A stretch of 64,000 nt of DNA, from contig CAXXXD010000002.1 in NCBI GenBank assembly GCA_963663385.2, positions 800,001 through 864,000 of the forward strand, in the 5' to 3' direction. Below are positions 1 through 64,000 of the stretch, in pieces (the stretch's first letter is position 1; every line of letters begins with the position of its first letter). The translations under genes were made by a program, and so were the position numbers. The notes below the pieces were generated by a model that saw only the letters and a list, made by a program, of their open reading frames with translations, was not told where the DNA came from and did not search any database. This stretch comes from Oceanispirochaeta sp. Its GTDB lineage: Bacteria; Spirochaetota; Spirochaetia; DSM-2461.

Positions 1-444
1 CTGTTTCCCGACAGGGCTGCCGTCGAGGCTCTTGTCCGGGAAAAAGGGCCGAACTCCTTCTATTACAGCCTGGAAAACCGGAAAGAGTGCTGCCGTATAC
101 GGAAAATTGACCCCCTCAAACGGGAGCTGTCCACCCTGGATGCCTGGATCTGCGGGCTCCGGAAGGAGCAGTCGGTTACCCGGACGGCGGTTCGGAAGGT
201 GGAGTGGGATGAGGCGTTCGGTCTGATTAAATTGAACCCGCTGGCAGACTGGTCGGAGCAGCAGTGCAGGGATTATGCAAAGGACAATCATGTTCCCGTG
301 CACTCTCTTCATAAAAAAGGGTTTCCCTCTATCGGCTGCGCCCCCTGTACCAGAGCTGTTAAGCCGGGAGAGGATATACGGGCCGGCCGCTGGTGGTGGG
401 AGAATCCCGAAAGCAGGGAGTGCGGGCTGCATAGGAAATCTTGA
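1..444 (+). CDS. cysH: APS/PAPS reductase, 5'-truncated by window edge
   Basis: Frame 1 is open from base 1: ...ECCRIRKIDPL...WICGLRKEQS...GFPSIGCAPCT...RAGRWWWE...ECGLH. The CC...CxxC pair indicates the 4Fe-4S (APS-reductase) type. Confidence 0.92.
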   Translation: MFPDRAAVEALVREKGPNSFYYSLENRKECCRIRKIDPLKRELSTLDAWICGLRKEQSVTRTAVRKVEWDEAFGLIKLNPLADWSEQQCRDYAKDNHVPVHSLHKKGFPSIGCAPCTRAVKPGEDIRAGRWWWENPESRECGLHRKS

Positions 445-486
445 GGTATCCGAAGTCCCATGCTAATATTCTCTCCGGAGAATACT

Positions 487-1659
487 ATGAAAATAAAGTC
501 GCCGTTATTTTATATAAAACTGTTTTTACTAATCTTTTCATTCTTCCTTTTTTCATGTGAAGAGGCCGGTAACACAGCTCCCGATGAAGAACTGGAGGAG
601 ATCGTTGAGGAGGAATCAGCCTCCATCTTTTTTAGAAATCCACCGGCCAACGGATCGGCCCTGCCTTCGGAGTTTTCCTTGAATGCGGCCTATTCCATTC
701 CGGATTCCCTTTTTCAGGAAGGGCACAGTTATTCTATTAAGGCCTGTTTTGAAACGGCAGACGGTTGCTATGAGGCGGCAGATTTCCCTCTGACAGAACA
801 GTCTAAGACATCCTTCTCCATCAGTTTTGCCCTTACCAGTGAGGGGCTTCCTACCGATGCGGTTGTTCCTTTCAATCTGTCCCTTGCCCTGTACGATACA
901 ACGGTCGATCCGGCTGTAAAGCTCTGTTCCTCCTCTTCCATTCAGTATAATGGAGTGGCATACGGGAACTGGTATGAAATAGGCTCAAAAATTGTAATTA
1001 CCAATACGCAGATGTGGATCTACCATTACAAGGGGTCCGGCCGGGGGTATGTAGCTGATATGAGGGGCTCCATGGTAAGGTTGGGGCACAACAAATATCA
1101 GACCAATGTGGAACAGGAATTTGATTCTGATACGGGAGAGTGGGTGGATATTCCCGAAGAATATCTTTCCCGGTACGTTTCTGTTGACTACCTAAATGTA
1201 CAGAAAGACGGGCGTCTGCATATCTGTAACGAAGCGGGGGATATTACCCATAATATGCTCCCCTCTGAAAGTGGCTACACCTATGACGCGGATTATTCCG
1301 GTAAGTGGTGGACTGATGATCTGAAGATAGACCCGGCGGATAATGGATCGGTTCTGTGGTTTTCTGATAATTATTTTCAGCTACAGCAGGATGATCAGCA
1401 GAAAGGAGAAGATGCTTCTTTTCCTGTATATGAGATCGGAACAGTCTCAGATAATGCCGGAACCCTGACCCTGAATGTCACTCATGTGGGCAGCGGAGAG
1501 GGCTTTGAGGAAATCGATTCGGGAAAAGAATATACCTTTACCTATGTTTATGATCCTGATGCTGTACCTGATGAGACTCTCGTTCTGACGGGCGGTCCGT
1601 TTATTGACGGCGGTGCCACTGTTTTGAACTTTGACTTATCCAGTAAATATGAAAAATAG
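487..1659 (+). CDS. Uncharacterised acidic lipoprotein
   Basis: GGAG RBS before ATG 487; basic N-terminus, hydrophobic stretch and lipobox FLFS-C; long ORF followed by a terminator. Confidence 0.75.
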   Translation: MKIKSPLFYIKLFLLIFSFFLFSCEEAGNTAPDEELEEIVEEESASIFFRNPPANGSALPSEFSLNAAYSIPDSLFQEGHSYSIKACFETADGCYEAADFPLTEQSKTSFSISFALTSEGLPTDAVVPFNLSLALYDTTVDPAVKLCSSSSIQYNGVAYGNWYEIGSKIVITNTQMWIYHYKGSGRGYVADMRGSMVRLGHNKYQTNVEQEFDSDTGEWVDIPEEYLSRYVSVDYLNVQKDGRLHICNEAGDITHNMLPSESGYTYDADYSGKWWTDDLKIDPADNGSVLWFSDNYFQLQQDDQQKGEDASFPVYEIGTVSDNAGTLTLNVTHVGSGEGFEEIDSGKEYTFTYVYDPDAVPDETLVLTGGPFIDGGATVLNFDLSSKYEK

Positions 1660-1688
1660 AAAGCTCTTTTCAAGGAGGCTCAGTTTAT

Positions 1689-1714
1689 AAAACCGCTGAA
1701 TAGCGGTTTTTTTA
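1689..1714 (+). terminator. Rho-independent terminator
   Basis: AAAACCGCT-GAAT-AGCGGTTTT followed by a T run. Confidence 0.85.
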
Positions 1715-1849
1715 TGCCCGAATCCCTAGTATATTCACACTATTTTGAGAAAATCCCCTTTTCATATAAGAAAAAACCTTATAAGGTATAGAGTGTTAAA
1801 ATGACAAAATCACTTAAAGTGTCAAAATAAGACCAGTCAGGAGAGGGGA

Positions 1850-4800
1850 ATGGAACTTAAAACAATCAGAGAATATTTCAAGTATATGGTCACCGCCCGG
1901 GAATTGGATCTTCTGGAACAGAGTTATACGGGAAGGGGCGAAGCTTTCTTTCATGTTTCCGGTGCCGGTCATGAAGGTTCCTGTATTTTAAATAGTGTAT
2001 TGGAGGAGCAGGATTATCTCCATGTCCATTACAGGGATAAAGCCCTGATGATGGCCCGGGGTATGGATCCCGAAATGTTTTTTCTGTCCCTTTTTAATAA
2101 AGAAGGATCTCATTCCAAAGGACGGCAGATGGTCGCCCATATGAGCGACCCCGACCATAATATCCTCAGTATGGCCGGTCCTGTGGGAAACAGTAACCTC
2201 CATGCTGCAGGTGTGGCAGAAGCTGTAAAAGGGCAGAAAGGAAATCCCGTTGTTCTCAGTTCTCTGGGAGATGGAATGTCTCAGGAAGGGGATGTGCTCG
2301 AAGCCATAGCCCATGCGGCCCGGAAAGAACTTCCGGTTCTTTTTCTGGTTCAGGACAACGGTTTTGCTATTTCTACCAAAACAAAAGGGAATACCTTTTT
2401 TTCCCGGCCGGAAGGAGAGGCAGATTCGTTCTACGGCATACCCATTACCAGAATGGATGGCCGCTACCCCCAGAACCTTTACAGGCCCATGAAAGAGGTC
2501 GTGGACGGTATCCGGCAAACGGGGAAACCCGCCATCATTGTCATGTCCGTGGAACGCCTTCACAGTCATACCAATGCGGATGACCATAGAGTCTACCGGA
2601 CCGATGAAGAGATCAAAGCCCTTCATGAATCAAGTGATCCGGTGGATCAGCTGCACAGCTGGCTTCTGGATCAGGGTGTTTCGGAAGATGAACTGGCTGC
2701 AGAACGGCAAGAGATTATCGCCGATCTGAAAGAGAAGGCCCATAAAGCCCAGATTTCTCCCGAACCCGAGCCTGTCTATACAGCCAAAAAAGAGATCCCT
2801 GCTCATCTCACCGACCGGAAGCAGGAGTACCGCGGTACCCCCGGCAAGGAAGAACTGACCATGCTGGAAGCGATTAAGGAGACCCTCCGTTTTCACCTGG
2901 ACCGTAATCCCGCAGTAGAACTGTTCGGGGAGGACCTGGAAGATCCCAAGGGGGATGTATTCGGACTGACCAAAACCCTTTCGACCCAGTTCCCCGGACG
3001 GGTTGAAAACAGTCCTCTGGCGGAAGCCTCCATTGTCGGTCTGTCTATCGGGCGGGCTCTGGCGGGTAAACACCCTGTTGCTTTCCTCCAGTTTGCCGAC
3101 TTTCTGCCTATTGCCTTCAATCAGCTGTGGGCCGATGCAGGGAGCATGTACTGGCGAACCGAAGGCGGATGGGAGTGCCCCATGATCATTATGGTCTCCT
3201 GTGGTGCCTACAAGCCCGGAATCGGTCCCTTCCATGCCTCCAGTATGGAAGCCGTTGCCGCGCATATTCCCGGTATCGATGTGGTTATGCCCTCTACAGC
3301 AGGAGATGCTGCCGGTCTGCTCAACGCGGCCTTTGAATCGGGAAGACCAACCGTATATTTCTATCCTAAAGTTTGCCTCAACGATGTTCAGGCAAAAACA
3401 AGTTCTGATGTTTCCCGCCAGCTTGTTCCCCTGGGAATTGCCAGAAAAGTCAGCGAAGGCGAACACGTCACCTTTGTTTCATACGGCAATACAATAAGGC
3501 TGTGTCAGAAAGCGGCGGAAGCTCTGGGTAAACACAATATTACAAGTGATCTTATTGACCTTCGTTCCATCTCCCCCTGGGATCAGGAGATGGTTCTGGA
3601 ATCAGCCGAAAAAACAGGCCGGGTGATTATCGTTCATGAAGAGAATAAAACAGCCTCGATCTCTTCGGAAGTGGCTGCCTTTCTGGCGGAAAAATCCTCC
3701 CGAAAACTGAATATTAAACGAATTACCCGGGAAGATACCTATGTTCCCTGTAATTTTGATTGTCAGCTGGAAGTCCTTCCTTCCTACAAAGGAATTCTGG
3801 AAGCGGCTGCAGAGATGTTCGGCGGATCTGTCTGCTGGAAGAAGGAAGAGCTGGCTCAGGCCGGTTCTTTTACGGTCGAGATAATCGGTACCAGTCCGGC
3901 AGATGAAACGGCTACCGTTATTGAATGGAAGGTTGAAGCCGGTGATACCATTGAAGAGGGTGATCTGCTGGCTGAGATCGAAGCGGACAAGGCGGCAGCC
4001 GAGATGAAGTCCCCCGTTTCCGGTGTTGTCGAAGAGCTGATCCTGGAGGAGGGAGAGGCTGTCGCCATCGGCGCCCCCGCTCTCAAGGTAAAAACCAGCG
4101 AAACTGCCGCGGTCTCTCTCAAGCCTAAAACCAAAGAGGAGCCCGGGGAACCCGTTATCACCGGGATGACAGTTGTTTCAGAGACAAAAGATTCCGTTCC
4201 GGCAGCAGCCTCCGGAGACCGCCGCCCCTTCCTGCTGGATATTGCAGGTGTGCAGGGCAGCCGGGAAGTCCTGAATGATGAGATTATGGAATCCTGTTCC
4301 GGATGGAGTGAGGGCGAAATCCTGAAAATGACGGGAATCGAGAAGCGGAACTGGATTGGTGAAGGGGAGGATGTGGTCTCCCTGGCCAGTAAAGCCGCCA
4401 AAACTGTTCTTGAGAGAAACAGCCTTACCCTGGATGATCTCAGTCTGATTCTTGTTTCAAGCGGAACCCCCGGTACCATGACACCTTCCCTGGCAACACG
4501 GGTGCAATACAACTTAATGCCCGACGGCAAGAGGCAGCCGGCCTGTGCCGCTTTTGATATCAATGCCGCCTGTTCCGGTTACCTGTACGGTCTGCAGTCC
4601 TCCTGGGACTTTCTGAACAGCCGGCCCGACGGGCTTATTCTGCTTATTACGGCTGAGGTTCTGTCCCCCCTGGTGGATCCTTCCGATAAATCCACATCTG
4701 CTGTGTTTGGCGACGGCGCAACCGCCTCTCTGATCGCCGGAGTGGACCACGCTCTGAAGAACAGGGGGCGGGCCAGGATTTTCCGGCCCGTTACCGCAGC

Positions 4801-5191
4801 ATCGGGTGAACCCGGGGATATCCTGACGGTTCCCGCCAATCCGGCCGAGACTATCTATATGCATGGTCCCAAAGTGTATCTGGAAGCTGTTGCCAGCATG
4901 ATCTCTGTTCTGGATGATGCCTGTAAACAGGAGGAGAAGGGACTGGATGAACTGTCCCTGATTGTCCCGCATCAGGCTAATCAGAGGATTATCAATGCGG
5001 TACGTCAGAGACTGAAGATCGAAGAAGATCAGATATACAGCGAGATCCGCTACAGGGGAAATACTTCCTCCTGTACAATCCCGTTCTGTCTGGAATCCCT
5101 GATACAGGACGGGCGTTCCGGCCAGACCCTCGGGATGACAGCTTTCGGCGGCGGTTTCACCTCCGCCGGGGGACTGCTGGAAATCCTTTAA
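1850..5191 (+). CDS. Fusion protein: 2-oxoacid dehydrogenase E1alpha + E1beta + lipoyl domain + 3-oxoacyl-ACP synthase III (FabH-like)
   Basis: TPP motif GDG...QDN; E1beta GED...SPLAE...QFADF; lipoyl motif EADKA (K714); KASIII triad AACSG (C908), PHQAN (H1041), GNTS (N1071), C-terminal FGGGF. Confidence 0.93.
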   Translation: MELKTIREYFKYMVTARELDLLEQSYTGRGEAFFHVSGAGHEGSCILNSVLEEQDYLHVHYRDKALMMARGMDPEMFFLSLFNKEGSHSKGRQMVAHMSDPDHNILSMAGPVGNSNLHAAGVAEAVKGQKGNPVVLSSLGDGMSQEGDVLEAIAHAARKELPVLFLVQDNGFAISTKTKGNTFFSRPEGEADSFYGIPITRMDGRYPQNLYRPMKEVVDGIRQTGKPAIIVMSVERLHSHTNADDHRVYRTDEEIKALHESSDPVDQLHSWLLDQGVSEDELAAERQEIIADLKEKAHKAQISPEPEPVYTAKKEIPAHLTDRKQEYRGTPGKEELTMLEAIKETLRFHLDRNPAVELFGEDLEDPKGDVFGLTKTLSTQFPGRVENSPLAEASIVGLSIGRALAGKHPVAFLQFADFLPIAFNQLWADAGSMYWRTEGGWECPMIIMVSCGAYKPGIGPFHASSMEAVAAHIPGIDVVMPSTAGDAAGLLNAAFESGRPTVYFYPKVCLNDVQAKTSSDVSRQLVPLGIARKVSEGEHVTFVSYGNTIRLCQKAAEALGKHNITSDLIDLRSISPWDQEMVLESAEKTGRVIIVHEENKTASISSEVAAFLAEKSSRKLNIKRITREDTYVPCNFDCQLEVLPSYKGILEAAAEMFGGSVCWKKEELAQAGSFTVEIIGTSPADETATVIEWKVEAGDTIEEGDLLAEIEADKAAAEMKSPVSGVVEELILEEGEAVAIGAPALKVKTSETAAVSLKPKTKEEPGEPVITGMTVVSETKDSVPAAASGDRRPFLLDIAGVQGSREVLNDEIMESCSGWSEGEILKMTGIEKRNWIGEGEDVVSLASKAAKTVLERNSLTLDDLSLILVSSGTPGTMTPSLATRVQYNLMPDGKRQPACAAFDINAACSGYLYGLQSSWDFLNSRPDGLILLITAEVLSPLVDPSDKSTSAVFGDGATASLIAGVDHALKNRGRARIFRPVTAASGEPGDILTVPANPAETIYMHGPKVYLEAVASMISVLDDACKQEEKGLDELSLIVPHQANQRIINAVRQRLKIEEDQIYSEIRYRGNTSSCTIPFCLESLIQDGRSGQTLGMTAFGGGFTSAGGLLEIL

Positions 5192-5211
5192 TAACGAACT
5201 CCCTCTCCCGG

Positions 5212-5446
5212 CCCCTCTCAATCTCCCCAAAGGGGAGACATCAGTTTGATTTCCCTCCCTTGGAGGGATTAAGGGAGGCTGGAGAGGGCGGATGCATCCC
5301 CGAGCAGTAAACGTAGTTTACGACCAGGGGAATCAAAGGGTGAGGGTTTACCGGACCCCTCTCAGTCTCCCCAGGGGGGAGAAGTCAATTCGGTTTCCCC
5401 TCCTTTGGAGGGGATCAAGGGGAGGCCGGGAATCAAAGGGTGAGGG
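5212..5446. repeat. Two imperfect ~70-bp palindromic REP-like units plus a duplicated 19-mer
   Basis: Units at 5212-5282 and 5356-5429 (CCCCTCTCA-TCTCCCC..GGGGAGA...TTTCCC..TTGGAGGG..T.AAGGG..GG); GGGAATCAAAGGGTGAGGG at 5328-5346 and 5428-5446. Confidence 0.8.
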
Positions 5447-5511
5447 GGAGGTTCCGGAAGATACAATTGATGGGTTGTACTTGCTCCGGATACCCGAGCG
5501 GAGTCGAGAGG

Positions 5512-6579
5512 CTAGTCCTTCACCCGTCCCAGACCAAGCATTTTCAGCATCCATCTGGGAAGGGCCTTCTCCGGATCCCTTTTCTGCAGGTTCAGATACC
5601 AGTTCCACTTTTTCAAAATGGGGATCTTGTGGGTCTCCACAAATTCGATCAGGGTACCGTCCGGATCTTCTATATAGGTAAAACGTCCGGCCGCCTCTCC
5701 CATATCAAAAGAGTTCCTGCTGTCCACTGTAAAAGGGTAGCCCATGGCATTCAGTTTTTCTCCCAGACCGTCCATATTATAAATATCAAAGCAGAGATGG
5801 ATAAAACCGGCGTCTCCCCAGTAGCGGCCTTCGAATACTTTCCCAGGAGCTCGGTCCAGGCTCTGTATCAGTTCTATGCTGCTGTAGCCGAACATCTCCG
5901 CAAAAGCCCCTTTCCTGGGTTCCGTGTGGGTCAGAAGAACTCTCCGGAATGTCCCGTCTCCACCGGGAAGGGCTGCAAGATCCTTAAAACAACCGGTCTG
6001 ATCGTAGGCAATAACCGGAAAACCCAGGGCTTCCCGATAGAGAGGCAGGACCTTGTCTATATCGCCGACCCCTACGCTGGCGCCGCAGGGACCGCCGGTC
6101 AAGCCGGGTTTTCCGTAAAAGTCGTCTCTTTGAGTCTGGACAATATCAAAAATGTTCCCGAAGGGATCCCGGACAAAGAAGTGCTCCATCCCTGCAGGAT
6201 CCTTCATAATGCCGCCCGGCAGGTCCAGTCCTTCATCACTGTAAAAGGCATAGGTCCTTTTTACATCGGGTGATTTGATTTTTCCTGTAAGAATGCCCAG
6301 GTCTCCGATCTTCAGAGGCTCCGCTGGAGAGGCTGTTTTCCGGCTGGTATACTGCCATATTTCAAAACCGCTCCCGCCAGTCAGGTTCAAAGCCAGAACC
6401 GCATCCCGCCCCTGCACCTTGTTACCCGTATACTGTGTCATCAAAGGGGCATCCGCTGCCTCCTGAAAGACAGGAATATCCATTCCAAAGTATTTTCTGT
6501 ACCACTCCCAGGCTTTGTCCCGGTCGGCTACTCCAATCCCAAGCTGCTGAATCCCGCTGATTATAATGCTCATATTCAT
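5512..6579 (-). CDS. Two-domain VOC (glyoxalase/bleomycin resistance) family protein
   Basis: QQLGIGV, FFVRDPFGNIFD, HLCF and YIEDPDGTLIEF motifs in duplicated VOC modules. Confidence 0.85.
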   Translation of the reverse strand: MNMSIIISGIQQLGIGVADRDKAWEWYRKYFGMDIPVFQEAADAPLMTQYTGNKVQGRDAVLALNLTGGSGFEIWQYTSRKTASPAEPLKIGDLGILTGKIKSPDVKRTYAFYSDEGLDLPGGIMKDPAGMEHFFVRDPFGNIFDIVQTQRDDFYGKPGLTGGPCGASVGVGDIDKVLPLYREALGFPVIAYDQTGCFKDLAALPGGDGTFRRVLLTHTEPRKGAFAEMFGYSSIELIQSLDRAPGKVFEGRYWGDAGFIHLCFDIYNMDGLGEKLNAMGYPFTVDSRNSFDMGEAAGRFTYIEDPDGTLIEFVETHKIPILKKWNWYLNLQKRDPEKALPRWMLKMLGLGRVKD

Positions 6580-6712
6580 CTTCCTTGTTCCGTGATTTGA
6601 TTTGGAGGGAAGTCCTCTGTCGTCTGTTCCGGGAGAGGCTCCATGAGAATCTGTAAATTATTGTATTCTTATTATGTCAGAAAATAAAGAAGATTCAATT
6701 AAGAGAAGCCAT

Positions 6713-7726
6713 CTAGTCAGGCTGGTAGTCCCGGCGGCTTTTAAGCATTCCCATATACTCACGGAATACCTTCTGGTAGCTGTCAAAACTGTCGGAATGG
6801 ACCATTTTATTACGGATTTCCGAAGAACCGGGCAGTCCTTTGGTGTAAGCGCACATCTGTTTCTTCATCTCGTTGACGGCTGTGGTTTCATTCTTGTAAC
6901 CGACAGCCAGTTTCAACTGCCTGAATGCTGTATTCATTTTTTCCGCAGGGGTGGGAGGAGGGAGGATTTCGCCTGTCTGCAGGTAGTGCTTTATTTCCCT
7001 GAATAGAAATGGGTTGCCAATAACCCCGCGGGCCAGCATTACACCGTCAATCCCCGTCTCTTCCAGAACCTGCTTTACTGCCTCGGGTGAAAACATATCC
7101 CCCGATCCCAGTACGGGAAGGTCTCCCATAGCGTCCTTCAGTTTTTTCAGGTGATTCCAGTCTGCAGTTCCCCCGTATCCCTGGCTCCTTGTGCGTGCAT
7201 GCATGCAAACCATGGCCGCACCGGCTCTGACAGCTTTTTCCGCTGCTTCAAGGAAGTTCAGAGTATTGGCGTCCCAGCCTGTGCGGATTTTAACAGTTAC
7301 CGGTATATCCGTATTATCCTTCATGGCTCTTACAATAGCCGCCAGGTTGTCCGTATCCCGCATCAGGGCTGAACCGGCACCGGATTTGATGATTTTGGGA
7401 ACGGGACATCCGCAGTTCAAGTCTATAACAAGGGGTTTATACGGGTTCACTTTTCTTACCGCTGCGCCGGCTGTCTCCGGACTGCCGGCAAAAACCTGAA
7501 CAGCATAGTACTCCTCAGAGTCGGCTTTTTCCAGCAGACCTTCCGTCTTCTCGCTGTTCCTGACCAGGGCCTCGCAGGATACCATTTCCGTATAGGTCAG
7601 ATCGGCGCCCATTTCAAAACAAACGGACCGGAAAGCCCGGTCCGTATAGCCGGCCAGAGGCGCCATGAATATATTCCCGGGCACACTGACGGATTCAATT
7701 TTTATCGGGTGATGCAGAGAACTCAT
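6713..7726 (-). CDS. dusB: tRNA-dihydrouridine synthase
   Basis: APLAGYTD, DLNCGCP, VTVKIRTGW, HART, GSGD motifs. Confidence 0.92.
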   Translation of the reverse strand: MSSLHHPIKIESVSVPGNIFMAPLAGYTDRAFRSVCFEMGADLTYTEMVSCEALVRNSEKTEGLLEKADSEEYYAVQVFAGSPETAGAAVRKVNPYKPLVIDLNCGCPVPKIIKSGAGSALMRDTDNLAAIVRAMKDNTDIPVTVKIRTGWDANTLNFLEAAEKAVRAGAAMVCMHARTRSQGYGGTADWNHLKKLKDAMGDLPVLGSGDMFSPEAVKQVLEETGIDGVMLARGVIGNPFLFREIKHYLQTGEILPPPTPAEKMNTAFRQLKLAVGYKNETTAVNEMKKQMCAYTKGLPGSSEIRNKMVHSDSFDSYQKVFREYMGMLKSRRDYQPD

Positions 7727-8499
7727 TCTATACCGAACAGATTCCTTGCGTTATCGTAAAGCGCCTGATAAACCTCTTCCTCCGGTTCTTCCCTCAGGTA
7801 GGCAATGAAGTCGGCTGTAGAGGGCAGGTACATGGGTTTGTTCCGTTTTCCCCTATAGGCGGCAGGAACCATAAACGGGCTCTCGCTTTCTATGACAATC
7901 CTGTCCAGAGGGAGGTAGCGAACCGTATCGTGCAGATTTCTGGCATTCCTGTATGTTACGTTTCCCGCAAAAGAGAAATACATATTTTCATGCTGGCTCA
8001 GGATCTTCCTGGCATACTCCCAATCCTCTGAGTAGCAGTGGAGCACACCGCCCTTCGAAGGCATCCTGGTACTCAGAATTTCCTGAATATCCTTTCCCGC
8101 GTTTCTGTTATGTATGATTACGGGTTTATCGTTCTGATCTGCAATTTCCAGCTGCGCGATAAAGAGTTCCACCTGGGAGCTCTTATCTCCGAATTTGCGA
8201 AAATAATCCAGGCCCGTTTCTCCGAGAGCTACAACTTTATTCATCTGAAGTCCCTCGGATATCTTCTGTTCCCAGTCCGGTCCGGGATTCTGTACTTCAG
8301 AAGGGGATACTCCTATGGCAAATACAACATTGGATGCTGAAGACAGGTTATTGTAAAGATCAAAGAAATCATACAGGTTGTTACATATACTCATTATATA
8401 TGAGACATTTTCCTGACGCGCTTCCTGAGTTATTATAAGTTGTTCAATAGGGTCTTCATGAATCAGACCTATATGGGCGTGAGTATCAAAATACTGCAT
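7723..8499 (-). CDS. tatD: TatD family nuclease
   Basis: DTHAH, GETGLDY, IIHNR, VLHCYS; ATGA overlap with dusB. Confidence 0.92.
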   Translation of the reverse strand: MQYFDTHAHIGLIHEDPIEQLIITQEARQENVSYIMSICNNLYDFFDLYNNLSSASNVVFAIGVSPSEVQNPGPDWEQKISEGLQMNKVVALGETGLDYFRKFGDKSSQVELFIAQLEIADQNDKPVIIHNRNAGKDIQEILSTRMPSKGGVLHCYSEDWEYARKILSQHENMYFSFAGNVTYRNARNLHDTVRYLPLDRIVIESESPFMVPAAYRGKRNKPMYLPSTADFIAYLREEPEEEVYQALYDNARNLFGIE

Positions 8500-8746
8500 G
8501 GGGTACCGCTTTTATCTGGGATTAGAAAGATTATAAAATCTTCTACATGTTTATCATAACAAACATGGCAAGTCAATAATATATAATGCAGGCTGGCTGC
8601 ATTAAACCCTTACACCTATTATTACGTCATTTCTCTGTCAAAACAAGAAAAAAGAGGAATTCTTTTGATATTTTTTTTATACATATTATAAAAACGGGAT
8701 TTCTATAATATTTCTAACAGAAAATCAGGGTTTCCTTATAATAGAA

Positions 8747-8775
8747 TTGAGAATTTTACTTATCAGGTGTATAAT
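8747..8775 (+). promoter_or_regulatory. Sigma70 promoter upstream of the M23 operon
   Basis: TTGAGA-17 bp-TATAAT. Confidence 0.65.
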
Positions 8776-8896
8776 CTGTATGTTTCTAAAGGATCTAAAC
8801 TGCCTTGACGGCCATTTCACGATTTTCATCTTGTCTTACTCTTTAGAAATAGTGTAGATTGTACGAAAATAAAATATCAGTGTCCAAGGAGTTTTT

Positions 8897-9913
8897 GTGG
8901 CGGGCAGAAAAGGGCGCCGTTCCAAATCCGGTAGTTCAGGCGGGTTTTTTGGAAGGTTTATCCAGTCAGGACGGCAGAAGATTACTATTATGCTCATTCC
9001 TCATTCCGAGAAAAGGGTTTTTAATTTTCAAATTTCCCTGTTTGCGCTCTCTTTTGTAAGCGTTCTCCTTGTTTCCCTTATTGTCACATTTATCTGGCTT
9101 ACAGCCGATTTTTCCGGAACAAATGATCTTCTTGCTTCCCGCTCCCAGGATCTGGAGCATAGTGAAGCCAGTCTTGAAATACTGCGGGATGAAGTAAGCG
9201 AACTTATTAATTCCACCGATAATTTTCAGAACACCCTGGTCCAGACTATGGGCGTGCTGGGTCTGGATTCGGCTGTTCGTGAAGGAATGGTATCCAGCGG
9301 GGGCGATCTGACATCTTTTTTCAATGTGGAACAATCCGAAAGCGGTTCCCTGAGCGAGACTATTGAGCTTCAGAAGCTGAAAACATCCCTGGATAATTCC
9401 ATTACATCCCTCAACGAAATAGGTCAGGTTCTGAACAGTCAGAAGGAACTGCTTTCCGATATACCATCTCTCTGGCCTCTCAAGGGGGTGCAGGGGCATG
9501 TTACTGCTGTATTCGGTCCATCCATTCATCCGTTTACCGGCCAATGGTATCTGCATAAGGGACTCGATATTGCCTACGGGTATGGCGTCCCCATCGTTTC
9601 TACAGCAAATGGAAAAATTATCGAAGTGGGAAATGATGAAAAGGGTTATGGAAATTATGTGGTTATCCGCCATAAATACGGTTTCTATACTAAATATGCC
9701 CATATGCAGAGGATGTATGTAAAACCCGGTCAGGAGCTCTCTCAGGGGGATGTTATCGGGACCATGGGTAATACTGGGCTTTCAACCGGTCCCCACCTTC
9801 ATTATGAAGTCCGTATCGGAGCCCAGGTCGTCGATCCTACCAAATATATTAATATGACCGACAAGAGTGATGTCTTTACCAGGGTTACCCGAAATCTTCA
9901 GAAATATAAATAA
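8897..9913 (+). CDS. M23 family peptidoglycan endopeptidase with N-terminal TM helix and coiled coil
   Basis: AAGGAG RBS, GTG start; HKGLD, YAH and GPHLHYEV zinc motifs. Confidence 0.92.
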   Translation: MAGRKGRRSKSGSSGGFFGRFIQSGRQKITIMLIPHSEKRVFNFQISLFALSFVSVLLVSLIVTFIWLTADFSGTNDLLASRSQDLEHSEASLEILRDEVSELINSTDNFQNTLVQTMGVLGLDSAVREGMVSSGGDLTSFFNVEQSESGSLSETIELQKLKTSLDNSITSLNEIGQVLNSQKELLSDIPSLWPLKGVQGHVTAVFGPSIHPFTGQWYLHKGLDIAYGYGVPIVSTANGKIIEVGNDEKGYGNYVVIRHKYGFYTKYAHMQRMYVKPGQELSQGDVIGTMGNTGLSTGPHLHYEVRIGAQVVDPTKYINMTDKSDVFTRVTRNLQKYK

Positions 9914-9931
9914 TCTCAAAAGGTACATCTC

Positions 9932-10351
9932 ATGAGCGACTATCTTAAAAGCCATTCTTTTATAAACTCAATAATCGGAGAAGGAACCAGGTTCAGCGGA
10001 GAGCTGGTCCTGGACGGTCTTCTCAGGATCGACGGAGACTTTTCCGGAAGTATTGAAACTACCGGTAAAGTTCTGGTTGGAAAAAGCGGACGGGCGGAAT
10101 GTAATATTATTGCCGGTACCGTTGTTGTAGGCGGAATTGTCCGGGGAAACATTTATTCATCAGGGAAAGTTGTCATCCTTTCAACCGGTATGGTTATCGG
10201 GAATATTCATGCTCCCCGTATGGTCGTTGAAGAGGGGGTCCTCCTGCATGGAAACTGCCGTATTGTCAACGAGAGCGATAATCAGGATAAAGTCAAGGTA
10301 CTAAGTCCTGCCGGATCCTATTCAGTTGAATGGGACAAGTCGAGGGAATAG
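9932..10351 (+). CDS. Bactofilin (polymer-forming cytoskeletal protein)
   Basis: SIIGEGTRFSG...LRIDG...V.GNI...VEEG..L.G beta-helix repeats; classic M23-bactofilin pairing. Confidence 0.9.
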   Translation: MSDYLKSHSFINSIIGEGTRFSGELVLDGLLRIDGDFSGSIETTGKVLVGKSGRAECNIIAGTVVVGGIVRGNIYSSGKVVILSTGMVIGNIHAPRMVVEEGVLLHGNCRIVNESDNQDKVKVLSPAGSYSVEWDKSRE

Positions 10352-10357
10352 GTATAT

Positions 10358-10858
10358 ATGGACAAGCTGGGGATCGTCGGGAGCGCTATGGTTCCCCATC
10401 CGGAAAAGCGGTCCGGTAAAAAAGTGGAAAAAGAGAAATCCCGCGGGGTTTCATTCAAGAGCCGACTGGTTAAGAGCAGTGATGAAGTTGAGTATGCTGC
10501 CAGTGGGATGGCAGCGGGTGGCTTAATCGGAACGGAAACAACAGAAGAACTGCTGGACGAAGTGTATCAGCTGGGAGAACTCCTGAAAAAGGACCCTTCT
10601 TTTTCCGCATTGAAAAAGTATAAGAATTCTGTAAAACGTTTTTATAAATATGTAGTGAGTCACAGCCTGGAAGCGGACCGTGTAAATGGTCGTCTCAATC
10701 CGAGAACCATGTCACGAAAACAGTACACACTTATTTCCATCGTTGATGAGAAGCTGGAGCGCCTCGGGGCTTGTGTATTAAAAAATCAGAAGGATCAGCT
10801 GGACATTTTAAAAAAGGTGGATGAGATCTATGGCATCCTGGTTGATCTGAGACGGTAG
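10358..10858 (+). CDS. YaaR/DUF327 family protein
   Basis: LLDEV...G..L...P....L..YK..VK.F...VV...IVDEKL..L...VDEI.GILVDL pattern. Confidence 0.85.
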   Translation: MDKLGIVGSAMVPHPEKRSGKKVEKEKSRGVSFKSRLVKSSDEVEYAASGMAAGGLIGTETTEELLDEVYQLGELLKKDPSFSALKKYKNSVKRFYKYVVSHSLEADRVNGRLNPRTMSRKQYTLISIVDEKLERLGACVLKNQKDQLDILKKVDEIYGILVDLRR

Positions 10859-10916
10859 GCAAGGGTTTCTGAAGGCGTTAGAGCGCCGCCAAATGCAAAT
10901 TAAGGAGCTGTTCAGT

Positions 10917-11819
10917 ATGAGTGCTGACAAACATAAAGACCACCAGAAGTCCGGTGGCGGTCCTCTGGATCCTTCCCAGTATCCGGGGGGGCTGTTCAGG
11001 GCAAAGATCCCTCATTCCAGTGAAACCGAAATTATAACGCCTCCCGAGGGAGAAGCTTATCAGACCGGAGACCAGGTTATCATTAAAACCCGCTACGGTA
11101 ACGATATGGTAACTGTTCTGGGACAATTCAGTGATTATTCCCATATCCGGAAAGGGGATATAAGGGCTGTCGTGCGTCGTGTGAGCGAAGATGACCTGAA
11201 AAAGGCTGAGTCTCTCAGAACCAAGGAGGATGATGCCTACCGTATCTGCCGGGAAAAAATCGATAAACATAAACTGGAAATGGCTCTTGTATCAGCTCAC
11301 TACCTTCTGGATGAACCAAAGGTTATGTTCTTCTTTACAGCGGAGAACAGGATCGATTTCAGAGAGCTGGTAAAGGATCTGGTTTCTATTTTCAAGATGC
11401 GCATAGAGCTCCGTCAGATTGGGGTTCGGGATGAATCCCGGGTTCTGGGAGGGCTGGGGGTCTGCGGCCGGGACTACTGCTGTCATGGGCTGACGGATCA
11501 TCTGAGTCCTGTTTCCATCAAAATGGCGAAAGAACAGAATCTGTCTCTGAATTCCATGAAGATCTCCGGCCCCTGCGGACGGCTTCTGTGCTGCCTTTCC
11601 TATGAATACGACTATTATCAGGAAGAGAAGAAAAAGCTCCCTTCAGAGGGAAGCCGTATACACTGGGATGGCACTACTTTTAAGGTTGTAGAGGTAAATA
11701 TCTTTTCAAAGAAAATTAAATTAACCGGAAATGACGGCCGTTTTCTGGATCTTTCCACTGCTGAAGTGGAATATGATAAGGAATCCAAAGGGTGGACGTT
11801 AAATCCTGTAGAAATTTAG
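10917..11819 (+). CDS. ricT: PSP1-domain protein (RicT/YaaT)
   Basis: AAGGAG RBS; FFFTAENRIDFRELVKDL...RIELRQIGVRDE, GVCGR..CC, KISGPCGRLLCCL. Confidence 0.9.
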   Translation: MSADKHKDHQKSGGGPLDPSQYPGGLFRAKIPHSSETEIITPPEGEAYQTGDQVIIKTRYGNDMVTVLGQFSDYSHIRKGDIRAVVRRVSEDDLKKAESLRTKEDDAYRICREKIDKHKLEMALVSAHYLLDEPKVMFFFTAENRIDFRELVKDLVSIFKMRIELRQIGVRDESRVLGGLGVCGRDYCCHGLTDHLSPVSIKMAKEQNLSLNSMKISGPCGRLLCCLSYEYDYYQEEKKKLPSEGSRIHWDGTTFKVVEVNIFSKKIKLTGNDGRFLDLSTAEVEYDKESKGWTLNPVEI

Positions 11820-11829
11820 ACTTGTCTTG

Positions 11830-11859
11830 TTGACAGTCTTTACGTATCTTTGTTAATAT
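11830..11859 (+). promoter_or_regulatory. Sigma70 promoter for small Zn-ribbon gene
   Basis: TTGACA-18 bp-TAATAT with an extended TG. Confidence 0.65.
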
Positions 11860-11888
11860 CCATCTGCTAATGAAATAAGGAGTCGAAT

Positions 11889-12062
11889 ATGGCAGGAGTT
11901 AGTAAGAACGCCCGTATCGGTTCAGGAACACATAAGTTTTTCTGTAATGACTGCGGTGGTGAAGTGAAGATGCGGTCAATTTTTTCCAACGGTCGGATGA
12001 AACATCTCTGCGAATGCGAGAAGTGTAAACGTCAGGAAAGAAGACCCAGCGATTTCAAATAA
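11889..12062 (+). CDS. Small basic 57-aa CxxC...CxxC zinc-ribbon protein (absent from ORF track)
   Basis: TAAGGAG RBS; MAGVSKNARIGSGTHKFFCNDCGGEVKMRSIFSNGRMKHLCECEKCKRQERRPSDFK*; has its own promoter. Confidence 0.85.
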   Translation: MAGVSKNARIGSGTHKFFCNDCGGEVKMRSIFSNGRMKHLCECEKCKRQERRPSDFK

Positions 12063-12111
12063 ACTGAATTCGCTTTTATTGTAGATTCCTTTCGAAGAAT
12101 CAAGTTAAGTC

Positions 12112-12141
12112 TTGACACTACGGAAGGTTATCTGTTATTTT
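12112..12141 (+). promoter_or_regulatory. Sigma70 promoter for rpsT
   Basis: TTGACA-18 bp-TATTTT with an extended TG. Confidence 0.55.
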
Positions 12142-12181
12142 CAACAAACTGAATTTTGATAATTATGGGGAGGTAAAGACA

Positions 12182-12445
12182 GTGCCTAATTCTAATGATG
12201 CTGCAAAAAGACATCGTCAGAGTCTTAAAGCAAGAGCGCATAATCGTTCTATTAAAAGTACTGTCCGAACCAGTATTAAATCTTTTGAAGCGGCTGTAAA
12301 AAACCATGACAAGGCCGAGGCCGAAGCAACATTTGCTCGGTTCGTAAAACTGATTGATACTGCTGCGGGCAAGGGATTGTATCACAAAAACACGGCAGCC
12401 AGAAAGAAGTCCAGGCTTCATAAGGCTTTAGCCAAACTGGCATAA
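12182..12445 (+). CDS. rpsT: 30S ribosomal protein S20
   Basis: GGAGG RBS, GTG start; [10 protein letters not shown]...KS..RT..K...[14 protein letters not shown]. Confidence 0.97.
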
Positions 12446-12481
12446 TAAAGAAAATCAAATCTATATCTATAGAGAAGAGAT

Positions 12482-12784
12482 ATGACAGAGAATAAGCTAA
12501 CTAAGGCTGAAATCATTGAACACATCTATGATGAGTCTGGTATCAGCCGGAAAGATATTCACAATGTGATCGATTCTTTCTTTGGAGAAGTAAAAGACGC
12601 TCTGGAAGATGACAGAGTAGTAGAGCTTAGAGGTTTCGGAACTTTTGAGATCCGGACAAGAAAAGGCCGGGAAAAAGCCCGGAATCCTAAAACCGGAGAA
12701 ATTGTACCAGTGGAAAGCCATGGTGTAACAGTTTTCAGACCGGGTAAGGAATTGAAAAAACTGGCATGGCCTTTGCGGAAGTAA
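12482..12784 (+). CDS. HU/IHF family DNA-binding protein (Hbb-like)
   Basis: LTKAEII...VELRGFGTFE...ARNPKTGE...VFRPGKELK. Confidence 0.95.
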   Translation: MTENKLTKAEIIEHIYDESGISRKDIHNVIDSFFGEVKDALEDDRVVELRGFGTFEIRTRKGREKARNPKTGEIVPVESHGVTVFRPGKELKKLAWPLRK

Positions 12785-14433
12785 CCGGAAGGACCATAGC
12801 TTTCAAGAAGCGGAAAGATGCTGCGATTATTGCAAATTTTGTATTGACCGTACTTTCCGCGGTTGTTTTTTCTCTGGCTTTTCCAGGATTGCTAAGTGAA
12901 AAGGGAATGCCTTTAATGGCATTCCTTTTTTTTATCCCTCTTGTACAGGTTCTGAATCGATGTTCATGGCCCGGGCTGTTTATCTATGCCTGGATACATG
13001 CCTTTGTCAGCTATGCCCTATTTAATTTCTGGCTGGCGGATTTTCATCCTCTTACCATAATTATTGTTCCCCTTATCTATGTAGGGTACTACACCCTGCT
13101 GTTTCCTCTGCTGAAAGCAGCAGCTCTGCTATGGCCCCGTTCAGGTTTCCTGTTGCAGGCTTTAATCTGGACATCTTATGAATTCCTTAAATCCAAAGGA
13201 TTCCTCGGTTACTCATATGGAACAATCGGTTCCGCCTTTTATGAATGGCCGCTTCTTGTGCGCAGCTCTTCCCTGACCGGGATTTGGGGGCTCTCTCTGC
13301 TGGCCGTTCTGTGCGGTGCATGGATTGGAAATGCTTTTAATTTTTCAAAAGTATGCAGGAGTCTTAAGATCTGGTGTTTCTACCAGAAGGCCGGTATCGG
13401 AATTGTTCTGTATGCTCTTATCCTTGTTCTGTACGGTGCATTTTCAATCGTTGATTATTCAGAAGCTCCCCGCTATGATATTGCTCTGACACAACATAAT
13501 GCCGATTCCTGGAAAGGCGGATACAAGGCTTTCCGGGATAACTATATTTCCCTGCGGGACCTTAGTCTGGAAGTACAGGAAAAACACAACCCCGATTTGA
13601 TTGTATGGCCGGAAACCGCCTTTGTCCCGACTATCTTCTATCATAAAACCTACAGGCAGAATGCCTCCTCTCTCTCTCTCGTTGAGGATCTGGAGAGGTT
13701 TCTGTCCACTCAGGCTGTTTCCTACCTGCTGGGTAACGACGATGCCAGAAAGGAACCGGCTCCAGACAGCGGAGAGCTGGTGAGGGTTGATTACAATGCC
13801 GCCCTGTTTTATAAAGGCGGAGAGTGGAAAGATCAGTATAGAAAAAAGCATCTTGTTCCTTTTACAGAACACTTCCCCTATAAAGAAAGATTCCCTCTGA
13901 TTTATCAGATGCTGCTGGATGCGGATACCCACTTCTGGAAACAGGGAGACAGTTTTAATCTTATTGATACGGGACAGTACAGAATCGGGACTCCTATCTG
14001 TTTTGAAGATACATTTGGATATATAAGCCGTGAGTTTGTAAGGAAAGGGGCGGATATTATTGTCAATCTGTCAAACGATGCCTGGTCCGGTTCGGTTGTT
14101 GCAGAAAAGCAGCATTTTATGCTGAGCGTATTCCGGGCTGCGGAAAACAGACGGTCTATGGTGCGAAGCACGAATACCGGTATAACCGCATGGGTCGACC
14201 CCAATGGGGTCATTCAGGATGAGCTGCCTCCCTTTGTCTCAGCAGTAATGGTTGCCTCTGTTCCTGTGTACAACGATACCGTTACGCTGTATACCCTGTG
14301 GGGGGACTGGTTTGCCTGGGTCTGTCTTGCAGGTGCTTTTGCCGGTTTATCAGCCGGATTGGTCCTAAGATTGACAATAAGGTTAAGAAGTAGGAAAATA
14401 GAAGTGCAGGTATGCAACAGGGGGCCGGAATGA
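12766..14433 (+). CDS. lnt: Apolipoprotein N-acyltransferase
   Basis: Multiple TM helices; nitrilase triad WPETA, YRKKHLVPFTE, ICFED; SNDAW, RAAEN..SMVRSTNTG. Confidence 0.95.
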   Translation: MAFAEVTGRTIAFKKRKDAAIIANFVLTVLSAVVFSLAFPGLLSEKGMPLMAFLFFIPLVQVLNRCSWPGLFIYAWIHAFVSYALFNFWLADFHPLTIIIVPLIYVGYYTLLFPLLKAAALLWPRSGFLLQALIWTSYEFLKSKGFLGYSYGTIGSAFYEWPLLVRSSSLTGIWGLSLLAVLCGAWIGNAFNFSKVCRSLKIWCFYQKAGIGIVLYALILVLYGAFSIVDYSEAPRYDIALTQHNADSWKGGYKAFRDNYISLRDLSLEVQEKHNPDLIVWPETAFVPTIFYHKTYRQNASSLSLVEDLERFLSTQAVSYLLGNDDARKEPAPDSGELVRVDYNAALFYKGGEWKDQYRKKHLVPFTEHFPYKERFPLIYQMLLDADTHFWKQGDSFNLIDTGQYRIGTPICFEDTFGYISREFVRKGADIIVNLSNDAWSGSVVAEKQHFMLSVFRAAENRRSMVRSTNTGITAWVDPNGVIQDELPPFVSAVMVASVPVYNDTVTLYTLWGDWFAWVCLAGAFAGLSAGLVLRLTIRLRSRKIEVQVCNRGPE

Positions 14434-14651
14434 TCTCTGAAGAAAAACGAAAAGTTCTTGAATTGTTTGCAGAGGGAAGAGAACTCTACAAAAAGAGAAG
14501 TTTTTCCGATGCCATGAAGAAGTTTGCAGAAGCTCTGAAGATGGATCAGGATGATGGACCTTCGAAAGTATACTATGCCAGATGCCGTATGTATCTGGAA
14601 AATCCGCCTCCTCCCGAGTGGGACGGCGTATTTACAATGAAAACAAAATAA
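14430..14651 (+). CDS. Small stand-alone TPR protein
   Basis: F..GRELY....F..A...F..AL...DDGPSKVY..RC......PPP.WDGV; ATGA overlap with lnt. Confidence 0.8.
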   Translation: MISEEKRKVLELFAEGRELYKKRSFSDAMKKFAEALKMDQDDGPSKVYYARCRMYLENPPPPEWDGVFTMKTK

Positions 14652-14669
14652 ATAGAAAACAGGAAAATC

Positions 14670-15074
14670 ATGACATTACCTAAGGATATAGAATCAATTT
14701 CGACCATATTGGGCAGTGAGACTGTCTTTAAAGGGACGATGAAGTTCAGTAAACCTCTTAAAATTGATGGAAAATACGAGGGGCATATAGAATCTTCGGG
14801 CTTTCTCTATATTGAGGAAGGAGCTGAAGTGCGGGCTGATATTAAAGTCGGTTCCATTGTGGTAGGCGGAATAGTATACGGGGATATTGAAGCGTCGGAA
14901 AAACTCGAAATGCTGGCAACCGGGCAGGTTGTCGGAAATATCCGTACTTCCAGACTGAAAATAGCCGACGGAGTCCGTTTTGAAGGCAAATGCGATATGA
15001 TCAGCGACCATGAAAGCGTCGATGTTTTTTCAGCGCCGGTCGCTCAGTTGAAACAGGATTATAATGAGCTCTGA
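14670..15074 (+). CDS. Bactofilin (second copy)
   Basis: STILG..T.FKG...LKIDG...V.GDI...V.GNI..LKI..G..FEG repeats. Confidence 0.9.
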   Translation: MTLPKDIESISTILGSETVFKGTMKFSKPLKIDGKYEGHIESSGFLYIEEGAEVRADIKVGSIVVGGIVYGDIEASEKLEMLATGQVVGNIRTSRLKIADGVRFEGKCDMISDHESVDVFSAPVAQLKQDYNEL

Positions 15075-15564
15075 CAGGGCTCTCTCTCTTTTGGATACCT
15101 GCAGAAAAAAAGGACTTCGCATAGTGACTGCCGAATCCTGTACAGGCGGACTGATCGGCGGTGCGCTGACTGAAGTTCCCGGCAGTTCGGATGTTTTCTG
15201 GGGCGGGTTTCTGACCTATGCCAATGAGGCAAAGGTGGATATTCTGGGAGTGGATAGGGAGATCCTGCAGGACAAGGGAGCGGTTTCTGAAGAAGTTGTA
15301 ACCCAGATGCTCAGGGGCGCTCTTGAGAAAAGCGGTGCAGATCTTGCGTTGGCAGTCTCCGGAGTTGCCGGGCCCGGCGGAGGAACCAGGGATAAACCTG
15401 TCGGTACCGTATGGATCGGAGCTGCAACAGCGGGTGGGCGACTATGTACCCGCAAGTACCTTTTTAAGGGAAATCGCCAGAAAATACGCCTGGAAACAGT
15501 AACAAAATCTCTTGAGATGGCAGAAAAGATCATTTTAAATGATTCCTGTCTTGACAGCGAATAG
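15064..15564 (+). CDS. pncC: CinA C-terminal / NMN deamidase (PncC)
   Basis: TAESCTGG, GSS.VF.GG..TY.N.AK, GAVSEE, SGVAGPGGG..KPVGTV. Confidence 0.9.
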   Translation: MSSDRALSLLDTCRKKGLRIVTAESCTGGLIGGALTEVPGSSDVFWGGFLTYANEAKVDILGVDREILQDKGAVSEEVVTQMLRGALEKSGADLALAVSGVAGPGGGTRDKPVGTVWIGAATAGGRLCTRKYLFKGNRQKIRLETVTKSLEMAEKIILNDSCLDSE

Positions 15565-15579
15565 TCTGCATCATATATT
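15551..15579 (+). promoter_or_regulatory. Sigma70 promoter for rho
   Basis: TTGACA-17 bp-TATATT. Confidence 0.75.
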
Positions 15580-15698
15580 TTAGCAGTAGATATCCCTGCG
15601 TAAATCAAGTCTGAATCTTCACTTATAATTCAAGATATAAAAGAGTTATGAAGAATTAGCATATAAATACTATTAATAATTATTGTTTTGGAGAAATT

Positions 15699-17564
15699 AT
15701 GGCGATTATCCGGAAAAATCTGGTTGATCTCCAGGACGACCAAACTGGCGCTTCTGATAATGAAGCACAGAAGGAGCTTGGCCTGGACACCGTAGCGCAG
15801 CCTTCCAGTGAAGACTCGCCTGAAAGCGAACCCCGCACTGTAAAAGTTAAAAAAGCGACTGTAAAGAAAAGAGTAAGTGCAAAGAAAGTGGAAACGAAAG
15901 AAACTGAACCCAGAGAGCCCGAAGGGGATACAGCCGCCGAGGATTCCTATTCAGCTGAAGCTGAAACTGATGTGGAAGAAGCTAAAGTTGTAGTTCCCAG
16001 AAAACGGCTCAGAAAGAAAAAAGTCGTTGCAGAAGCCCCGGCAGAAGAGAGTGCAGTAGTAAAAGAGGCTGAAACAACCGCACCTTCTGACTCAGGATCT
16101 GAGGCTGACGAGGAAACCCCGGCAGCAGATGAAGCCGAAAATGCGGTTTTCGCCGAAACCGCACCTTTTGATGCATCCGTATCGAATAACAGTAACAATA
16201 GCCGGCGTTCAGGCGGTTCGTATAATAGACGGAAAAACGGGAAGTCAAGGCGGGATCAGAACAAAAATCAGAGACAATCCGCTCTCCCGACGGATGATCA
16301 GCCGCGTATTACGATAAATGATCTTTCTGTAATGACTATGCCCTCCCTCAGACAGTATGCGGAAGATATGGACCTGGGAAGGGATGATCTGATCACCCTG
16401 AAGAAGCAGGAAGTAATCTTTGCCATCCTCAAAGCCCATATCGAAAACAACGGAGTTATTTTTGCCTATGGCGCGCTGGAAATCCTTCCTGACGGGTATG
16501 GATTTCTCCGTTCTCCCCAGAATTCCTATCTTCCCGGAGGAGACGATATTTATATATCCCCTTCTCAGATAAGGCTGTTTAATCTGAAAACAGGAGATAC
16601 CGTATACGGCCAGATCCGCTCTCCGAAAGAGGGAGAACGTTTTTTTGCCATGCTTCGCGTGGTCAGCGTCAACTTTGACGAAACCAGTGTAGCCCAGACG
16701 CGTATATCCTTTGAAAATCTGACGCCCCTGTATCCCAAGCAGAGACTGAATATGGAAACGAAGATTCCCGATCCTTCCACAAGGATGATTAATCTGTTCT
16801 GTCCCATCGGTATGGGGCAGAGGGGGCTTATCGTATCTCCTCCCCGGTCCGGTAAAACAGTTATTCTGCAGAAAATAGCCAATGCTATTACAGAAAACCA
16901 TCCCAGCGCCCAGTTGATTGTTCTGCTTATTGATGAACGTCCGGAAGAAGTTACGGATATGCGGCGCAGTGTTCAGGGGGAAGTTATCGCCTCCACTTTT
17001 GATGAACAGGCCAGCCGTCATGTTCAGGTAGCGGAAATGGTCCTGGAAAAAGCCAGACGGCTTGTGGAGCATAAAAAAGATGTTATCATCCTCCTGGACT
17101 CTATTACAAGACTGGCACGCGCCTACAACCAGACAGTACCTACTTCCGGTAAAATCCTTTCGGGTGGTGTGGATTCCAATGCTCTCCACAGACCGAAAAG
17201 GTTTTTCGGAGCCGCCCGTAATATTGAAGACGGCGGAAGCCTGACAATTGTTGCCACAGCTCTGGTGGAAACCGGAAGCCGTATGGATGAGGTCATTTTT
17301 GAAGAGTTCAAGGGAACCGGTAATATGGAACTGGTTCTGGATCGCCGTCTGGCGGATAAGAGGGTTTTCCCTGCTATCAATATCAAGAAGTCAGGAACCC
17401 GTAAGGAGGATCTGCTTTTAACCAGTGAAGAGCTGAACAAAATGTGGATACTCAGAAAGGTGCTTAGTCCCATGGATGATATGGAAGTGACCGAAATGAT
17501 TGTTGACAAAATGCGTAAAACCAAGAATAATGAGGCGTTCCTGAAGTCGATGAATACGACATAG
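15699..17564 (+). CDS. rho: Transcription termination factor Rho with ~200-aa N-terminal extension
   Basis: [54 protein letters not shown]. Confidence 0.98.
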
Positions 17565-17621
17565 GTCAAATTATGCGAATAACGGGATCTTTGAAACGGA
17601 GATCTCCTGGAGGATAAATAT

Positions 17622-17831
17622 ATGAAAGAAGGAATTCATCCCAAATATGAGGATGCTACTGTAAAATGTGCATGCGGGAACGTAATTCAGACTCGTTCTA
17701 CACACGGTGATATGGACGTTGAAATCTGCAGCGCCTGTCATCCTTTTTACACAGGTAAACAGAAACTGGTTGATACGGCCGGTCGTGTTGAAAGATTCAA
17801 CAGAAAATACGGTATCAAATCCAAGGACTGA
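17622..17831 (+). CDS. rpmE: 50S ribosomal protein L31 (Zn-binding type)
   Basis: [13 protein letters not shown]...[24 protein letters not shown]. Confidence 0.98.
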
Positions 17832-17859
17832 TTCTAGTCCGGTTAGTGCAGATTATGCA

Positions 17860-17888
17860 GGCTGTCGCGATTTTGCGGCAGCTTTTTT
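17860..17888 (+). terminator. Rho-independent terminator
   Basis: GCTGTCGC-GATTTT-GCGGCAGC followed by T6. Confidence 0.85.
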
Positions 17889-18038
17889 CATTTATAAGCG
17901 ATAATTAATCAGCTATTCAGTCCCTCTTTAGGCAGTTTCATCAGTCTAAATTCTTCCGCAGGTATTTTTTATTGAAATATTATTTAACATGACTTACTAT
18001 GAAAGTGTGTTTGACACCAGTGTTACAGGACTAGGGTA

Positions 18039-19181
18039 ATGGAAGAAATTCAGATTCTTCATAAGGAAATGCATGGGAATGAACCGCAGGTATGCGTTAA
18101 AGTTCCCGGGAAGCTTGATCTTATGGGGGAGCATACGGAGTACTTTGAAGGATTAGTCCTTTCTTTGGCCGTAAACAAATACCTTTATGTATCTCTTTCG
18201 GAGCGGGAGGATAACTCTGTCCGCTGTTATTCTGAAAATTATAAAGAAAGAAAAAAATCCTCCCTGTCCGGACTGAAGTATAAAAGAGAAGATCGTTGGG
18301 CCAATTATGTAAAAGGTGCTGTCTCTGTAATGATGCAGCTCGGCTGTCCGGTCCGGGGACTGGATATTACGATCTTAAGTGAAATTCCGGAACAGGTCGG
18401 CTTGGGGTCTTCTTCTGCGCTGACACTGGCTGTTGTTCTGGCTTTGAAACAGATTTACCAGTTTGATGTCTCCGATATTCAGCTTGTGGAAGCTGCCCGC
18501 CTGGCTGAGATGAAATTCATGAAAAAAGATCCCGGTATTACGGCTTGTACCGTCGCCTATTATGCGAAGAAGGGGCACGCCCTGCTGATTGATACCAGAA
18601 CCATGGATATGGAGTATATCGATATTGATTTTTCGCCAGTGATCTTTCTTATTACTGATTCTCACGTTCCCAACGGCAACGGTTATGGCGAAACGGAAGA
18701 TCTCAGCAAGGTTAATGAAGAGTGCCTGACGTCCCTGCATAAAGTCAGAAAAAATCAGCTTCTTAAAGATCTCTCTTATAATGATATGAGGAGCGGCCTG
18801 GAGAGTTATCCCGAACATATAAGACGGCGCTGCCTTCATGTGGTTCAGGAGATCCACAGGGTAATGGAAATGCGTTCCGCTCTGGAGCATAGGGATTTGG
18901 TGACTGTCGGGAAATTGATGAGCCGCTCCCATGAAAGCCTGCGGGATCTGCTGGAGATATCCTGTCCCGAGCTAGACTGGCTGGTTAAACGGGCAAATGA
19001 AACCAACGGGATATTCGGATCCCGGATGATAGGGAATGGCTTCGGCGGCTGTACAATTAACCTGATAAATGTTAATAATATTCCATTATACGATGAACAT
19101 TTGGAAGAATATGACCGTATTTTCGGTTTCAAGGCAAACCATTTTATTTGCGTACCCGTTTCCGGTGTGAAGTATCAATAA
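18039..19181 (+). CDS. Galactokinase-family (GHMP) protein, divergent active site
   Basis: PGKLDLMGEHTEY, WANYVKG, IPEQVGLGSSS, SHESLR...SCPELD, GSRMIGNGFGG. Confidence 0.85.
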   Translation: MEEIQILHKEMHGNEPQVCVKVPGKLDLMGEHTEYFEGLVLSLAVNKYLYVSLSEREDNSVRCYSENYKERKKSSLSGLKYKREDRWANYVKGAVSVMMQLGCPVRGLDITILSEIPEQVGLGSSSALTLAVVLALKQIYQFDVSDIQLVEAARLAEMKFMKKDPGITACTVAYYAKKGHALLIDTRTMDMEYIDIDFSPVIFLITDSHVPNGNGYGETEDLSKVNEECLTSLHKVRKNQLLKDLSYNDMRSGLESYPEHIRRRCLHVVQEIHRVMEMRSALEHRDLVTVGKLMSRSHESLRDLLEISCPELDWLVKRANETNGIFGSRMIGNGFGGCTINLINVNNIPLYDEHLEEYDRIFGFKANHFICVPVSGVKYQ

Positions 19182-19204
19182 TTTATCTAAAGAGATGATT
19201 CTTA

Positions 19205-19954
19205 ATGAAAATACTGATTACAAATGACGACGGGATTTACAGCCCGGGATTGCAGATTCTGAAAGAAGTCCTGTCAAAAAAACATGACATTTGGGTAATG
19301 GCGCCCGATGGCGACCGGAGCGGCACTTCCCAGTCGATTACTCTGCGGGACCCCGTTAAGATCAGGAAAATAGATGATCAGTCCTGGTCATGCAGCGGAA
19401 CGCCAACCGATTGTATCGTATACGGTACGGGAGGATTCCTTCCTGTGGATGTGGATCTGGTTCTTTCCGGGATCAATATAGGTCCCAATCTGGGCACGGA
19501 TCTGCTCTATTCCGGTACAGCGGCCGCTGCCCGTCAGGCTGCGTTGCATGATTTTCCGGCTATAGCCGTTTCTCTTAATCGATTCGATCCTCCTTTTGAT
19601 TTTGAGGGGATAGCCGAATTTGTTCTCAAGCATCTGGAGGAACTGAAAGGCCTTTGGGAGGACAGCTGTTTCTTTAATATGAACTTTCCCTCCGAGATGG
19701 ATGTGGATTCCCGTATGGAGTGGACCTGGCCTGCCAGACGGATCTATAACGATGAGGTTGTTCAATTCGAATCCCCCCGGCAGGAAGGCACTTACTGTTT
19801 TCTGAAAGGGAGTATTGTCTCTTCCCAGAATACCGAGGGTTCAGATGTCCTTGCCGTGAAAAGGGGTAACGTCTCTATTTCTGCTGTACGGGTAGCTCCC
19901 GCTATTGTTGAACATATTGGAAAAATACCGGAAAGTGCGGGGTCATATCACTGA
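19205..19954 (+). CDS. surE: 5'/3'-nucleotidase SurE
   Basis: ILITNDDG, SGTPTDC, SGINIGPNLG...YSGT. Confidence 0.95.
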   Translation: MKILITNDDGIYSPGLQILKEVLSKKHDIWVMAPDGDRSGTSQSITLRDPVKIRKIDDQSWSCSGTPTDCIVYGTGGFLPVDVDLVLSGINIGPNLGTDLLYSGTAAAARQAALHDFPAIAVSLNRFDPPFDFEGIAEFVLKHLEELKGLWEDSCFFNMNFPSEMDVDSRMEWTWPARRIYNDEVVQFESPRQEGTYCFLKGSIVSSQNTEGSDVLAVKRGNVSISAVRVAPAIVEHIGKIPESAGSYH

Positions 19955-20625
19955 TGTCCCATAGAGAAGACGGTTTGACACTCTATGAGAGTGGTTTATA
20001 CGAAGATGCCCTGGATGCTTTTCTGTCCGAGGATATAGATCCGGTGGAAGATGCGGAACTGGCCTATCTGATAGGTCTCTGCTATACCCGGACGCGTGAG
20101 TATAATGCGGCTGTTTTCTATATGGAAAAGTCTCTGGAGCAGGACAGCTCTTTTTTGAGGGCTTATCAGATAAGAATGGTTTTAGGGTATATCTATAATA
20201 TAACCGGGAACTATCCGGCGGCAGAGATGCAGATGCGTCAGATTCTGGATGATGGTTTCGAATCATCCCAGATCTATACCTCTCTGGGGTTTGCTCTATG
20301 GAACAAGGGGAGTGTTCCCGATGCCATTGATTACCTGACACGGGCAATCGAGATTGATCCCGATAATCCCAATACACTGAATTCCCTGGGGTATATTATG
20401 GCAGAAGAAGGAATCAACCCGGAAAAAGCTGTTGAGTACTGCCGTAAAGCTGTAGATCTGAACCCTGAAAATGGAAATTACCTTGACTCTCTGGGGTGGG
20501 CGCTGTTTAAAACGGGGAGCACCGATGAAGCCCGGACCTATCTGGAGCGGGCCGTAAAAAGAATTGGTGACAGCCCCGATATTCGGGAGCATTTGAATGT
20601 GCTGGAGCGTTATGACAGATTCTAG
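19954..20625 (+). CDS. TPR-repeat protein
   Basis: Several TPR units (LG..L...G...AI.YL.RA..IDP.N...LNSLGY; YLDSLGW). Confidence 0.9.
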   Translation: MSHREDGLTLYESGLYEDALDAFLSEDIDPVEDAELAYLIGLCYTRTREYNAAVFYMEKSLEQDSSFLRAYQIRMVLGYIYNITGNYPAAEMQMRQILDDGFESSQIYTSLGFALWNKGSVPDAIDYLTRAIEIDPDNPNTLNSLGYIMAEEGINPEKAVEYCRKAVDLNPENGNYLDSLGWALFKTGSTDEARTYLERAVKRIGDSPDIREHLNVLERYDRF

Positions 20626-22657
20626 AATAAGAAACATTCTATTTCTATTGCTATTCATCTCTATTTCCTCATTGAATTCCCAGCAGAACAGTGCGGTTGA
20701 TTCTGTCAGTATTCAGGCTGCGGAAGAGTTTCGCTGGGGAGTTGTATCCTTTCACGAAGGGCTTTATAACAAAGCAATTCTCTCTCTTGAGAAATCATTG
20801 GCGCTTGATCCTGATAATATCCTGACCAGTTTCTGGCTGGGGAGAGGGTATTATCAGTCGGGGTTCGAGGAGGCTGCTCTGAATGAGTGGCAGAATCTGA
20901 TAGACCAGGGTAACGCCGGATCCGCCCTTATGAGCTTTTCCGAAATAGTGACAGACCGGAGAGGTCTGTCCAGGGAACTAAAATCCAGTGACCGGCTGGT
21001 AGAACTTTATGATATCCCCCGGGAGCAGGAGGGTTTTACCTTTTATAATCGTCCCGTTTCCGTTACATCCTCACCAGATGGTGACGGCAGTTTTTACCTT
21101 TTGTCCTATTTAAATGGCGACCTGCTGCAAATCAGTACAACCGGCCGGATCAGTCATGTTCTTTCGGGCGGTGTTCTGGGTTTTGACAGGCCCTTCGATA
21201 TGGATTTCCTCTCCCCGGATCAGATGGTTGTTTCCGAGTATGGAGCAGACCGGATTTCAATCTGTTCCCGGGCCGGTTTCCGTGTTAATACTATAGGGAG
21301 TCATGGAACCGGGGATGGTGAGTTATTAGGTCCTCAGTATATTGCTGTTTCGGATGATCAATACATCTATGTGTCCGAATGGGGTAACCGCAGGATAAGC
21401 AAATTCAATCTGGAAGGAGATTTTATACTCTCTTTCGGAAGGCCCCGGGCGGATTTTTCCGGTTTGAGAGGGCCTAGCGGTCTACAGCTTCGTAACGGGC
21501 TGGTTTATGTGGCTGATTCCATGACCGGCAGGATTGAAGTATTCGATGAAAGCGGTAACTTTATACAAACTCTGATCAGGGAGGGGCTGAAAGCACCCGA
21601 AGACCTGCTGTTTATTGATGACGATTCTCTTTTAATCACAGATGAAGGACAGATCCTCGTTTATGATATGGATAAAGATGTTATCTCTGTCGCCTCAGAT
21701 CTTGAGGGAATGGGAAAGCGTGTCCTCAGTATTACTCAGGACGGTAACGGGAATATTGTCGCCGCTGATTTTGACCGGAATTCCGTATCTGTCATGACCG
21801 ATCTGGCAACCCTGTATGCCGGTCTCTTTCTCCGGATAAACAGAATCAATACGGCTGAGTATCCCCTGGTGCATGTCGATTTTACAGTGGAAGACCGATG
21901 GGGGAAACCTGTTGTGGGGCTGGATCAGAAAAACTTTTATCTGAGAGAGGAGGGATTGACAATAAAAGACTTTGAACTGTCATTTGCCGGTTACAGCAAC
22001 CGGGATCTGAGTATTTCTGTTCTGGTGGATAACAGCAGTTCCCTTTCTGATAAAAAGGATCTGATTCAGGATGGGGTAAGAAGCCTTTTCCGGAATTTAT
22101 CATCCTCTGATGATGCCAACCTTATAAGTATTAAGGATTCTCCCCAGGTCCTTCTGGAACCGGGTGAAAATCTGGTGGATATCCTGTCTGATTTGACATC
22201 CGAATGGTCCGACCATCCGGCCATTGCCTCGGGGTTGCGATTGGGCGCGTCCCAGCTGATTCCGGACAGGAAGAGGAAGGCTGTCATTTTTTTTACGGAC
22301 GGCCGTATACACCCCGAAACTTTTGTAGATTACGGGTTGCAGGATATGGCGCAGTATCTGAATAACAACGGTATTGCTTTCTATCCGGTTTATCTGGAAC
22401 CGGACTACAGAAATACCGAACTTGACTATATAGCCAGGGAGACCGGGGGCAGTTCCCACTACCTGTTGCAGCCCAGGGGTATCCTTCCGCTTCTGGAGGA
22501 TATCCGTTCGGGCGGCAATGGTTTTTATACTTTGAGTTACAATGCCGTGACACCTACCAGGTTCGGCCAGGCTTACATCCCTTTGACTCTTGAGGTAAAC
22601 TATGTTCGCAAGAGCGGCCGGGATGAACTTGGCTATTTCGGCCCTCTGGAATATTGA
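20612..22657 (+). CDS. Exported TPR + NHL beta-propeller + vWA protein
   Basis: GGAG RBS, signal peptide, TPR, NHL repeats (GP..IAV...IYVSEWGNRRI; GP.G....VYVADS..RI.VF), MIDAS-like VDNSSS and FTDG. Confidence 0.8.
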   Translation: MTDSRIRNILFLLLFISISSLNSQQNSAVDSVSIQAAEEFRWGVVSFHEGLYNKAILSLEKSLALDPDNILTSFWLGRGYYQSGFEEAALNEWQNLIDQGNAGSALMSFSEIVTDRRGLSRELKSSDRLVELYDIPREQEGFTFYNRPVSVTSSPDGDGSFYLLSYLNGDLLQISTTGRISHVLSGGVLGFDRPFDMDFLSPDQMVVSEYGADRISICSRAGFRVNTIGSHGTGDGELLGPQYIAVSDDQYIYVSEWGNRRISKFNLEGDFILSFGRPRADFSGLRGPSGLQLRNGLVYVADSMTGRIEVFDESGNFIQTLIREGLKAPEDLLFIDDDSLLITDEGQILVYDMDKDVISVASDLEGMGKRVLSITQDGNGNIVAADFDRNSVSVMTDLATLYAGLFLRINRINTAEYPLVHVDFTVEDRWGKPVVGLDQKNFYLREEGLTIKDFELSFAGYSNRDLSISVLVDNSSSLSDKKDLIQDGVRSLFRNLSSSDDANLISIKDSPQVLLEPGENLVDILSDLTSEWSDHPAIASGLRLGASQLIPDRKRKAVIFFTDGRIHPETFVDYGLQDMAQYLNNNGIAFYPVYLEPDYRNTELDYIARETGGSSHYLLQPRGILPLLEDIRSGGNGFYTLSYNAVTPTRFGQAYIPLTLEVNYVRKSGRDELGYFGPLEY

Positions 22658-22660
22658 TCT

Positions 22661-22975
22661 ATGTTTTTTACTAAAAAAGGAAAAGCCCGTTGGGAGGGAT
22701 ACTGCCTCCGCTGTGGAAAATGCTGCTATGAGAAGGAGTTTATTCCCGGAGGAACTCTGATAACTAACTATAGTAAACCCTGCCGGTTCCTTAATGAGGA
22801 AACCCGTAAGTGCAATGTGTATGTAAACCGTTTCAATGCCTGTAAGGAGTGCAGGAAAGTAAACCTGTGGACAGCTCTCTTTTCTCCAGCCCTTCCTCCC
22901 GACTGCGGGTATGTGATTAATGTGCGGAATCGTTTCCGGCTTCGGGAAATCCGGAATCTGTGGAAGACTTTCTGA
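22661..22975 (+). CDS. YkgJ-like CxxCxxCC cysteine-cluster protein
   Basis: CLRCGKCC...PCRFL....KC.VY..RF..C..C...LPPDCGY. Confidence 0.8.
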   Translation: MFFTKKGKARWEGYCLRCGKCCYEKEFIPGGTLITNYSKPCRFLNEETRKCNVYVNRFNACKECRKVNLWTALFSPALPPDCGYVINVRNRFRLREIRNLWKTF

Positions 22976-23154
22976 GGGATTTTCCTGGTCATTAGTTTGT
23001 CAGAGCGGGAGAATATACGGATCTGAATACAGGGATCACCTATTTGGAAGGATAGTACGGGATTAAATAATGAAAAATCCCGAAAACTTACAGGTCGATC
23101 AGCCTGTCTAGACCTACAGCATTTGATTCATATATAATAATTTCAGTTAACAAT

Positions 23155-24327
23155 ATGAGAAAATTCCCATTCACGGCCATTGTCGGCCAGGACACAATGA
23201 AATCTGCTCTGATTTTGAACGCTATCGATCCGTCCATAGGCGGAGTTCTGATCCGCGGTCACAAGGGCACTGCAAAAAGTACAGCGGTACGTTCTCTGGT
23301 GGAACTGCTTCAGCCCCTTAAAGTTGTAGAAGGATGTCCCTATCACTGTGATCCGGATGCATCCGGTTTCATTCATGACGACTGCCGGGTAAAAGCGGAA
23401 AGGGGAGAGGCACTTCCTTCAATTGAAGTCGCTGTCCCTCTCGTCGAACTGCCTCTCGGGGCAACAGAGGACCGGCTTGTGGGATCTCTGCACATTGAAC
23501 GTGCTATACACTCCGGAGAGAGGGTTTTCGAGCCCGGTCTTCTTGCTGCAGCCAACCGCGGTATACTCTATGTGGACGAAGTGAATCTGCTGGACGATCA
23601 TCTGGTGGATCTTTTGCTCGATACAGCAGCATCCGGAGTCAACCGTGTGGAACGGGAGGGGGTCTCCGAGATTCATCCGGCCGATTTTATCCTGATTGGA
23701 ACCATGAATCCCGAAGAGGGTGAACTCAGGCCTCAGTTTCTGGATCGTTTCGGACTCTGTACCAGTGTAATCGGGGAAAAGGATGTTAAGCGGCGCAGTA
23801 CCCTGATCCGCAGGCGTCTGGATTTTGAAAAGGATCCCCAGGCATTCTGTAAAAGCTGGGAAGCATCCCAGAATATGCTGCGGGAGCAGATCGCACAGGC
23901 CCGTCGGCACCTACCTGATATTTCCGTTCCGGATGAGATACTGGATAATGCTTCTGCTCTGGCTGTCAAAGTCGGGGCTCAGGGACACCGCGCGGAAATC
24001 ACCATGGTAAAAGTGGCAACGGCCCTTGCCGCTTTCCAGGAACGGGAGGCTGTTACTCCTGCGGATGTACTGACAGCTGCCACTATGGTGCTTCCCCACC
24101 GGCTTGACCGTTTTATTGAACACGGTGGCGCAGAACTCCCTAAGGAGCTGCTGGATGCGCTGCAGGAAGTTTTTGGAGAGCTTCCTTTTATTCATGAGGA
24201 AGAAGAAGCTGACGATGATTTTGATCCTATGTTTGATCCGGATGAAGATATTTTTCCCGGTTCTTTTGCCGGGGGGATGCCGATTTTTTCTTTCTTAAAA
24301 AAAAAGCACCCAGCACTGTTCTTCTAG
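23155..24327 (+). CDS. ChlI/BchI-like AAA+ chelatase subunit (zero-frame product)
   Basis: FPFTAIVGQ, Walker [21 protein letters not shown], Walker [28 protein letters not shown]; acidic linker at C-terminus. Confidence 0.93.
24297..24306 (+). promoter_or_regulatory. Slippery site A9G (TTA AAA AAA AAG)
   Basis: A_AAA_AAG heptamer in the zero frame at the AAA+/vWA junction; zero-frame stop seven codons later. Confidence 0.75.
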
Positions 24328-25106
24328 GGGATGAAACCCCTCTTCGTCTATCTCTGGAGGAGCATAATATCCTGCCGGGACGTAAACTGCGAAGAGTATC
24401 CCGCAGCGGCAGGCATTTAGCCTCCGTCCCCGTTCAGTCTGCCGATCAGATGAATGATATAGATCTTCTGGCAACCTGTATGGCTGCTGCCATGCGCCGT
24501 ACACCCGGAGAGTCTCCTTTAGCAGGCAACGGTATTGTCCTGCAGGATCTCCGTCGCCGGATTCGCGTCCAGCCGGTAAAGAAAACAATCCTCTTTTTAC
24601 TGGATGCTTCTGATTCCATGCTTCTGGAAGAGCAGATGAAACTGGCAAAGGGCGCTGTCCTGGGTCTTCTGACCCAGGCCTATCAGAAGCGTTACCGTGT
24701 TGGTGTAATTGTTTTTCATCATTGGCATGCCAGGGAGATCCTGCCTCCCACAACCAGCATTGCCCGAGCCCGTCAGGCTCTGCAGGCTGTAGCAACCGGA
24801 GGAGGGACCCCCCTTGCCGACGGCCTTCATACTGTTCTCCAGGTCGTTCGTTCAGAGCGTATCCGTCATCCCAATGATATGCCGCAGCTTATTCTGGTAA
24901 CCGACGGGAAACCCTCAGTACCCAGAACTCCCGGGGCCGATCTCAGGCAGGAAGTTCTGGAGCTTGCCGGTCAATTCCCCGCCCGGAATATTCCGGCCAT
25001 GGTACTGTCCACTGCAGAACCGGGGAAGGTCCTCCGGGAACTGGCGGTTTATCTGAAAGCGCCTCTCCGGAAGCTCCGGGATGTAGTGCATAGTTACGAT
25101 ACCTAA
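24303..25106 (+). CDS. ChlD-like vWA domain in the -1 frame, probably fused to the AAA+ part by frameshifting (~650 aa in total)
   Basis: The -1 frame is open from the A9 run through ATG 24450 to TAA 25106; DL.AT..AA, MIDAS LDASDSM, GGGTPLA, VTDGK. Confidence 0.85.
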   Translation, partial: KAPSTVLLGDETPLRLSLEEHNILPGRKLRRVSRSGRHLASVPVQSADQMNDIDLLATCMAAAMRRTPGESPLAGNGIVLQDLRRRIRVQPVKKTILFLLDASDSMLLEEQMKLAKGAVLGLLTQAYQKRYRVGVIVFHHWHAREILPPTTSIARARQALQAVATGGGTPLADGLHTVLQVVRSERIRHPNDMPQLILVTDGKPSVPRTPGADLRQEVLELAGQFPARNIPAMVLSTAEPGKVLRELAVYLKAPLRKLRDVVHSYDT

Positions 25107-25177
25107 CCCAGCAAATAATCAGCTGTAACCGAATACTTCTTGCGTTCCTGATTCAAAAACTCCGAATCAGTCAGTTA

Positions 25178-26485
25178 TCAGGAAACCAGATCGCCTGTCA
25201 GGGAGAGACCTGTGGAACCAGTTATTTTAACCCGGCAGAACCGGCCGGTCATATCATCCGCTTCTCCTGTGAAGTGGATATTGATCTTTCCTTCGGTCAG
25301 TCCGGCGTACTTTTTTTCGTCCCGGGATTTCCCCGTTACCAGAACGGTCTGTTCTGTTCCGACAAGTTTTCTGTTGAATTCTCCGGCGCTTTTGATAAAT
25401 ACATCCGATAGAATATGAAGGCGTTCTTTTTTTATTTCCTGAGCAACTTCGTCTTCCCAGCGGGCGCTGACGGCTCCCGGTCGGGGGGAGTATGTGGCGA
25501 TAAAAGCCATATTATAGCGGAATTCCGCCAAAGCCCGGCGGGTATTTTCAAACTGTTCATCCGTTTCGGTGGTAAATCCGACAATGATGTCGGTAAAGAT
25601 TGTCGCTTCGGGCATAAGTTCCCGGATTTTATGTACAATCTTTCTGTAATCTTCCAGACTGTATTTCCGGTTCATTTTTTTCAGTACTTCGTTATCTCCG
25701 GATTGGAGAGGAAGGTGAACCTGTTTCGCCAGACACTTATACCGGGACATTATCTCCAGAACGTCATCGGTCATATCCCTGGGGTGGGGAGACGTAAAGT
25801 AGACCCAGAAGGGCGTATCCGATTCCTCGCCTTTTTTACCTATCTCTTCCAGAAGCCGGGGGAAGGTCAGTTCCTCCCCTTTTTTATCCAGGCCATAGGA
25901 GTTCACATTCTGTCCCAGAAGGGTAATGGATTTATACCCTTTGCCGATCAGACTGTCCAGTTCATCCAGAACTTCACCGGATGGGCGGGAGACTTCCCGG
26001 CCCCTGGTATAGGGAACCGCGCAGTAGGTACAGAACTTGTCGCAGCCGTTCTGAATGGGGATGAAGGCTTCGTAACCGGACTGATAGGAGGGATCAATGT
26101 GCCAGAACTCCTCCTGGTTGTGATGCTTCAGGCCTGTGGGAGTTACAATCCCGTATTGACTGATCATTTCGGGTAGACCCGCAATATCATTTGTTTCAAA
26201 CACCAGGTCGAAGGATTTCAAAAAGGTTTTCCTGTCTTTCGGCAGGAGACATCCCGTGACAAAGGTTATCAGGTTCCTGTCCTTTTTCCATTTGTTCCAG
26301 AGATGGATCCGGGTGTGTACCTTATCGATGGCTTTCTGCCGGACCGAACAGGCGATAATCCCCAGAATATCCGCTTCTTCCTCTTTTTCCGTGGGTTCGA
26401 ATCCCATATCCTTAAAGACCGTTTTCAATCGTTCCGAATCGGACAGATTCATTTGACAGCCGAGGGTCAATACATAATATTTCAT
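25178..26485 (-). CDS. miaB: tRNA 2-methylthio-N6-isopentenyl-A37 synthase
   Basis: TLGCQMN.SDSE, CSVR, radical SAM CDKFCTYC, LLGQNVNSYG, HLPLQSG, DIIVGF, C-terminal TRAM domain. Confidence 0.93.
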   Translation of the reverse strand: MKYYVLTLGCQMNLSDSERLKTVFKDMGFEPTEKEEEADILGIIACSVRQKAIDKVHTRIHLWNKWKKDRNLITFVTGCLLPKDRKTFLKSFDLVFETNDIAGLPEMISQYGIVTPTGLKHHNQEEFWHIDPSYQSGYEAFIPIQNGCDKFCTYCAVPYTRGREVSRPSGEVLDELDSLIGKGYKSITLLGQNVNSYGLDKKGEELTFPRLLEEIGKKGEESDTPFWVYFTSPHPRDMTDDVLEIMSRYKCLAKQVHLPLQSGDNEVLKKMNRKYSLEDYRKIVHKIRELMPEATIFTDIIVGFTTETDEQFENTRRALAEFRYNMAFIATYSPRPGAVSARWEDEVAQEIKKERLHILSDVFIKSAGEFNRKLVGTEQTVLVTGKSRDEKKYAGLTEGKINIHFTGEADDMTGRFCRVKITGSTGLSLTGDLVS

Positions 26486-26495
26486 GATGCTGTAA

Positions 26496-27272
26496 CTATT
26501 TTCCTTTAAACCAGGCAATCACTTCGTCTGCCACTTCTTCCTTGTCACATCCGTCGACAATAACGTGGGGACTTTCTTTCAGGACAACCCGTTTTGTTTC
26601 TGTGCTGGCAATACCTTTCTCTATAATATCCGCTGCCTCAGGTGGTACCGTTTTATCCCCTAAGGAGACAATAGTCAAGGCGGGAGCTGTTACATCACAG
26701 AGTTTTTTTGCCGCCATTTTCTGCAGTATGATAAGATCCTCTATTTTGGCCGTATCATAAAAAGCCCAGTACTCTTTGCCTATCTCTTTCCGCTCTGCCA
26801 GTTCCTCATCATCCGGAGACCATCCGCTTTCTACGGACTTGACGAAATACTTCAGATAGGGAGCTGAATAAAAAAGCTTGTTGTATATTAGAACCGCCGG
26901 AGCCATCAGGGCTATCCTGTCGGGATTGAAGTTCTCGGCCAGAAGGAGGGTAAGTACGGCGCCCATGGAGAGGCCTGCAACATACACTTTCTTATGACGG
27001 CTTTTAAGATTCAGGTACTCATCGACTACACAGCGGAGCCAGTCCCTGTATCCCGACTCATGAAAGTCATACCGGTTTGTGCCGTGACCGGGCAGGCGGG
27101 GACAGGATACCGTATACCCTTCATCTGCCAACCGGCTGAACAGATAGCTGAATTCTCCTGTTATTCCACGGTGGCCATGAATCAGGAGAACTGCTTCATC
27201 GCCCCCTTTATGAAAAAGAGACTGCCCCAGAGGGAAGATACTTGTTGCTGCTGGTATTTTTCTGAAATTCAT
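26496..27272 (-). CDS. Alpha/beta-hydrolase carboxylesterase (Est30/YvaK-like)
   Basis: LLIHG, PRLPGHG, nucleophile GLSMG, D.TV, SPH. Confidence 0.9.
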   Translation of the reverse strand: MNFRKIPAATSIFPLGQSLFHKGGDEAVLLIHGHRGITGEFSYLFSRLADEGYTVSCPRLPGHGTNRYDFHESGYRDWLRCVVDEYLNLKSRHKKVYVAGLSMGAVLTLLLAENFNPDRIALMAPAVLIYNKLFYSAPYLKYFVKSVESGWSPDDEELAERKEIGKEYWAFYDTAKIEDLIILQKMAAKKLCDVTAPALTIVSLGDKTVPPEAADIIEKGIASTETKRVVLKESPHVIVDGCDKEEVADEVIAWFKGK

Positions 27273-27315
27273 AAGTCAAAGATAACAAAGAACTGATCTT
27301 TGTAAAAGAAGAAAA

Positions 27316-28176
27316 TCAGGACTCACTCTCAATAATCGCTTCATTGGTCGGGTTCTCGGGAATATCTTCCCTGATCTGATTCTCTTCCGGTTCGGAAGGC
27401 TTTTCCGGATCGCAGGATTCTACTGTCCCCTCGCCGGGAAAGAGGGGATGAAGCAGGTGGGTCAGGCAAACGGAAAAGGAAAGATTCAGGCGGATGATAT
27501 AAAAACCGTCTACTTCCGTTGATGCCGTATAATCGGCCAGAGTTGCACTTAACGAGAACGGAAATTCTCTGCTGTAGAATTCCAGTAGAAAAGAATCGGT
27601 GAGGTTCTTCAATAACGTTTCTTCTGTATCGATAAAGAAGGTGGCCCTGTTTAAAGAGATATCGATCAGCCTGACAGGCAGTTTGTCTCCCTCGTCCCTT
27701 CTGATATGGGCTATCTTTTCCAGACCGATCGGGAGTATCTCCTTCAGGGAGAAAATCCTGGATTTAAACTCGCTCGCATCATACATCTGAAAATACAGAG
27801 TCTTTCTCTGAAAATAATCAATAAGAATTCGATTGTAAATGTCAGGGGTATTCTGAAAATCCGCTGTTAACAGGCATTGGTTCCGGCTGCTGTTCAGCTG
27901 CCGGAAATCACGCAGCTGCAGCCTTATAAACAGGGGAACCGGTTTTTTATAATCGGGCAGATTGAATTCAAGGTGAAGCATCAGGACGGAATCATTGCCT
28001 TCCGTAATAATTTTCTGCTCCCTCGGGCTGAGAATCAGAAGAACCTTGCAGGATTTCAGGGAAAGGGCATAGGGTACGCAGGACAGTTTATAGTCATCGG
28101 TTTTGATTAGACACCTGTTTCGGATAATTCCCAGATTATGAATTAAAAAAGGGTTAAGTGTTATTGTGTCTTCCAT
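27316..28176 (-). CDS. Spirochaete PilZN3/PilZ-like (PlzA-related) protein, degenerate
   Basis: N-terminal LKxDDYxLxCVPYxLS-like segment; second barrel with LIDISL; recognised from memory only. Confidence 0.55.
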   Translation of the reverse strand: MEDTITLNPFLIHNLGIIRNRCLIKTDDYKLSCVPYALSLKSCKVLLILSPREQKIITEGNDSVLMLHLEFNLPDYKKPVPLFIRLQLRDFRQLNSSRNQCLLTADFQNTPDIYNRILIDYFQRKTLYFQMYDASEFKSRIFSLKEILPIGLEKIAHIRRDEGDKLPVRLIDISLNRATFFIDTEETLLKNLTDSFLLEFYSREFPFSLSATLADYTASTEVDGFYIIRLNLSFSVCLTHLLHPLFPGEGTVESCDPEKPSEPEENQIREDIPENPTNEAIIESES

Positions 28177-28254
28177 AGGGGGGGGGCTTCCTACCTTTTC
28201 CCGGACGAAAAATCTATTCCATTATAGCACTGAAAAGCACTATTATACCAATAA

Positions 28255-29196
28255 TTAATGGAATAAAGCTCCAATACTCTCTCCTGTATGAATCCTTTTT
28301 ATTGCTTCCGAGAAAAGAGGCGCTATGGTCAGGCAGTGCAGTCCGGTAAAGACTTTTGTCTCCGGGATATGGACCGTGTTTGTTACTACAACAGTATCGA
28401 TCGGGGATGCTTTCAGGTTCTCCACGGCCCTTCCGCAGAGTACCGGATGTACCGCTCCGGTTACAATTTTTTTTACACCGGTTTTTTCAAGGGTTTCCGC
28501 TGTTTTGCAGATGGTTCCCCCTGTTGATATTTCATCATCAAAGACAATGGCTGTCCGGTTTTTCACATCTCCCACGACTTCTCCCTGGATAACTTCCGTA
28601 TCGCTGATCCGTCTTTTATCGATAATGGCCAGGGGAACCCCAAGCTGCTGGGCAAAACGCCCGGCTCTTTTGGCTCCTCCCGCATCGGTGGCTACCGTAA
28701 CCAGATCCGGGAGTTCGTAATGTTCCCTGAAATAGTCAGCCATGATGGGAATGGCTGTCAGATGATCAACGGGTACACTGAAAAAACCGTGAACCTGGTC
28801 GGAGTGAAGGTCCATGGTCAGAATGCGGCCGGCTCCTGATGCCTTGAGCAGGTCCGCTATAAGACGGGCTGTGATAGAGATCCGGGGGGCGTCCTTCTTG
28901 TCAGAGCGGGCATAGGAGTAGTAGGGGATTACCGCTGTAATCCGCCCGGCGGAGGCGCTCCGCAGGGCATCCAGGGTAATCAGCAGAGTCATCAGGTTCT
29001 GGCTGACCGGTTCTGTCAGGGGCTGTACGACAAAAACATCCCTTTCCCGTACATTCTCCTGAATCTGTACGGAAAGGTTATCGTTGGAAAAGCGGGAGAC
29101 TTCCATCGGGCTTAATTCGATGCCCAGATTCTGACATATCTGTCCGGTAAGATCCGGATTGGCACCGCCGCAGAAAACCTTCAGCTTATCTTTCAT
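28255..29196 (-). CDS. prs: Ribose-phosphate pyrophosphokinase
   Basis: VIPYYSYARSDKK, MDLHSDQ..GFF, DAGG.KRA, DKRR, DDEISTGGT. Confidence 0.95.
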   Translation of the reverse strand: MKDKLKVFCGGANPDLTGQICQNLGIELSPMEVSRFSNDNLSVQIQENVRERDVFVVQPLTEPVSQNLMTLLITLDALRSASAGRITAVIPYYSYARSDKKDAPRISITARLIADLLKASGAGRILTMDLHSDQVHGFFSVPVDHLTAIPIMADYFREHYELPDLVTVATDAGGAKRAGRFAQQLGVPLAIIDKRRISDTEVIQGEVVGDVKNRTAIVFDDEISTGGTICKTAETLEKTGVKKIVTGAVHPVLCGRAVENLKASPIDTVVVTNTVHIPETKVFTGLHCLTIAPLFSEAIKRIHTGESIGALFH

Positions 29197-31025
29197 GTAT
29201 TTTTTCCCAGTACCTTAAGGGCCAGTTCCACCTTGCCGAAAGGAGCGCTGACCTGAAATCCCTGAACGTATTTCTCTATGGACTCGCATATCTCAGAGGC
29301 TATCCTGATACCTTCAGCAATACCTTCTTCCCTTGTTTGGCAACGGCTCATCCTTTCCATGACTGAGTCGGGAACTTCCACTCCCGGTACTTCATTCCGC
29401 ATAAACTCGGCGTTCTTGTAACTCACAAGGGGCCATACCCCGGCAATAACGGGGATCTCCTTAAAGGCTGCAGCCTTTTCCAGAAAGTTCAGAAGAGCCA
29501 TGGGATCAAAAACAGGCTGGGTAATGGCGAATTCGGCCCCTGCTTCGATTTTTTTACGGTACCGGTCCAGTTCCAGTCCGGGAGAAACGGCACAGGGATT
29601 GGCACCCACTCCTGTAAAGATAGATGTGGGGGGCGACAGGGGATTCCCGCCGAAATCCCGCCCGTGGTTCATATTATGAACAACCTGTGTCAGACCTATG
29701 GCATCTACATCAAAAACCCCCGTAACCTCGGGGTAATCCCCCGATTTGGGCGGATCTCCCGTAATAACCAGGAAGTTCTTTAATCCAGCGGCAACACTGC
29801 CCAGGATGTCCGACTGCATCCCCAGCAGATTCCGGTCCCGGCAGGTGTAGTGCAGAACCGCTTCTATTCCGGCGTCTTTCTGTACCGCCGCTGCAGCAAT
29901 CATGGGAGACACCCTGGCGCTGGCCCGGGGGCCGTCGGGAATATTGATGGCATCGACGCCGTGATAGGCACAGATGCGGGCTTTATTGATAAACGGGGTA
30001 AGATCTGTGCTCCTGGGCGGGGTAATCTCGATGGAGGTAACCTTGACCCCCTGTTTAAGCAGGCAGGCCAGACGGGATTTTTCCTCCTGGGGAACGGGCT
30101 GGAAATCGCCGTCCGATTGTACGACGGCTTTTATCTCTATATGTTTTTTGACAACACTGATGGATTTTACAGACCGGGCGGCAATCCTTATATGATCGGG
30201 GGTGGTCCCGCAGCAGCCGCCTACGCCCCTGACCCCGAGCTCCATGAATTTCTTGGCGTATTCGGAAAAGTATTCGGGGTTGGAGAGATAGATCATGCGC
30301 CCGTCCAGCTCCTTGGGAAACCCCGCATTGGGCATAATAATGACCGGTTTTTTCGTATAATCCATTGCCTCCTGAACCCATTCATAAAGATGGGAGGGGC
30401 CGGTTCCGCAGTTCAGGCCGATAATCTGTACGGCAGGGCTTTTATTCAGCTTGTCCATGACAATCCGCAGGCTCTCCCCCCCGGGAGTATACCCTTCTTC
30501 GGTCAGGGTGAAGGAGGTACAAACAGGCAATCCTGCAGAGGAAACCGCTTCTGCCGCCAGAAGGAGTTCGGCGCTGTGGCTGAATGTTTCCAGAAGGATC
30601 ATATCCACACCGCCTTCCTTCAGGGCTTCCGCCTGCTCTTTGAATACGGCGGACAGCTCCTCTTTCCTGTCATCCGTTACTATCTGGCCTGACTTGAGAC
30701 AGGGCCCCATGGATCCCGCCACGTAGGCGTCGTCTCCGGCTTCTTTACGGGCCAGCACCGCCGCCGCCTTATTTATCTCGGCGACCTTGTCGCCCAGACC
30801 GTGTTCGGTCAGTTTTATCCGGTTGGCTCCAAAACTGTTTGTTTCAAGTACATCCGCGCCGGCTTCTTTATATTCCCTGTGTATTTCACTAACTATATCC
30901 GGGGAGATCAGGTTTAATTCGTCATAACAGCGGTTGATGAAGATTCCCTTGCTGTACAACATTGTACCCATGGCGCCATCGAATACCAGGGGCTGCTCTT
31001 TTATTCTTTCAAGAATGGGTTTCAT
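29193..31025 (-). CDS. Bifunctional homocysteine S-methyltransferase / methylenetetrahydrofolate reductase (YitJ-like)
   Basis: DGAMGT, GLNC, GGCCGTTP; MTHFR part EITPP, NIPD, HYTCRDRN, ITGDPP, ITQPVFD. Confidence 0.93.
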   Translation of the reverse strand: MKPILERIKEQPLVFDGAMGTMLYSKGIFINRCYDELNLISPDIVSEIHREYKEAGADVLETNSFGANRIKLTEHGLGDKVAEINKAAAVLARKEAGDDAYVAGSMGPCLKSGQIVTDDRKEELSAVFKEQAEALKEGGVDMILLETFSHSAELLLAAEAVSSAGLPVCTSFTLTEEGYTPGGESLRIVMDKLNKSPAVQIIGLNCGTGPSHLYEWVQEAMDYTKKPVIIMPNAGFPKELDGRMIYLSNPEYFSEYAKKFMELGVRGVGGCCGTTPDHIRIAARSVKSISVVKKHIEIKAVVQSDGDFQPVPQEEKSRLACLLKQGVKVTSIEITPPRSTDLTPFINKARICAYHGVDAINIPDGPRASARVSPMIAAAAVQKDAGIEAVLHYTCRDRNLLGMQSDILGSVAAGLKNFLVITGDPPKSGDYPEVTGVFDVDAIGLTQVVHNMNHGRDFGGNPLSPPTSIFTGVGANPCAVSPGLELDRYRKKIEAGAEFAITQPVFDPMALLNFLEKAAAFKEIPVIAGVWPLVSYKNAEFMRNEVPGVEVPDSVMERMSRCQTREEGIAEGIRIASEICESIEKYVQGFQVSAPFGKVELALKVLGKNT

Positions 31026-31101
31026 TAATCTCTCCTTGGATTTGTATAATTGAATTATCCATAATTATTGAGAATTGATCAAAGGGGATCGAAATTCTCT
31101 T

Positions 31102-33549
31102 TCAGACCGCAAAATATTTGGCCTGCGGGTGATGGGCCACAAGAGCCGAAGTACTCTGTTCCGGAACCATTTCATAGTTTTCCGTCAGGCTGATCCCTAT
31201 CCTTTCGGGTTTCAGCATGGCAAAGAGCAGTTTGTGCGCACTGATATCGGGGCAGGACGGGTAGCCGAATCCGTAGCGGGACCCCTGGTATTTCTGAGTG
31301 ATATAGCCCTGAATCCCTTCCGGTTCACTTCCGGCAATCCCCATTTCCCGGCGCATCCTGCGGTGCCAGTACTCTGCCAGCGCATCAGTGAATTCCACAC
31401 TGAAGGCATGCAGCATCATGTAGTCATGGTAGGCATCCGCTTTATAGAGTTCCGCGGTCCTTTTACTGACCTCTTCTCCGATCGTTACAACGAAAAGGCC
31501 CGCCACATCGCCCCCCTCTTCAGCGTTTTTAAAATAGTCGGACAGGCAGATAAACGGGGCTTCATTCTGGCGGGGAAAGTCAAAGTCGATTTCCTTCCCC
31601 TCATGGGTCATAACAAGGTGGTTCCCCCGGCTTTCGCAGGGGAAGTACCCGTAGGCCGCTGAGGGGGTAATCAGTTTTTCATCCCTGAACTGCCGGCAGA
31701 ACTCCTGATAGAGGGGTTCCACTTCGGTCCGGATCAGCTTTTCATACTCCCCGTTTGTCATTTTTCCCCGGCGGTATCCCCAGCGGCCCCGGAAAAGGGC
31801 CTGTTTATTAATCAGGGAAAGGACTTCTTCAATATCTATATCCGTAACAATGCGGTCTCCCGTGAAAGGCGGTTCCGGGACTGTGTTATCCCGGGTAATT
31901 TCCGATTTCTGTCCCGGAAGAACGGATTTCTCACCGGCCGTTTCTTCCCAGAAAGCCGGTTCCAGTTTTCCCTCTTCGAAGTCCCGGACTTTTTTCAGGG
32001 CGTCAAAGGCATCCGAGTTGTATACCACCTGGGGTGTATAGTTCGGAACGCAGCTCCGGGCAACAAATTTTCTTGTAAGGGCGGCGCCTCCCAGAAAGAT
32101 GGGGGCTTTGAGTCCCGCTTCTTCGTACTGGGGTATACTCTCCTTCATGACCATGGCGGATTTTACCAGCAGACCGCTCAGCCCGATGATATCCACATCG
32201 TATTCAAGCGCCTTTTCAATAATGGTCTCCGCAGGTACCTTGATCCCTATGTTAAAAACTTTATACCCGTTGTTGCTGAGAATGATATCCACCAGGTTTT
32301 TCCCTATATCGTGAACATCGCCCTGAACGGTAGCCAGGAGAATTTTTATCCGGTTGTCATCGGCGGATCTTTCCATCAGGGGTTCCAGGTAGCGGACTGA
32401 TGCTTTCATTGTCTCTGCGGACTGTAACACGAAGGGCAGCAGGATTTCTCCTTTTCCGAACAGTTCCCCCACATGGCGCATGGCCGGGATCAGGATGTCA
32501 TTGATGATATTGATAGGCGTATACCGTTCCAGTATCATATCCAGAAGATCTTCCAGATCGTCCTTGTTGCCCGTTAACACTTTGTAGAAAAGCTGAGTTT
32601 CCAGGGGCTGCCACTTCTGGCTCTCCTGTCCGCTGTCTTTTATCTTTGCGTTGGAGAAGTGATTGATAAAAAGGAGGAGGGGAGACTTCTCTTTATCTTT
32701 AACCCTGTCGTAAAGCAGGTCAAGGCAGACTTCCCGGTCCTCTTCGCTTATGGATGCCAGGGGGAGGATCTTGGCCGCATCGATGATGCAGGAGTCCAGT
32801 CCGGCTTCCAGCGCTTCATGCAGAAATACCGCATTCAGAATCCGTCTGGACGCCATGGAGAGGCCGAAGGAGATATTGCTCAGGCCGAGGGTCGTCAAAC
32901 AGCCGGGCAGTTCCTTTTTTATCCGGCTGATGGCATTCATGGTCTGAACCGCCGCATCCCTCAGATTCTCATCCCCTGCGCCGACCGTAAATGTCAGGGC
33001 ATCGAAAAGGATGTCCCGGGGACGGAGGCCTATTTCATCAACGGCAATGGAATAAATCCTTCTGGCCACTTCCACTTTCTTTTCTGTTGTCATGGCCATA
33101 CCGTCTTCATCTATGGTCAGGGCTACTACCGCGGCTCCATATTTTTTGACCAGTTTGAGTATGCGGTAGATGTTTTTTCCCCCGTCTTCCAGGTTCACAG
33201 AGTTGATGATACAGCGGCCGGGGTAGAGCTGCAGTCCCCGTTCGATTACCTCCGGAGTGGTTGAGTCAATCATCAGGGGTGTTTTGAGGGAACCCGCAAA
33301 AAGCGGGATCAGAGTGGACATATCCGCCATCTCATCCCGTCCCGCATAGGCGCTGCACAGATCCAGAACATGGGCCCCCGCAGCCTCCTGGGCTCTGGCC
33401 ATGGCCAGGCAGCTGTTAAAGTCATCCGCCAGGAGGTACTCCCGGAATTTTTTTGATCCTGTTGAGTTGCATCTCTCCCCGATAATAAGGGGTTTGATCG
33501 GCTGAATCAGATCGACCGATTCATAAAGGCTTGCTACTGACGGGTTCAT
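31102..33549 (-). CDS. metH: Cobalamin-dependent methionine synthase, pterin + B12-binding + reactivation domains
   Basis: GAGGT RBS; IIGERCN, MIDST, NSVNLEDG, GLSNISFG, DVHDIGKN, SGLL, RYGFGYPSCP, PEQSTSA. Confidence 0.93.
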   Translation of the reverse strand: MNPSVASLYESVDLIQPIKPLIIGERCNSTGSKKFREYLLADDFNSCLAMARAQEAAGAHVLDLCSAYAGRDEMADMSTLIPLFAGSLKTPLMIDSTTPEVIERGLQLYPGRCIINSVNLEDGGKNIYRILKLVKKYGAAVVALTIDEDGMAMTTEKKVEVARRIYSIAVDEIGLRPRDILFDALTFTVGAGDENLRDAAVQTMNAISRIKKELPGCLTTLGLSNISFGLSMASRRILNAVFLHEALEAGLDSCIIDAAKILPLASISEEDREVCLDLLYDRVKDKEKSPLLLFINHFSNAKIKDSGQESQKWQPLETQLFYKVLTGNKDDLEDLLDMILERYTPINIINDILIPAMRHVGELFGKGEILLPFVLQSAETMKASVRYLEPLMERSADDNRIKILLATVQGDVHDIGKNLVDIILSNNGYKVFNIGIKVPAETIIEKALEYDVDIIGLSGLLVKSAMVMKESIPQYEEAGLKAPIFLGGAALTRKFVARSCVPNYTPQVVYNSDAFDALKKVRDFEEGKLEPAFWEETAGEKSVLPGQKSEITRDNTVPEPPFTGDRIVTDIDIEEVLSLINKQALFRGRWGYRRGKMTNGEYEKLIRTEVEPLYQEFCRQFRDEKLITPSAAYGYFPCESRGNHLVMTHEGKEIDFDFPRQNEAPFICLSDYFKNAEEGGDVAGLFVVTIGEEVSKRTAELYKADAYHDYMMLHAFSVEFTDALAEYWHRRMRREMGIAGSEPEGIQGYITQKYQGSRYGFGYPSCPDISAHKLLFAMLKPERIGISLTENYEMVPEQSTSALVAHHPQAKYFAV

Positions 33550-34469
33550 CTGTTTACCTCTCGGGCTGCCGGAACAATACCTTCCAGCTCTTTTTTCAGG
33601 GCGGCTATATGAGCCGGGGTAGAGCCGCAGCATCCCCCTGCAATGGAAACGCCCCATTTTTCCACAAACAGCTTCATTTCAGAAGCATAGCGGGCCGGGC
33701 TCATGGGGTAGCAGGTCCTGCCGTCCACAATTTCCGGCATCCCCTGGTTGGGAAGGCAGGAAACCCGTCCGTTCCAGTTGTGGCTGAGCCAGTGGATACT
33801 GGACTGCATATCCTCCGGACCGGTGGCACAGTTCAGGCCGAATGAAAAAAGAGGGAAAGGCTCCATTATAGCTGCTGCTGCGGCTATATCGGTTCCGGCC
33901 AGCATGGTTCCGGTTTTTTCTATGGTGATGGAAACCATGACCGGTACCTGCTTTTCCAGTTCTTCCATAACCTCGAAAGCACTGATCAATGCGGATTTCA
34001 GCTGCAGTATATCCTGAACCGTTTCCAGAATGATCAGATCAACCCCTGCTTTTATCAGAGCCTGTATCTGTTCCCTGTACGCTTTATTCAGATCAGATGG
34101 ATCGATATGCCCCAGGGAGGGCAGTTTTGTACCGGGGCCGCAGGATCCTGCCACCCAGCCGGAACCGAATTGCCTGACCGCTTCCCTGGCAGCCTCTACA
34201 CCGGCTTTATTGATTTCTGCAACCCTGTCTTCCAGGCCGTACTCTCCCAGAACTATCCGGTTAGCTCCAAAGGTGTTGGTCTCTATGATATCCGCTCCGG
34301 ATTCCAGGAATTCCATGTGCATGGCTGTTATCTTCTCGGGGCAGGAGAGGTTAAGGTACTCGTTGCATCCTTCATGTTTACCCCAGAGATCCGGAGTGAT
34401 ATTCATATTCTGAATACTGGTCCCGCAGGCTCCGTCCAGAAGCAGCAGAGGTTTTTCTGTTAATTCCAT
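33546..34469 (-). CDS. metH: Methionine synthase homocysteine-binding domain (separate N-terminal module)
   Basis: LDGACGT, ETNTFG, GPGTKLPSLG, GLNCATGP, PNQGMP, GGCCGSTP; ATGA overlap with the downstream module. Confidence 0.9.
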   Translation of the reverse strand: MELTEKPLLLLDGACGTSIQNMNITPDLWGKHEGCNEYLNLSCPEKITAMHMEFLESGADIIETNTFGANRIVLGEYGLEDRVAEINKAGVEAAREAVRQFGSGWVAGSCGPGTKLPSLGHIDPSDLNKAYREQIQALIKAGVDLIILETVQDILQLKSALISAFEVMEELEKQVPVMVSITIEKTGTMLAGTDIAAAAAIMEPFPLFSFGLNCATGPEDMQSSIHWLSHNWNGRVSCLPNQGMPEIVDGRTCYPMSPARYASEMKLFVEKWGVSIAGGCCGSTPAHIAALKKELEGIVPAAREVNR

Positions 34470-34473
34470 GGGT

Positions 34474-35577
34474 TTACCTCATTTGGTTCATTTTTATTTC
34501 ATCCGCCAGGGAGCGGAGTTTCGGAATGGCATAGGCGTAGAACTTTTTCAGCCCCGGACAGAGATAACTCAAACCGTCATCTTTCAGACCGGGCCGGTTT
34601 TTCTGGCAGTCGCCCTGACAGAACGACAGCCACGGGCACTCTCCGCAGCCGGGATCATACTGAAGTTTTTTTGCCCCGAATTTCTTATATACAGGAGAAG
34701 TAAGAAACTGGTTCCAGCTTCCTTTGTTGACATTGCCCAGTTTCAGTTCGTCCCGGACGAAAAAGTCGCAGGGGTATACACTGCCATCGTATTCAACAAC
34801 AAAATACTGACAGCAGTTGATATCCATATCACAGGTGGTGGGATGACCCGTAACCATTTTTGACAGGAGGGAATCAAACATCCTGATGGAAACTCTATAC
34901 CGGTCCGGCAGCCACTGATCAAAGATCCCGATCAGGAAATCCCCCCACTGTTCGGGCCCTGCATTGTAGGAGAGAGGGGTAACCCCGTCTGTATCGAATT
35001 CCACACAGGGGATAAACTGAAGGAAGTCCTCTCCCTTTTCCCTGAAGTAACTGTACGTTTTCAGGGGATCCCGGGCTACCAGTTCATTAACAAGAACCAG
35101 TATGTTGTATTCCACCTTATGTTTCTTCAGCAGATCCAGCCCTTTCTGCACCAGATGGTGAGAGGGGCCTTTCCCTGCGGTTTTGCGGTAGTGATCATGG
35201 ACTTCGGGGGGGCCGTCCATGCTTACCCCGAGGAGGAATTTATACTCTCCCAGAAAGGCTGCCAGCTCGTCTGTAATAAGGGTTCCGTTCGTCTGAATCG
35301 CATTGGCTACCTGAGCGCCGGGAGGAGCATACTTCTTTTCCAGACTGATCACCTTTTCAAAATAGGGAAGACCCATCAGGGTGGGTTCTCCTCCCTGGAA
35401 GGCGAGGGAATACTGAGGCTGAATGGTCTGCATGTAGCTGCGAACCATATTCTCCAAAGTGGAATCACTCATCCTTGTGCTCTTTCCCTGACACATATGG
35501 TCCAGATAAAAGCAGTACTCACAACGCAGGTTACAGTCGGCTGAGGCAGGTTTAATAAGAAGGGAAAATGGTTTCAT
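34474..35577 (-). CDS. Anaerobic sulfatase-maturase-like radical SAM/SPASM enzyme
   Basis: IKPASADCNLRCEYCFY, FQGGEPTL, QTNG, CC...GSVYPCDFF, C..C.....C.G.C. Confidence 0.9.
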   Translation of the reverse strand: MKPFSLLIKPASADCNLRCEYCFYLDHMCQGKSTRMSDSTLENMVRSYMQTIQPQYSLAFQGGEPTLMGLPYFEKVISLEKKYAPPGAQVANAIQTNGTLITDELAAFLGEYKFLLGVSMDGPPEVHDHYRKTAGKGPSHHLVQKGLDLLKKHKVEYNILVLVNELVARDPLKTYSYFREKGEDFLQFIPCVEFDTDGVTPLSYNAGPEQWGDFLIGIFDQWLPDRYRVSIRMFDSLLSKMVTGHPTTCDMDINCCQYFVVEYDGSVYPCDFFVRDELKLGNVNKGSWNQFLTSPVYKKFGAKKLQYDPGCGECPWLSFCQGDCQKNRPGLKDDGLSYLCPGLKKFYAYAIPKLRSLADEIKMNQMR

Positions 35578-35728
35578 GGCTCCTCCGTTGCCGGGAATTG
35601 TACTGGGTTATTTTATCTACGGCAATAGTATGCCATAGGGGTGGTCTTGATTTATCCGGATATTCAGGGTATTTTAATCAAACCAGTACGCCTGGATCTG
35701 ACAGGACCGGGACGTTGAGGTGATACCA

Positions 35729-37516
35729 ATGCTGAAGAAAATAAAAACCCATTCTCAGGCTGTATTAATGCCCGTGGACTCTTCTATGAAGGGTAAACCT
35801 TTTATAGAGTTCCGGAATGTGGAATATTCCTACCCCGGCAGGAGCGATAAAGCCCTGAGGGATATCTCCTTTTCCCTGGATGAGGGGCAGCGTGTGCTCA
35901 TCCTGGGCAGTAACGGATCGGGGAAAAGCACTGTTACCAGATTAATGACAGGTCTCCTCTCTCCCGATAAGGGAAGCATTCATACAGCTTTTCTGGACGC
36001 ATCCAGAAGGGAGAATCTGCAAACCATACGGCGGAAGGCAGGTCTGCTTTTTCAAAACCCCACATCCCAGATTGTGGCGACGGTTGTCAGGGAGGATACG
36101 GCATTCGGGCCGGAAAACCTCGCTCTGTCGAGCCGGGAAATTCGGGAACGGGTGGAAAAGGCCCTGAAGCAGACCTCGCTGCACTCCCTCAGGAGACGGG
36201 CGACCCATAACCTTTCCGCCGGTCAGCAGCAGCGCCTTGCCCTGGCAGGTGTTCTTGCTCTGGGATCGGGCTGTCTTATCCTTGATGAAGCGGCTTCCAT
36301 GCTGAATCCCCTGGGTCGACGGGAGATGGATGATCTTCTTGATCATCTGCATGGTAAGGGGTTTACCCTTATCCGGGTTTCCCATTTTATGGATCAGGTG
36401 ATCTCGGCGGACAAGATCCTTGTGCTCAACAGGGGGGAGATGGTTTTTTCCGGAACCAGGGAAGAGTTTCTTTCCCGGTCCTCCTCTCTCCGTGACTGGT
36501 CTCTTGTCCTCCCGGCGGTTCCGGCTCTTTCAGAAAATATCAGGCAGGATATGCCGGATTTCCCCCTTTTTCTGAAGGAGAAGGATTTTGCCTCCCATAT
36601 AAAGGATACCGGACTCGAATTTACTCCGGAGCCTTCCTGTCAGGTTTCACCTGTAAAACGGGAGAATCTCCTGCTCTCCCTTAAGGCTGTGAATTTTGAG
36701 TATAACCGGAAATCTTCCCATCCTGTTCAGGGGCTTTCCGATGTGGATCTGGACTATTTCCGGGGAGAAACTCTTGTCCTGATGGGAAACACCGGATCGG
36801 GGAAGTCTACTCTTCTGCAGGTTCTGAATTCCCTTCTGATCCCCTCATCGGGTCATGTCTCACTTCTGGGAGAGAATCCTCTGGATCGTAACTGTGATCT
36901 GCCCCTCCTCAGAAGGCGGATCGGTCTTGTCATGCAGCAGCCGGAAAAACAGCTGTTTGCCCCTCTGGCCGGAGACGATGTCGCTTTTGGTCCCCGTCTG
37001 GCCGGACTGGAGGGACGGGAGCTGGCTTTGAGAGTCCGGGAAGCCATGGAACTGGCAGGACTGCCTTACCGGGAGTTCCGGGACAGGCCGGTCAGAGCTC
37101 TCAGCGGCGGGCAGAAACGCAAGGTTGCCCTGGCGGGGATTCTGGCCATGAAACCGGAAATCCTTCTTCTGGATGAACCTACAGCCGGTCTGGATCCTCT
37201 GGCTTCAGAAGAGCTGGAACAGCTCCTTGTTTCATTTAGGAGCAGGGGAATCGGACTTATAATCTCGACCCATGATGTGGAGCTGGCCCTGCGCTTCGAA
37301 CCCCGCCTGATTGTAATGGCCGGGGGGCGGAAAGCTTTTGACGGACCTCCGGAGACTTTTTTCCGGGATCATATACCCGGTGATTTCGGTCTGGAATACC
37401 CTCTGGCTCTCAGGATCTGGCGGGAGATCAGGCCCGGGGAACGGGATCAGTTCCCCTTGAGGCCGGAACAGCTGCAAAGGCATATCCTGTCAGCTTCGGG
37501 GGTACGTCCACTATGA
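35729..37516 (+). CDS. ECF transporter fused double ATPase (EcfA-EcfA')
   Basis: GAGGT RBS; two ABC domains (GSNGSGKST, FQNP, LSAGQ; GNTGSGKST, LSGGQ, LDEPTAGLDP). Confidence 0.92.
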   Translation: MLKKIKTHSQAVLMPVDSSMKGKPFIEFRNVEYSYPGRSDKALRDISFSLDEGQRVLILGSNGSGKSTVTRLMTGLLSPDKGSIHTAFLDASRRENLQTIRRKAGLLFQNPTSQIVATVVREDTAFGPENLALSSREIRERVEKALKQTSLHSLRRRATHNLSAGQQQRLALAGVLALGSGCLILDEAASMLNPLGRREMDDLLDHLHGKGFTLIRVSHFMDQVISADKILVLNRGEMVFSGTREEFLSRSSSLRDWSLVLPAVPALSENIRQDMPDFPLFLKEKDFASHIKDTGLEFTPEPSCQVSPVKRENLLLSLKAVNFEYNRKSSHPVQGLSDVDLDYFRGETLVLMGNTGSGKSTLLQVLNSLLIPSSGHVSLLGENPLDRNCDLPLLRRRIGLVMQQPEKQLFAPLAGDDVAFGPRLAGLEGRELALRVREAMELAGLPYREFRDRPVRALSGGQKRKVALAGILAMKPEILLLDEPTAGLDPLASEELEQLLVSFRSRGIGLIISTHDVELALRFEPRLIVMAGGRKAFDGPPETFFRDHIPGDFGLEYPLALRIWREIRPGERDQFPLRPEQLQRHILSASGVRPL

Positions 37517-38373
37517 TGAATTTTGATTTTTCCGCTGCCATGGGCATGGGCCAGTATGAACCGGGGGCTTCCCGGATCCACCGTCTTGTGCCGGGGGTGA
37601 AGCTGATTTCTCTTATCCTGCTGATGGGAGGGGTTCTCTTTTCTCCGCTTTTTCCGCAGTTGTTCCTGTATTATCTCTTTTTCTGTTTAGTATCCCGGAG
37701 CGCCGGGCTGAAAATCAGGCAGCTGTTGAAGGGAGTCAAACCGGTACTTCCCTTTCTGCTTTTGATCGGGATTATTCAGATATTCTTTATCAACCGGCAG
37801 GTGGAGGGAGAGCCTCTGGCTGTTGTCTGGCATTTCAGTATTTTCAGGGAGGACCTTCTTTTTACAGCCCGCCTGTTCGGCCGTTTTTTCAATCTGGTGC
37901 TCCTTTTCTCCCTCTTTACAGCCGTTACACCTTTGACCGAGATCAGTCACGGTACGGAGGCCCTTCTCCGTCCCTTTGACAGGAGAGGCCGGTGGTCTCA
38001 TGATCTGTCCCTTATCCTGACCATCACCTTCCGCTTTGTCCCGATCCTGATACAGGAGGCAGAGCACATTACCAAAGCCCAGGCATCCCGGGGGGCCCGG
38101 TTCGGAACATGGAAAACAGGCTATATAAAAAAAATACGTCTCTATTTTCCCCTGATCATACCCCTGTTTATCGCGGCTCTTGAAAGAGCCGAGATCCTTG
38201 TGGACGCTATGGAGTCCCGCTGCTATGAAGCGGGAACGGCCAGAACGCGACTGGATGAGTTCTACTGGAGGAAACAGGACTTTATTGCCCTGATCCTTGT
38301 TTTTCTGGTTTTTCTGAGCCTGCTTTTCGGCGGGCCATTATATAGAATCCCGGCCTGTTATTTTCGAATATAA
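37513..38373 (+). CDS. ecfT: ECF transmembrane component T
   Basis: RFVP.L..E...I..AQASRG and AMESRCY X-R-X motifs. Confidence 0.92.
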   Translation: MMNFDFSAAMGMGQYEPGASRIHRLVPGVKLISLILLMGGVLFSPLFPQLFLYYLFFCLVSRSAGLKIRQLLKGVKPVLPFLLLIGIIQIFFINRQVEGEPLAVVWHFSIFREDLLFTARLFGRFFNLVLLFSLFTAVTPLTEISHGTEALLRPFDRRGRWSHDLSLILTITFRFVPILIQEAEHITKAQASRGARFGTWKTGYIKKIRLYFPLIIPLFIAALERAEILVDAMESRCYEAGTARTRLDEFYWRKQDFIALILVFLVFLSLLFGGPLYRIPACYFRI

Positions 38374-38399
38374 CGGGTCAAATCGAATAGGAGTCGAAA

Positions 38400-38975
38400 A
38401 TGTCTGATAAGAGTCGTACAAGAAAAATCGTAATTGCCGGAGTCATGGCAGCTATATCCATTGTTCTGGGTGTTACCCGCCTGGGATTTATCCCCTGGCT
38501 TTCGGGGGCCTCGTTAACCGTTATGCATGTTCCCGTCATTATCGGAGCCATTCTGGAAGGCCCCGTCGTAGGGATGATCATTGGTCTCATTTTCGGGATT
38601 TTCAGTCTGGTACAGGCTGCTGTTTCTCCCACGGGACCTGTTGATGTGTTTTTTACCAATCCCCTGGTGTCCGTTCTGCCCCGGATCCTGATCGGTTTGA
38701 CTACATGGCTTGTGTACCGGGCCTTTCGGGACAGGTGGCTGCCCGTCGCGGTTATCTCCTCCTCCATTGCGGGAAGTTTAACCAATACCCTGCTGGTTCT
38801 GGGCGCTCTGGGATTCGCCGGAGCTCTCCCCTGGCCCCTGATCGGTACGATAACCCTGGCCAACGGTTTGCCCGAAGCCGGAGCTGCCGCTCTTATTTCC
38901 ATTGCGGTAATTGTAAGCTGGAAGTCTGTGGGACTGAAAAAGCAGGCTGATCTTGAAAAACTGGAAGACGAATAA
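38400..38975 (+). CDS. ECF substrate-binding S component, probably pantothenate (PanT-like)
   Basis: LGFIP....LTVMHVPVIIGAILEGP..G, NPLVSVLPR, TNT; adjacent to coaX. Confidence 0.85.
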   Translation: MSDKSRTRKIVIAGVMAAISIVLGVTRLGFIPWLSGASLTVMHVPVIIGAILEGPVVGMIIGLIFGIFSLVQAAVSPTGPVDVFFTNPLVSVLPRILIGLTTWLVYRAFRDRWLPVAVISSSIAGSLTNTLLVLGALGFAGALPWPLIGTITLANGLPEAGAAALISIAVIVSWKSVGLKKQADLEKLEDE

Positions 38976-39757
38976 TGCTGTTGGCTGTTGATATCGGGAA
39001 TACGAATATAGTACTGGGAATCCACGATGGTGAATCCTGGCTTAACCACTGGAGGATCTGTACGGATCCCATCAAGATGCCTGATGAATACGGAGTCCTG
39101 GTTCGGGACCTTATGCGGCAGGAGGGGATTCATCACAGTGATATAAATCAGGCTGTAATCAGCAGTGTCGTACCGGGGCTCACTCCCAAAATCCGGGATA
39201 TGATTCAAAAGCTTTTCTCCTTTCAGGCTCTTATTGTCGGGCCTGGAGTAAAAACCGGACTGAAGATCCTGATTGAGAATCCCGCCGAGCTGGGAACGGA
39301 TATCGTCTGTAACTCAGTAGCTGCCTATAACCGGATCGGCGGGAACTGTATAGTCGTGGATTTCGGTACGGCCCTGACCTTTACAGCCATCCGGGAACCA
39401 GGAGAGATTCTGGGGGTATCCATCGCTCCGGGGCTGCAGGCCGCCGCGGAGGCTCTCTCCGAGCATACGGCACAGCTGCCGCAGGTGTGGCTGGAACCGC
39501 CCAAATCGACAATCGGAAAGAATACCATCAAATCCGTTCAGTCCGGAGTCGTCTTCGGTTATACCGGGCTGGTGGAATCCCTGATTGACAGGATGAAGGT
39601 AGAGCTGGGCGGCTCTGTTTCCGTAATCGGCACGGGGGGCCGTTCCGGGGTAATCGCTCCTCTGACGGACCGCTTTACCCTGATCGAACCCTGGCTGATC
39701 CTGGAGGGCCTGAGGCTTATTGCCGAGAGGAACAGGAAGTTTTTTACGGATCAGTAG
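38975..39757 (+). CDS. coaX: Type III pantothenate kinase
   Basis: AVDIGNTN, SSVVP, NPAELGTD, VDFGTALT, IAPG, GTGG, LEGL. Confidence 0.95.
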   Translation: MLLAVDIGNTNIVLGIHDGESWLNHWRICTDPIKMPDEYGVLVRDLMRQEGIHHSDINQAVISSVVPGLTPKIRDMIQKLFSFQALIVGPGVKTGLKILIENPAELGTDIVCNSVAAYNRIGGNCIVVDFGTALTFTAIREPGEILGVSIAPGLQAAAEALSEHTAQLPQVWLEPPKSTIGKNTIKSVQSGVVFGYTGLVESLIDRMKVELGGSVSVIGTGGRSGVIAPLTDRFTLIEPWLILEGLRLIAERNRKFFTDQ

Positions 39758-41565
39758 AGGGTGCTCTCTGCACAGCCCCGTCTGATTCGTTCAACGGCGA
39801 AAGAGTCCTTCGACTTTTTCGCCTTTTTTTTAAGCGCCATCATTGCTCCGGTAAAATCTTCCAGAGTACAGGGTTCTGTCTCTTCAATCTCCATTACAGC
39901 GGCGCTGACCGTCAGGAGAGGGAAATCCCGGGGCACATCCTGACGGTCTCTTGCCCTGATAAACCCTTTTTTCCTGTCCTCTTCGCTGTAATAGGACTTC
40001 ACATCCTCTTTGAAGAAAACCTGTATCTGTCTGACCGTATCCTCTATAGGGGTTTCCCGCGGTCCATCATTAAAAACAACCAGAAAATCATCTCCTCCGA
40101 TATGCCCGATAAAATCCCTGTTCAGGTTCAGCTCTCTTTTAAGTATTTCCGCAAACAGGATTATCACCCTGTCTCCCAGGCGAAAACCGTAAACATCATT
40201 GAAAGGCTTAAAGCTGTTGAAGTCGAAATATACGACCGTCCCGTTCTGTTTCTTTTCCTTTAAAAGCTGTTTCAGATGACTGTTAATGGCATAATTCCCC
40301 GGCAGGCGGGTGAGGGGATTCTGGTCTCTTGCCTTGGCCACCTCCTGCTCATTCACCAGATCAAGCAGACCCGCCGGTTCCAGGATGCCAAGATAGGCTC
40401 CGTTCCGGGTTATGGCCACTCCGTTCGATATGCTCATACTGGCAGTAATCTTCAGTATGGAATCCAGATTTGTCGTTACCTCTGTCGAAGGGATCCTGGT
40501 CAGAAAGGATTCCAGACCCTTAGTATGGTTATGATTCCGGAAGAGGGCGATCCCGAAGGGAGAATAGACGTAATTCCTGAGGTCCTTCTCCTGAATACAG
40601 CCGACAGGGCTGTTGTTCCTGTCTACAACGGGAAGCAGCCTGAGATCTTCTCTCTGAAACCGTTTCAGGATTAATTCGCTGTCAGCGTCCAGTGTAATTG
40701 GCCGCGTTTTAGTCAGTCTGCTTTCCAGGATACAGCTCTGTTCATCCCTTTTCCGGCGGCGGAAGTCCTTACCTGACCTGTCAAGGATGTACTGCTGTTT
40801 CAGTTTGCAGATGTCCTGTTCGGGACGGGCTATATGGTATCCCTGAAGCATATCGCAGCCTATCATCCGGCAGAAATTCATCTCTTCCTCGTTTTCAATC
40901 CCCTCGGCGACGACTTTGATGCCCATGATATGAGCCATGTTGACAGTATTTTCCGCCAGAAGTTTTTTTTTGGAGTCATTGTGAATCCCTTCAATGAAAA
41001 ACCGGTCAATTTTCAGAACATCCGGGTTGGAGTGATACAGGAGCTGCAGACCGGAATACCCTGATCCGTAATCATCAATGGCAATCCTGAAATTCTGCCT
41101 TTTATACTCTTCCAGAATCCGGTTGGCTCCGGTGTAAGAGTTGAACTCATGGCGTTCGGATATTTCAAAAAAAAGGTTGGACTTTTGAATCCCCATTTTC
41201 TGGAGCAGTTCATTTGTGTTTCCCGGCAGGTAATCCGGCATTTCCAGAACACGGTTGTCCAGATTGTAAAACAGGGTTCTGTTCTGCATCCCCCGTATGG
41301 ATTTGAACTTTTCAATGGCTTTACGCCTCAGTTCCAGGTCCAGAGCGTAAATAACCTGATCTGAAAAGGCATCGTCAAACAGGGCGAATATGCTGTCATA
41401 ACCGCACAGATCCCAATTCCGCAGGAGAGCCTCATAGCCGAATACTTCACCTGTCGTACTGTTTACAATGGGTTGAAAAGCATAGTCCAGTACCTCGGAT
41501 TTCCTGTTCCATTTCTCTGTCATGGTCTGTATTTCCATTTTGAATATATCGTTTAGCACAAGCAT
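39751..41565 (-). CDS. EAL-CBS-GGDEF c-di-GMP enzyme
   Basis: FQPI, YEALLR, EISE, DDYGSGYS, KIDR, AEGIE, QGY; CBS-like region; NPLTRLPG, FKPFND.YG..GD, GGDDF. Confidence 0.92.
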   Translation of the reverse strand: MLVLNDIFKMEIQTMTEKWNRKSEVLDYAFQPIVNSTTGEVFGYEALLRNWDLCGYDSIFALFDDAFSDQVIYALDLELRRKAIEKFKSIRGMQNRTLFYNLDNRVLEMPDYLPGNTNELLQKMGIQKSNLFFEISERHEFNSYTGANRILEEYKRQNFRIAIDDYGSGYSGLQLLYHSNPDVLKIDRFFIEGIHNDSKKKLLAENTVNMAHIMGIKVVAEGIENEEEMNFCRMIGCDMLQGYHIARPEQDICKLKQQYILDRSGKDFRRRKRDEQSCILESRLTKTRPITLDADSELILKRFQREDLRLLPVVDRNNSPVGCIQEKDLRNYVYSPFGIALFRNHNHTKGLESFLTRIPSTEVTTNLDSILKITASMSISNGVAITRNGAYLGILEPAGLLDLVNEQEVAKARDQNPLTRLPGNYAINSHLKQLLKEKKQNGTVVYFDFNSFKPFNDVYGFRLGDRVIILFAEILKRELNLNRDFIGHIGGDDFLVVFNDGPRETPIEDTVRQIQVFFKEDVKSYYSEEDRKKGFIRARDRQDVPRDFPLLTVSAAVMEIEETEPCTLEDFTGAMMALKKKAKKSKDSFAVERIRRGCAESTLY

Positions 41566-41748
41566 GATTCACTGCTCCGTCTTTTTAAATAAATACAGGA
41601 TTTATAATGGGACGGATTTGTTAAAAAATAATGAACTATCATGAGAAAACCATTAATCTTCCGATGTATTTGATTTTTTTCCCTTTGGCTGTATAGTAAA
41701 CATTAGTTGTCGGCAAGTTCGGATTTGCCTGATTCAAAGGAGTTTTTC

Positions 41749-42579
41749 ATGAAAAAAATAATACGAGTTATCCCTTTAATAATCATTTTATTTCTGGCAG
41801 GGTGTTTTTCCCTGCCGGAGGGCGGTTTTTCAGTTTCGGAGCTGGCCGGAAATAAAATATCATCAGCCATGGGGCTGGACGATATGGCTCTGGAAATGCA
41901 GGCGCTGGAGTTTTTTGCCCTGTATGCTGCATACGGATTTTATGGCGGCTATGGGTATGAAACCGGATTTTACGAGGGACAGGGAACCCGCTGGCACACA
42001 AATTCGGCAGATAAAGACGGGGGGCAGAGCAGCTCCGATTACGAACGGATATTCCTGAAGGATATGGGTGACGGCAGCGGATGGTGGCGCCTTGCTGTGG
42101 AGAATGAACAGGAAAGAGCCGAATACGAGTACCTCTTGGGGCCTGAATCAGAATTCCTTGCTGTCCGTTTCAGAGATCCTGAAACCGGAGAGATTGTGGA
42201 GTATATTCCCGAACAGACAGAGGAGCCCGAATCGGATGAAGCCGCTGCGGCGGGACTGGAAGACGGATCTGATGAAGATATGACCTATGACGATGACATG
42301 GAGGAGTATGAAAACCTGGAATACTCACAGTACAGTATGGGAAGTGAAAAAATAACCGTTGGAGCAGGAACTTTTACAGCAGAGCATATGGTTTCGGAGT
42401 ACAAGGATGATTCCAGTGCGGAAGATCCCGTAGATATCCGCTCTGACTGGTGGATTGTGGAAACCGTGCCCGGGGGGACTGTTAAATATAAGTGGGTCAA
42501 TAATGCCGAAGGCGGAACCATGGACAGCGAATTGACTAAGCTCCTGACTGGACAAACCACCATCTTTGAATCCTATTGA
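41749..42579 (+). CDS. Uncharacterised acidic lipoprotein
   Basis: AAGGAG RBS; MKK...LAG-C lipobox; ITVGAGTF motif. Confidence 0.8.
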   Translation: MKKIIRVIPLIIILFLAGCFSLPEGGFSVSELAGNKISSAMGLDDMALEMQALEFFALYAAYGFYGGYGYETGFYEGQGTRWHTNSADKDGGQSSSDYERIFLKDMGDGSGWWRLAVENEQERAEYEYLLGPESEFLAVRFRDPETGEIVEYIPEQTEEPESDEAAAAGLEDGSDEDMTYDDDMEEYENLEYSQYSMGSEKITVGAGTFTAEHMVSEYKDDSSAEDPVDIRSDWWIVETVPGGTVKYKWVNNAEGGTMDSELTKLLTGQTTIFESY

Positions 42580-43925
42580 TGAAGCATCCTTTTAAAAAAT
42601 CCCCTTCCTGGTGCCTTGTTCTGAGCGGAGGAGGGGCCAAAGGGGTCTACCATATCGGCGCCTGGAGAGCCCTGAAAGAACTGGGTATTGAAGTAAATGC
42701 CTTTATCGGGAATTCCATAGGCGCCATAATGGCCGGGTTTCTTGCCCAGGGTAAAGACAGGGAACTTGAAGACATCGGCAACCGGATAGGGATCGACTAT
42801 ATCATGAAGGTTCCCGATGAACTGATAGAGAACGGAGAACTGAAAATCGGCCGGGGACAGCTCCCGGCTTTCCGGGCATTCTACCACAGCTTCATACAGA
42901 AAAAGGGGATTGATGTCAGTCCCATGAGACGTCTGCTTTACGATAACCTGAATGAAGAGGAAATCCGGAAATCCGGAAATGATCTGGGGGTTGTCACCTT
43001 TAACGTCACTGATATAAGGGCCGTTAAAACCTATCTGGATGAGATGGAGGAAGGTACGGTTCTGGAATACCTGATGGCCAGCGCCGCCTTCCCGGGGCTG
43101 GAGCAGACCGTTATCAGGGGGAAGAAGTTTATTGACGGTGGTGTGTACGACAATCTTCCCTATGACATGGCCACAAGAAGGGGGTACCGGAATATCATTA
43201 TTCTGGATATTTCCGGTATGGGAATAAACCGCCGCCCTGAAATACAGGGTACCAATACAATCTATATAAAAAATTCCATCAATATGGGAGGTGTCTTCGA
43301 TTTCAACCGGGAGTTTCTGGACAGTTTTAAAGAACTGGGCTACCTGGACACTCTCAAAACTTTCAACCGGCTGAAGGGGTACCGCTATTTTATCGAACCG
43401 GATAGACGTTTTGAAAAACTGCTTTACAGGAAAATCCGGAATGAAGCCGTGCAGGTATACCTTGAGGGGCTGCTGCCTCCCGCAAAAAAGGGAGCCCCGG
43501 AAGTGGATATCGAACTGCATATCAGAAAGGTATTGCCCGAGGAGATGCAGAAAAACAGGGAACTCCTCTACAGCCTGGCAGACTGTACGGCTTCCGTCTT
43601 CTCTCTTGAACGGATCCGAAAGTATACAATTCAGGAGATAATGGATCTGGCGGAGGAGAGGCTTTGGCTTGTGGAGAAAAAAATCCGGGAGTTGAAAACT
43701 TCGATTACCGGGGATGAAGTATCACAGTTGATGAAGACCCTGTCGGTCTTCTTTAAAGAGGCGGGAAATCCGGAAGAGGAACTGGAGTCTCCCTATTACT
43801 ACTACCGGCTTGTTCAGGATGTTCTGGAGCAGAGTGATAGCTCCCTTCTGATGAAAGCCCTCTTCAGCCATTATGAGGTTTTGCGGGGGGGACTTCTGTT
43901 TCTGGATATTATGGAGAGCGGCTGA
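42579..43925 (+). CDS. Patatin-like phospholipase
   Basis: LSGGGAKG, GNSIG nucleophile, ASAAFP, DGG..DNLP. Confidence 0.92.
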   Translation: MKHPFKKSPSWCLVLSGGGAKGVYHIGAWRALKELGIEVNAFIGNSIGAIMAGFLAQGKDRELEDIGNRIGIDYIMKVPDELIENGELKIGRGQLPAFRAFYHSFIQKKGIDVSPMRRLLYDNLNEEEIRKSGNDLGVVTFNVTDIRAVKTYLDEMEEGTVLEYLMASAAFPGLEQTVIRGKKFIDGGVYDNLPYDMATRRGYRNIIILDISGMGINRRPEIQGTNTIYIKNSINMGGVFDFNREFLDSFKELGYLDTLKTFNRLKGYRYFIEPDRRFEKLLYRKIRNEAVQVYLEGLLPPAKKGAPEVDIELHIRKVLPEEMQKNRELLYSLADCTASVFSLERIRKYTIQEIMDLAEERLWLVEKKIRELKTSITGDEVSQLMKTLSVFFKEAGNPEEELESPYYYYRLVQDVLEQSDSSLLMKALFSHYEVLRGGLLFLDIMESG

Positions 43926-43928
43926 GCT

Positions 43929-44681
43929 TCAGATGTCGCCTTTGGGAGGGTCAAAAAAGATAATGGCCCTTTTGCTGTCCGTATCTCTCAGGGGACGGAG
44001 ACGGACGATATAATCTGTTCTGCCGATGGTAAAGGGCAGACGGAATTCCGACCAGTAATTTCCGGTCTTATCCATAAGGATTGTAACAAGGTCTCTTTGC
44101 AGCTCTATACTCTGCCCCTCTGCGGCTATTTTAAACTTGTAGATATCATTGCTGATAAGACAACGAAACTCCTTGTCTACCACCAGTGCCGCCTGGGGAA
44201 GAACATTAAGGATGGCAGTAGAGAGAACAAGATCCTCCTCTCTGTCTTTTTTTATCTCCTGAAAGGCCGCCAGTATGGACTTCATGGACTTCCGGTTGGC
44301 TTCACCTGTTTTAAACTTCTCAACGCATTCTTCTATTATTTCAAGCAGGTCCTGTCTCTTCCAGGATGTCTTCAGGGCGGCGCAGATATCTTTTTTTCTT
44401 ATGGCATTCTGTATTCTTTCTGAATCCGCCTGTCTGCTGATCAGACAGCGGACAGTGTCGGGGTAGCGATGCTTTACGGATTTCAGAAATTCCAGTCCGC
44501 TTTTATCCGGCAGATCTTCGTGACAAACCAGGATACTGGCGGGGTGTTTCTGCATGGCGTGTACTGCCTCTTTGCAGTTTATGGCAATATGTACTCTGTA
44601 ACTCTCATTTTTCAGATAGCTTTTTATCGATTTCAGCTCTTCATCATTTTGATTAATCGCCAGTACTACCGGTTTCCCCAC
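43929..44681 (-). CDS. Atypical receiver-domain protein with PAS-like C-terminus
   Basis: GAGG RBS, GTG start; receiver fold (LP..SGLEFL..V...YPDTVR.LIS...K.W) without the canonical Asp residues. Confidence 0.7.
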   Translation of the reverse strand: MGKPVVLAINQNDEELKSIKSYLKNESYRVHIAINCKEAVHAMQKHPASILVCHEDLPDKSGLEFLKSVKHRYPDTVRCLISRQADSERIQNAIRKKDICAALKTSWKRQDLLEIIEECVEKFKTGEANRKSMKSILAAFQEIKKDREEDLVLSTAILNVLPQAALVVDKEFRCLISNDIYKFKIAAEGQSIELQRDLVTILMDKTGNYWSEFRLPFTIGRTDYIVRLRPLRDTDSKRAIIFFDPPKGDI

Positions 44682-44829
44682 TTCATGTAACCTCGTATTT
44701 TATGGATTTTCTGTGTTCCGCATAATTAATTATGATAAATAAAATCCGAAAAATCAAAAAAGAACATAAAATTACGGATAAATAAGGGAAAATCAATTTC
44801 CGGTATTCCGCAGGTCTTATTTTGATGGT

Positions 44830-46851
44830 TCAGCCATTTTCCCTGGATTTGAAAAGGTAGACCTGGCTGGTTTTATCTGTGGGCAGATCTGTCAATATTT
44901 CTTCAAATACTTTTTCAGCTTCCTTAAAATTCTCATTGTTGTATAGAGTAAGCGCTTTATAAAAAGTTTCTTTCAGTCTTTTTTTGGCTGTCAGGGTTTC
45001 CGGGCTGTCCGTATTGAAAATTTCAAATATCGGGACGGGTGCACTTTTTCCCTTCAGGTAGATCTGACCTATGTAACGCTCCTCAATGGACTCTCTGTTC
45101 TGCAGAATATCCCATGAGGCTTCGCTGATGGCAATGCTCATACCGTACTCTTTGGTCAGGGATTCGATACGGGCGCAAAGGTTTACCGAATCGGAAATCA
45201 CCGTGCTGTCCATGCGTTCATTCTCGCCTATGGTCCCCAGCATCAGTGAACCGGTATGAATCCCTATCCCTATTCTGATCGGTTCATATCCGAAATTTCC
45301 CCTGTGGCTGTTGTATACTTTAATTTCCTCCTGGATCTGTATGGCCGCTTCCACAGCCGAATCGGCGGAATCCGGAAAAAGGGCCATTATGCCGTCGCCT
45401 ACGTATTTATCTATAAAACCGCCGAACTGCCGGATCACGGGACCGATCCGTTTCAGATAGGAGTTTAAAAAGAGGAAGTTCTCCTTGGGTGTCAGATGCT
45501 CCGACAGTGTGGTAAAGTCCCGGATATCACAGAACATAATGGTCATATCGGTCTGGGTATGGTCCCCCAGCTGTACTTCTGTAATTGTGTCCTTTCCCAT
45601 ATATTCCAGAAATTCCTCCGGAACGAAACGTCTGAAAGAACTGTTTGTTTCGGCCAGTTTACAGGTCAGCTTTTCGGCATTGGAAAAGGCCCGTCCAATA
45701 TTCCAGCTGAGCAGGGCGGCCTGGGATATTATAAAAAGGGCCAGACCTACGGGAACAATATGGGCTGTCTGAATCAGCCCCTGGGCGTAGAAAATGTCAT
45801 TAGCGGCAGTAAACAGAAGAACAAGGAATCCGGACAGTGTGACTATCGCCGAAGCATTCCTTTTCAAGGCGTAGAAGATAATGACGGCAAATATAATTCC
45901 ACTGATGACAAGAGCCAGAGTCTGATAGAAAACAAGGAACTGAATATAGAAATGGTGTTCCGTCAGGAGAACCAGGCATATAAATAGAGCACTTATATAA
46001 TAAACCGGCAGAAAAACAAACCGGCTCCACTTAAAGGGATACTCAATTGTAATAAAGCGGAGAAAAAGGGGGACGGACAGATAGAAAGTCAGATGTCCCA
46101 GGATATTCTCCAGATCTACCGGCATGATGGGGTAGAACAGCAGAAGGAGATGCTCCCCGTATAGTATGGTCCTGAAGCCGAGTACAATCGAAAAAAGACC
46201 GAAGTACAGGGAGGCTCTGTCATCTTTCCTGGTCAGATAGAAACTCAGGTAGAGCATACCGGTAATGAAAAGAACACCGAACAGAAATGCCTCGAAAATA
46301 ACTTTACGGTTTTTATTCCTTATGAGTGTCTGTAAAGAACCGATTTCAAAGGCATCTGTGATGCCTCCGTGAATATCATTGTAATTGGAAACCTGATAGA
46401 GGATATTCAGTTCCCGACCTGCCGGGAGCTGTCGGACCGACAGGTCGTCCCTGTTCCGGTTAAGGGTATCATCCGGACCGGGACTGCCGTTCTCCAGGAG
46501 CATAATGCCGTTCACATACATTCTGTACTGATTGAGGGAAAAACGGGTCCTGATCCCCAGGGGAAAGGACACGTCCGGCAGGAGAACTGTCATATGATAG
46601 GTAGCATACCCGTCCGGAGGGTAATCGCCGGATATATTCCAGGCTCCGGGTACTCTGATAAGCTGTGTTTTTTCCGGGAGTGAAATCCCCGGGGGAAGAA
46701 TTTTTTTCCAGTAGAAGTCCCATTCCCCTTCCAGACTCACGATCCGGTTCTGTAAATCACACGCCCTGAAATCCAGGACTGCCGTTTGGGAGAACACCGG
46801 TATTAAAAGAACATGTATATAGATCAGCAGCAATAGTATCTTTTTAATCAT
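44830..46851 (-). CDS. 7TM-DISM membrane class III adenylate cyclase
   Basis: L.GEW.FYW extracellular domain, 7 TM helices; FCDIRDFT, DKYVGDG, GIGIH.G, TVISDSVN..ARIE; TPR-like tail. Confidence 0.9.
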   Translation of the reverse strand: MIKKILLLLIYIHVLLIPVFSQTAVLDFRACDLQNRIVSLEGEWDFYWKKILPPGISLPEKTQLIRVPGAWNISGDYPPDGYATYHMTVLLPDVSFPLGIRTRFSLNQYRMYVNGIMLLENGSPGPDDTLNRNRDDLSVRQLPAGRELNILYQVSNYNDIHGGITDAFEIGSLQTLIRNKNRKVIFEAFLFGVLFITGMLYLSFYLTRKDDRASLYFGLFSIVLGFRTILYGEHLLLLFYPIMPVDLENILGHLTFYLSVPLFLRFITIEYPFKWSRFVFLPVYYISALFICLVLLTEHHFYIQFLVFYQTLALVISGIIFAVIIFYALKRNASAIVTLSGFLVLLFTAANDIFYAQGLIQTAHIVPVGLALFIISQAALLSWNIGRAFSNAEKLTCKLAETNSSFRRFVPEEFLEYMGKDTITEVQLGDHTQTDMTIMFCDIRDFTTLSEHLTPKENFLFLNSYLKRIGPVIRQFGGFIDKYVGDGIMALFPDSADSAVEAAIQIQEEIKVYNSHRGNFGYEPIRIGIGIHTGSLMLGTIGENERMDSTVISDSVNLCARIESLTKEYGMSIAISEASWDILQNRESIEERYIGQIYLKGKSAPVPIFEIFNTDSPETLTAKKRLKETFYKALTLYNNENFKEAEKVFEEILTDLPTDKTSQVYLFKSRENG

Positions 46852-46982
46852 ACAACTGAATAATAAACTATTTTTCCGTTTTCTCTATCAATTAATTCTG
46901 TCAGACTGTTTTTTTCTATCATTTTTTCAAGTTGATCATCCGGTATTCCGTCTCTGTACTCCCGACTGTCTCATTTCGGGAT

Positions 46983-48017
46983 TTAAGGAATAGAAAGGCC
47001 GGAGTTATCCGGTTGTACCTGACTGCTCAGCCGTTCAATCAGGCGGGTTTCGACGGTATAATTACGGAGGGGCGTATTTTCATTTTCAAGGGTCCCGATC
47101 AGCAGGTCAGCCGCTTTACGTCCCAGTTCTTCCGATTGAATATCCATTGTTGTCAGAGCAGGAGAGAGAAAACTTCCTTTTGCAGTATTGTTAAAACCCG
47201 AAACCGGCAGGAATAAGCCTTTCTGCTTCAGCAGGGAAAGGGCTCCGATTATCAGATAATCATCCGCTCCTGCTACAGCCTCCGGTTTTCCTGCAGATAA
47301 GAGTACCTCCATCCCTCTGAATCCGTCAGCTTCCTGAAAATCATCCGCCAGATGAATCAGAGTCTCATCAGGTGTTATTCCCCGCTCTTTCAGGGCTTTC
47401 TTATAGCCTTCCAAACGGTTGCGGGTTACCCGGTAAGTCAGGGGACCGCCCATAAAGGCGATACGGCGCAACCCTTTATTCAGAAAATGATTTACCATAT
47501 CGTACATAGCTTTCTGATTGTCATTATCCACCCACAGGGCATGGGTGTACTTTGTATCGGGTCTGCCGATCACCACATAGGGAAAGCGTTTTTTTTCCAG
47601 ATAAACCATACTTTTGTCATCATCCCGCGCAGTGGTGAGTATTACGCCGTCCACAATATTCTGGCTGACAAACTGTTCCAGGCTTTCAACTTCCTCCTCT
47701 TCACTGCAGACAAAGGAGTACAGTATGTTATATCCGCAATGACGGGCCTGGATACTGAGCCCCCGCATGGCCTGCATAATAAAGGGTTTGATAAAAAGGT
47801 TCTTCTCCGAATCGGGGATTATCAGTCCCAGGGTCTGGGTCTTTCCCTTTGCCAGGCTCCGGGCTGCCGCGTTGGGGTGGTAACCCAGTTCATCCATAGC
47901 GAGACGGACCCTGTCCCGTGTATCCCGGCTGATTTTGGGATTATTATGTATAACCCGGCTTACTGTGGAGGGAGCCACCCCCGCTTTTTCTGCAACATCC
48001 TTAATTGTAATCCCCAC
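46983..48017 (-). CDS. LacI family transcriptional regulator
   Basis: ITIKDVA..AGVAPSTVSRV...LGYHPN..ARSL; sugar-binding core. Confidence 0.95.
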   Translation of the reverse strand: MGITIKDVAEKAGVAPSTVSRVIHNNPKISRDTRDRVRLAMDELGYHPNAAARSLAKGKTQTLGLIIPDSEKNLFIKPFIMQAMRGLSIQARHCGYNILYSFVCSEEEEVESLEQFVSQNIVDGVILTTARDDDKSMVYLEKKRFPYVVIGRPDTKYTHALWVDNDNQKAMYDMVNHFLNKGLRRIAFMGGPLTYRVTRNRLEGYKKALKERGITPDETLIHLADDFQEADGFRGMEVLLSAGKPEAVAGADDYLIIGALSLLKQKGLFLPVSGFNNTAKGSFLSPALTTMDIQSEELGRKAADLLIGTLENENTPLRNYTVETRLIERLSSQVQPDNSGLSIP

Positions 48018-48030
48018 TATCAGTCCTTTG

Positions 48031-48044
48031 TGAAAGCGTTTGCA
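48031..48044. promoter_or_regulatory. LacI-type operator (autoregulatory)
   Basis: TGAAAGCGTTTGCA, a pseudo-palindrome with central CG, 13 bp upstream of the LacI start. Confidence 0.7.
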
Positions 48045-48086
48045 TTGCTGAGTATACTCCAGAGCCGACTGAACTGTCTATCCGGT

Positions 48087-48115
48087 TTGCTCTGAGGTCG
48101 GCTTTTATATATACT
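48087..48115 (+). promoter_or_regulatory. Sigma70 promoter, probably leaderless transcript of the histidine kinase
   Basis: TTGCTC-17 bp-TATACT, then 7 nt to ATG 48123 with no SD. Confidence 0.6.
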
Positions 48116-48122
48116 CGGAATT

Positions 48123-49388
48123 ATGAGCGAAAAAAGAATTGTTGTCCTTTTTCTGATTCTCATTTTTATTCTGCTCTCCGTAATGAGCAGTATGATTATG
48201 GTCAGTCAGGTTCAGAAAAAAATGGTCTCCTTCCTTCTGGAGAATGAAAAACTGATGAACAGACTGTATCAGCTGCACCGGGAGGGCGAGCTGAGCGAAG
48301 CGGATATCCCCGAGAATATAAAAGGGTTGGGGCTGTACAATTTTTACAGGGAGCCTCTCTTTCTGATCGGGAGCGCCGGAGAAGTCCTTGAACATAAAGG
48401 GGAGGATAAACCCTATTTTGATAAAGAGAGAGATACTATCATTCTTAACCGGGATCTTTTAAATCCCTTTATTCCCATGCTGGGGAATGATCAGCTGATT
48501 GAAAAAATACATGAAGAGATGACAGGCCGGGCCAGCTCCGCCTCAGCGGATGTGAAGAAAAAGATGGTCCGGTATATCTCTGTAGAGATTGCCGATACGC
48601 CGATAAAGTACTTTATACTCCGATACAGAATTATTATCGGCCTGATTATCCTGATGATTCTGGCTCTGATCCTCTACATCGGGCACCTCTCCTTCCGGAA
48701 TCTCCGTTACAGGGAGAAGATTGAATCCCAGGAGCGTCTTGTCCTGCTTGGGACCGCTGCCCGGACCTTTACCCATGAAGTGAAGAACCCCCTGAGCAGT
48801 ATCCGTCTTCAAACCGCCATCATTGCCCGGTCCGGATGCTCCCTTCACAGTTCTTCCCTGGAAATCATCAATGAGGAGGTGAACCGGCTGGCCTCCATGA
48901 CCGAACGGATAGGCGATTTTCTGCGCCATCCCGTGGGGAACCCCTGCAAAACCGATCTGCGGGGGGAAATAGAGCGTATCCTGCAGAGAAGAGGAGAGCT
49001 TTCCATCCTGTCCGATAGAACAGAGCGTAACTCCTTTTATGTATGGATAGATCCCGAAAGGCTTGGCTCTGTTATAGACAACCTCCTGAATAATGCCGGT
49101 GAGAGCGGTTCCGATCCGGACAAAATTCGTCTCACCCTCGAGCAGAGGGGACAGGATGCCCTGATAAGCGTTAAGGATGAGGGAACGGGGATTCCCCCTG
49201 AAAACCTCGAACGTATTTTCGATCCCTTTTTTACAACCAAATCCAAAGGGTCCGGAGTGGGGCTCTCCATTATACACAGTTTTATCCAGGCCGTAGACGG
49301 CTCGGTCGGAATCGAATCGGTGCCGGGATCCGGCACGGAAGTGATTGTCTCCCTGCCATTAATGAAGGAAAGCAAATGCATATCCTGA
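48123..49388 (+). CDS. Sensor histidine kinase
   Basis: Two TM helices; H-box THEVKNPL, NLL.NA, DEGTGI, FDPFFTTK..GSGVGL. Confidence 0.95.
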   Translation: MSEKRIVVLFLILIFILLSVMSSMIMVSQVQKKMVSFLLENEKLMNRLYQLHREGELSEADIPENIKGLGLYNFYREPLFLIGSAGEVLEHKGEDKPYFDKERDTIILNRDLLNPFIPMLGNDQLIEKIHEEMTGRASSASADVKKKMVRYISVEIADTPIKYFILRYRIIIGLIILMILALILYIGHLSFRNLRYREKIESQERLVLLGTAARTFTHEVKNPLSSIRLQTAIIARSGCSLHSSSLEIINEEVNRLASMTERIGDFLRHPVGNPCKTDLRGEIERILQRRGELSILSDRTERNSFYVWIDPERLGSVIDNLLNNAGESGSDPDKIRLTLEQRGQDALISVKDEGTGIPPENLERIFDPFFTTKSKGSGVGLSIIHSFIQAVDGSVGIESVPGSGTEVIVSLPLMKESKCIS

Positions 49389-50707
49389 TAGTTGATGATG
49401 AGAAGAATATCCGGGAAAGCCTCAGGATGATCCTGGAACAGGAGGGGTATGAAATCAGCACCGCTGAGAACGGTCTTTCCGCTCAGCGGCTTCTGAAGGA
49501 AAATCGTTTTGATGCGGGAGTTTTCGATCTGAAAATGCCCGGAATGGACGGTCTGGAACTTCTTCAGTGGCTGCGGGAGAGTGAAACGGCCATGCCCGTG
49601 ATTATGATATCCGCTTTTGGAGAGGTTAAAGATGCGGTTGCCGCTATGAAGAGCGGGGCTGAGGATTATATCACCAAACCCTTCGATCCGGATCTGCTTA
49701 TAGAAAAGGTCCGGCTTCTGGAGCTGTCCCGGACCAGGGAGGCCGGGTTTGAAAGGGGCCGGACCGGAGGGGCGGATCCTTTTTTTCTGGGTAACGGAAC
49801 CGCTGCGGAAAAGCTCTATAAGCGCATGGAGAGGATTTCCCGGACACGGTCCAATGTGCTGATTACCGGTGAGAGCGGTTCGGGGAAAGAAGTTACCGCC
49901 CGGCTGATCCACAACTGGTCCGATCAGAAGGATGCCCCCTTTACGGCCGTCAATATCGGGGGCCTTCCGGAAAGTCTTCTGGAAAGCGAGCTTTTCGGTT
50001 ATGAGAAGGGAGCCTTTACCGGGGCGGACAGGCAGAAGCCCGGGCTTTTTGAAATGGCCGCCGGGGGAACCCTTTTCCTGGATGAAATAGGAGAGATGCC
50101 TCTGGCTCTGCAGGTAAAACTCCTCCGGGTTCTTCAGGATAGGAGTTTTCGCCGCCTGGGAGGTTTGAATGACCTTTCAATCGACTCCCGCATTATTACG
50201 GCGACTAACCGTAATCTGGAGCAGATGGTTGTGGAGGGGACCTTCCGGGAGGATCTTTACTACCGGCTGAACGTCGCCCGTCTGGCAATTCCGCCTCTCA
50301 GAGAGAGACGGGATGACCTGCCCCGGCTGACCGGTTTCCTCCTGGAAAAACTGAACCGCAAGATGGGGACGGAGGTAAAAGGTCTCAGCAGGGAAGCCTG
50401 GGAGAAACTGAAGGGGTATGCCTTTCCCGGGAATATCCGGGAACTGGAGAACCTGCTGGAGCGAAGTATGATTTTTGCCGAAAGCGAACTGCTGGGGGCG
50501 GAGGAGCTGGAACTGAGGCCGGATAGCGGTCCTGTATCAGCTCCGGTTCCGGCAGAAGGCGGGCGGACCCTTAAGGATCTGGAGCGGGAATCCATCCTGA
50601 CTGCTCTCAGGCGCTGGGAAGGGAATCGCAGCCATGCTGCCAAAGAGCTGGGAATTTCCCGCCGGACAATTATAAATAAAATTAAAGAGTACGGTCTGGA
50701 CGGATAA
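49376..50707 (+). CDS. Sigma54-dependent NtrC-family response regulator
   Basis: IVDDE/DLKMP receiver, GESGSGKE, GAFTGA, LFLDEIG, FREDLYYRL, C-terminal HTH. Confidence 0.96.
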   Translation: MHILIVDDEKNIRESLRMILEQEGYEISTAENGLSAQRLLKENRFDAGVFDLKMPGMDGLELLQWLRESETAMPVIMISAFGEVKDAVAAMKSGAEDYITKPFDPDLLIEKVRLLELSRTREAGFERGRTGGADPFFLGNGTAAEKLYKRMERISRTRSNVLITGESGSGKEVTARLIHNWSDQKDAPFTAVNIGGLPESLLESELFGYEKGAFTGADRQKPGLFEMAAGGTLFLDEIGEMPLALQVKLLRVLQDRSFRRLGGLNDLSIDSRIITATNRNLEQMVVEGTFREDLYYRLNVARLAIPPLRERRDDLPRLTGFLLEKLNRKMGTEVKGLSREAWEKLKGYAFPGNIRELENLLERSMIFAESELLGAEELELRPDSGPVSAPVPAEGGRTLKDLERESILTALRRWEGNRSHAAKELGISRRTIINKIKEYGLDG

Positions 50708-50803
50708 CCCTTTCTGTGCAAATCCTGTTTCCTGTGAAAATACTGCGCACCAGACTTTTCAACATTCCCTTTCCAACAGGGACATTCCTTTTATCAGATT
50801 GAA

Positions 50804-50820
50804 TTGGCATAATTCATGCT
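50804..50820 (+). promoter_or_regulatory. Sigma54 (-24/-12) promoter of the efflux operon
   Basis: TTGGCATAATTCATGCT with exact GG-N10-GC spacing, directly after the activator gene. Confidence 0.85.
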
Positions 50821-50863
50821 GAGGATTCAGCATCCAATTCTGCAAATAAAGAGGAAGCTGAAT

Positions 50864-52177
50864 ATGAATAAAAACTATCTGATACCATTACTGTTTTTTC
50901 TGCTGGCCGGAACCGTACTTCTGTCGGCGGAAGACGTTCTGGTCCTGACAGAACAGGATGCGGTCGATATGGCTGTGGGACGTAACCTGAGTCTTCAGTC
51001 TGCCCGTCTGGATGTGGAGAGCAGCGAAGAGGCTGTAAAGAACAGCTGGAATGTTGTTCTGCCGACTTTTTCCGCCAGCGCGGGTGTGTCCCGTTCCGGG
51101 GCGGTCTTTACGGATCCCCTTCCAACCGCCAGCGATACATGGGGTGTCAATACCTCTCTCTCGGCGGAACTCGGTCTGAATGCAACCGCCCTGTTTTCCA
51201 TAGAGGGGGCCAAACTGTCGGATCAGACCCGGCACCTTTCCTATGAGATGGAGCAGACCATGCTCATTATCAATGTTAAAAAGCAGTTTAACTATCTCGT
51301 GGCCAACAAGGAGAACCTGGCTCTGCAGGAGAAAAACCTGGAACTGGCTGAAAAACGCTATGAACAGACTCTGGTCAACTATGAAAACGGACTGGCATCG
51401 GAGTTAAGCGTTCTGGAAGCCCGCAACTCCTACGAGAGCATGCGACCGGCCTATACCAATACAAAAACAGCCTACGAAACTCAGTTAATGGCGTTCAGGA
51501 AAATGCTGAGCATTGATCTGGAACAGGAAGTCGATGTTGAAGGTTTCATGGAGTTTTCTCCTCTGGATCTGGATGCGAAAAAGCTGATTGATACTTTTAT
51601 GATGAACCGTTTTGATATACAGCTTGCCATCAAGACGATGGATGTTGATGAAAACATCCTGTCCATGACTAAAACGGGCAGCCTGACCCCCTCTCTCATT
51701 TTAAGCGGCAGCTGGAGCAGCAATGCCGCGGACGCCGGCGATCCGGACTGGATCGACTCCGCATCGGTTTCCGCTATGGTCAGCCTGCCCCTGAACGGTT
51801 TTATTCCCGGTTCTTCCGAGAACCTGGATATCCGGGATGCCGAACGTTCCATCGAAAAGGCCCGGCTCTCCCTGGAAGATACAATTGAAGGAGCCGAACA
51901 GGATATCCGTTCCCTTCTGATGGAACTGGACGGTTACAGGGAGAATATGGAGATAACCGGTTTAAGCGTGGAACTGGCCCGGAAAACCTATGAAATGACC
52001 GAAGAGGCCTATCGCCTGGGAACCAGGGAAATACTGGATGTGGAAGATGCGCAGAATAAACTGCTCTCCGCCAATCAGGATCTCCTGTCCAGCCGCTACA
52101 GCTACCTGTCGGGGCTGCTGGATCTGGAATACGCCCTTAACGCTTCTTTGGATGAAATACGGGCTGTAAAATTATAA
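50864..52177 (+). CDS. TolC family outer-membrane efflux protein
   Basis: GAGGA RBS, signal peptide, two OEP repeats (A.KRYE....Y.NG..SEL; Y..G.REILDVEDAQ). Confidence 0.9.
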   Translation: MNKNYLIPLLFFLLAGTVLLSAEDVLVLTEQDAVDMAVGRNLSLQSARLDVESSEEAVKNSWNVVLPTFSASAGVSRSGAVFTDPLPTASDTWGVNTSLSAELGLNATALFSIEGAKLSDQTRHLSYEMEQTMLIINVKKQFNYLVANKENLALQEKNLELAEKRYEQTLVNYENGLASELSVLEARNSYESMRPAYTNTKTAYETQLMAFRKMLSIDLEQEVDVEGFMEFSPLDLDAKKLIDTFMMNRFDIQLAIKTMDVDENILSMTKTGSLTPSLILSGSWSSNAADAGDPDWIDSASVSAMVSLPLNGFIPGSSENLDIRDAERSIEKARLSLEDTIEGAEQDIRSLLMELDGYRENMEITGLSVELARKTYEMTEEAYRLGTREILDVEDAQNKLLSANQDLLSSRYSYLSGLLDLEYALNASLDEIRAVKL

Positions 52178-52197
52178 ATCAATAATCGGAGGAAAAA

Positions 52198-53157
52198 ATG
52201 GAAGAAAAAAAGAATAAAAAAGTTAAACCTACAGGAATCATTCTGATTATCCTTATTGTCCTTGTCGGAGCTCTTATCGCCTTTGCGGCTTTGAATAAAA
52301 ATGCTCCTATCAGTTCCGGTCCCGGAGGACGGCCCGGCAGACCGGGAGGGATGCAGGAGCCGGGTGAGATGGTCTATACCGTTCTGACCAGGAAAATCGT
52401 GCCTGTTGATCTGGCAAACTATCTGAAATTCAACGGAGATGTGATTACGGAAACAAGTGTCAGTATCTATCCCGATACATCCGGCGAAGTGACGGATCTT
52501 TATGTTTCTCTGGGAAGCTATGTTCAAAAAGGGCAGGTTATTGCAAAAATTGATCCTTCCCTTCCCGGGCAGGTTTTCGTGGCCAGCCCTGTAAAATCCA
52601 CCATTACCGGTACGGTTACGGCTCTTCCCTACGATGTGGGAGATACGGTTTCTTCCGCCCAGGTCCCTATCGCAACGGTGGGAGATCTGTCTGATTTGCA
52701 GATTGTCAGCTATATCTCCGAGAAGAATATGGCCGATATCGCCCCGGGACAGAAAGCTTCCATTACTTTCGAACCTTTTGACGGGGTAACATTTTCCGGA
52801 ACCGTTTCCGAGATCAGCCCTGTCCTGGACAGCAGTTCCCGGACCCTTGAGATTAAAATTTCCCTTGATAAAAGGGATTCCCGGATCAAATCGGGGATGT
52901 TCGGGTCGGTGAAACTTATTATTCAGGAAATCAGGGGCACTCTCGCTGTTCCCAATGAAGGCATTATTTCCTCTGCAGAGGGGGATTATGTCTTTCTGGC
53001 AGGCAGCAGCGGTCAAGCGGAAAAGGTTTTTGTAGAAACCGGTTTATCCATTGACGGCACTACGGAAATCACAAGCGGCCTTTCCGTGGGTGATCAGGTA
53101 ATCGTCAGAGGGCAGACCATGCTGAAAGACGGTTCATCCGTCAAAATCGCCGATTAG
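52198..53157 (+). CDS. RND efflux periplasmic adaptor (MFP)
   Basis: N-terminal TM; lipoyl-like G.V..L.V..G..V.KGQ.IA; ISP.LD..SRT, GMF, GL..GD.V. Confidence 0.92.
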   Translation: MEEKKNKKVKPTGIILIILIVLVGALIAFAALNKNAPISSGPGGRPGRPGGMQEPGEMVYTVLTRKIVPVDLANYLKFNGDVITETSVSIYPDTSGEVTDLYVSLGSYVQKGQVIAKIDPSLPGQVFVASPVKSTITGTVTALPYDVGDTVSSAQVPIATVGDLSDLQIVSYISEKNMADIAPGQKASITFEPFDGVTFSGTVSEISPVLDSSSRTLEIKISLDKRDSRIKSGMFGSVKLIIQEIRGTLAVPNEGIISSAEGDYVFLAGSSGQAEKVFVETGLSIDGTTEITSGLSVGDQVIVRGQTMLKDGSSVKIAD

Positions 53158-53169
53158 GGAGCCCGCAAT

Positions 53170-56100
53170 ATGAATATTACTGAAACGGTAGTACACCGTC
53201 CTGTAACGGTTGTCATACTATTTGCCCTTTTTATCGGTCTGGCCGCCTTTCTGGTTCCCTCCATTCCGGTCGAACTCTTTCCGGATATGGAGATGCCCGT
53301 TGTAATGGTCATGACCACATACAGCGGCGCCGGTCCGGAAGATGTGGAGCAGAATGTTACGAAAGTCCTGGAGCAGCAGCTTTCCAATGTGAGTGACCTG
53401 GAGACCATCACCTCCACCTCTTCGGAGGGATACAGCTCGATCCGTCTGAAATTTGATTATTCCAAAGACCTGGATGATGCCACCAATGATATCCGGGATA
53501 AACTGGAGCTGGCGGAAGCCATGCTGCCCGATGATGCGGGAACCCCCGTTATATTCAAGATGAACAGCGATGATATGCCCATTATGAACCTGGCCGTTAT
53601 GGGCGATCTGCCTCAGAACCAGCTGCGGTCCATCGCAGAGGATACGGTGGAGCCTCTTCTGGAGCGGATCAATGGTGTGGCTTCCACTACGGTTCAGGGA
53701 GGTCAGGAGGAGATTATCCGGGTGGATGTCTCCCAGAACAGGCTGGAAGCCTACAATCTTACCCTGACCCGGATAGCATCCTCTCTCAGTACCCAGAACT
53801 ACCAGGTGGGATCGGGCGATCTGCAGGAAGGCGTGACAGAGTACCTGATCCGGACCGATGCGGAATTCTCCTCTCTGGATGAAATAGCCAATGTCGTTAT
53901 TTCCTATGCCGGAGGCGGGGCGGATTCCGTTTCAAAAGCAGTCTATCTCAAGGATGTGGCCGATGTCAGCCGTACCAACGAGGAGGAAGAGGACCGGGTG
54001 TATATAAACAGCAAATACGGTGTCACCATCTCCATTCAGAAAGAATCGGATGCCAACAGTATTGCCGTTTCAGACGGTGTTAACCGGGAGCTGCTGGAAA
54101 TAAACCGGGAACTGCCCGACGGAGTGGAAGTAGCCATTCTGTCCGACGATTCCACGGAAGTGGAATCCATTATGGGGCAGACCTACAAATCCCTCTTTCA
54201 GGGAATCTTTCTGGCCATGTTTGTGCTCTTCTTCTTTCTGCGGACCTGGGCCAGCACCATTATTATCGCCCTCTCCATTCCTCTTTCCATCCTGATTACG
54301 GTTCTGTTTATGTACTTTATGGGGCTGTCCATCAATCTGATGACCCTGACGGGACTGATACTCGGACTGGGGATGGTTGTGGACTGTTCCATTGTTATTC
54401 AGGAAAATATCTTCAAGTTCCGCTCCCGGGGCACAAAGCTGCACGCCTCGGCAATTCTGGGGAGTCGTGAGATGATTATGTCCATCACGGCATCAACCCT
54501 GACAACGATCTGTGTATTCATTCCCATTATCCTGTTTGCAGATAACCTTGAGATGATTGGGCAGATTTTCAGGTCCCTCTCCTGGACTATCATTATTGCC
54601 CTGAGCGTATCCCTTCTGGTGGCCGTTACCTTTGTCCCCACCATGTCGGCCAACTACCTCAAGGTATATACCAGAACACAGAAACCCATCCGGAACAGGG
54701 GACTGAGAAAAATTGATCAGTTTTTTGAGAACGGTTTTATCAGACTGGATCAGGGGTATAAAAGCCTTCTGTCCAGACTGCTGGAACATAAGGGAAAGGT
54801 TCTTCTGCTGGTATTCCTGATTTTTGTATTCTCCATGATGCAGTTTACCAGAATGGGGATTATCCTGGCCCCCGGAATGAGCGAAGATTCTCTGTCTGTC
54901 TCCCTGGAACTCCCGCAGGGCACCCCTCTGGATGAGACGGAACAGACTGCCATGCAGCTGGTTGAGGTTTTTGAAGAGATAGGCGGGTATGACAATATGA
55001 TTGTTACAATCGGGGAGTCGGGGATGTTCGGCGGTACGGTCAATTCCAACGAAGCCTCTGTGCAGATAACCCTGCCGGATTACCAGAATCAGATAATCAG
55101 CTCTGCCGAGATAAAAACCCGCCTCCGGGAACATTTTAATGACTTTCCGGCGGCGACTCTGGAGTTTTCATCCAGAGGACCGGGGATGGGGAACGATAAT
55201 CCCGTGGATATCCTGATCAAGTCGGATGACCTGGATGCGGCCATCGCTTTTGCGGAGGAACTGAAGCAGAAAATCCGGGAAACCCTTCCCGGTGTAACAG
55301 AACCTTCCACGGATATGGATGAGGGGCTTCCCCAGATTGAGGTCGTGATAGACCGGGACCGGGCCTATGACATGGGGCTGAGCATGTACACCGTAGCCAG
55401 TGAAGTGAGCGCTGCCATGAATGGTAAGACAGCTACAACCTTCCGCGTGGGAGGCGACGAACTGGATGTGAATGTTATCCTCAGGGAAGAGGATAAAAGC
55501 AGTGTCCCCGATTTGAGCAAAATCTTTGTAGTTAACAGCAGTGGTATAAGGGTGGCCGTTTCCAATGTGGCATCCATTGAAAAGTCCTCCAGCCCTGTTG
55601 CTATTAACCGGGAGGACGAGTCCCGGACCGTCCATGTGCTGGGAGGGCTGACAGACGGTTATGCTTCCACCGAGGCCCAGGCGGATATTCAGGAGATGAT
55701 CAGCAGCGGGATGGTTGTTCCCGACGGGGTCAGCTACAGTATGGGCGGGGACTTTGAGGATATCGCCAAACTGGGCGGTCAGCTGATCATCATTGCCATT
55801 ATCGCCATCCTGCTGGTATTCGGTATTATGGCGGCCCAGTTCGAATCGCTGAAAGATCCTTTTATCATCTTTTTTACCATTCCCCTGATGATGATCGGTG
55901 TGGTCTGGTTTTATATCCTTTCCGGTCAGACCTTCAGCATTATGTCCGCTGTGGGACTGGTCGTACTGGTGGGGCTGGTTGTAAACAGCGGGATTGTTCT
56001 GGTGGATTACACCAACCTGCTCCTCAAGAGGGGGTATAAACTGAAGGACGCCTGTGTGGAGGCGGCGGGGAACCGTCTGCAGCCTATTCTGATGACGACA

Positions 56101-56271
56101 GCCACAACCATTCTGGGGATGTTCCCCCTGGCTTTCTTCGGCGGGGCCGGTACGGAACAGGTTCAGCCTATTGCCCAGACTATTATCGGCGGGCTGCTGG
56201 TGAGTTCCCTGATGACCCTTTTTGTCACTCCCACACTGTTTGCTGTAATGAACCGGAGGAAATACGCATGA
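53170..56271 (+). CDS. AcrB/AcrD/AcrF family RND permease
   Basis: RPVTV, LFPD...P, GMVVD.SIV..EN, ASTLTT, V.VNSGIVLVD, RLQPILMTT. Confidence 0.96.
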   Translation: MNITETVVHRPVTVVILFALFIGLAAFLVPSIPVELFPDMEMPVVMVMTTYSGAGPEDVEQNVTKVLEQQLSNVSDLETITSTSSEGYSSIRLKFDYSKDLDDATNDIRDKLELAEAMLPDDAGTPVIFKMNSDDMPIMNLAVMGDLPQNQLRSIAEDTVEPLLERINGVASTTVQGGQEEIIRVDVSQNRLEAYNLTLTRIASSLSTQNYQVGSGDLQEGVTEYLIRTDAEFSSLDEIANVVISYAGGGADSVSKAVYLKDVADVSRTNEEEEDRVYINSKYGVTISIQKESDANSIAVSDGVNRELLEINRELPDGVEVAILSDDSTEVESIMGQTYKSLFQGIFLAMFVLFFFLRTWASTIIIALSIPLSILITVLFMYFMGLSINLMTLTGLILGLGMVVDCSIVIQENIFKFRSRGTKLHASAILGSREMIMSITASTLTTICVFIPIILFADNLEMIGQIFRSLSWTIIIALSVSLLVAVTFVPTMSANYLKVYTRTQKPIRNRGLRKIDQFFENGFIRLDQGYKSLLSRLLEHKGKVLLLVFLIFVFSMMQFTRMGIILAPGMSEDSLSVSLELPQGTPLDETEQTAMQLVEVFEEIGGYDNMIVTIGESGMFGGTVNSNEASVQITLPDYQNQIISSAEIKTRLREHFNDFPAATLEFSSRGPGMGNDNPVDILIKSDDLDAAIAFAEELKQKIRETLPGVTEPSTDMDEGLPQIEVVIDRDRAYDMGLSMYTVASEVSAAMNGKTATTFRVGGDELDVNVILREEDKSSVPDLSKIFVVNSSGIRVAVSNVASIEKSSSPVAINREDESRTVHVLGGLTDGYASTEAQADIQEMISSGMVVPDGVSYSMGGDFEDIAKLGGQLIIIAIIAILLVFGIMAAQFESLKDPFIIFFTIPLMMIGVVWFYILSGQTFSIMSAVGLVVLVGLVVNSGIVLVDYTNLLLKRGYKLKDACVEAAGNRLQPILMTTATTILGMFPLAFFGGAGTEQVQPIAQTIIGGLLVSSLMTLFVTPTLFAVMNRRKYA

Positions 56272-56564
56272 TACGACTGGAAATAATAGCCAATAAAACG
56301 GTTGAGTCCGATATATACGAAGCTCTGCTTCAGGTCGGAAAGGACGTTCACTACTCCCGGCTGGACGGTGTTCACGGACGCGGTCATTCGGACCCCAAAA
56401 AAGGGGATGCCGTGTGGCCGGAGGAAAACTTTATCTACATTATCTATACTGATGATGATACGGCCCGGAAGCTGATCGGATTTGTATCAGAGCTGAAAGA
56501 GAGGTTTACCAGGGAAGGGATCAGGGTGTTTGCCATTCCCTTCGAGGATCCTGTGGATATCTGA
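56268..56564 (+). CDS. PII-like transporter-associated protein (PG0541-like)
   Basis: V.GRG.S.PKKG..VWP..N motif; ATGA overlap with the RND gene. Confidence 0.75.
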   Translation: MIRLEIIANKTVESDIYEALLQVGKDVHYSRLDGVHGRGHSDPKKGDAVWPEENFIYIIYTDDDTARKLIGFVSELKERFTREGIRVFAIPFEDPVDI

Positions 56565-56578
56565 TTTATACATTATTC

Positions 56579-56615
56579 GGGCGGTCTCCTGTGTTACCGG
56601 GGCTGCCCTTTTTTT
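56579..56615 (+). terminator. Rho-independent terminator of the efflux operon
   Basis: GGGCGGTCTC...GGGGCTGCCC stem (with G-U pairs) plus T7. Confidence 0.75.
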
Positions 56616-56886
56616 ATTTGTTCGATTTCCCGATGAGGTGCTATCATACTTATTAGTACGGAGGGCTGCCGGGTATGGCTGTTACCGCTTAGACTGCTCT
56701 GTGTGTCATCAGAACGGGGAGTGCGGCCTTCAGGATCTGACCTGCCGCTATCAGATAGGGGTCAAACTGAATCCCCATCTGTATCTCCGGCAGATCTGGA
56801 TGATCTGGTGAGGGGGATCCTCCTTACAGAAGGGTATATGGTCCGGGCAGAAAAGGGAATGTATAATATCAGGAAGCAGGGCAAAT

Positions 56887-57636
56887 ATGGAAAACTCCCG
56901 TCAGAAAGCGATCGAAATGATCCGTTCATCCAATAAGATGGTTATCTTTACCGGCGCCGGAGTGAGCACCCATTGCGGCATTCCCGATTTCCGCGGTCCC
57001 GGCGGCCTCTACGAAACGGCTGTTGAGAAGTACGGGGTTCCCTATGCGGAAGCCGTTTTTGACCTTGCCTACTTCCGGAAAGATCCCCGTCCCTTTTTTG
57101 TCTTAAGCCGGGAACTGTTCCTGACCGAAGCAGAGCCGGGGCTCAGTCATAAACTGACGGCTGCTCTGGAGGAGCAGGGGAAGGTCTCTCTTGTGATGAC
57201 CCAGAATATCGATATTCTCCATCAGAAGGCGGGAACAAAAAAGATCCTGCCCTGTCATGGTTCCTATGAAACCGCCAGCTGCCAGGGATGCGGCAAAAAA
57301 TACAGTCTGGCGGATATTGAAGCCGATATTCTGGCCGACCGGATTCCTCTCTGTCACTGCAGCGCTGTGATCAAACCGGATGTGGTTTTTTTCGGTGAAA
57401 ACCTTCCGGATGAGTTTTACTCTCTTATGGAGAATCCCCCCCCGGCGGATCTTATCCTGATTCTGGGAACCTCCCTGACGGTTCAGCCGGCTTCCCTGTT
57501 TGCCTTGAATCTGGTCTCCCGGGTTCCCTCCATCCTGGTAAACCTGGAGCAGACCGATTACGATGATGAAATGACCGTGGCCCTGCGGGAGGATGTGGAG
57601 CATTTCGCCGAAGCTGTGGCGGCAGCTATTTTATAG
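56887..57636 (+). CDS. cobB: Sir2 family NAD-dependent deacylase
   Basis: TGAGVST..GIPDFRG, TQNID, HGS, CxxC/CxC, KPDVVFFGE, GTSLTVQP, VN. Confidence 0.95.
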   Translation: MENSRQKAIEMIRSSNKMVIFTGAGVSTHCGIPDFRGPGGLYETAVEKYGVPYAEAVFDLAYFRKDPRPFFVLSRELFLTEAEPGLSHKLTAALEEQGKVSLVMTQNIDILHQKAGTKKILPCHGSYETASCQGCGKKYSLADIEADILADRIPLCHCSAVIKPDVVFFGENLPDEFYSLMENPPPADLILILGTSLTVQPASLFALNLVSRVPSILVNLEQTDYDDEMTVALREDVEHFAEAVAAAIL

Positions 57637-58150
57637 AAGGTTTATTCAGGATCCGACTGATCAGCTTCTCCCGCTCCCCCCTGCCGGGGCGGCGGATATG
57701 TATAACCTCCGCTTCCGCCCATCTGTTCAGGGCTGTATCGAGCAGTTCCGGACGGACTACCACAACAGAAACCCTGTCCCTCCGGTCATCCAGCCTCTTC
57801 ATCCCTTCTGTCCAGCCTCCGTCTCTCTCAAACTCAAGAATTCCCGCTTCGTCCAGGATAAAAAGATCCGAGGGCGGGGGAGAACAGATCCTCCGGTTGC
57901 CCCATTCCACGGCTTCGGCGTGAAATGACCAGAGTCCCGTGTGAAGATCTCCCTGATTTCCCCGGTTTACTTCCGCCAGAAGGCAGGTTTCGTTTGTAGA
58001 GAGATCCAGAGCGGTCAGTCTATCCTGCCTGACGGTCAGGGTTATAAGGCCGGAAATCCGCCGGCCTCTGTTCATCGCCCCCTTAAGGAGAGCCTGACAG
58101 AAGGTTGACTTCCCCGCCTCCCTTTCTCCTGTGATAAGATAAAAGCTCAT
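57626..58150 (-). CDS. P-loop NTPase (THEP1/DUF2478-like)
   Basis: ITGEREAGKST; LFILDEAG.LE..GGW. Confidence 0.8.
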   Translation of the reverse strand: MSFYLITGEREAGKSTFCQALLKGAMNRGRRISGLITLTVRQDRLTALDLSTNETCLLAEVNRGNQGDLHTGLWSFHAEAVEWGNRRICSPPPSDLFILDEAGILEFERDGGWTEGMKRLDDRRDRVSVVVVRPELLDTALNRWAEAEVIHIRRPGRGEREKLISRILNKPSIK

Positions 58151-58941
58151 TCCTCTTCTCCGGTAGAGTCTCCCCAGACTAGCACCCTCTGACCCTCCAC
58201 TTCGGCGATTCGGACCGGGATATTGTAAAGGTCTGTCAGATTTTCGGCGCTTAGTACCCTATCGGATGAGCCGTGATGGATAACCGATCCGTTTTTCAGG
58301 AGGATGGCATGGTCTGCCAGCCGGATAACCAGCTCCGGATCGTGGGATGTAAAAAAGATACTGATTCCCTTTTTTTTCAGTTTATTCAGTATGTTCAGGA
58401 TTTTTTCCCTGTTATGGAGATCCAGGTGAGACGCCGGTTCATCCAGCAGGAGAAGCTTCGGCTGTTGCGTCAGGGCCCGGGCCAGCAGAACCAGCTGCCT
58501 TTCGCCTCCGCTTAAACGGGTGACCTTCCGTTTTACAAGGTGATAGATTCCCGCTTCCTTAAGGGCTTCCAGGGCAATTGTTTCATCCTCGGGGCCCGGG
58601 CTTTTCAAAGGGGGCAGGTAGGGGGCCCGGCCCAGCAGAATATACTCCAGCACGGAATAGTCGAATTGAACTGCCTCATCCTGAGGGACCAGAGCCATAA
58701 ACTGTCCCCTTTTTCTGGGGTTCCATCGACCAATGGAACTGCCCTCCAGAAGAATCTCGCCGCTTTTAAATGTCCTCCAGCCCAAAGCCAGGTCCATTAT
58801 GGTTGTTTTTCCCGCCCCGTTAGGTCCCAGAAGAGCTGTTGCGGTTCCTTCCGGAACCTGCATGTCGAGAGAGGGAAAAAGAGGCGGGTTCTTTGGATGC
58901 CAATGGAACTGGACACGACGGAATTCCAGTATGGGTTTCAT
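58147..58941 (-). CDS. ABC ATPase of iron-chelate/cobalamin importer
   Basis: GPNGAGKTT, VPQ, LSGGERQ, LLDEPASHLD, SHD. Confidence 0.93.
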   Translation of the reverse strand: MKPILEFRRVQFHWHPKNPPLFPSLDMQVPEGTATALLGPNGAGKTTIMDLALGWRTFKSGEILLEGSSIGRWNPRKRGQFMALVPQDEAVQFDYSVLEYILLGRAPYLPPLKSPGPEDETIALEALKEAGIYHLVKRKVTRLSGGERQLVLLARALTQQPKLLLLDEPASHLDLHNREKILNILNKLKKKGISIFFTSHDPELVIRLADHAILLKNGSVIHHGSSDRVLSAENLTDLYNIPVRIAEVEGQRVLVWGDSTGEEE

Positions 58942-58951
58942 GATAACAACC

Positions 58952-59950
58952 TCATATATGCCTTCTAAGGGGAGAGAATATCATCAGCAGGCTGAATATC
59001 AGAGCTCCAGCGAGGGAAGTCAGTATCCCCAGGGGAATCTCTCCCGTACTGATGGTCCGGGCGATATCGTCACAGAGGAGAGCAAAGATTCCCCCTGTTA
59101 AAAGAGATGCCGGAACGGATTTCGCCGTATCGCTTCCGCTCATGCGCCGGGCGATGTGGGGTATGATCAAACCGACCCACCCGATAATCCCGCAATAGGC
59201 AACCACTGCGGCCGTTGCAAGGACCGCTATAAGGAGAAAAAAATTCTTCTCCAGAACGGGAGAAATCCCCAGGGTATGGGCCGTTCTGTCCCCCATGGAG
59301 AGCAGATTCAGCCTCCATCTTAATATGGCAATCAGAAAGAGGACGGGAATGGTCAGAGGGATAAGGTATTTAAGGTCTCCCCATCCTACGCCGGAGAGGC
59401 CGCCCATCATCCAGAAGGTTATCTCCTGAAGCTGACTCCGCGGATCCGCCATGTATTTCAAAATCCCCAATCCCGATGAGAACAGGGCGGATATTATGAT
59501 CCCCGACAGGATCAGCCGGACTATCCATCCGCCAAAGCGTATGGCCTTTGCCAGGAACCAGGTCAGCACAAGGGCAATAAGAGAAAATACTCCTGCTGAA
59601 AAAGGGACAGCCAGGGGATTCTCTATATTGAGTACAATCACCAGTGCGGCTCCGAAGGCTGCTCCCTGGGAAACACCCAGAAACCCCGGCTCCACCAGAG
59701 GGTTCCCCAGTATGGTCTGGAAAACCAGACCTGCCAGCGCCAGGGTACTCCCCAGAATAAGAGCGGTGATGATACGGGGAAGACGCAGATTCAGGATGAT
59801 ATTCAGGGCAAAGGGATCTGTCCGGATCTCCTTCAAACTCAGAAATCCGGGCTTGGGGTAACGCCCCAGCAGCAGGGACGCTGCGATCAGAATTACCAGT
59901 AAAAGGAGTAATAGCAGAGGCCTTATCCTGACAGATCTCAACCTGGACAC
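58952..59950 (-). CDS. FecCD/BtuC-type ABC permease
   Basis: LRLPRI, GL.FQ...NPLVEP..LGVS.GA, G.IGWVGLIIPHIAR, EIPLG. Confidence 0.93.
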   Translation of the reverse strand: MSRLRSVRIRPLLLLLLLVILIAASLLLGRYPKPGFLSLKEIRTDPFALNIILNLRLPRIITALILGSTLALAGLVFQTILGNPLVEPGFLGVSQGAAFGAALVIVLNIENPLAVPFSAGVFSLIALVLTWFLAKAIRFGGWIVRLILSGIIISALFSSGLGILKYMADPRSQLQEITFWMMGGLSGVGWGDLKYLIPLTIPVLFLIAILRWRLNLLSMGDRTAHTLGISPVLEKNFFLLIAVLATAAVVAYCGIIGWVGLIIPHIARRMSGSDTAKSVPASLLTGGIFALLCDDIARTISTGEIPLGILTSLAGALIFSLLMIFSPLRRHI

Positions 59951-59954
59951 CAGT

Positions 59955-61055
59955 TTATTCGATCCCTTCCAGGACAGGCGCGATTTTATTATTGTAATCC
60001 GCTTCTGATATGCTGTAGAAATCGGAATAGAATTTCTGTGCTTTTCTGTTCATATCCAGATCGGGGAAACAGGAGGCATGAGATTTTACCGCCATCCATT
60101 GCAGCCCCAGCAGCCAGCGGGGATCCGGCTGGTCCCAGCTGTGGAAGTCCATGGGAAAAGGATGGATCTCCTTATCTTTATATGCTCTCAGTTCCTGCCA
60201 GTAGGAATTCTCTTCCATTATTTTCAGAACATCTTTCATCGGGGTCCTGTAGGAAATAAGAAAAATCTGATCAGGGTTCCAGGCGGCAATCTGTTCGAAC
60301 CCGACTTTGGTCCACCGGGTTCCCAGGTCCGCATCTTTCCAGACGGGATCACCGCCGGCCATTTCCAGCATCCTGGTCTGGATAAACGTCAGAGGGGGAA
60401 CATTGAAAGCTCCCGCACCGTCTTTTTCGGAGTAGTAGAGGATAAGGCTTTTTTTTCTGTCCTTCTTATCCAGAGTGGAAAGCGGTTTTTCCACTTCTGA
60501 AATATAACCGGCGAAGAGATTCTGCAGTTCCGCAGCCCGCTCCGGGTTTCCGAATACCTGACCGAGGATAGCCAGATCCGACTCCCATGCTTCGGGGGAT
60601 TCCAGATCAAGGAATATTACGGGCAGACCGGTTTTTTCAAATTCCTTTCCATATTCGCTGAACTGAAAATCCTTCATAATGACAAGGTCCGGTTTGTTAG
60701 CCATTATCTCTTCCATATTAACCGTGCGGGGCAGTTTGGTTTTATTGTCATAACCCGCATCGGCAACAGGGAGAAAATACCCTCTCTTCTGGTTGCTGTC
60801 CGCCATGGCGACAATCCGTTCCTTAGCTTCGGGGAAGAGGAACAGGGCGTCGTTAACGATAAAGGCGGAAGATCCCGCCTGAACGATCCTCTTCGGAACA
60901 TCCGGAAGAACAACTGTTCTTCCCAGGGAGTCCCGGATGGTTATGGAGGTATCCTGAGTTTCCATTTCGGGAGCAGCAGGTTCCCGGGAACCTCCCGCCC
61001 ACAGAAAAGACTGTGATATAAAAAGCAGGGTTAATATAATTTTGAATGTCTTCAT
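59955..61055 (-). CDS. Periplasmic binding protein (iron-siderophore/cobalamin type)
   Basis: Signal peptide ..LWAGG.., I.DSLGR.V.LP..PKRIV, EEI...KPDLV, EQI.AWNPD.I. Confidence 0.9.
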   Translation of the reverse strand: MKTFKIILTLLFISQSFLWAGGSREPAAPEMETQDTSITIRDSLGRTVVLPDVPKRIVQAGSSAFIVNDALFLFPEAKERIVAMADSNQKRGYFLPVADAGYDNKTKLPRTVNMEEIMANKPDLVIMKDFQFSEYGKEFEKTGLPVIFLDLESPEAWESDLAILGQVFGNPERAAELQNLFAGYISEVEKPLSTLDKKDRKKSLILYYSEKDGAGAFNVPPLTFIQTRMLEMAGGDPVWKDADLGTRWTKVGFEQIAAWNPDQIFLISYRTPMKDVLKIMEENSYWQELRAYKDKEIHPFPMDFHSWDQPDPRWLLGLQWMAVKSHASCFPDLDMNRKAQKFYSDFYSISEADYNNKIAPVLEGIE

Positions 61056-61097
61056 AAAAATCAGGATAGTTCAGTAATGGGAACTTGTAAATAGACG

Positions 61098-61151
61098 AAA
61101 AAAATGGACAGACAAGTGAAGAAAAACTGTGTCCATCCTCACTTGCTGTCC
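61098..61151 (-). terminator. Probable terminator after lpdA
   Basis: GGACAGACAAGTGA (61106-61119) pairs with TCACTTGCTGTCC (61139-61151); U7 tail on the minus strand. Confidence 0.6.
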
Positions 61152-61172
61152 TATTCCGATGAGTTCAGATTT

Positions 61173-62585
61173 CTATTTCCGGGGAGGCATCAGGTCTGTA
61201 ATGGTACCCTCTGCCATTTCCGCAGCCAGAGCAAATGTCTCGGCCAGGGTGGGGTGGGCGTGGATGGTCAGAGCGACATCTTCCAGATCACTGCCCATCT
61301 CGACAGCCAGATTGGCTTCTGCAATCAGTTCCCCTGCGTTGTTCCCTGTTATACCGGCGCCCAGAATCCGTTTCGTTTCCGGATCATAGAGTACTTTGGT
61401 GGTCCCTTCGTTCCGTCCGTTGCTTAAAGACCGGCCGCTGGCAGCCCAGGGAAATACGCCTTTTTCGAAGGAGATATTCCTTTCGGCCGCTTCTTTTTCT
61501 GTCAGTCCCGTCCAGGCTATTTCCGGATCCGTATAGGCGACGCTGGGGATACTGACCGGAGAAAAATCGGAAGCTTCCCCTCCGATAACTTCGGCGGCAA
61601 CCTTTCCTTCAGCGACGGCTTTATGGGCAAGCATGGGCTGTCCAGTTGCGTCTCCGATGGCATATATATGAGAAAGAGCGGTCTGCCGTTTCTCATTGAC
61701 GGGAATAAATCCCTTTTCATCCGGTTCCAGTCCCAGCGCATCCAGACCGATATCATCCGTATTGGGCCTGCGGCCTATGCTTATCAGGATACGGTCGTAG
61801 GTCTCGCTTTCAGGCGCTTTTTTCCCTTCCATGCTGACAATAAGGCCTTCCGGAGAAGGTTCCACTTTCGTTACCCTGGTACCTGTATAAACAGCTCTGG
61901 TAACTTTTTTCAGCATCCTTGCCAGGGGCTTTACCAGATCGGCATCCGCCTGGGGGATAATCTGGTCCATCAGTTCCACAACAGTTACTTCCGAACCGAA
62001 GGAGCCGTAAACCGTAGCCATTTCCAGTCCGATTATGCCTCCGCCGACAATCAGCAGTTTTCCGGGGATCTCTTCCATTTTCAGGGCATCAGCCGAATCC
62101 ATAACCCGGGGATCGTCATAGGGGAAGCCGGGCAGTTCCACAACCCTGGATCCCGAGGCGATAATGGCATTTTTAAAAGTAACGGCAGTTTCTTCTTCCC
62201 CGGATGTCTCCAGAGTATTCGGTCCTGTAAACCGGCCCGTCCCTTTTATGATCCGTACTTTTCTCTGCCTGGCCAATCCGGCCAGCCCTTTGGTCAGGGA
62301 CCCGACCACTCTGTCTTTATGCCCCCTGATCCCTTCAAGGTCAAACTGCGGCTCCCCGAAGCTGATCCCCGATTTCCCGGCTTCTTCCGCTTCCCTGACG
62401 ATGGAAGCCAGGTGGAGCAGTGACTTGGAGGGGATGCATCCTTCATTAAGGCAAACCCCTCCCAGGGTATCCCGTTTTTCTACAAGCGCCACGCTCTGTC
62501 CCAGGTCCGCCGCACGGAAAGCCGCCGTATATCCTCCGGGACCGCCTCCCAGGACCAGAGTGTCTATATTAATGTTTTCAGTCAT
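61173..62585 (-). CDS. lpdA: Dihydrolipoamide dehydrogenase (E3)
   Basis: GGGPGGY, GGVCLNEGCIPSK, GGGIIGLE, MLAHKA, HAHPTLAE. Confidence 0.97.
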   Translation of the reverse strand: MTENINIDTLVLGGGPGGYTAAFRAADLGQSVALVEKRDTLGGVCLNEGCIPSKSLLHLASIVREAEEAGKSGISFGEPQFDLEGIRGHKDRVVGSLTKGLAGLARQRKVRIIKGTGRFTGPNTLETSGEEETAVTFKNAIIASGSRVVELPGFPYDDPRVMDSADALKMEEIPGKLLIVGGGIIGLEMATVYGSFGSEVTVVELMDQIIPQADADLVKPLARMLKKVTRAVYTGTRVTKVEPSPEGLIVSMEGKKAPESETYDRILISIGRRPNTDDIGLDALGLEPDEKGFIPVNEKRQTALSHIYAIGDATGQPMLAHKAVAEGKVAAEVIGGEASDFSPVSIPSVAYTDPEIAWTGLTEKEAAERNISFEKGVFPWAASGRSLSNGRNEGTTKVLYDPETKRILGAGITGNNAGELIAEANLAVEMGSDLEDVALTIHAHPTLAETFALAAEMAEGTITDLMPPRK

Positions 62586-62615
62586 ATAATCTCCTTGATT
62601 TTGCGCTTTTCATCA

Positions 62616-63887
62616 TTATAGCAGTATTTTTTTCATATCTTCCAGTAATTCTGCTAAATATCTGGTAAATCTTGCCGCCATGGCACCGTCTATCACCCTA
62701 TGGTCATAAGACAGGCTCAGGGGGAGTATCATCCGGGGGAGAAATTCCCCGTCCTGCCAGACCGGCTGCCTTCTGGATCGGGCCATTCCCAGTATGGCTA
62801 CCTCGGGAGGGTTAATAATAGGAGTAAACCCTGTTCCTCCGATACCGCCCAGATTGGATATGGAGATACCTGCTCCCTCCAGATCCCCGGGAGTCAGATC
62901 TCCATTCCGCCCTTTTCCCGCCAGGTCATTTATATCCCGGACAATTTCAGTCAGGGACTTGGTATCCACATTTTTAATGACAGGAACAAGAAGTCCCTGA
63001 GGGGTATCCACGGCAATGCCTATATTATAGTACTTCCGGAGGATAAGGGAACCCGAACTCCTGTCCAGCACAGCATTAAACCGGGGGAACTCTTCAACAG
63101 CCTTATAGAGTGCTTTCACCATAAAAGCCAGTGAACTGAACTTTACTCCATGGGTTCCCTTTCCATTCAGTTCATCTCGCCATATTTCCAGATTGGTTAT
63201 ATCCGCTTCATCAAAGTGTGTCACATGGGGGATATTCACCCAGCTGGCATGAAGGCGTGATGAGGAGATTTTCTGAATGCGGGTCAACTCTTCAAAAGCC
63301 ACCGGCCCGAAGCGGGAGGGATCTGTTTCGGGCAGAGAGGGCAGGCTTGCAGAACCCGGGGGATTTTCAAGAGCCTTTCTCACAAAGTCCTGAACATCTT
63401 CTCTGCGAACCCTTCCTTTTGGCCCTGTCCCCTGGATAAGGTTAAGATCAGCTCCCAGTTCTCTGGCAAAATGCCGGATAGAGGGGGAGGCGTGGATACC
63501 GGGGGAAGAGGGCGGTTTGTCAGGCGGTTTTATATCCTTTGATGTCTGTTCTCTCTCTGCCTGTTCTGTTTCTGCCGTACTCTCCCCGGGGATCTCTCCT
63601 GTATCCGCTGTTTCTTCCGCTTCCTTTGTCTCTTCTTTCTTCTCTTCCATGCTGACCAGGCAGATCAAATCTCCGCTTTTCAGCATATCCCCCTCTTTCA
63701 CCTTCACTTCCCGGACAGTCCCGTCCAGAGGGGAGGGGATCTCTATAACAGCCTTATCGCTTTCCAGTGACAGAAGGGGCTCTTCTTTTTGTATCTTTTT
63801 TCCTGAACGGATAAACAGTTCTCCCACCGGAACGGCTTCGGAACTTCCCAGGTCCGGAACGTGTATTTCCTGTAAATTATTTGCCAT
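62616..63887 (-). CDS. aceF: Dihydrolipoamide acetyltransferase (PDH E2), single lipoyl domain
   Basis: LESDKA lipoyl site, HASPSIR subunit-binding domain, IPHVT, SLSYDHRVIDGA. Confidence 0.93.
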   Translation of the reverse strand: MANNLQEIHVPDLGSSEAVPVGELFIRSGKKIQKEEPLLSLESDKAVIEIPSPLDGTVREVKVKEGDMLKSGDLICLVSMEEKKEETKEAEETADTGEIPGESTAETEQAEREQTSKDIKPPDKPPSSPGIHASPSIRHFARELGADLNLIQGTGPKGRVRREDVQDFVRKALENPPGSASLPSLPETDPSRFGPVAFEELTRIQKISSSRLHASWVNIPHVTHFDEADITNLEIWRDELNGKGTHGVKFSSLAFMVKALYKAVEEFPRFNAVLDRSSGSLILRKYYNIGIAVDTPQGLLVPVIKNVDTKSLTEIVRDINDLAGKGRNGDLTPGDLEGAGISISNLGGIGGTGFTPIINPPEVAILGMARSRRQPVWQDGEFLPRMILPLSLSYDHRVIDGAMAARFTRYLAELLEDMKKILL

Positions 63888-63897
63888 GATACTCTCC

Positions 63898-64000
63898 TTA
63901 CGCTCTCAGGGGATCGGGTTTATCCCGGTCTATATTATACTTTTTCAATGCTCTGGCAAGGATTTCCTTTTCCAGTTTCTTTTCATCAACAAGTCCTTTC
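63898..64000 (-). CDS. aceE: C-terminal end of homodimeric pyruvate dehydrogenase E1 (partial)
   Basis: Minus strand reads ...KGLVDEKKLEKEILARALKKYNIDRDKPDPLRA*, resembling the AceE C-terminus, directly upstream of aceF. Confidence 0.7.
   Translation of the reverse strand, partial: KGLVDEKKLEKEILARALKKYNIDRDKPDPLRA

Follow-up and report, generated by a model that had tools for sequence, protein, structure and literature searches.

The window analysed here is a stretch of 64,000 nucleotides from Oceanispirochaeta sp., and the gene of interest occupies positions 1850..5191 on its forward strand. It is an uninterrupted open reading frame encoding 1113 amino acids (P0001), in which Pfam and NCBIfam matches delineate an E1alpha, an E1beta, a lipoyl and a KASIII domain. 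The initial annotation had described just such a protein and its account of the layout holds: Pfam finds all four domains with every match exceeding its curated cut-off, and the residues that had been singled out, K714 and the triad Cys908/His1041/Asn1071, are as stated, the triad corresponding by alignment to Cys112/His244/Asn274 of E. coli FabH. It was also right about the absence of an E2 core inside the protein; no 2-oxoacid_dh or E3_binding match was obtained in the fusion with Pfam (E ≤ 0.01), and a motif search of the protein found neither DHRxxDG nor HxxxDG strings. An AlphaFold2 model of the fusion has a mean pLDDT of 91.3 and a pTM of 0.71.

The fusion ORF is genuine and not an assembly artefact, an outcome which had been named as one that would overturn the reading. 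Two single contigs (16729 and 10207 nt) originating from two runs of two different studies cover positions 1700-5239 of the window with 0 differences, and the layout recurs in independent assemblies, whole chromosomes included. Among the public sequencing runs listed there is none of RNA. Just 3′ of the fusion stop codon lies a REP-like palindromic repeat (5210..5285, hairpin of −50 kcal/mol) that may act as a terminator; in an Rfam and promoter/terminator scan of positions 1400-5700 only this repeat rises above chance. The contigs from the public runs end at the same repeat.

The E1alpha module (residues 12-308, positions 1883..2773, forward strand) is matched by Pfam E1_dh with an E-value of 4.6e-43 and 147.7 bits (cut-off 22). 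It contains the TPP motif G140-D-G...N170 (nt 2267-2359) and, within HSHTNADD, residue H240, whose aligned counterpart in human BCKDH alpha is the second His of ighhstsdd. The E1beta module (2852..3760, forward strand) is composed of the Pfam domains Transket_pyr (335-507) and Transketolase_C (531-637), and its H462 lines up in solved E1beta chains with the His in hhsqs, lhsds or yhsqs. G140, N170, H240 and H462 are invariant in an alignment of 54 diverse fusions sharing 35-84% identity, the set on which all conservation counts are based, with 21 standalone FabHs of the same order for comparison. We take H240 and H462 to be the active-site histidines for reductive acylation of the lipoyl group. 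By its TPP motif and histidines, the E1 part can be assigned to the heterotetramer (alpha/beta) type. A branched-chain 2-oxoacid, the substrate proposed originally, is weakly indicated: E1alpha reaches 115.6 bits with the human branched-chain E1alpha and 108.4 bits with that of Thermus, above the 76-80 bits seen with PDH E1alpha, but the lowest score of all, 48.8 bits, is obtained with the branched-chain E1alpha of P. putida, and PDH and branched-chain chains rank alike when E1beta is compared with solved structures. NCBIfam PDH models match the fusion only below their cut-offs. The dominant fatty acids reported for one named Oceanispirochaeta species are iso-C13:0, C14:0, iso-C15:0 and C16:0 (PMC11129491).

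The lipoyl domain (model strands 673-748, positions 3866..4093, forward strand; Pfam Biotin_lipoyl 688-743, 57.2 bits, cut-off 22.1) carries the predicted lipoyl lysine K714 (codon 3989-3991) within the motif EADKAA. The lysine is present in 53/54 fusions, and D713 and A715 in 40/54 each. For lipoylation, the genome encodes LipA (389 bits, cut-off 310) and three genes of the BPL_LplA_LipB family. A linker (residues 749-793, positions 4094..4228, forward strand) follows, with the motif KPxTKEEPGEPVITG at ~757-771 and a predicted strand at 767-771; its residues 777-788 form the sole disordered stretch of the AlphaFold2 model. We considered whether the post-lipoyl motif KPxTRExPGxPxI might be a universal E3-docking peptide and abandoned the idea, as the motif is conserved in the spirochaete-type subgroup only. 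A complex prediction with two KASIII domains and the lipoyl domain gave an ipSAE of 0.00, a value that speaks neither for nor against binding.

The FabH-type KASIII domain comprises residues 794-1113 (positions 4229..5188, forward strand) according to Pfam (ACP_syn_III at 902-964, ACP_syn_III_C at 1028-1111), NCBIfam and structure alignments. The best matches among solved structures are the FabHs of E. coli (1HN9/1EBL), Aquifex (2EBD), Vibrio (4NHD) and Neisseria (4RYB), with E-values of 1e-37 to 1e-41. Like them, the domain keeps the triad (C908, codon 4571-4573, in 54/54 fusions; H1041, 4970-4972, in 53/54; N1071, 5060-5062, in 54/54) and the equivalents of Asn247 and Arg249. The latter position, R1046 here and presumably the ACP-docking arginine in E. 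coli FabH, is Arg in 50 and Lys in 3 of the 54 fusions. Unlike FabH, the fusion replaces Thr28, Trp32, Arg151 and Phe87 by W819, E823, K947 and T878, has a shorter loop and places the KASIII behind a lipoyl domain. In FabH, the adenine of CoA is stacked between Trp32 and Arg151 and hydrogen-bonded to Thr28, as described in PMC4606726. The three residues are present at these positions in 21/21 standalone FabHs of the same order, whereas among the 54 fusions the Thr occurs once, the Trp twice and the Arg once. The CoA-adenine pocket of FabH thus appears to be gone from the fusion KASIII, which argues that acyl-CoA is probably not an intermediate. In 27/54 fusions a Trp (W819 here) is found four residues ahead of the Trp32 position and, being one helical turn off, might still contact the nucleotide. 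The Phe87 position is occupied by Phe in 21/21 standalone FabHs but in none of the 54 fusions, 37 of which have Thr there, and a loop near the tunnel mouth is ~15 residues shorter in the fusions than in standalone FabHs. The fusion KASIII also stays under the NCBIfam FabH cut-offs (NF006829, 227.5 vs 249; TIGR00747, 190.1 vs 292.1), both of which the canonical FabH of this genome exceeds, at 403.5 and 359.7, respectively.

The earlier claim that no E2 is encoded next to the fusion is correct for the flanking genes, which code for a lipoprotein, a VOC-family protein, Dus and TatD and are unrelated to E2, but the same window contains an E2 core gene at 62616..63887 (reverse strand) beside LpdA. 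This AceF-like E2 with lipoyl, E3-binding and 2-oxoacid_dh core domains is part of a neighbouring pyruvate dehydrogenase operon, aceE-aceF-lpd, whose last gene is the dihydrolipoamide dehydrogenase gene (61173..62585, reverse strand), and it lies outside the fusion system. A second E2-E3-E1alphabeta cluster on contig C4 and a canonical FabH in a FAS II operon had likewise been overlooked. Both separate E2 proteins carry an E3-binding domain, unlike the fusion. The genome thus totals two complete E1/E2/E3 sets, two Lpd genes and a canonical FabH, so that a conventional acyl-CoA route is available and the fusion would be an accessory starter, not the sole primer route. Standalone KASIII is kept in all 24 genomes of the order, among them the 10 belonging to the fusion-bearing genus, and in 5/5 carriers from other lineages; initiation as such therefore does not require the fusion. 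Across the order, E2 core (22/24 genomes) and LipA (23/24) follow no pattern relative to the fusion, and outside it an E2 core is present in 29/31 carriers tested. A Nitrospirales carrier with a chromosome-level assembly (L072/G026) has an intact 1130-aa fusion and 0 E2-core matches; its lipoyl-type proteins above cut-off are the fusion, GcvH and two probable biotin carriers, and its Lpd adjoins GcvH. The E2 core is likewise absent from a Verrucomicrobia MAG (L068). E2 is therefore dispensable in at least one fusion carrier, the Nitrospirales one.

The initial annotation knew of no biochemical description of this architecture, and a literature search, which reached few subscription journals, found no description of an E1-lipoyl-KASIII protein. 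The domain-architecture search that it had suggested reveals a widespread layout: the full fusion architecture occurs in 118/120 best homologue clusters, the best 150 representatives of this large family form 38 clusters at 50% identity, and 80 fetched loci span Spirochaetota, Planctomycetota, Verrucomicrobiota, Armatimonadota, Nitrospirales and Proteobacteria. Within the order the fusion is confined to one genus (9 genomes and 1 truncated copy of 10; 0/14 elsewhere). In relatives, the place of KASIII on the E1alphabeta-lipoyl scaffold is taken by a thioesterase, by a PKS/NRPS module or by an E2 core, the last with or without an ACP. In the E1 tree, 54/54 KASIII forms fall into one 59-row clade (support 91) together with one E2-core and one thioesterase form, and the sister of this clade consists of two E2-core forms. 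Single-chain E1alpha-E1beta-lipoyl-E2core proteins (P0153, P0177, P0182, P0192 and others) have the same scaffold and branch either within the KASIII clade or as its sister, but they end in an ordinary CoA-forming E2 core where the fusion ends in KASIII. The scaffold is thus modular at its C-terminal position. A KR domain is fused behind the KASIII in one relative (P0136), and in 6/80 loci a co-oriented SDR gene follows no more than 1.2 kb away; the product of the fusion is probably a 3-oxoacyl thioester.

Taken on this basis, we lean, at somewhat better than an even chance, towards the fusion being a self-contained initiation module of type II fatty-acid synthesis with direct transfer from lipoyl arm to KASIII, without CoA. 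The fused E1alpha-E1beta would decarboxylate a 2-oxoacid on thiamine diphosphate and reductively acylate the lipoyl-lysine K714 on the same chain. The arm would then swing to the KASIII, where the acyl group would pass to Cys908 by thiol exchange, without an E2 core or free acyl-CoA, and be condensed through His1041/Asn1071 with malonyl-ACP to give a 3-oxoacyl-ACP primer. Re-oxidation of the arm would fall to a cellular dihydrolipoamide dehydrogenase, for which there are two candidates here, one being the Lpd at 61173-62585. That the KASIII stands in place of the E2 core and receives the acyl group directly was the central suggestion of the initial annotation; the loss of the adenine pocket, the retained triad and Arg249 equivalent, the switching of C-terminal modules and the E2-less carrier are all in favour of it. 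Most likely the fusion supplies a second class of primer beside ordinary FabH, and its primers are probably larger than acetyl, e.g. iso starters derived from branched 2-oxoacids. Whether this amounts to a further CoA-independent start of bacterial fatty-acid synthesis in at least six lineages, with a lipoyl-borne acyl group handed to the KASIII Cys and the pocket remodelled for the lipoyl domain, we judge to be evenly balanced.

In Bacillus and Staphylococcus, a branched-chain 2-oxoacid dehydrogenase (E1alpha2beta2/E2/E3) feeds FabH and thereby primes iso and anteiso fatty acids. The fusion shares with this pair a TPP-dependent E1 with conserved His, a lipoyl-lysine arm and a Cys-His-Asn KASIII, and the overall conversion proposed, from 2-oxoacid to 3-oxoacyl-ACP, is the same. 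It contrasts with the branched-chain complex in being one chain devoid of an E2 catalytic core, an E3-binding domain and a multimeric core. A precedent for the proposed use of the lipoyl arm is QncN/QncL/QncM (and SclQ1-4), where, according to PMC6335953, a ThDP enzyme, a lipoyl domain and an E2-like acyltransferase load a C2 unit on ACP for non-ribosomal peptides; there too the lipoyl arm takes a ThDP-derived acyl group to a carrier-protein pathway rather than to CoA. The Qnc system differs in its E2-type acyltransferase, dedicated ACP and ketose phosphate substrate, the fusion having a condensing enzyme instead. An E2-like acyltransferase and a dedicated ACP are found neither in nor beside the fusion, while the relatives P0200 and P0183 carry both. 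The FabH-independent starts by the malonyl-ACP decarboxylase MadA/YiiD and by FabB of Pseudomonas putida begin with malonyl-ACP or acetyl-CoA (PMC8666670, PMC10869286) and, unlike the fusion, involve no 2-oxoacid, TPP or lipoate.

The fusion might provide proximity only, with a separate E2 acting in trans, AceF-like or the one on contig C4, making acyl-CoA that is then used by the fused KASIII. With E2 core and Lpd each encoded twice, this genome would permit it, as would the E2 core in 29 of the 31 other carriers, but we consider it unlikely since the adenine-binding residues kept in all ordinary FabHs compared are lost in 52-53 of the 54 fusions, the Nitrospirales chromosome has a fusion without any E2 core, and the fusion itself lacks an E2-binding or E3-binding domain. 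The KASIII might instead be a transacylase only, a substitute for E2: it would hand the lipoyl-borne acyl group to holo-ACP (or CoA) without condensing it, and elongation would fall to other enzymes. KASIII-like acyltransferases such as CerJ and DpsC exist and count towards this reading, as does the C-terminal position on the scaffold, otherwise held by acyltransferase or thioesterase modules. Condensing KASIII enzymes decarboxylate malonyl-ACP with their His and Asn, and the near-complete retention of precisely His1041 and Asn1071, together with the KR domain or SDR gene that some relatives have after the KASIII, consistent with a 3-oxo product, makes a transfer without condensation improbable.

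The KASIII could also join the lipoyl-borne acyl unit to malonyl-CoA or to another acyl chain and so yield a specialised lipid or secondary metabolite, as might be suspected from related scaffolds within PKS/NRPS assembly lines (P0183, P0200), from the patchy distribution with one genus within the order, and from the ordinary FabH that is always alongside. In the 80 loci, however, the gene sits by itself in housekeeping surroundings, with no biosynthetic cluster, and the conserved arginine aligned with Arg249 combined with a lost CoA-adenine pocket is at odds with such a role, to which we attach a low probability. The possibility of an artefact or of a decaying, functionless gene fusion is negligible given the identical contigs of two studies, the same layout in nearly all of the best clusters and catalytic residues that stay constant down to 35% identity.

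If the preferred reading of direct lipoyl-to-KASIII transfer is true, it would represent a new initiation route for type II fatty-acid synthesis in which a thiolase-fold condensing enzyme accepts its primer from a lipoyl arm; to our knowledge, the lipoyl arm is not known as a donor for such enzymes. An E1-lipoyl pair would then be usable without a 24- or 60-subunit E2 core, and amino-acid and 2-oxoacid pools would be tied directly to membrane lipid composition. For strain engineering, a single gene would then suffice to supply branched or odd primers from 2-oxoacids, with no need for acyl-CoA pools. Cultivable carriers open to genetics exist, e.g. Rhizobium lusitanum and Oceanispirochaeta, and the mechanism is therefore directly testable.

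The gene neighbourhoods of the 80 loci carry little information on function, reflecting for the most part a synteny of housekeeping genes particular to each lineage (aconitase in 23 loci; NeuB and SerRS). A radical-SAM neighbour in Planctomycetota, which we had considered as a lipoyl synthase, turned out to be EpmB.

The fusion is encoded by a single open frame of 1113 codons (window 1850-5191, forward strand), in which a Pfam scan placed six families, each far above its curated cut-off: E1_dh (residues 12-308), Transket_pyr (335-507), Transketolase_C (531-637), Biotin_lipoyl (688-743), ACP_syn_III (902-964) and ACP_syn_III_C (1028-1111). The open frame and these families bear out the uninterrupted E1alpha, E1beta, lipoyl and KASIII parts described in the initial annotation. 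The residues named there are also right, with K714 located within an EADKAA motif and C908, H1041 and N1071 aligned to Cys112, His244 and Asn274 of E. coli FabH. An AlphaFold2 model built from a 54-sequence alignment is confident over the full length (mean pLDDT 91.3, pTM 0.71), and its sole disordered stretch, residues 777-788, falls within the lipoyl-KASIII linker. The gene is no assembly artefact, a concern raised at the outset: single contigs of two runs from two separate studies cover window 1700-5239 without differences. No 2-oxoacid_dh core or E3-binding domain was found in the fusion by the Pfam scan, and a motif search of the protein found no DHRxxDG string.

Among 54 aligned fusions sharing 35-84% identity with this one, G140 and N170 of the TPP motif, H240 of E1alpha, H462 of E1beta and the KASIII residues C908 and N1071 are invariant (54/54), while the lipoyl lysine K714 and the third triad residue H1041 are each present in 53/54. 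R1046, aligned with E. coli Arg249, which we take to be the ACP-docking residue of FabH, is Arg in 50/54 and Lys in 3/54. This conservation argues that all three modules of the fusion are selected as working enzymes.

The primer entrance of the KASIII part differs clearly from that of an ordinary FabH. In the E. coli FabH-CoA structures, Trp32 and Arg151 sandwich the adenine ring and Thr28 hydrogen-bonds the adenine (PMC4606726). The corresponding positions were mapped by HMMER alignment to 1HN9 and by a MAFFT alignment of 54 fusion KASIII domains with 21 standalone FabHs, the latter coming from this genome and from 20 of the order's 23 other genomes. All 21 standalone enzymes carry Thr, Trp and Arg at the three positions, while the fusions retain Thr28 in 1/54, Trp32 in 2/54 (mostly Asp/Glu instead) and Arg151 in 1/54 (mostly Phe/Pro/Lys); the residues here are W819, E823 and K947. 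Phe87, which in E. coli FabH caps the primer pocket, is likewise present in 21/21 standalone FabHs and in 0/54 fusions, being Thr in 37/54 (T878 here), and a loop near the tunnel mouth is about 15 residues shorter in the fusions than in the standalone FabHs. Judging from the aligned residues, the fusions have lost the nucleotide-binding portion of the acyl-CoA site but kept their catalytic machinery and the arginine equivalent to Arg249, the pattern expected of an enzyme whose primer is no longer delivered by CoA. A caveat is that in half of the fusions a Trp (W819 here) stands four residues before the Trp32 position, where it could share a helix face with that position.

Unusual relatives whose C-terminal modules were read by Pfam scans point to a common E1alphabeta-lipoyl scaffold. 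It is followed by an E2 core in ten proteins (e.g. P0153, P0177 and P0192), by an E2 core and an ACP domain in P0200, and by E2 core, ACP, KS, MT, C and A domains in the PKS/NRPS protein P0183; the homologue P0152 carries a thioesterase, P0136 (1942 aa, some 400 residues of them beyond the named domains) a KASIII and then a KR, and P0150 a C-terminal region of about 240 residues without assigned family. In a quick FastTree tree of the E1 parts (91 rows), midpoint-rooted for drawing only so that the direction of module swaps is not readable from it, 54/54 KASIII forms fall into one 59-row clade (support 91) that also holds one E2-core form, the thioesterase form and the KASIII-KR form; its sister consists of two E2-core forms (support 99). 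The KASIII thus fills the very slot that an E2 core holds in close relatives, as first proposed. A motif that follows the lipoyl domain, KPxTRExPGxPxI (window 4118-4162, residues 757-771), is conserved in the spirochaete-type subgroup; query homology runs through it, to residues 770-780, in E2-core and thioesterase variants too, and a short strand is predicted at residues 767-771. It may be a docking element.

The initial annotation's statement that there is no E2 core holds for the protein and its flanking genes, but an E2 gene adjoins that of LpdA (470 aa; window 61173-62585, reverse strand). This E2 (window 62616-63887, reverse strand) has 423 aa with lipoyl, E3-binding and catalytic core domains, and an AceE-type E1 of 888 aa lies just past the window end (G000:C2:863898-866564 of this genome). 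Together they form a complete E. coli-type pyruvate dehydrogenase operon, aceE-aceF-lpd, with lpd as the last gene (window 61173-63887, reverse strand, and beyond). A second 2-oxoacid dehydrogenase set, on contig C4 of the same genome (L007:8042-13228), had been missed; it is arranged as E2, E3 and a fused E1alphabeta of 819 aa, which begins with some 165 additional N-terminal residues and is distant from the fusion's E1 in the E1 tree. E2 cores occur in every fusion-carrying genome of the order and in 29/31 carriers tested from other lineages. The exception is a chromosome-level Nitrospirales assembly with an intact 1130-aa fusion, where a family search of the 3.84-Mb chromosome gave no E2 core match anywhere; an E2 core match was also lacking in a Verrucomicrobia MAG, which may be incomplete. 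The Biotin_lipoyl matches above cut-off in the Nitrospirales genome are the fusion and two probable biotin carriers, and GcvH directly adjoins a bona fide Lpd (508 bits; G026:C1:469059-470809). Apart from the fusion, GcvH seems to be the only lipoyl protein of this genome. Judged by gene content, the fusion in this carrier cannot depend on an E2, and Lpd would be available to it.

The proposal that the acyl group passes from the lipoyl arm to the KASIII without CoA is partly supported, by residue-level and comparative evidence: sequence comparison shows every catalytic residue to be in place and conserved, the CoA-adenine site to be lost and an E2 to be dispensable in one genome. The E1 part would decarboxylate a 2-oxoacid and reductively acylate lipoyl-K714, the arm would bring the acyl group to Cys908, the KASIII would condense it with malonyl-ACP, and Lpd and NAD+ would re-oxidise the arm. 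KASIII enzymes are homodimers and E1alphabeta is expected to pair like E1 heterotetramers, so that the whole fusion could work as a simple homodimer. The closest pathway is that of the Bkd complex and FabH. Mechanistically, the nearest precedent is QncN/QncL/QncM, in which a ThDP-derived unit is moved from a lipoyl arm to ACP by an E2-like acyltransferase (PMC6335953). Full-text searches of a library that omits most subscription journals gave no paper on the E1alpha-E1beta-lipoyl-KASIII architecture and no account of a condensing enzyme supplied by a lipoyl arm.

The architecture recurs widely. All six Pfam families were found in 118/120 of the best homologue clusters, the other two being labelled partial by their source, and in a library clustered at 50% identity 38 of the best 150 representatives proved to be full-length fusions (36-55% identity). 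Scanning a single genome for each species gave 551 relatives, the best 80 loci comprising 40 from Spirochaetota, 23 from Planctomycetota, 6 from Verrucomicrobiota, 2 from Armatimonadota, 1 from Nitrospirales, 3 from Betaproteobacteria and 5 from Alphaproteobacteria including Rhizobium lusitanum. In the variants P0159 and P0166, E1alpha is separate and E1beta-lipoyl-KASIII still fused, with a Met start at the E1beta boundary. In this order only one genus has the fusion, in 10/10 genomes (9 full-length frames and one cut by a contig end); the 14 genomes of the other four genera lack it.

An ordinary standalone KASIII is kept in 24/24 genomes of the order and in 5/5 carriers of other lineages, which, with the restriction to one genus, argues that the fusion is an accessory initiator. 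The canonical FabH of this genome, overlooked at first, is encoded in a FAS II operon together with FabD, FabG, FabF, FabZ/A and FabV and scores 403.5 bits with the NCBIfam FabH model versus 227.5 bits for the fusion's KASIII part. As to substrate, the fusion's E1alpha scores 115.6 bits against the human and 108.4 against the Thermus branched-chain E1alpha, versus 76-80 against PDH E1alpha, but only 48.8 bits against that of P. putida; these values hint weakly at a branched-chain substrate. Thr in place of Phe87 points to a wider primer pocket, a reading that comes from work on other FabHs. A 72%-identical homologue exists within Oceanispirochaeta. The dominant fatty acids of Oceanispirochaeta piezotolerans are iso-C13:0, C14:0, iso-C15:0 and C16:0 (PMC11129491); should this genome belong to that genus, these two primer classes would fit two initiators. 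In 6 of the 80 loci the fusion is followed, within 1.2 kb and in the same orientation, by an SDR gene; these genes and the KR fused in P0136 would agree with a 3-oxoacyl product.

The genome also encodes LipA and three members of the BPL/LplA/LipB family. On contig C3, a three-gene set (L010:8839-12127) encodes a 550-aa TPP enzyme related to ScyA, a protein of 215 aa that weakly resembles ScyC, and a KASIII-like protein with a Cys-Asn-Asn triad, the His being replaced; it may represent a condensation pathway outside FAS, of the acyloin type or another. None of the genes flanking the fusion is related to it (lipoprotein, VOC-family protein, Dus and TatD). Immediately 3' of its stop codon lies a REP-like palindromic repeat (window 5210-5285) forming a long hairpin (-50 kcal/mol), of which the genome holds about 18 other copies, full or partial, and at which the public-run contigs end.

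Follow-up and report, generated by a model that had tools for sequence, protein, structure and literature searches.

An E1-lipoyl-KAS III fusion of spirochaetes and other bacteria whose ketosynthase domain has lost CoA-site residues, suggesting a lipoyl-borne acyl donor

To our knowledge, in all the textbook pathways, type II fatty-acid synthesis begins with FabH (KAS III) being primed by acyl-CoA. In Bacillus, Staphylococcus and Listeria, the branched-chain 2-oxoacid dehydrogenase complex (E1alpha2beta2/E2/E3) feeds FabH via acyl-CoA. A route without CoA, from thiamine diphosphate to a lipoyl arm and from there to a carrier protein, is known from the systems of the QncN-QncL-QncM type (quinocarcin/naphthyridinomycin), in which an NRPS receives a C2 glycolyl unit from a transketolase-like E1 and an E2-like acyltransferase. 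The gene described here, from Oceanispirochaeta sp., is proposed to encode a 2-oxoacid dehydrogenase module without an E2, where a ketosynthase of the FabH type stands in for the E2 acyltransferase core. It shares with the branched-chain complex plus FabH the start and the end of the route, i.e., thiamine-diphosphate-dependent 2-oxoacid decarboxylation, a lipoyl arm and KAS III priming; however, it has neither the E2 core nor the E3-binding domain, carries everything but E3 on one polypeptide, and presumably skips the acyl-CoA intermediate. Likewise, its layout recalls that of an E2 such as the host AceF, since in both proteins a lipoyl domain on a flexible linker lies N-terminal of the acyl-receiving domain; nevertheless, the receiver is a ketosynthase of the thiolase fold, acting by way of a covalent Cys intermediate, instead of the chloramphenicol-acetyltransferase-like core (PF00198), and the acceptor would be malonyl-ACP instead of CoA. 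The CoA-free route proposed here is like that of the QncN-QncL-QncM type, with the difference that the receiver in the fusion is a KAS III.

In the window (the whole stretch of 64,000 nucleotides that was analysed), a single frame at 1850..5191 of the + strand encodes the 1113-residue ORF P0001, with the order E1alpha-E1beta-lipoyl-linker-KASIII; all the features given below for this protein are on the same strand. Pfam detected in it E1_dh, Transket_pyr, Transketolase_C, Biotin_lipoyl, ACP_syn_III and ACP_syn_III_C, and found neither 2-oxoacid_dh (PF00198, the E2 core) nor E3_binding within 1850-5191. The E1 alpha part (E1_dh, residues 12-308; 1883..2773) scored 147.7 bits, and the E1 beta part (2852..3760) is formed by Transket_pyr (residues 335-507, 74.2 bits) and Transketolase_C (residues 531-637, 96.1 bits). 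The lipoyl domain spans residues ~673-750 (3866..4099), with Biotin_lipoyl at 688-743 scoring 57.2 bits against a cut-off of 22.1, and carries the presumed lipoyl-lysine K714 (codon 3989..3991) at the tip of the hairpin, in an E-A-D-K-A motif. It is followed by a linker without an E3-binding domain (residues 751-798; 4100..4243), which has 48 residues here and a median of ~54 in the family (range 34-110), and by the FabH-like KASIII domain (residues 799-1111; 4244..5182), where ACP_syn_III (60.1 bits, cut-off 24) and ACP_syn_III_C (75.5 bits, cut-off 26.6) both score above their gathering thresholds. An AF2 model of residues 668-1113 had a mean pLDDT of 93.8 and a pTM of 0.81, with values of 93-98 for the lipoyl domain and of 59-77 for the linker.

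The solved alpha chains nearest to the E1 alpha part are those of BCKDH (1dtw_A, 113.7 bits; 1um9_A, 106.5 bits), and PDH E1alpha scored 78 bits; because of this proximity to BCKDH E1alpha, the substrate is probably a branched-chain 2-oxoacid. The PDH E1 equivalog models gave scores under their cut-offs (TIGR03181, 170 versus 411; NF008854, 201 versus 454). G140, N170, H240 and E392 are invariant in 141/141 fusions, and position 141 is D in 101 of them and E in 40; we take G140/N170 to be the thiamine-diphosphate motif, and H240 and E392 the catalytic His and Glu of E1. The K714 position is K in 140/141 fusions and in 212/213 aligned lipoyl domains. Judged by these residues, both the fused E1 and its lipoyl arm look active.

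The KASIII domain has the fold of FabH, as indicated by the structures from E. coli (1HN9/1HND), Aquifex (2EBD) and Vibrio (4NHD), with Foldseek TM-scores to target of 0.90-0.93, rmsd values of 2.2-2.6 A and 26-32% identity. The Foldseek matches also included 2aj9 and 2ahb, presumably the structures of the mtFabH W42A/R161A mutant study. The domain differs from FabH in lacking the Trp32/Arg151 pair and in being the C-terminal part of a chain of 1113 residues that has its own E1 and lipoyl arm. It also scores below the cut-offs of the NCBIfam FabH models (NF006829, 227.5 versus 249; TIGR00747, 190.1 versus 292.1), in contrast with the stand-alone FabH of the host, which passes both (403.5 and 359.7). 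The domain was compared with PDB chains by phmmer, and the E. coli numbers were set by hand from the HMMER chain coordinates. The alignment with E. coli FabH (1hn9/1ebl; E ~2e-37) is free of gaps in both CoA-site segments. In the first of these, WSEGEILKMTGI (residues 819-830; 4304..4339) corresponds to T28SDEWIVTRTGI39, so that W819 lies at T28, E823 (4316-4318) at W32, M827 (4328-4330) at R36, and I830 at I39. In the second, DPSDKST (residues 943-949; 4676..4696) corresponds to D147-T153 (DPTDRGT) and places K947 (4688-4690) at R151. The first-pass annotation had read the same three substitutions, W32 to E, R36 to M and R151 to K, from a manual alignment, and HMMER returned them at the same coordinates. 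In FabH, Trp32 and Arg151 sandwich the adenine of CoA, as that annotation had also stated, Thr28 forms a hydrogen bond with the adenine, and Arg36 one with the phosphopantetheine part (PMC4606726). On that description of the site, the adenine-binding pair is absent here, with E823 and K947 in its place. The Cys112/His244/Asn274 triad is represented by C908 (the active-site cysteine; codon 4571..4573), H1041 and N1071 (the catalytic Asn; codon 5060..5062), and the retention claimed from this one sequence extends to the 312/312 aligned domains, in which the triad is invariant. The catalytic H1041 lies in a segment (4970..4987) that also includes N1044 (N247) and R1046 (R249), pantetheine/ACP-side residues that are kept, as in FabH; we take Arg249 to be the ACP-docking residue of that enzyme.

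Family-wide, the first-pass statement that the canonical CoA-binding residues are lost held for W32 and R151 and failed for R36, which is Arg in 138 of the 192 full fusions and Met in 17. Both W32 and R151 are absent from 216 of the 220 lipoyl-bearing homologues counted, all of which are kin (two keep only the W and two only the R); this is the opposite of what would have spoken against the annotation, i.e., fused homologues generally keeping the pair. These W32 counts were anchored on the invariant T-G-I motif, given that MAFFT had shifted the canonical Trp into a column of insertions. In the 192 full fusions, position 32 is Asp/Glu in 169, position 151 is Pro in 81, Phe in 36 and Lys in 19, with others that include A, G, Y, L and H, and position 28 is Trp in 141 and is not so in the planctomycete and proteobacterial members. 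As far as these alignments tell, R36 to M and R151 to K are peculiar to the subclade of this ORF. A tree separated 269 fused-type domains, none with both residues, from 43 stand-alone FabHs (support 0.837), 37 of which have both W32 and R151. The fused clade (n=269) keeps R249 in 260, N247 in 258, G209 in 269, M207 in 261 and Arg/Lys at position 257 in 238. In genome contigs, 75 fused loci (13 of Spirochaetota, 29 of Planctomycetota, 14 of Verrucomicrobiota/PVC, 12 of Alpha- and 7 of Gammaproteobacteria) showed neither W at 32 nor R at 151 in any case, with the triad in 75/75 and R249 in 74/75. A paired control is provided by the six fusion-bearing spirochaete genomes, since in 6/6 the stand-alone FabH has TSDEW...D-R, versus D/E plus P/F/K in the fused domain. 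Positions at least 70% conserved in the neighbouring stand-alone FabHs and at most 10% in the fused clade are only 7 of 325 in the KASIII domain, R151 included, and W32 becomes the eighth when counted by the T-G-I anchor; the loss of the CoA-site residues is thus more than expected by chance.

A reading of these changes as neutral drift, in a KASIII domain that is relaxed or inactive and gives no indication of its donor, is barely credible, for although position 151 varies within the clade and the domain does not reach the cut-offs of the NCBIfam FabH models, it shows high conservation among members of five or more bacterial groups, with identities as low as ~31%, together with an invariant triad, R249 in 260/269, a position 32 newly fixed as Asp/Glu, and the high AF2 confidence given above.

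W32 is also missing from a second architecture. The P0346 family consists of genes for lipoyl-E3_binding-KASIII proteins, which copy the layout of an E2 domain for domain, and in 4/4 loci examined the gene immediately upstream encodes a fused E1alpha-beta; this family is the real split form of the fusion architecture. None of 114 proteins of this type has W32 or R36; R151 is retained by 55 of them, and 113 have both the triad and R249. When 41 canonical, 60 fused and 60 P0346-type domains were placed in one tree, they fell into three clean groups (support 0.615, 0.924 and 0.999); as this tree is unrooted, the W32 losses in the fused and P0346 families are not counted as independent, and the loss may be a single ancient event that has been maintained, if both tethered families share an ancestor. 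Another relative, P0258, with 1942 residues, has KR and PP-binding (ACP) domains after the KASIII, and the KR in this position implies a 3-oxo product (3-oxoacyl-ACP).

The KASIII domain has lost residues that normally grip CoA, a pattern suggesting that it receives its starter directly from the lipoyl arm; the proposal of an acyl donor other than acyl-CoA, such as the lipoyl arm, gains support from the residues of the whole family. It is probable that the lipoyl arm is acylated in cis by E1 and delivers its acyl group straight to Cys908, where condensation with malonyl-ACP follows, so that priming is free of CoA. In such a cycle, (1) the fused E1alpha-beta would decarboxylate a 2-oxoacid, probably branched-chain, on thiamine diphosphate; (2) lipoyl-K714 on the same chain would be reductively acylated by E1; (3) by means of the 48-residue linker, the S-acyl-dihydrolipoyl arm would enter the KASIII tunnel and hand over the acyl group to Cys908 by transthioesterification, with no acyl-CoA intermediate; (4) malonyl-ACP would be decarboxylated by His1041/Asn1071 to yield 3-oxoacyl-ACP; and (5) the arm would be re-oxidised by a free dihydrolipoyl dehydrogenase. 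What is observed is the domain architecture together with the conserved residue pattern; steps 2 to 5 are inferred. Because the donor would be a protein-borne arm and not CoA, W32 and R151 would no longer be needed, and they would have given way to Asp/Glu at 32 and mostly Pro/Phe/Ala/Lys at 151, with the tunnel-lining and ACP-docking residues kept. On balance, we also lean towards the broader view that the lipoyl arm and not CoA is the donor of the ketosynthase, and that a 2-oxoacid is converted directly into 3-oxoacyl-ACP by one polypeptide or by its two-gene sister form. A point against this cycle is that the lipoyl-lysine arm (~14 A) is shorter than the pantetheine arm (~20 A). A complex prediction of the KASIII dimer with the lipoyl domain (668-752) gave a score of 0.33 (runs of 0.47, 0.33 and 0.00; best control 0.00), with contact agreement of at least 21% and partner pLDDT of at least 79. 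This is a weak pass of a mark that was reached by 116/157 solved complexes and 2/215 mismatched pairs, since scores of 0.60 or less were seen in only 18 of the 157 solved complexes and in both of the passing mismatched pairs.

The absence of W32 and R151 is no proof against CoA binding. Residues other than these serve to hold CoA in further condensing enzymes of the thiolase fold, and a Trp at position 28, one helical turn before 32, could in principle take over the stacking of the adenine. Accordingly, the KASIII could still use acyl-CoA bound in another way, by W819 here and by the Arg36 that most relatives retain (138/192, beside the Trp at 28 in 141/192), with the fusion serving only for co-localisation or co-regulation. 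The conservation of the tunnel residues common to the pantetheine of CoA and of ACP (N247, G209, M207) also fits this explanation; yet it seems unlikely, as both residues of the adenine sandwich are gone in nearly all of the lipoyl-bearing homologues, position 32 was re-fixed as acidic, which is unfavourable beside a nucleotide with three phosphates, and the Trp at 28 is not conserved beyond the spirochaetes and some PVC members. The acyl-CoA would in this case come from the general pool or from a separate E2 acting on the lipoyl domain of the fusion, a supply that we doubt to a similar degree. All six fusion-bearing spirochaete genomes have at least one ordinary E2, so that their gene content is compatible with an E2-mediated route to acyl-CoA; in the host, AceF (window 62616-63887) and a second E2 both have the PF00198 core and an E3-binding domain. 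Against this supply, the fusion lacks a domain that would dock to an E2 core, and it would be hard to understand why the P0346 family has a KASIII in place of the E2 core if it still depended on a separate E2.

A different possibility is that the KASIII is a plain acyltransferase, which would transfer the acyl group carried by the lipoyl arm onto holo-ACP, or onto another thiol or hydroxyl acceptor, with no decarboxylative condensation. Some KASIII-like enzymes of natural-product pathways do act as acyltransferases, the position of the domain mimics that of the E2 acyltransferase core, and one planctomycete locus (L076) has an ACP-like gene immediately upstream. This role is nonetheless quite improbable, given that His244 and Asn274, which serve malonyl decarboxylation and not acyl transfer, are invariant in 312/312 domains and 75/75 loci, and that the ketoreductase following the KASIII in P0258 implies a 3-oxo product.

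For the cycle with the lipoyl arm as donor, the genome of the host has what is needed, namely two Lpd genes, a LipA that passes its cut-off with 389 bits, and an LplA-like gene (209.9 versus a cut-off of 280); Lpd also scored over the cut-off in the 5/5 other fusion-bearing genomes. Against the cycle, an E3-binding domain is missing from the fusion, and a conserved neighbour for E3, ACP or lipoate ligase was not seen in the loci examined; for the re-oxidation of the arm, the dihydrolipoyl dehydrogenase of the aceE-aceF-lpd operon, encoded 56 kb from the fusion (61173..62585, - strand), is a candidate partner that would act in trans. If the proposal is correct, it would represent a new hand-over between the two classic swinging arms, lipoyl-lysine and phosphopantetheine, and a CoA-independent priming of fatty-acid or lipid synthesis, in which the supply of branched-chain or other primers is uncoupled from the CoA pool. 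The missing CoA adenine site would then be a sequence signature of the donor switch, recognisable by the absence of Trp32/Arg151, an Asp/Glu at 32, and the retention of the triad and Arg249, and the proposal would explain a large, unstudied and variously named protein family. A literature search, with poor coverage of subscription journals, found no paper on an E1-lipoyl-KASIII protein.

The full-length fusion was present in only 6 of the 301 genomes sampled from the phylum, so that it is not a general spirochaete trait. Carriers of the fusion or of its two-gene sister form belong to Spirochaetota, Planctomycetota, Verrucomicrobiota and Alpha- and Gammaproteobacteria, plus one cyanobacterium, and by record title they include the cultured Rhizobium tropici, R. 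leucaenae, Pontiella sulfatireligans F21, Tautonia sp. and Fastidiosibacter lacustris; the existence of cultured carriers makes the idea of a lipoyl donor directly testable. The fused-type domains that appear as stand-alone proteins (S class, 29) or with only a lipoyl domain (L class, 28) were considered as independent architectures and rejected; since the P0137 and P0152 relatives in genome contigs have fully fused frames at 27/32 and 57/61 loci, these entries are mostly fragments due to gene calls or contig ends. Conserved neighbours coding for E3, ACP or lipoate ligase were not found in four spirochaete genomes and eight loci of other phyla, where the sole lipid-related neighbours, each of them upstream, were a fatty-acid-hydroxylase gene in a pair of loci from Rhizobium and, in Tautonia, an ACP-like ORF. 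The names given to the family in the databases vary, and include transketolase, thiamine pyrophosphate-dependent enzyme, 2-oxoisovalerate dehydrogenase E1 and beta-ketoacyl-ACP synthase 3.

The fusion is encoded by a single ORF (window 1850–5191, + strand, 1113 aa) in which Pfam recognizes E1_dh (residues 12–308), Transket_pyr (335–507), Transketolase_C (531–637), Biotin_lipoyl (688–743), ACP_syn_III (902–964) and ACP_syn_III_C (1028–1111); neither an E2 catalytic core (2-oxoacid_dh) nor an E3-binding domain was found in this ORF with Pfam. A phmmer search against all PDB chains placed residues 813–1109 on E. coli FabH (1hn9, 1ebl; E ~2e-37), with both segments at issue free of gaps. In HMMER chain numbers, T28-S-D-E-W32-I-V-T-R36-T-G-I39 of E. 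coli FabH lies over W819-S-E-G-E823-I-L-K-M827-T-G-I830 (window 4304–4339, +), and D147-P-T-D-R151-G-T over D943-P-S-D-K947-S-T (window 4676–4696, +). The first-pass annotation had placed the changes W32 to E, R36 to M and R151 to K at 4300–4720; both segments fall inside this interval, and E823, M827 and K947 occupy the three positions. It had also stated that the catalytic triad is kept, and C112, H244 and N274 indeed correspond to C908, H1041 and N1071. The five best PDB FabHs displayed in the search all carry Trp and Arg at positions 32 and 151. In the E. coli FabH-CoA structures (PMC4606726), Trp32 and Arg151 sandwich the adenine ring, the role that had been assigned to this pair; the ring is also hydrogen-bonded to Thr28, and Arg36 hydrogen-bonds the phosphopantetheine part of CoA.

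In a word-indexed search with the lipoyl and KASIII part, all six Pfam domains recurred in more than 100 proteins of roughly 1100 aa; most were labelled as spirochaetes, and their database names were generic. Fragments, more divergent fusions and the closest stand-alone FabHs came from a search for shorter proteins and from an exhaustive HMMER search of 1.84 billion cluster representatives that used only the KASIII domain as query. In all, 312 KASIII domains with near-complete coverage were aligned with MAFFT. Position 151 was counted in a gap-free block; positions 28, 32 and 36 were counted by their offset from the invariant T-G-I motif, since MAFFT assigned Trp32 of the canonical enzymes to an insertion. 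In the 192 full fusions, position 32 is Asp in 129, Glu in 40 and Trp in 2, and position 151 is Pro in 81, Phe in 36, Ala in 22, Lys in 19 and Arg in 1. Both residues are missing from 216 of the 220 proteins in which a lipoyl domain was detected (Trp only, 2; Arg only, 2), contrary to a general retention of the pair in fused homologues. The comparison of fused with stand-alone enzymes gave the same picture: in a FastTree phylogeny (branch support 0.837) both residues are present in 37 of 43 domains on the canonical side and in none of 269 on the fused-type side (Trp only, 4; Arg only, 1), whereas the Cys-His-Asn triad is invariant (312/312). Loss of W32 and R151 is thus general, but the other details read from this sequence are local, as position 36 is Arg in 138 of the 192 fusions and Met in just 17, and Lys at 151 is a minority state. 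Of 325 positions, 7 are conserved to at least 70% among canonical domains and shared by no more than 10% of the fused ones; Arg151 belongs to these, and the anchored count adds Trp32 as an eighth. The adenine pair therefore ranks with the clearest contrasts between the two groups and is not an arbitrary choice. Judged from these comparisons, the loss of the CoA-site residues is real and family-general, and appears to be mechanistically telling.

Among 67 Met-starting proteins without an N-terminal extension, 36 have both residues, 2 Trp only and 29 neither. These 29 were rejected as a separate stand-alone class, given that relatives of the homologous protein P0137 lie in E1 and lipoyl frames at 27 of 32 loci; likewise, a form with only lipoyl and KASIII (P0152) was discarded, its relatives lying in full-fusion frames at 57 of 61 loci. 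Such entries are mostly gene-call or contig-end fragments.

Other parts of the active site are retained or follow their own pattern. Fused-type domains (n = 269) keep Arg249 (260; in E. coli FabH, the chief residue for ACP docking), Asn247 (258), Gly209 (269) and Met207 (261), and have Arg or Lys at 257 in 238 cases. Position 211 is Lys or Arg in 180 of 269 fused-type domains versus Glu or Asp in 24 of 43 canonical ones. Position 28, a helical turn ahead of position 32, is Trp in 141 of 192 fusions and at all 13 spirochaete genome loci (W819, window 4304–4306; Thr28 in E. coli), and Met, Arg or His is found in planctomycete and proteobacterial members. The equivalent of E. coli Phe87, assigned by hand from the phmmer alignment, is Thr in 124 of 141 fusions; a small residue at this position, such as that of mycobacterial FabH, makes the primer pocket larger.

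The lipoyl and KASIII alignment, run against one genome per species, gave 580 relatives. At 76 of the best 80 of these 580 loci E1, lipoyl and KASIII share one frame, and by record title the 80 span Spirochaetota, Planctomycetota, Verrucomicrobiota/PVC and Alpha-, Beta- and Gammaproteobacteria, with Rhizobium tropici, R. rhizogenes, R. leucaenae, Tautonia, Fastidiosibacter and Cysteiniphilum as cultured carriers; later scans added Pontiella sulfatireligans and a Xenococcus MAG. Within the best 80, the 75 loci with a near-complete KASIII have no Trp at 32 and no Arg at 151, and keep the triad (75/75) and Arg249 (74/75). The fusion is rare in Spirochaetota, with a full-length match in 6 of 301 sampled genomes. 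Each of these six also encodes a stand-alone FabH, which provides a paired control: in all six pairs T-S-D-E-W and D-R are found in the stand-alone enzyme, against Asp or Glu at 32 and Pro, Phe or Lys at 151 in the fused domain. No conserved E3, ACP or lipoate-ligase neighbour was found among the loci examined. At two Rhizobium loci (L113:2751-3746, L111:2707-3705) the fusion is immediately preceded by a fatty-acid-hydroxylase gene (PF04116), and in Tautonia (L076:3362-3742) by a 126-aa ORF with a phosphopantetheine-attachment site.

The architecture and the residue pattern of the family fit a CoA-free relay from a 2-oxoacid via the lipoyl arm to KASIII, which we consider the probable mechanism. 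E1 would decarboxylate the 2-oxoacid and reductively acylate lipoyl-K714 in cis, the arm would hand the acyl group to Cys908, His1041 and Asn1071 would condense it with malonyl-ACP, and free E3 would re-oxidize the arm. K714 sits in an E-A-D-K-A hairpin, at a position where 212 of 213 aligned lipoyl domains have Lys, and the linker to KASIII has about 48 residues (family median about 54, range 34–110). The E1 part looks competent, with G140, N170, H240 and E392 invariant in 141 of 141 aligned fusions; the first two belong to the thiamine-diphosphate motif, and the others are the catalytic His and Glu. The solved chains nearest to its alpha part are those of branched-chain E1alpha (1dtw_A, 113.7 bits; 1um9_A, 106.5; pyruvate dehydrogenase E1alpha, 78), and the nearest chains to the beta part do not discriminate between E1 types. 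E1alpha-beta and FabH assemblies are both two-fold symmetric, so a fusion homodimer could satisfy both. Loss of the bulky Trp32/Arg151 lid may open the tunnel to an arm that is carried on the protein and is shorter than pantetheine, and the new charges near the tunnel mouth (Asp/Glu at 32, Lys/Arg at 211) might also have a role.

An alternative is that acyl-CoA is still the donor, bound in another manner. Gene content allows an E2 route, since E2 genes occur in the host and in the five other fusion-bearing genomes. The host has an ordinary pyruvate dehydrogenase as well, encoded by a conventional aceE-aceF-lpd operon (window 61173–63887, − strand, continuing into L018:2899-5565; 56 kb from the fusion) with an aceE of 887 aa (TIGR00759, 1399 bits) and an aceF with lipoyl, E3-binding and 2-oxoacid_dh domains. 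The fused KASIII (residues 799–1111) falls below both NCBIfam FabH cut-offs (227.5 vs 249; 190.1 vs 292.1), and the host stand-alone FabH, on another contig beside fabD and fabG, exceeds them (403.5 and 359.7). With the adenine pair gone, we regard acyl-CoA as an unlikely donor. For the CoA-free relay, E3 is available for re-oxidation of the arm, because Lpd genes are present in the host and, over the cut-off, in the five other genomes; in the host, LipA also passes its cut-off and an LplA-like gene is present. A second host cluster, on another contig (L019:4043-9232), encodes an E2 of 456 aa, a dihydrolipoyl dehydrogenase of 444 aa and a fused E1alpha-beta of 819 aa that resembles the E1 half of the fusion but is paired with a normal E2.

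It is also conceivable, though improbable, that the fused KASIII transfers the acyl group without condensation; the invariant His and Asn of the triad speak for condensation, and the homologue P0258 (1942 aa) bears on this point. Here KASIII is followed by KR and a phosphopantetheine-attachment (ACP) domain, an order that would be expected if its product is 3-oxoacyl-ACP. The whole chain, E1alpha-E1beta-lipoyl-KASIII-KR-ACP, resembles a PKS-like loading and first-reduction module.

A second relative, P0346 (511 aa; lipoyl-E3_binding-KASIII), is ordered like an E2 in which a ketosynthase stands in for the core. Well over 100 relatives of 490–550 aa were found, including Salinispira, Spirochaeta lutea, Ereboglobus and Opitutaceae, and the gene lies directly 3' of a fused E1alpha-beta gene (~659 aa) at four of four loci examined (L240:4009-7536, L241:3908-7557, L242:4006-7494, L243:3913-7542). 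In this family (n = 114) position 32 is Tyr (56), Glu (55), Ala (2) or Gly (1) and never Trp; position 36 is Val (61), Leu (52) or Ile (1) and never Arg; position 151 is Arg in about half (55), otherwise His (42), Lys (13), Pro (2) or Gln (2); the triad and Arg249 occur together in 113. Every lipoyl-tethered KASIII family found has thus lost part of the nucleotide site and kept the catalytic and ACP-side residues. Drift as the explanation of the changes is very hard to credit. An unrooted tree separates canonical, fused and P0346-type domains cleanly into three groups (support 0.615, 0.924 and 0.999); it fits a tethered ancestor shared by the latter two as well as separate origins, so two independent losses are not claimed. 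Some probability is reserved for an explanation beyond the relay, altered CoA binding, plain transfer and drift. Full-text searches, with most subscription journals outside their coverage, returned no relevant paper on an E1-lipoyl-KASIII fusion; relative to that literature, the novelty is that KAS III and 2-oxoacid dehydrogenase modules are recombined with an altered donor site.

AlphaFold2 modelled residues 668–1113 (113 aligned sequences) with a mean pLDDT of 93.8, a pTM of 0.81 and a linker pLDDT of 59–77, and Foldseek matched the KASIII part to FabH structures with TM-scores to target of 0.90–0.93. A complex prediction of the KASIII dimer with the lipoyl domain, using a custom alignment and a three-chain set-up unlike those of the calibration, scored 0.33 (runs 0.47, 0.33 and 0.00) against 0.00 for the best control, with contact agreement between runs of at least 21% and a partner pLDDT of at least 79. 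In the calibration, 116 of 157 solved complexes passed the mark, as did 2 of 215 mismatched pairs; scores of 0.60 or less account for just 18 of the 157 yet for both passing mismatches. The prediction lends weak support to a KASIII-lipoyl pairing.

Directly upstream of the fusion, a 399-aa ORF (window 460–1659, +) matches no Pfam family; its N-terminus, by eye, is hydrophobic and then has a Cys, as in lipoproteins. The host also has a third KASIII-like ORF of 330 aa (L003:1489-2481; FabH model, 108 bits, cut-off 249), which is translationally coupled to a 216-aa ORF.

Follow-up and report, generated by a model that had tools for sequence, protein, structure and literature searches.

Organization of the locus

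The window, that is, the whole 64,000-nucleotide stretch of Oceanispirochaeta sp. DNA analyzed here, carries on its forward strand an open reading frame (23155..24327) for a 390-aa ChlI/BchI-type AAA+ protein, assigned by domain, motif and structure matches, which starts at ATG 23155, ends in an acidic linker and closes with the TAG at 24325-24327. Before this stop the frame reads TTA AAA AAA AAG, in which nine adenines (A9) form a slip site of the type T-A9-G (24297..24305, forward strand). The -1 frame stays open between 24246 and a stop at 25104-25106; from 24300 to 25106 of the forward strand it encodes a vWA domain preceded by the end of a ChlD-type linker, and for this part no start is conserved. 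The third frame meets a stop at 24332. The predicted lengths are 390 aa for frame 0, 650 aa for a net -1 shift and 392 aa for the third frame. The initial annotation had described an AAA+ frame passing through an acidic linker into A9 and the stop at 24327, a -1 frame open from the run into a complete vWA domain, and expected products of 390 and about 650 aa; the frames and the predicted lengths were borne out.

The frame 0 product contains Walker A GHKGTAKS (residue 35), Walker B LYVDEVN (138), MNPEEG (184), LDRFG (196) and GHR (277). In profile searches, the N part matched positions 1-312 of TIGR02442 (E 1e-140) and the C part in the -1 frame matched positions 408-626 (E 1e-45), and Pfam placed an AAA lid and Mg_chelatase in the former and VWA in the latter, the MIDAS of which is intact (DASDS, GGTP, TDG). 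A ChlI-like N part and a ChlD-like vWA C part are thus adjacent and in order, with different frames. The closest solved structures are those of BchI/ChlI together with the BchD vWA domain; the predicted model of the short product matched BchI (1g8p) and ChlI (8osg/8osf) best, with residues 346-373 of the monomer model at pLDDT <50. The predicted complex of the linker peptide (345-390) with the vWA part scored 0.02 against a mark of 0.32, which bears neither way. Database annotation records a relative from Oceanispirochaeta crateris with 73% identity over residues 250-390. Databases give the short product only, and the 650-aa protein is missed.

A sigma-70-like promoter candidate, TAGACC-18-TATAAT, lies at 23109..23138 of the forward strand (10/12 consensus match), from a scan that returned 5 sites in the region versus 1.8 ± 1.4 in shuffled sequences. 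Within 23109-23157, its -10 box is perfect and ends 16 nt 5' of the ATG, and there is no Shine-Dalgarno (SD) sequence, so that transcripts from this candidate would likely have a very short leader, roughly 10 nt long, that lacks an SD. Residues 61-77 (23335-23385) form a Cys/His-rich insert, of which C61, C65, H74 and C77 are invariant in 22/22 close proteins and lost in some clade members; judging from these residues, the insert is possibly a metal site. Downstream of the chlD-type gene lies miaB, convergent to it.

Conservation of the break at the A9 run

Homopolymers are error-prone, and the break might involve no recoding at all, if the assembly is wrong here, if the tract is phase-variable at the DNA level, if the gene is a pseudogene or if two genes with separate starts are present. 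The A9 run was bridged without another letter or a gap in the contigs of 4/4 sequencing runs from three samples and three studies, although X1 and X4 are one sample, X1, X2 and X4 are possibly the source of the assembly, and X6 is a thin contig from the third study. As far as contigs show, which drop rare variants, A9 is not an assembly error.

A survey of the class with P0001 as query (E 1e-50) gave matches in 68/401 genomes, from which 70 loci were examined, with one short second match left out. These loci comprise 49 plain -1 breaks, two breaks with a second downstream indel (G064 and G041), 17 in-frame genes and two genes cut by contig ends. All 51 broken loci are broken at a poly-A run, which is A9 in 37 and A10 in 14 and in none shorter; the run starts at codon position 0 in 28, position 1 in 8 and position 2 in 15. 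A T precedes 36/37 of the A9 runs, and 50/51 loci have either T-A9 or A10. In the closest clade, whose 14 orthologues share 72-78% identity in the N part with our gene, 14/14 keep YTA AAA AAA AAG with a stop 28 nt after the run start. Since CTA and TTA together make up 8.9% of Leu codons in this genome, this retention exceeds chance. The initial annotation had proposed to look for the break and the A run in orthologues, and both are kept, in 51/70 class loci and throughout the closest clade.

In a quick tree search, the 51 broken genes fell into one group of 54 rows, whose SH-aLRT of 88 is not strong; its other members are G342's in-frame gene with A11 and two loci from deltaproteobacteria. 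The codon register of the run changed several times on this tree, and the 51 broken genes, being kin, do not count as independent cases. The A11 gene of G342 (L071) is an in-frame member of the clade defined by the linker motif described below; judging from its sequence, normal reading would give the long form and a slip the short form. A second in-frame motif-bearing protein is the database entry P0036.

Whether the downstream part is expressed from a start of its own was judged from the ATG at 24450, which lies 50-51 codons 3' of the run and for which the lack of an SD had been pointed out in the initial annotation. The lack is real, yet as an argument it is weak, because the main ATG at 23155 has no SD either. 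More tellingly, an ATG was present at that codon in 0/14 close orthologues, and an independent start at ATG 24450 was rejected since the ATG is not conserved. In the 15 genes of the closest clade, the coding signature, i.e., amino acid conservation with synonymous variation, follows frame 0 up to the run and frame -1 after it, and DxSxS was intact in 41/41 of the -1 frames examined. The conserved break and run, the switch of the signature, the absent ATG and the intact DxSxS make it unlikely that the break is an error, that the gene is a pseudogene or that the vWA part is a gene apart. The in-frame G342 and P0036 and the second indel in 2/51 loci fit an absence of recoding, whereas A9 in contigs of three samples, the broken state of 51/52 motif-bearing class loci, the DxSxS of the vWA frame and the missing ATG all stand against it, and we consider it very unlikely. 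Programmed recoding of some kind is, in our judgment, very likely. The claim that programmed slippage yields a short ChlI-like and a long ChlD-like protein is well supported by conservation and corresponds to the published fs-chlD arrangement.

Four loci have further lesions. In L103 (G064), L094 (G041) and L129, the A9/A10 site is intact and a second frame change, by error or decay, follows downstream. In L109 (G252), at 6143-6721, the -1 frame is only 193 aa long, and the vWA domain is cut before the last MIDAS Asp.

A linker peptide specific to the clade

In all 51 broken class genes, a PGxxAxG peptide is encoded 13-16 codons before the run, counted from the motif proline, as compared with 1/17 in-frame class genes (G342, A11). 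In our gene the motif lies in the linker peptide FPGSFAGG (24253..24276, forward strand). P368, G369, A372 and G374 are invariant in 31/31 aligned rows, and within the closest clade PGxxAxG is conserved as protein, not as DNA. Of the 79 named loci compared from other phyla, 40 are in frame, 26 are broken and 13 are cut or unpaired; the peptide occurs at the junction in 2 of the 79 and is missing there in 24/26 broken genes; matches to the motif pattern in L144 and L172 were dropped, as their positions are away from the junction. The peptide may serve in docking or, as a nascent peptide, stimulate the shift. We found no mention of it in the accessible parts of the published fs-chlD accounts (PMC3711429, PMC9227772). 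In the same comparison, L139, L152, L162 and L191 are chlD-type genes that are in frame, carry A9/A10 in the linker and have no chlI next to them.

Candidate RNA stimulators

The initial annotation had pointed to a small hairpin at 24326-24341, which exists in the sequence, yet is not the minimum-energy fold. That fold is a predicted stem-loop of 19 pairs (24317..24364, forward strand; -21.6 kcal/mol, z -2.6), and it starts 10 nt after the A_AAA_AAG that lies in register at 24300-24306. Over the 51 loci the mean z was -0.34, like that of control windows, and z fell below -2 in 5/51 loci versus 4, 4 and 1 of 51 in the control windows. A conserved 3' stimulator was therefore rejected, for the small hairpin as for the stem-loop, which shows no conservation among orthologues. 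An internal SD of the dnaX type has a spacing of about 10-14 nt upstream. None was found at stimulator distance, the nearest G-rich stretch ending 20 nt before the run; as this stretch is too distant and varies synonymously, not being kept as DNA, an internal SD stimulator was rejected as well.

Slippage by polymerase or ribosome

Provided that recoding occurs, we lean somewhat towards slippage by RNA polymerase as the main route, because the constant feature of the site is a run of at least nine, and the genome avoids A9 and longer runs in its genes. In 2607 long ORFs of this genome, the observed/expected ratios were 0.90 for A8, 0.35 for A9 and 0.13 for A10, and those of T runs were 0.91 for T8 and 0.29 for T9. 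The gene therefore shows what is expected of transcriptional slippage, namely at least nine A or T in a row in a genome whose genes avoid runs of this length, although A9 avoidance cannot tell transcriptional from replication slippage. For a tandem ribosomal heptamer, 6-7 A's would suffice. According to the accessible text of PMC1088944, nine is the usual threshold for polymerase slippage. The genome also has both tRNA-Lys(CUU) and tRNA-Lys(UUU), and two Lys tRNAs are a condition that PMC5009743, in the part available, links to polymerase slippage in Thermus dnaX.

The same two products could also arise mainly by ribosomal -1 frameshifting on overlapping A_AAA_AAA and A_AAA_AAG, aided by the 3' stem-loop or by PGxxAxG acting within the exit tunnel as part of the nascent peptide. 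The length of the run is compatible with ribosomal shifting, because any A9 holds an in-register A_AAA_AAA. Moreover, AAG, the most shift-prone ribosomal site, is kept as the last codon of the run in 15/15 closest-clade genes, the stem-loop of this copy has a z of -2.6, and the motif proline is at a distance within the range given, in the material available, for the nascent-peptide stimulator of fungal antizyme. In other phyla, 4/26 broken genes (Chloroflexota) have only A7 and one has A8, all in ribosomal register, and such sites would favor ribosomal shifting there, as judged from their sequences. Ribosomal shifting is likewise the published reading, the family being termed translational frameshifting in the accessible part of PMC9227772. 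Against it, AAG ends the run in 22/51 broken class loci and is lacking in the other 29, whereas A9 or A10 is present in 51/51, and no class run is shorter than nine; the dnaX-type A_AAA_AAG, which the initial annotation had taken as the key signal, is consequently not the feature that is kept. In addition, this genome shows no avoidance of in-frame A_AAA_AAG (338 against 269), the two Lys tRNAs are present, the hairpin is not conserved, and the peptide is missing at the junction in nearly all broken genes of other phyla, as counted above. We regard a mainly ribosomal shift as the less probable route, though one to be taken seriously, and comparable contributions of both routes as improbable. 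In E. coli reporter tests of three fs-chlD members, values of 63, 40 and 10% are given for A11, A9 and A7, respectively, in the accessible text of PMC3711429, and these measurements did not, as far as that text goes, separate the two slippage mechanisms. A literature search that did not cover subscription journals found no paper separating polymerase from ribosome slippage for chlD.

No large subunit detected

A class I chelatase needs ChlH or CobN as its large subunit in addition to its I and D subunits. A PF02514 (ChlH/CobN) search of this genome, which is 98% complete, gave 0 matches, the control of the search giving a signal in 5/14. Across the class, PF02514 was found in 11/401 genomes, each time within ~3 kb of an in-frame chlD-type gene. 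Among the 51 genomes with a broken gene, 49 have none and two have it at a separate chlI-chlD-cobN locus. The genome contains one strong ChlI-type match and no separate chlI, and it has genes of the anaerobic route, namely two CbiK, CbiD and HemB; as two CbiK genes are present, cobalt insertion needs no class I enzyme.

The two products were described in the initial annotation as the two subunits that a class I chelatase needs, a description that is not supported, as no large subunit was found. A reading in which the products are the I and D subunits of a working class I chelatase, with a large subunit that the assembly lacks or that has diverged beyond detection, would agree with the closest solved structures, BchI/ChlI and the BchD vWA domain, and with the domain order, which equals that of TIGR02442. 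It is disfavored by the distribution of PF02514 in this genome, in the broken-gene genomes and around in-frame chlD-type genes, as well as by the anaerobic-route genes CbiK, CbiD and HemB, and we think it improbable. As no CobN/ChlH was found in the genome, the products do not make up a complete class I chelatase. By the large-subunit test the enzyme is likely not a class I chelatase, and by analogy it would work like the motor of these enzymes.

No conserved gene neighbors that could hint at a client were found among 42 loci >4.3 kb (of 52) compared, in which the sole sizeable multi-family neighbor cluster consists of generic ABC ATPases. Other MoxR-like AAA+ and vWA genes of this genome (L003-L006) are unrelated to the break. 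In L081, L083, L084 and L121 (family f16) and in L102, an in-frame chlD and a chlI are adjacent in genomes without detected CobN/ChlH, a layout that corresponds to the 'stage 2' arrangement in the accessible part of PMC9227772.

Relation to known systems

The phenomenon is not new, and the gene is a new member of the fs-chlD family, published since 2013. Frameshifted chlD genes in other prokaryotes, to which the initial annotation had correctly referred, appear in the accessible texts as the fs-chlD or 'magnesium chelatase' recoding cluster (Antonov et al. 2013, PMC3711429) and as a list of 169 fs-chlD genes (Kuznetsov et al. 2022, PMC9227772); PMC8211752, as far as available, merely cites the 2013 work. 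Like these genes, ours has an AAA+ ORF and a vWA ORF that would be joined through a poly-A run where the frame shifts by -1, giving a short and a long product, and the point of frame change has the same kind of conserved, A-rich slippery sequence, which is A9/A10 in all 51 broken class loci. Its 390 and 650 aa fit the size ranges stated in the available text (250-500 aa for the short and 500-800 aa for the long product). According to the same partial sources, a downstream RNA structure is usual in fs-chlD genes, not obligatory; here it is present in this copy and not conserved in the class sample. Both products have been shown in E. coli for three other members, as the available text has it, whereas here they are predicted. 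The 'stage 1' group of PMC9227772, which includes Spirochaeta thermophila, is described in the accessible part as having no large subunit and a function unknown, and is said there to lack anaerobic B12 genes, which this genome has. Further differences from the fs-chlD accounts are a run never shorter than nine and the clade-specific PGxxAxG.

As available from PMC1088944 and PMC5009743, Thermus thermophilus dnaX resembles our gene in its A9 run, in the two Lys tRNAs and in a single gene that supplies a long and a short AAA+ subunit. In Thermus the long product is what the template frame encodes, whereas here slippage would be needed for the long form, as in Shigella mxiE, and slippage there was shown by experiment. 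Escherichia coli dnaX is similar to this copy in the in-register A_AAA_AAG and the downstream stem-loop, in contrast to the lack of an SD at stimulator distance and the inconstancy of hairpin and AAG among orthologues. With ChlID/CobST, CbbQO and NorQD, the products share a clade-7 AAA+ fold, intact motifs and a vWA domain with MIDAS; unlike them, they come with neither a detected ChlH/CobN nor a client gene in the neighborhood. Photosynthetic ChlD has a degenerate AAA part, whereas the long form here would carry the full ATPase motif set.

Proposed mechanism

The explanation we favor, by a modest preference, is a chlD-type gene split at a conserved A9 run and yielding two proteins by programmed slippage, mainly of the polymerase. 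Standard reading would give the 390-aa ChlI-like ATPase, and a net -1 shift the predicted 650-aa ATPase-linker-vWA protein, the most likely route to the shift being the addition of one A by RNA polymerase in part of the transcripts. Both products are likely made, as judged from the conservation of both frames. An AAA+ ring would be built from the short form, and the long form, the rarer of the two, would supply its vWA domain to the ring pore, in the way that one vWA domain engages the pore of the AAA+ hexamer in CobST, CbbQO and NorQD according to the accessible parts of 10.64898/2026.10.09.757910 and 10.64898/2026.07.21.739949; how often slippage occurs would determine the ratio of short to long forms. 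Since no ChlH/CobN was found, the ring is likely, by analogy, a MoxR/vWA-style remodeller of a protein client and not a tetrapyrrole chelatase. A bolder proposal, which we hold only tentatively and rate as rather doubtful, is that the fs-chlD genes of this spirochaete clade do not involve ribosomal recoding of a chelatase: the ratio of ring subunits to vWA-bearing subunits in a stand-alone AAA+/vWA remodelling motor would depend on polymerase slippage at A9/A10, with the invariant PGxxAxG helping to engage a non-tetrapyrrole client. If true, this would revise the published mechanism and assign a function to the 'stage 1' genes. The locus is a clean test case for polymerase versus ribosome slippage in fs-chlD genes, and a test case for the role of a ChlI/ChlD-like motor without a large subunit.

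Elsewhere in the window, the sole other run of nine is a T9 at 40963-40971. Three adjacent ORFs at 29193-34469 of the reverse strand resemble what we take to be separate modules of B12-dependent methionine synthase.
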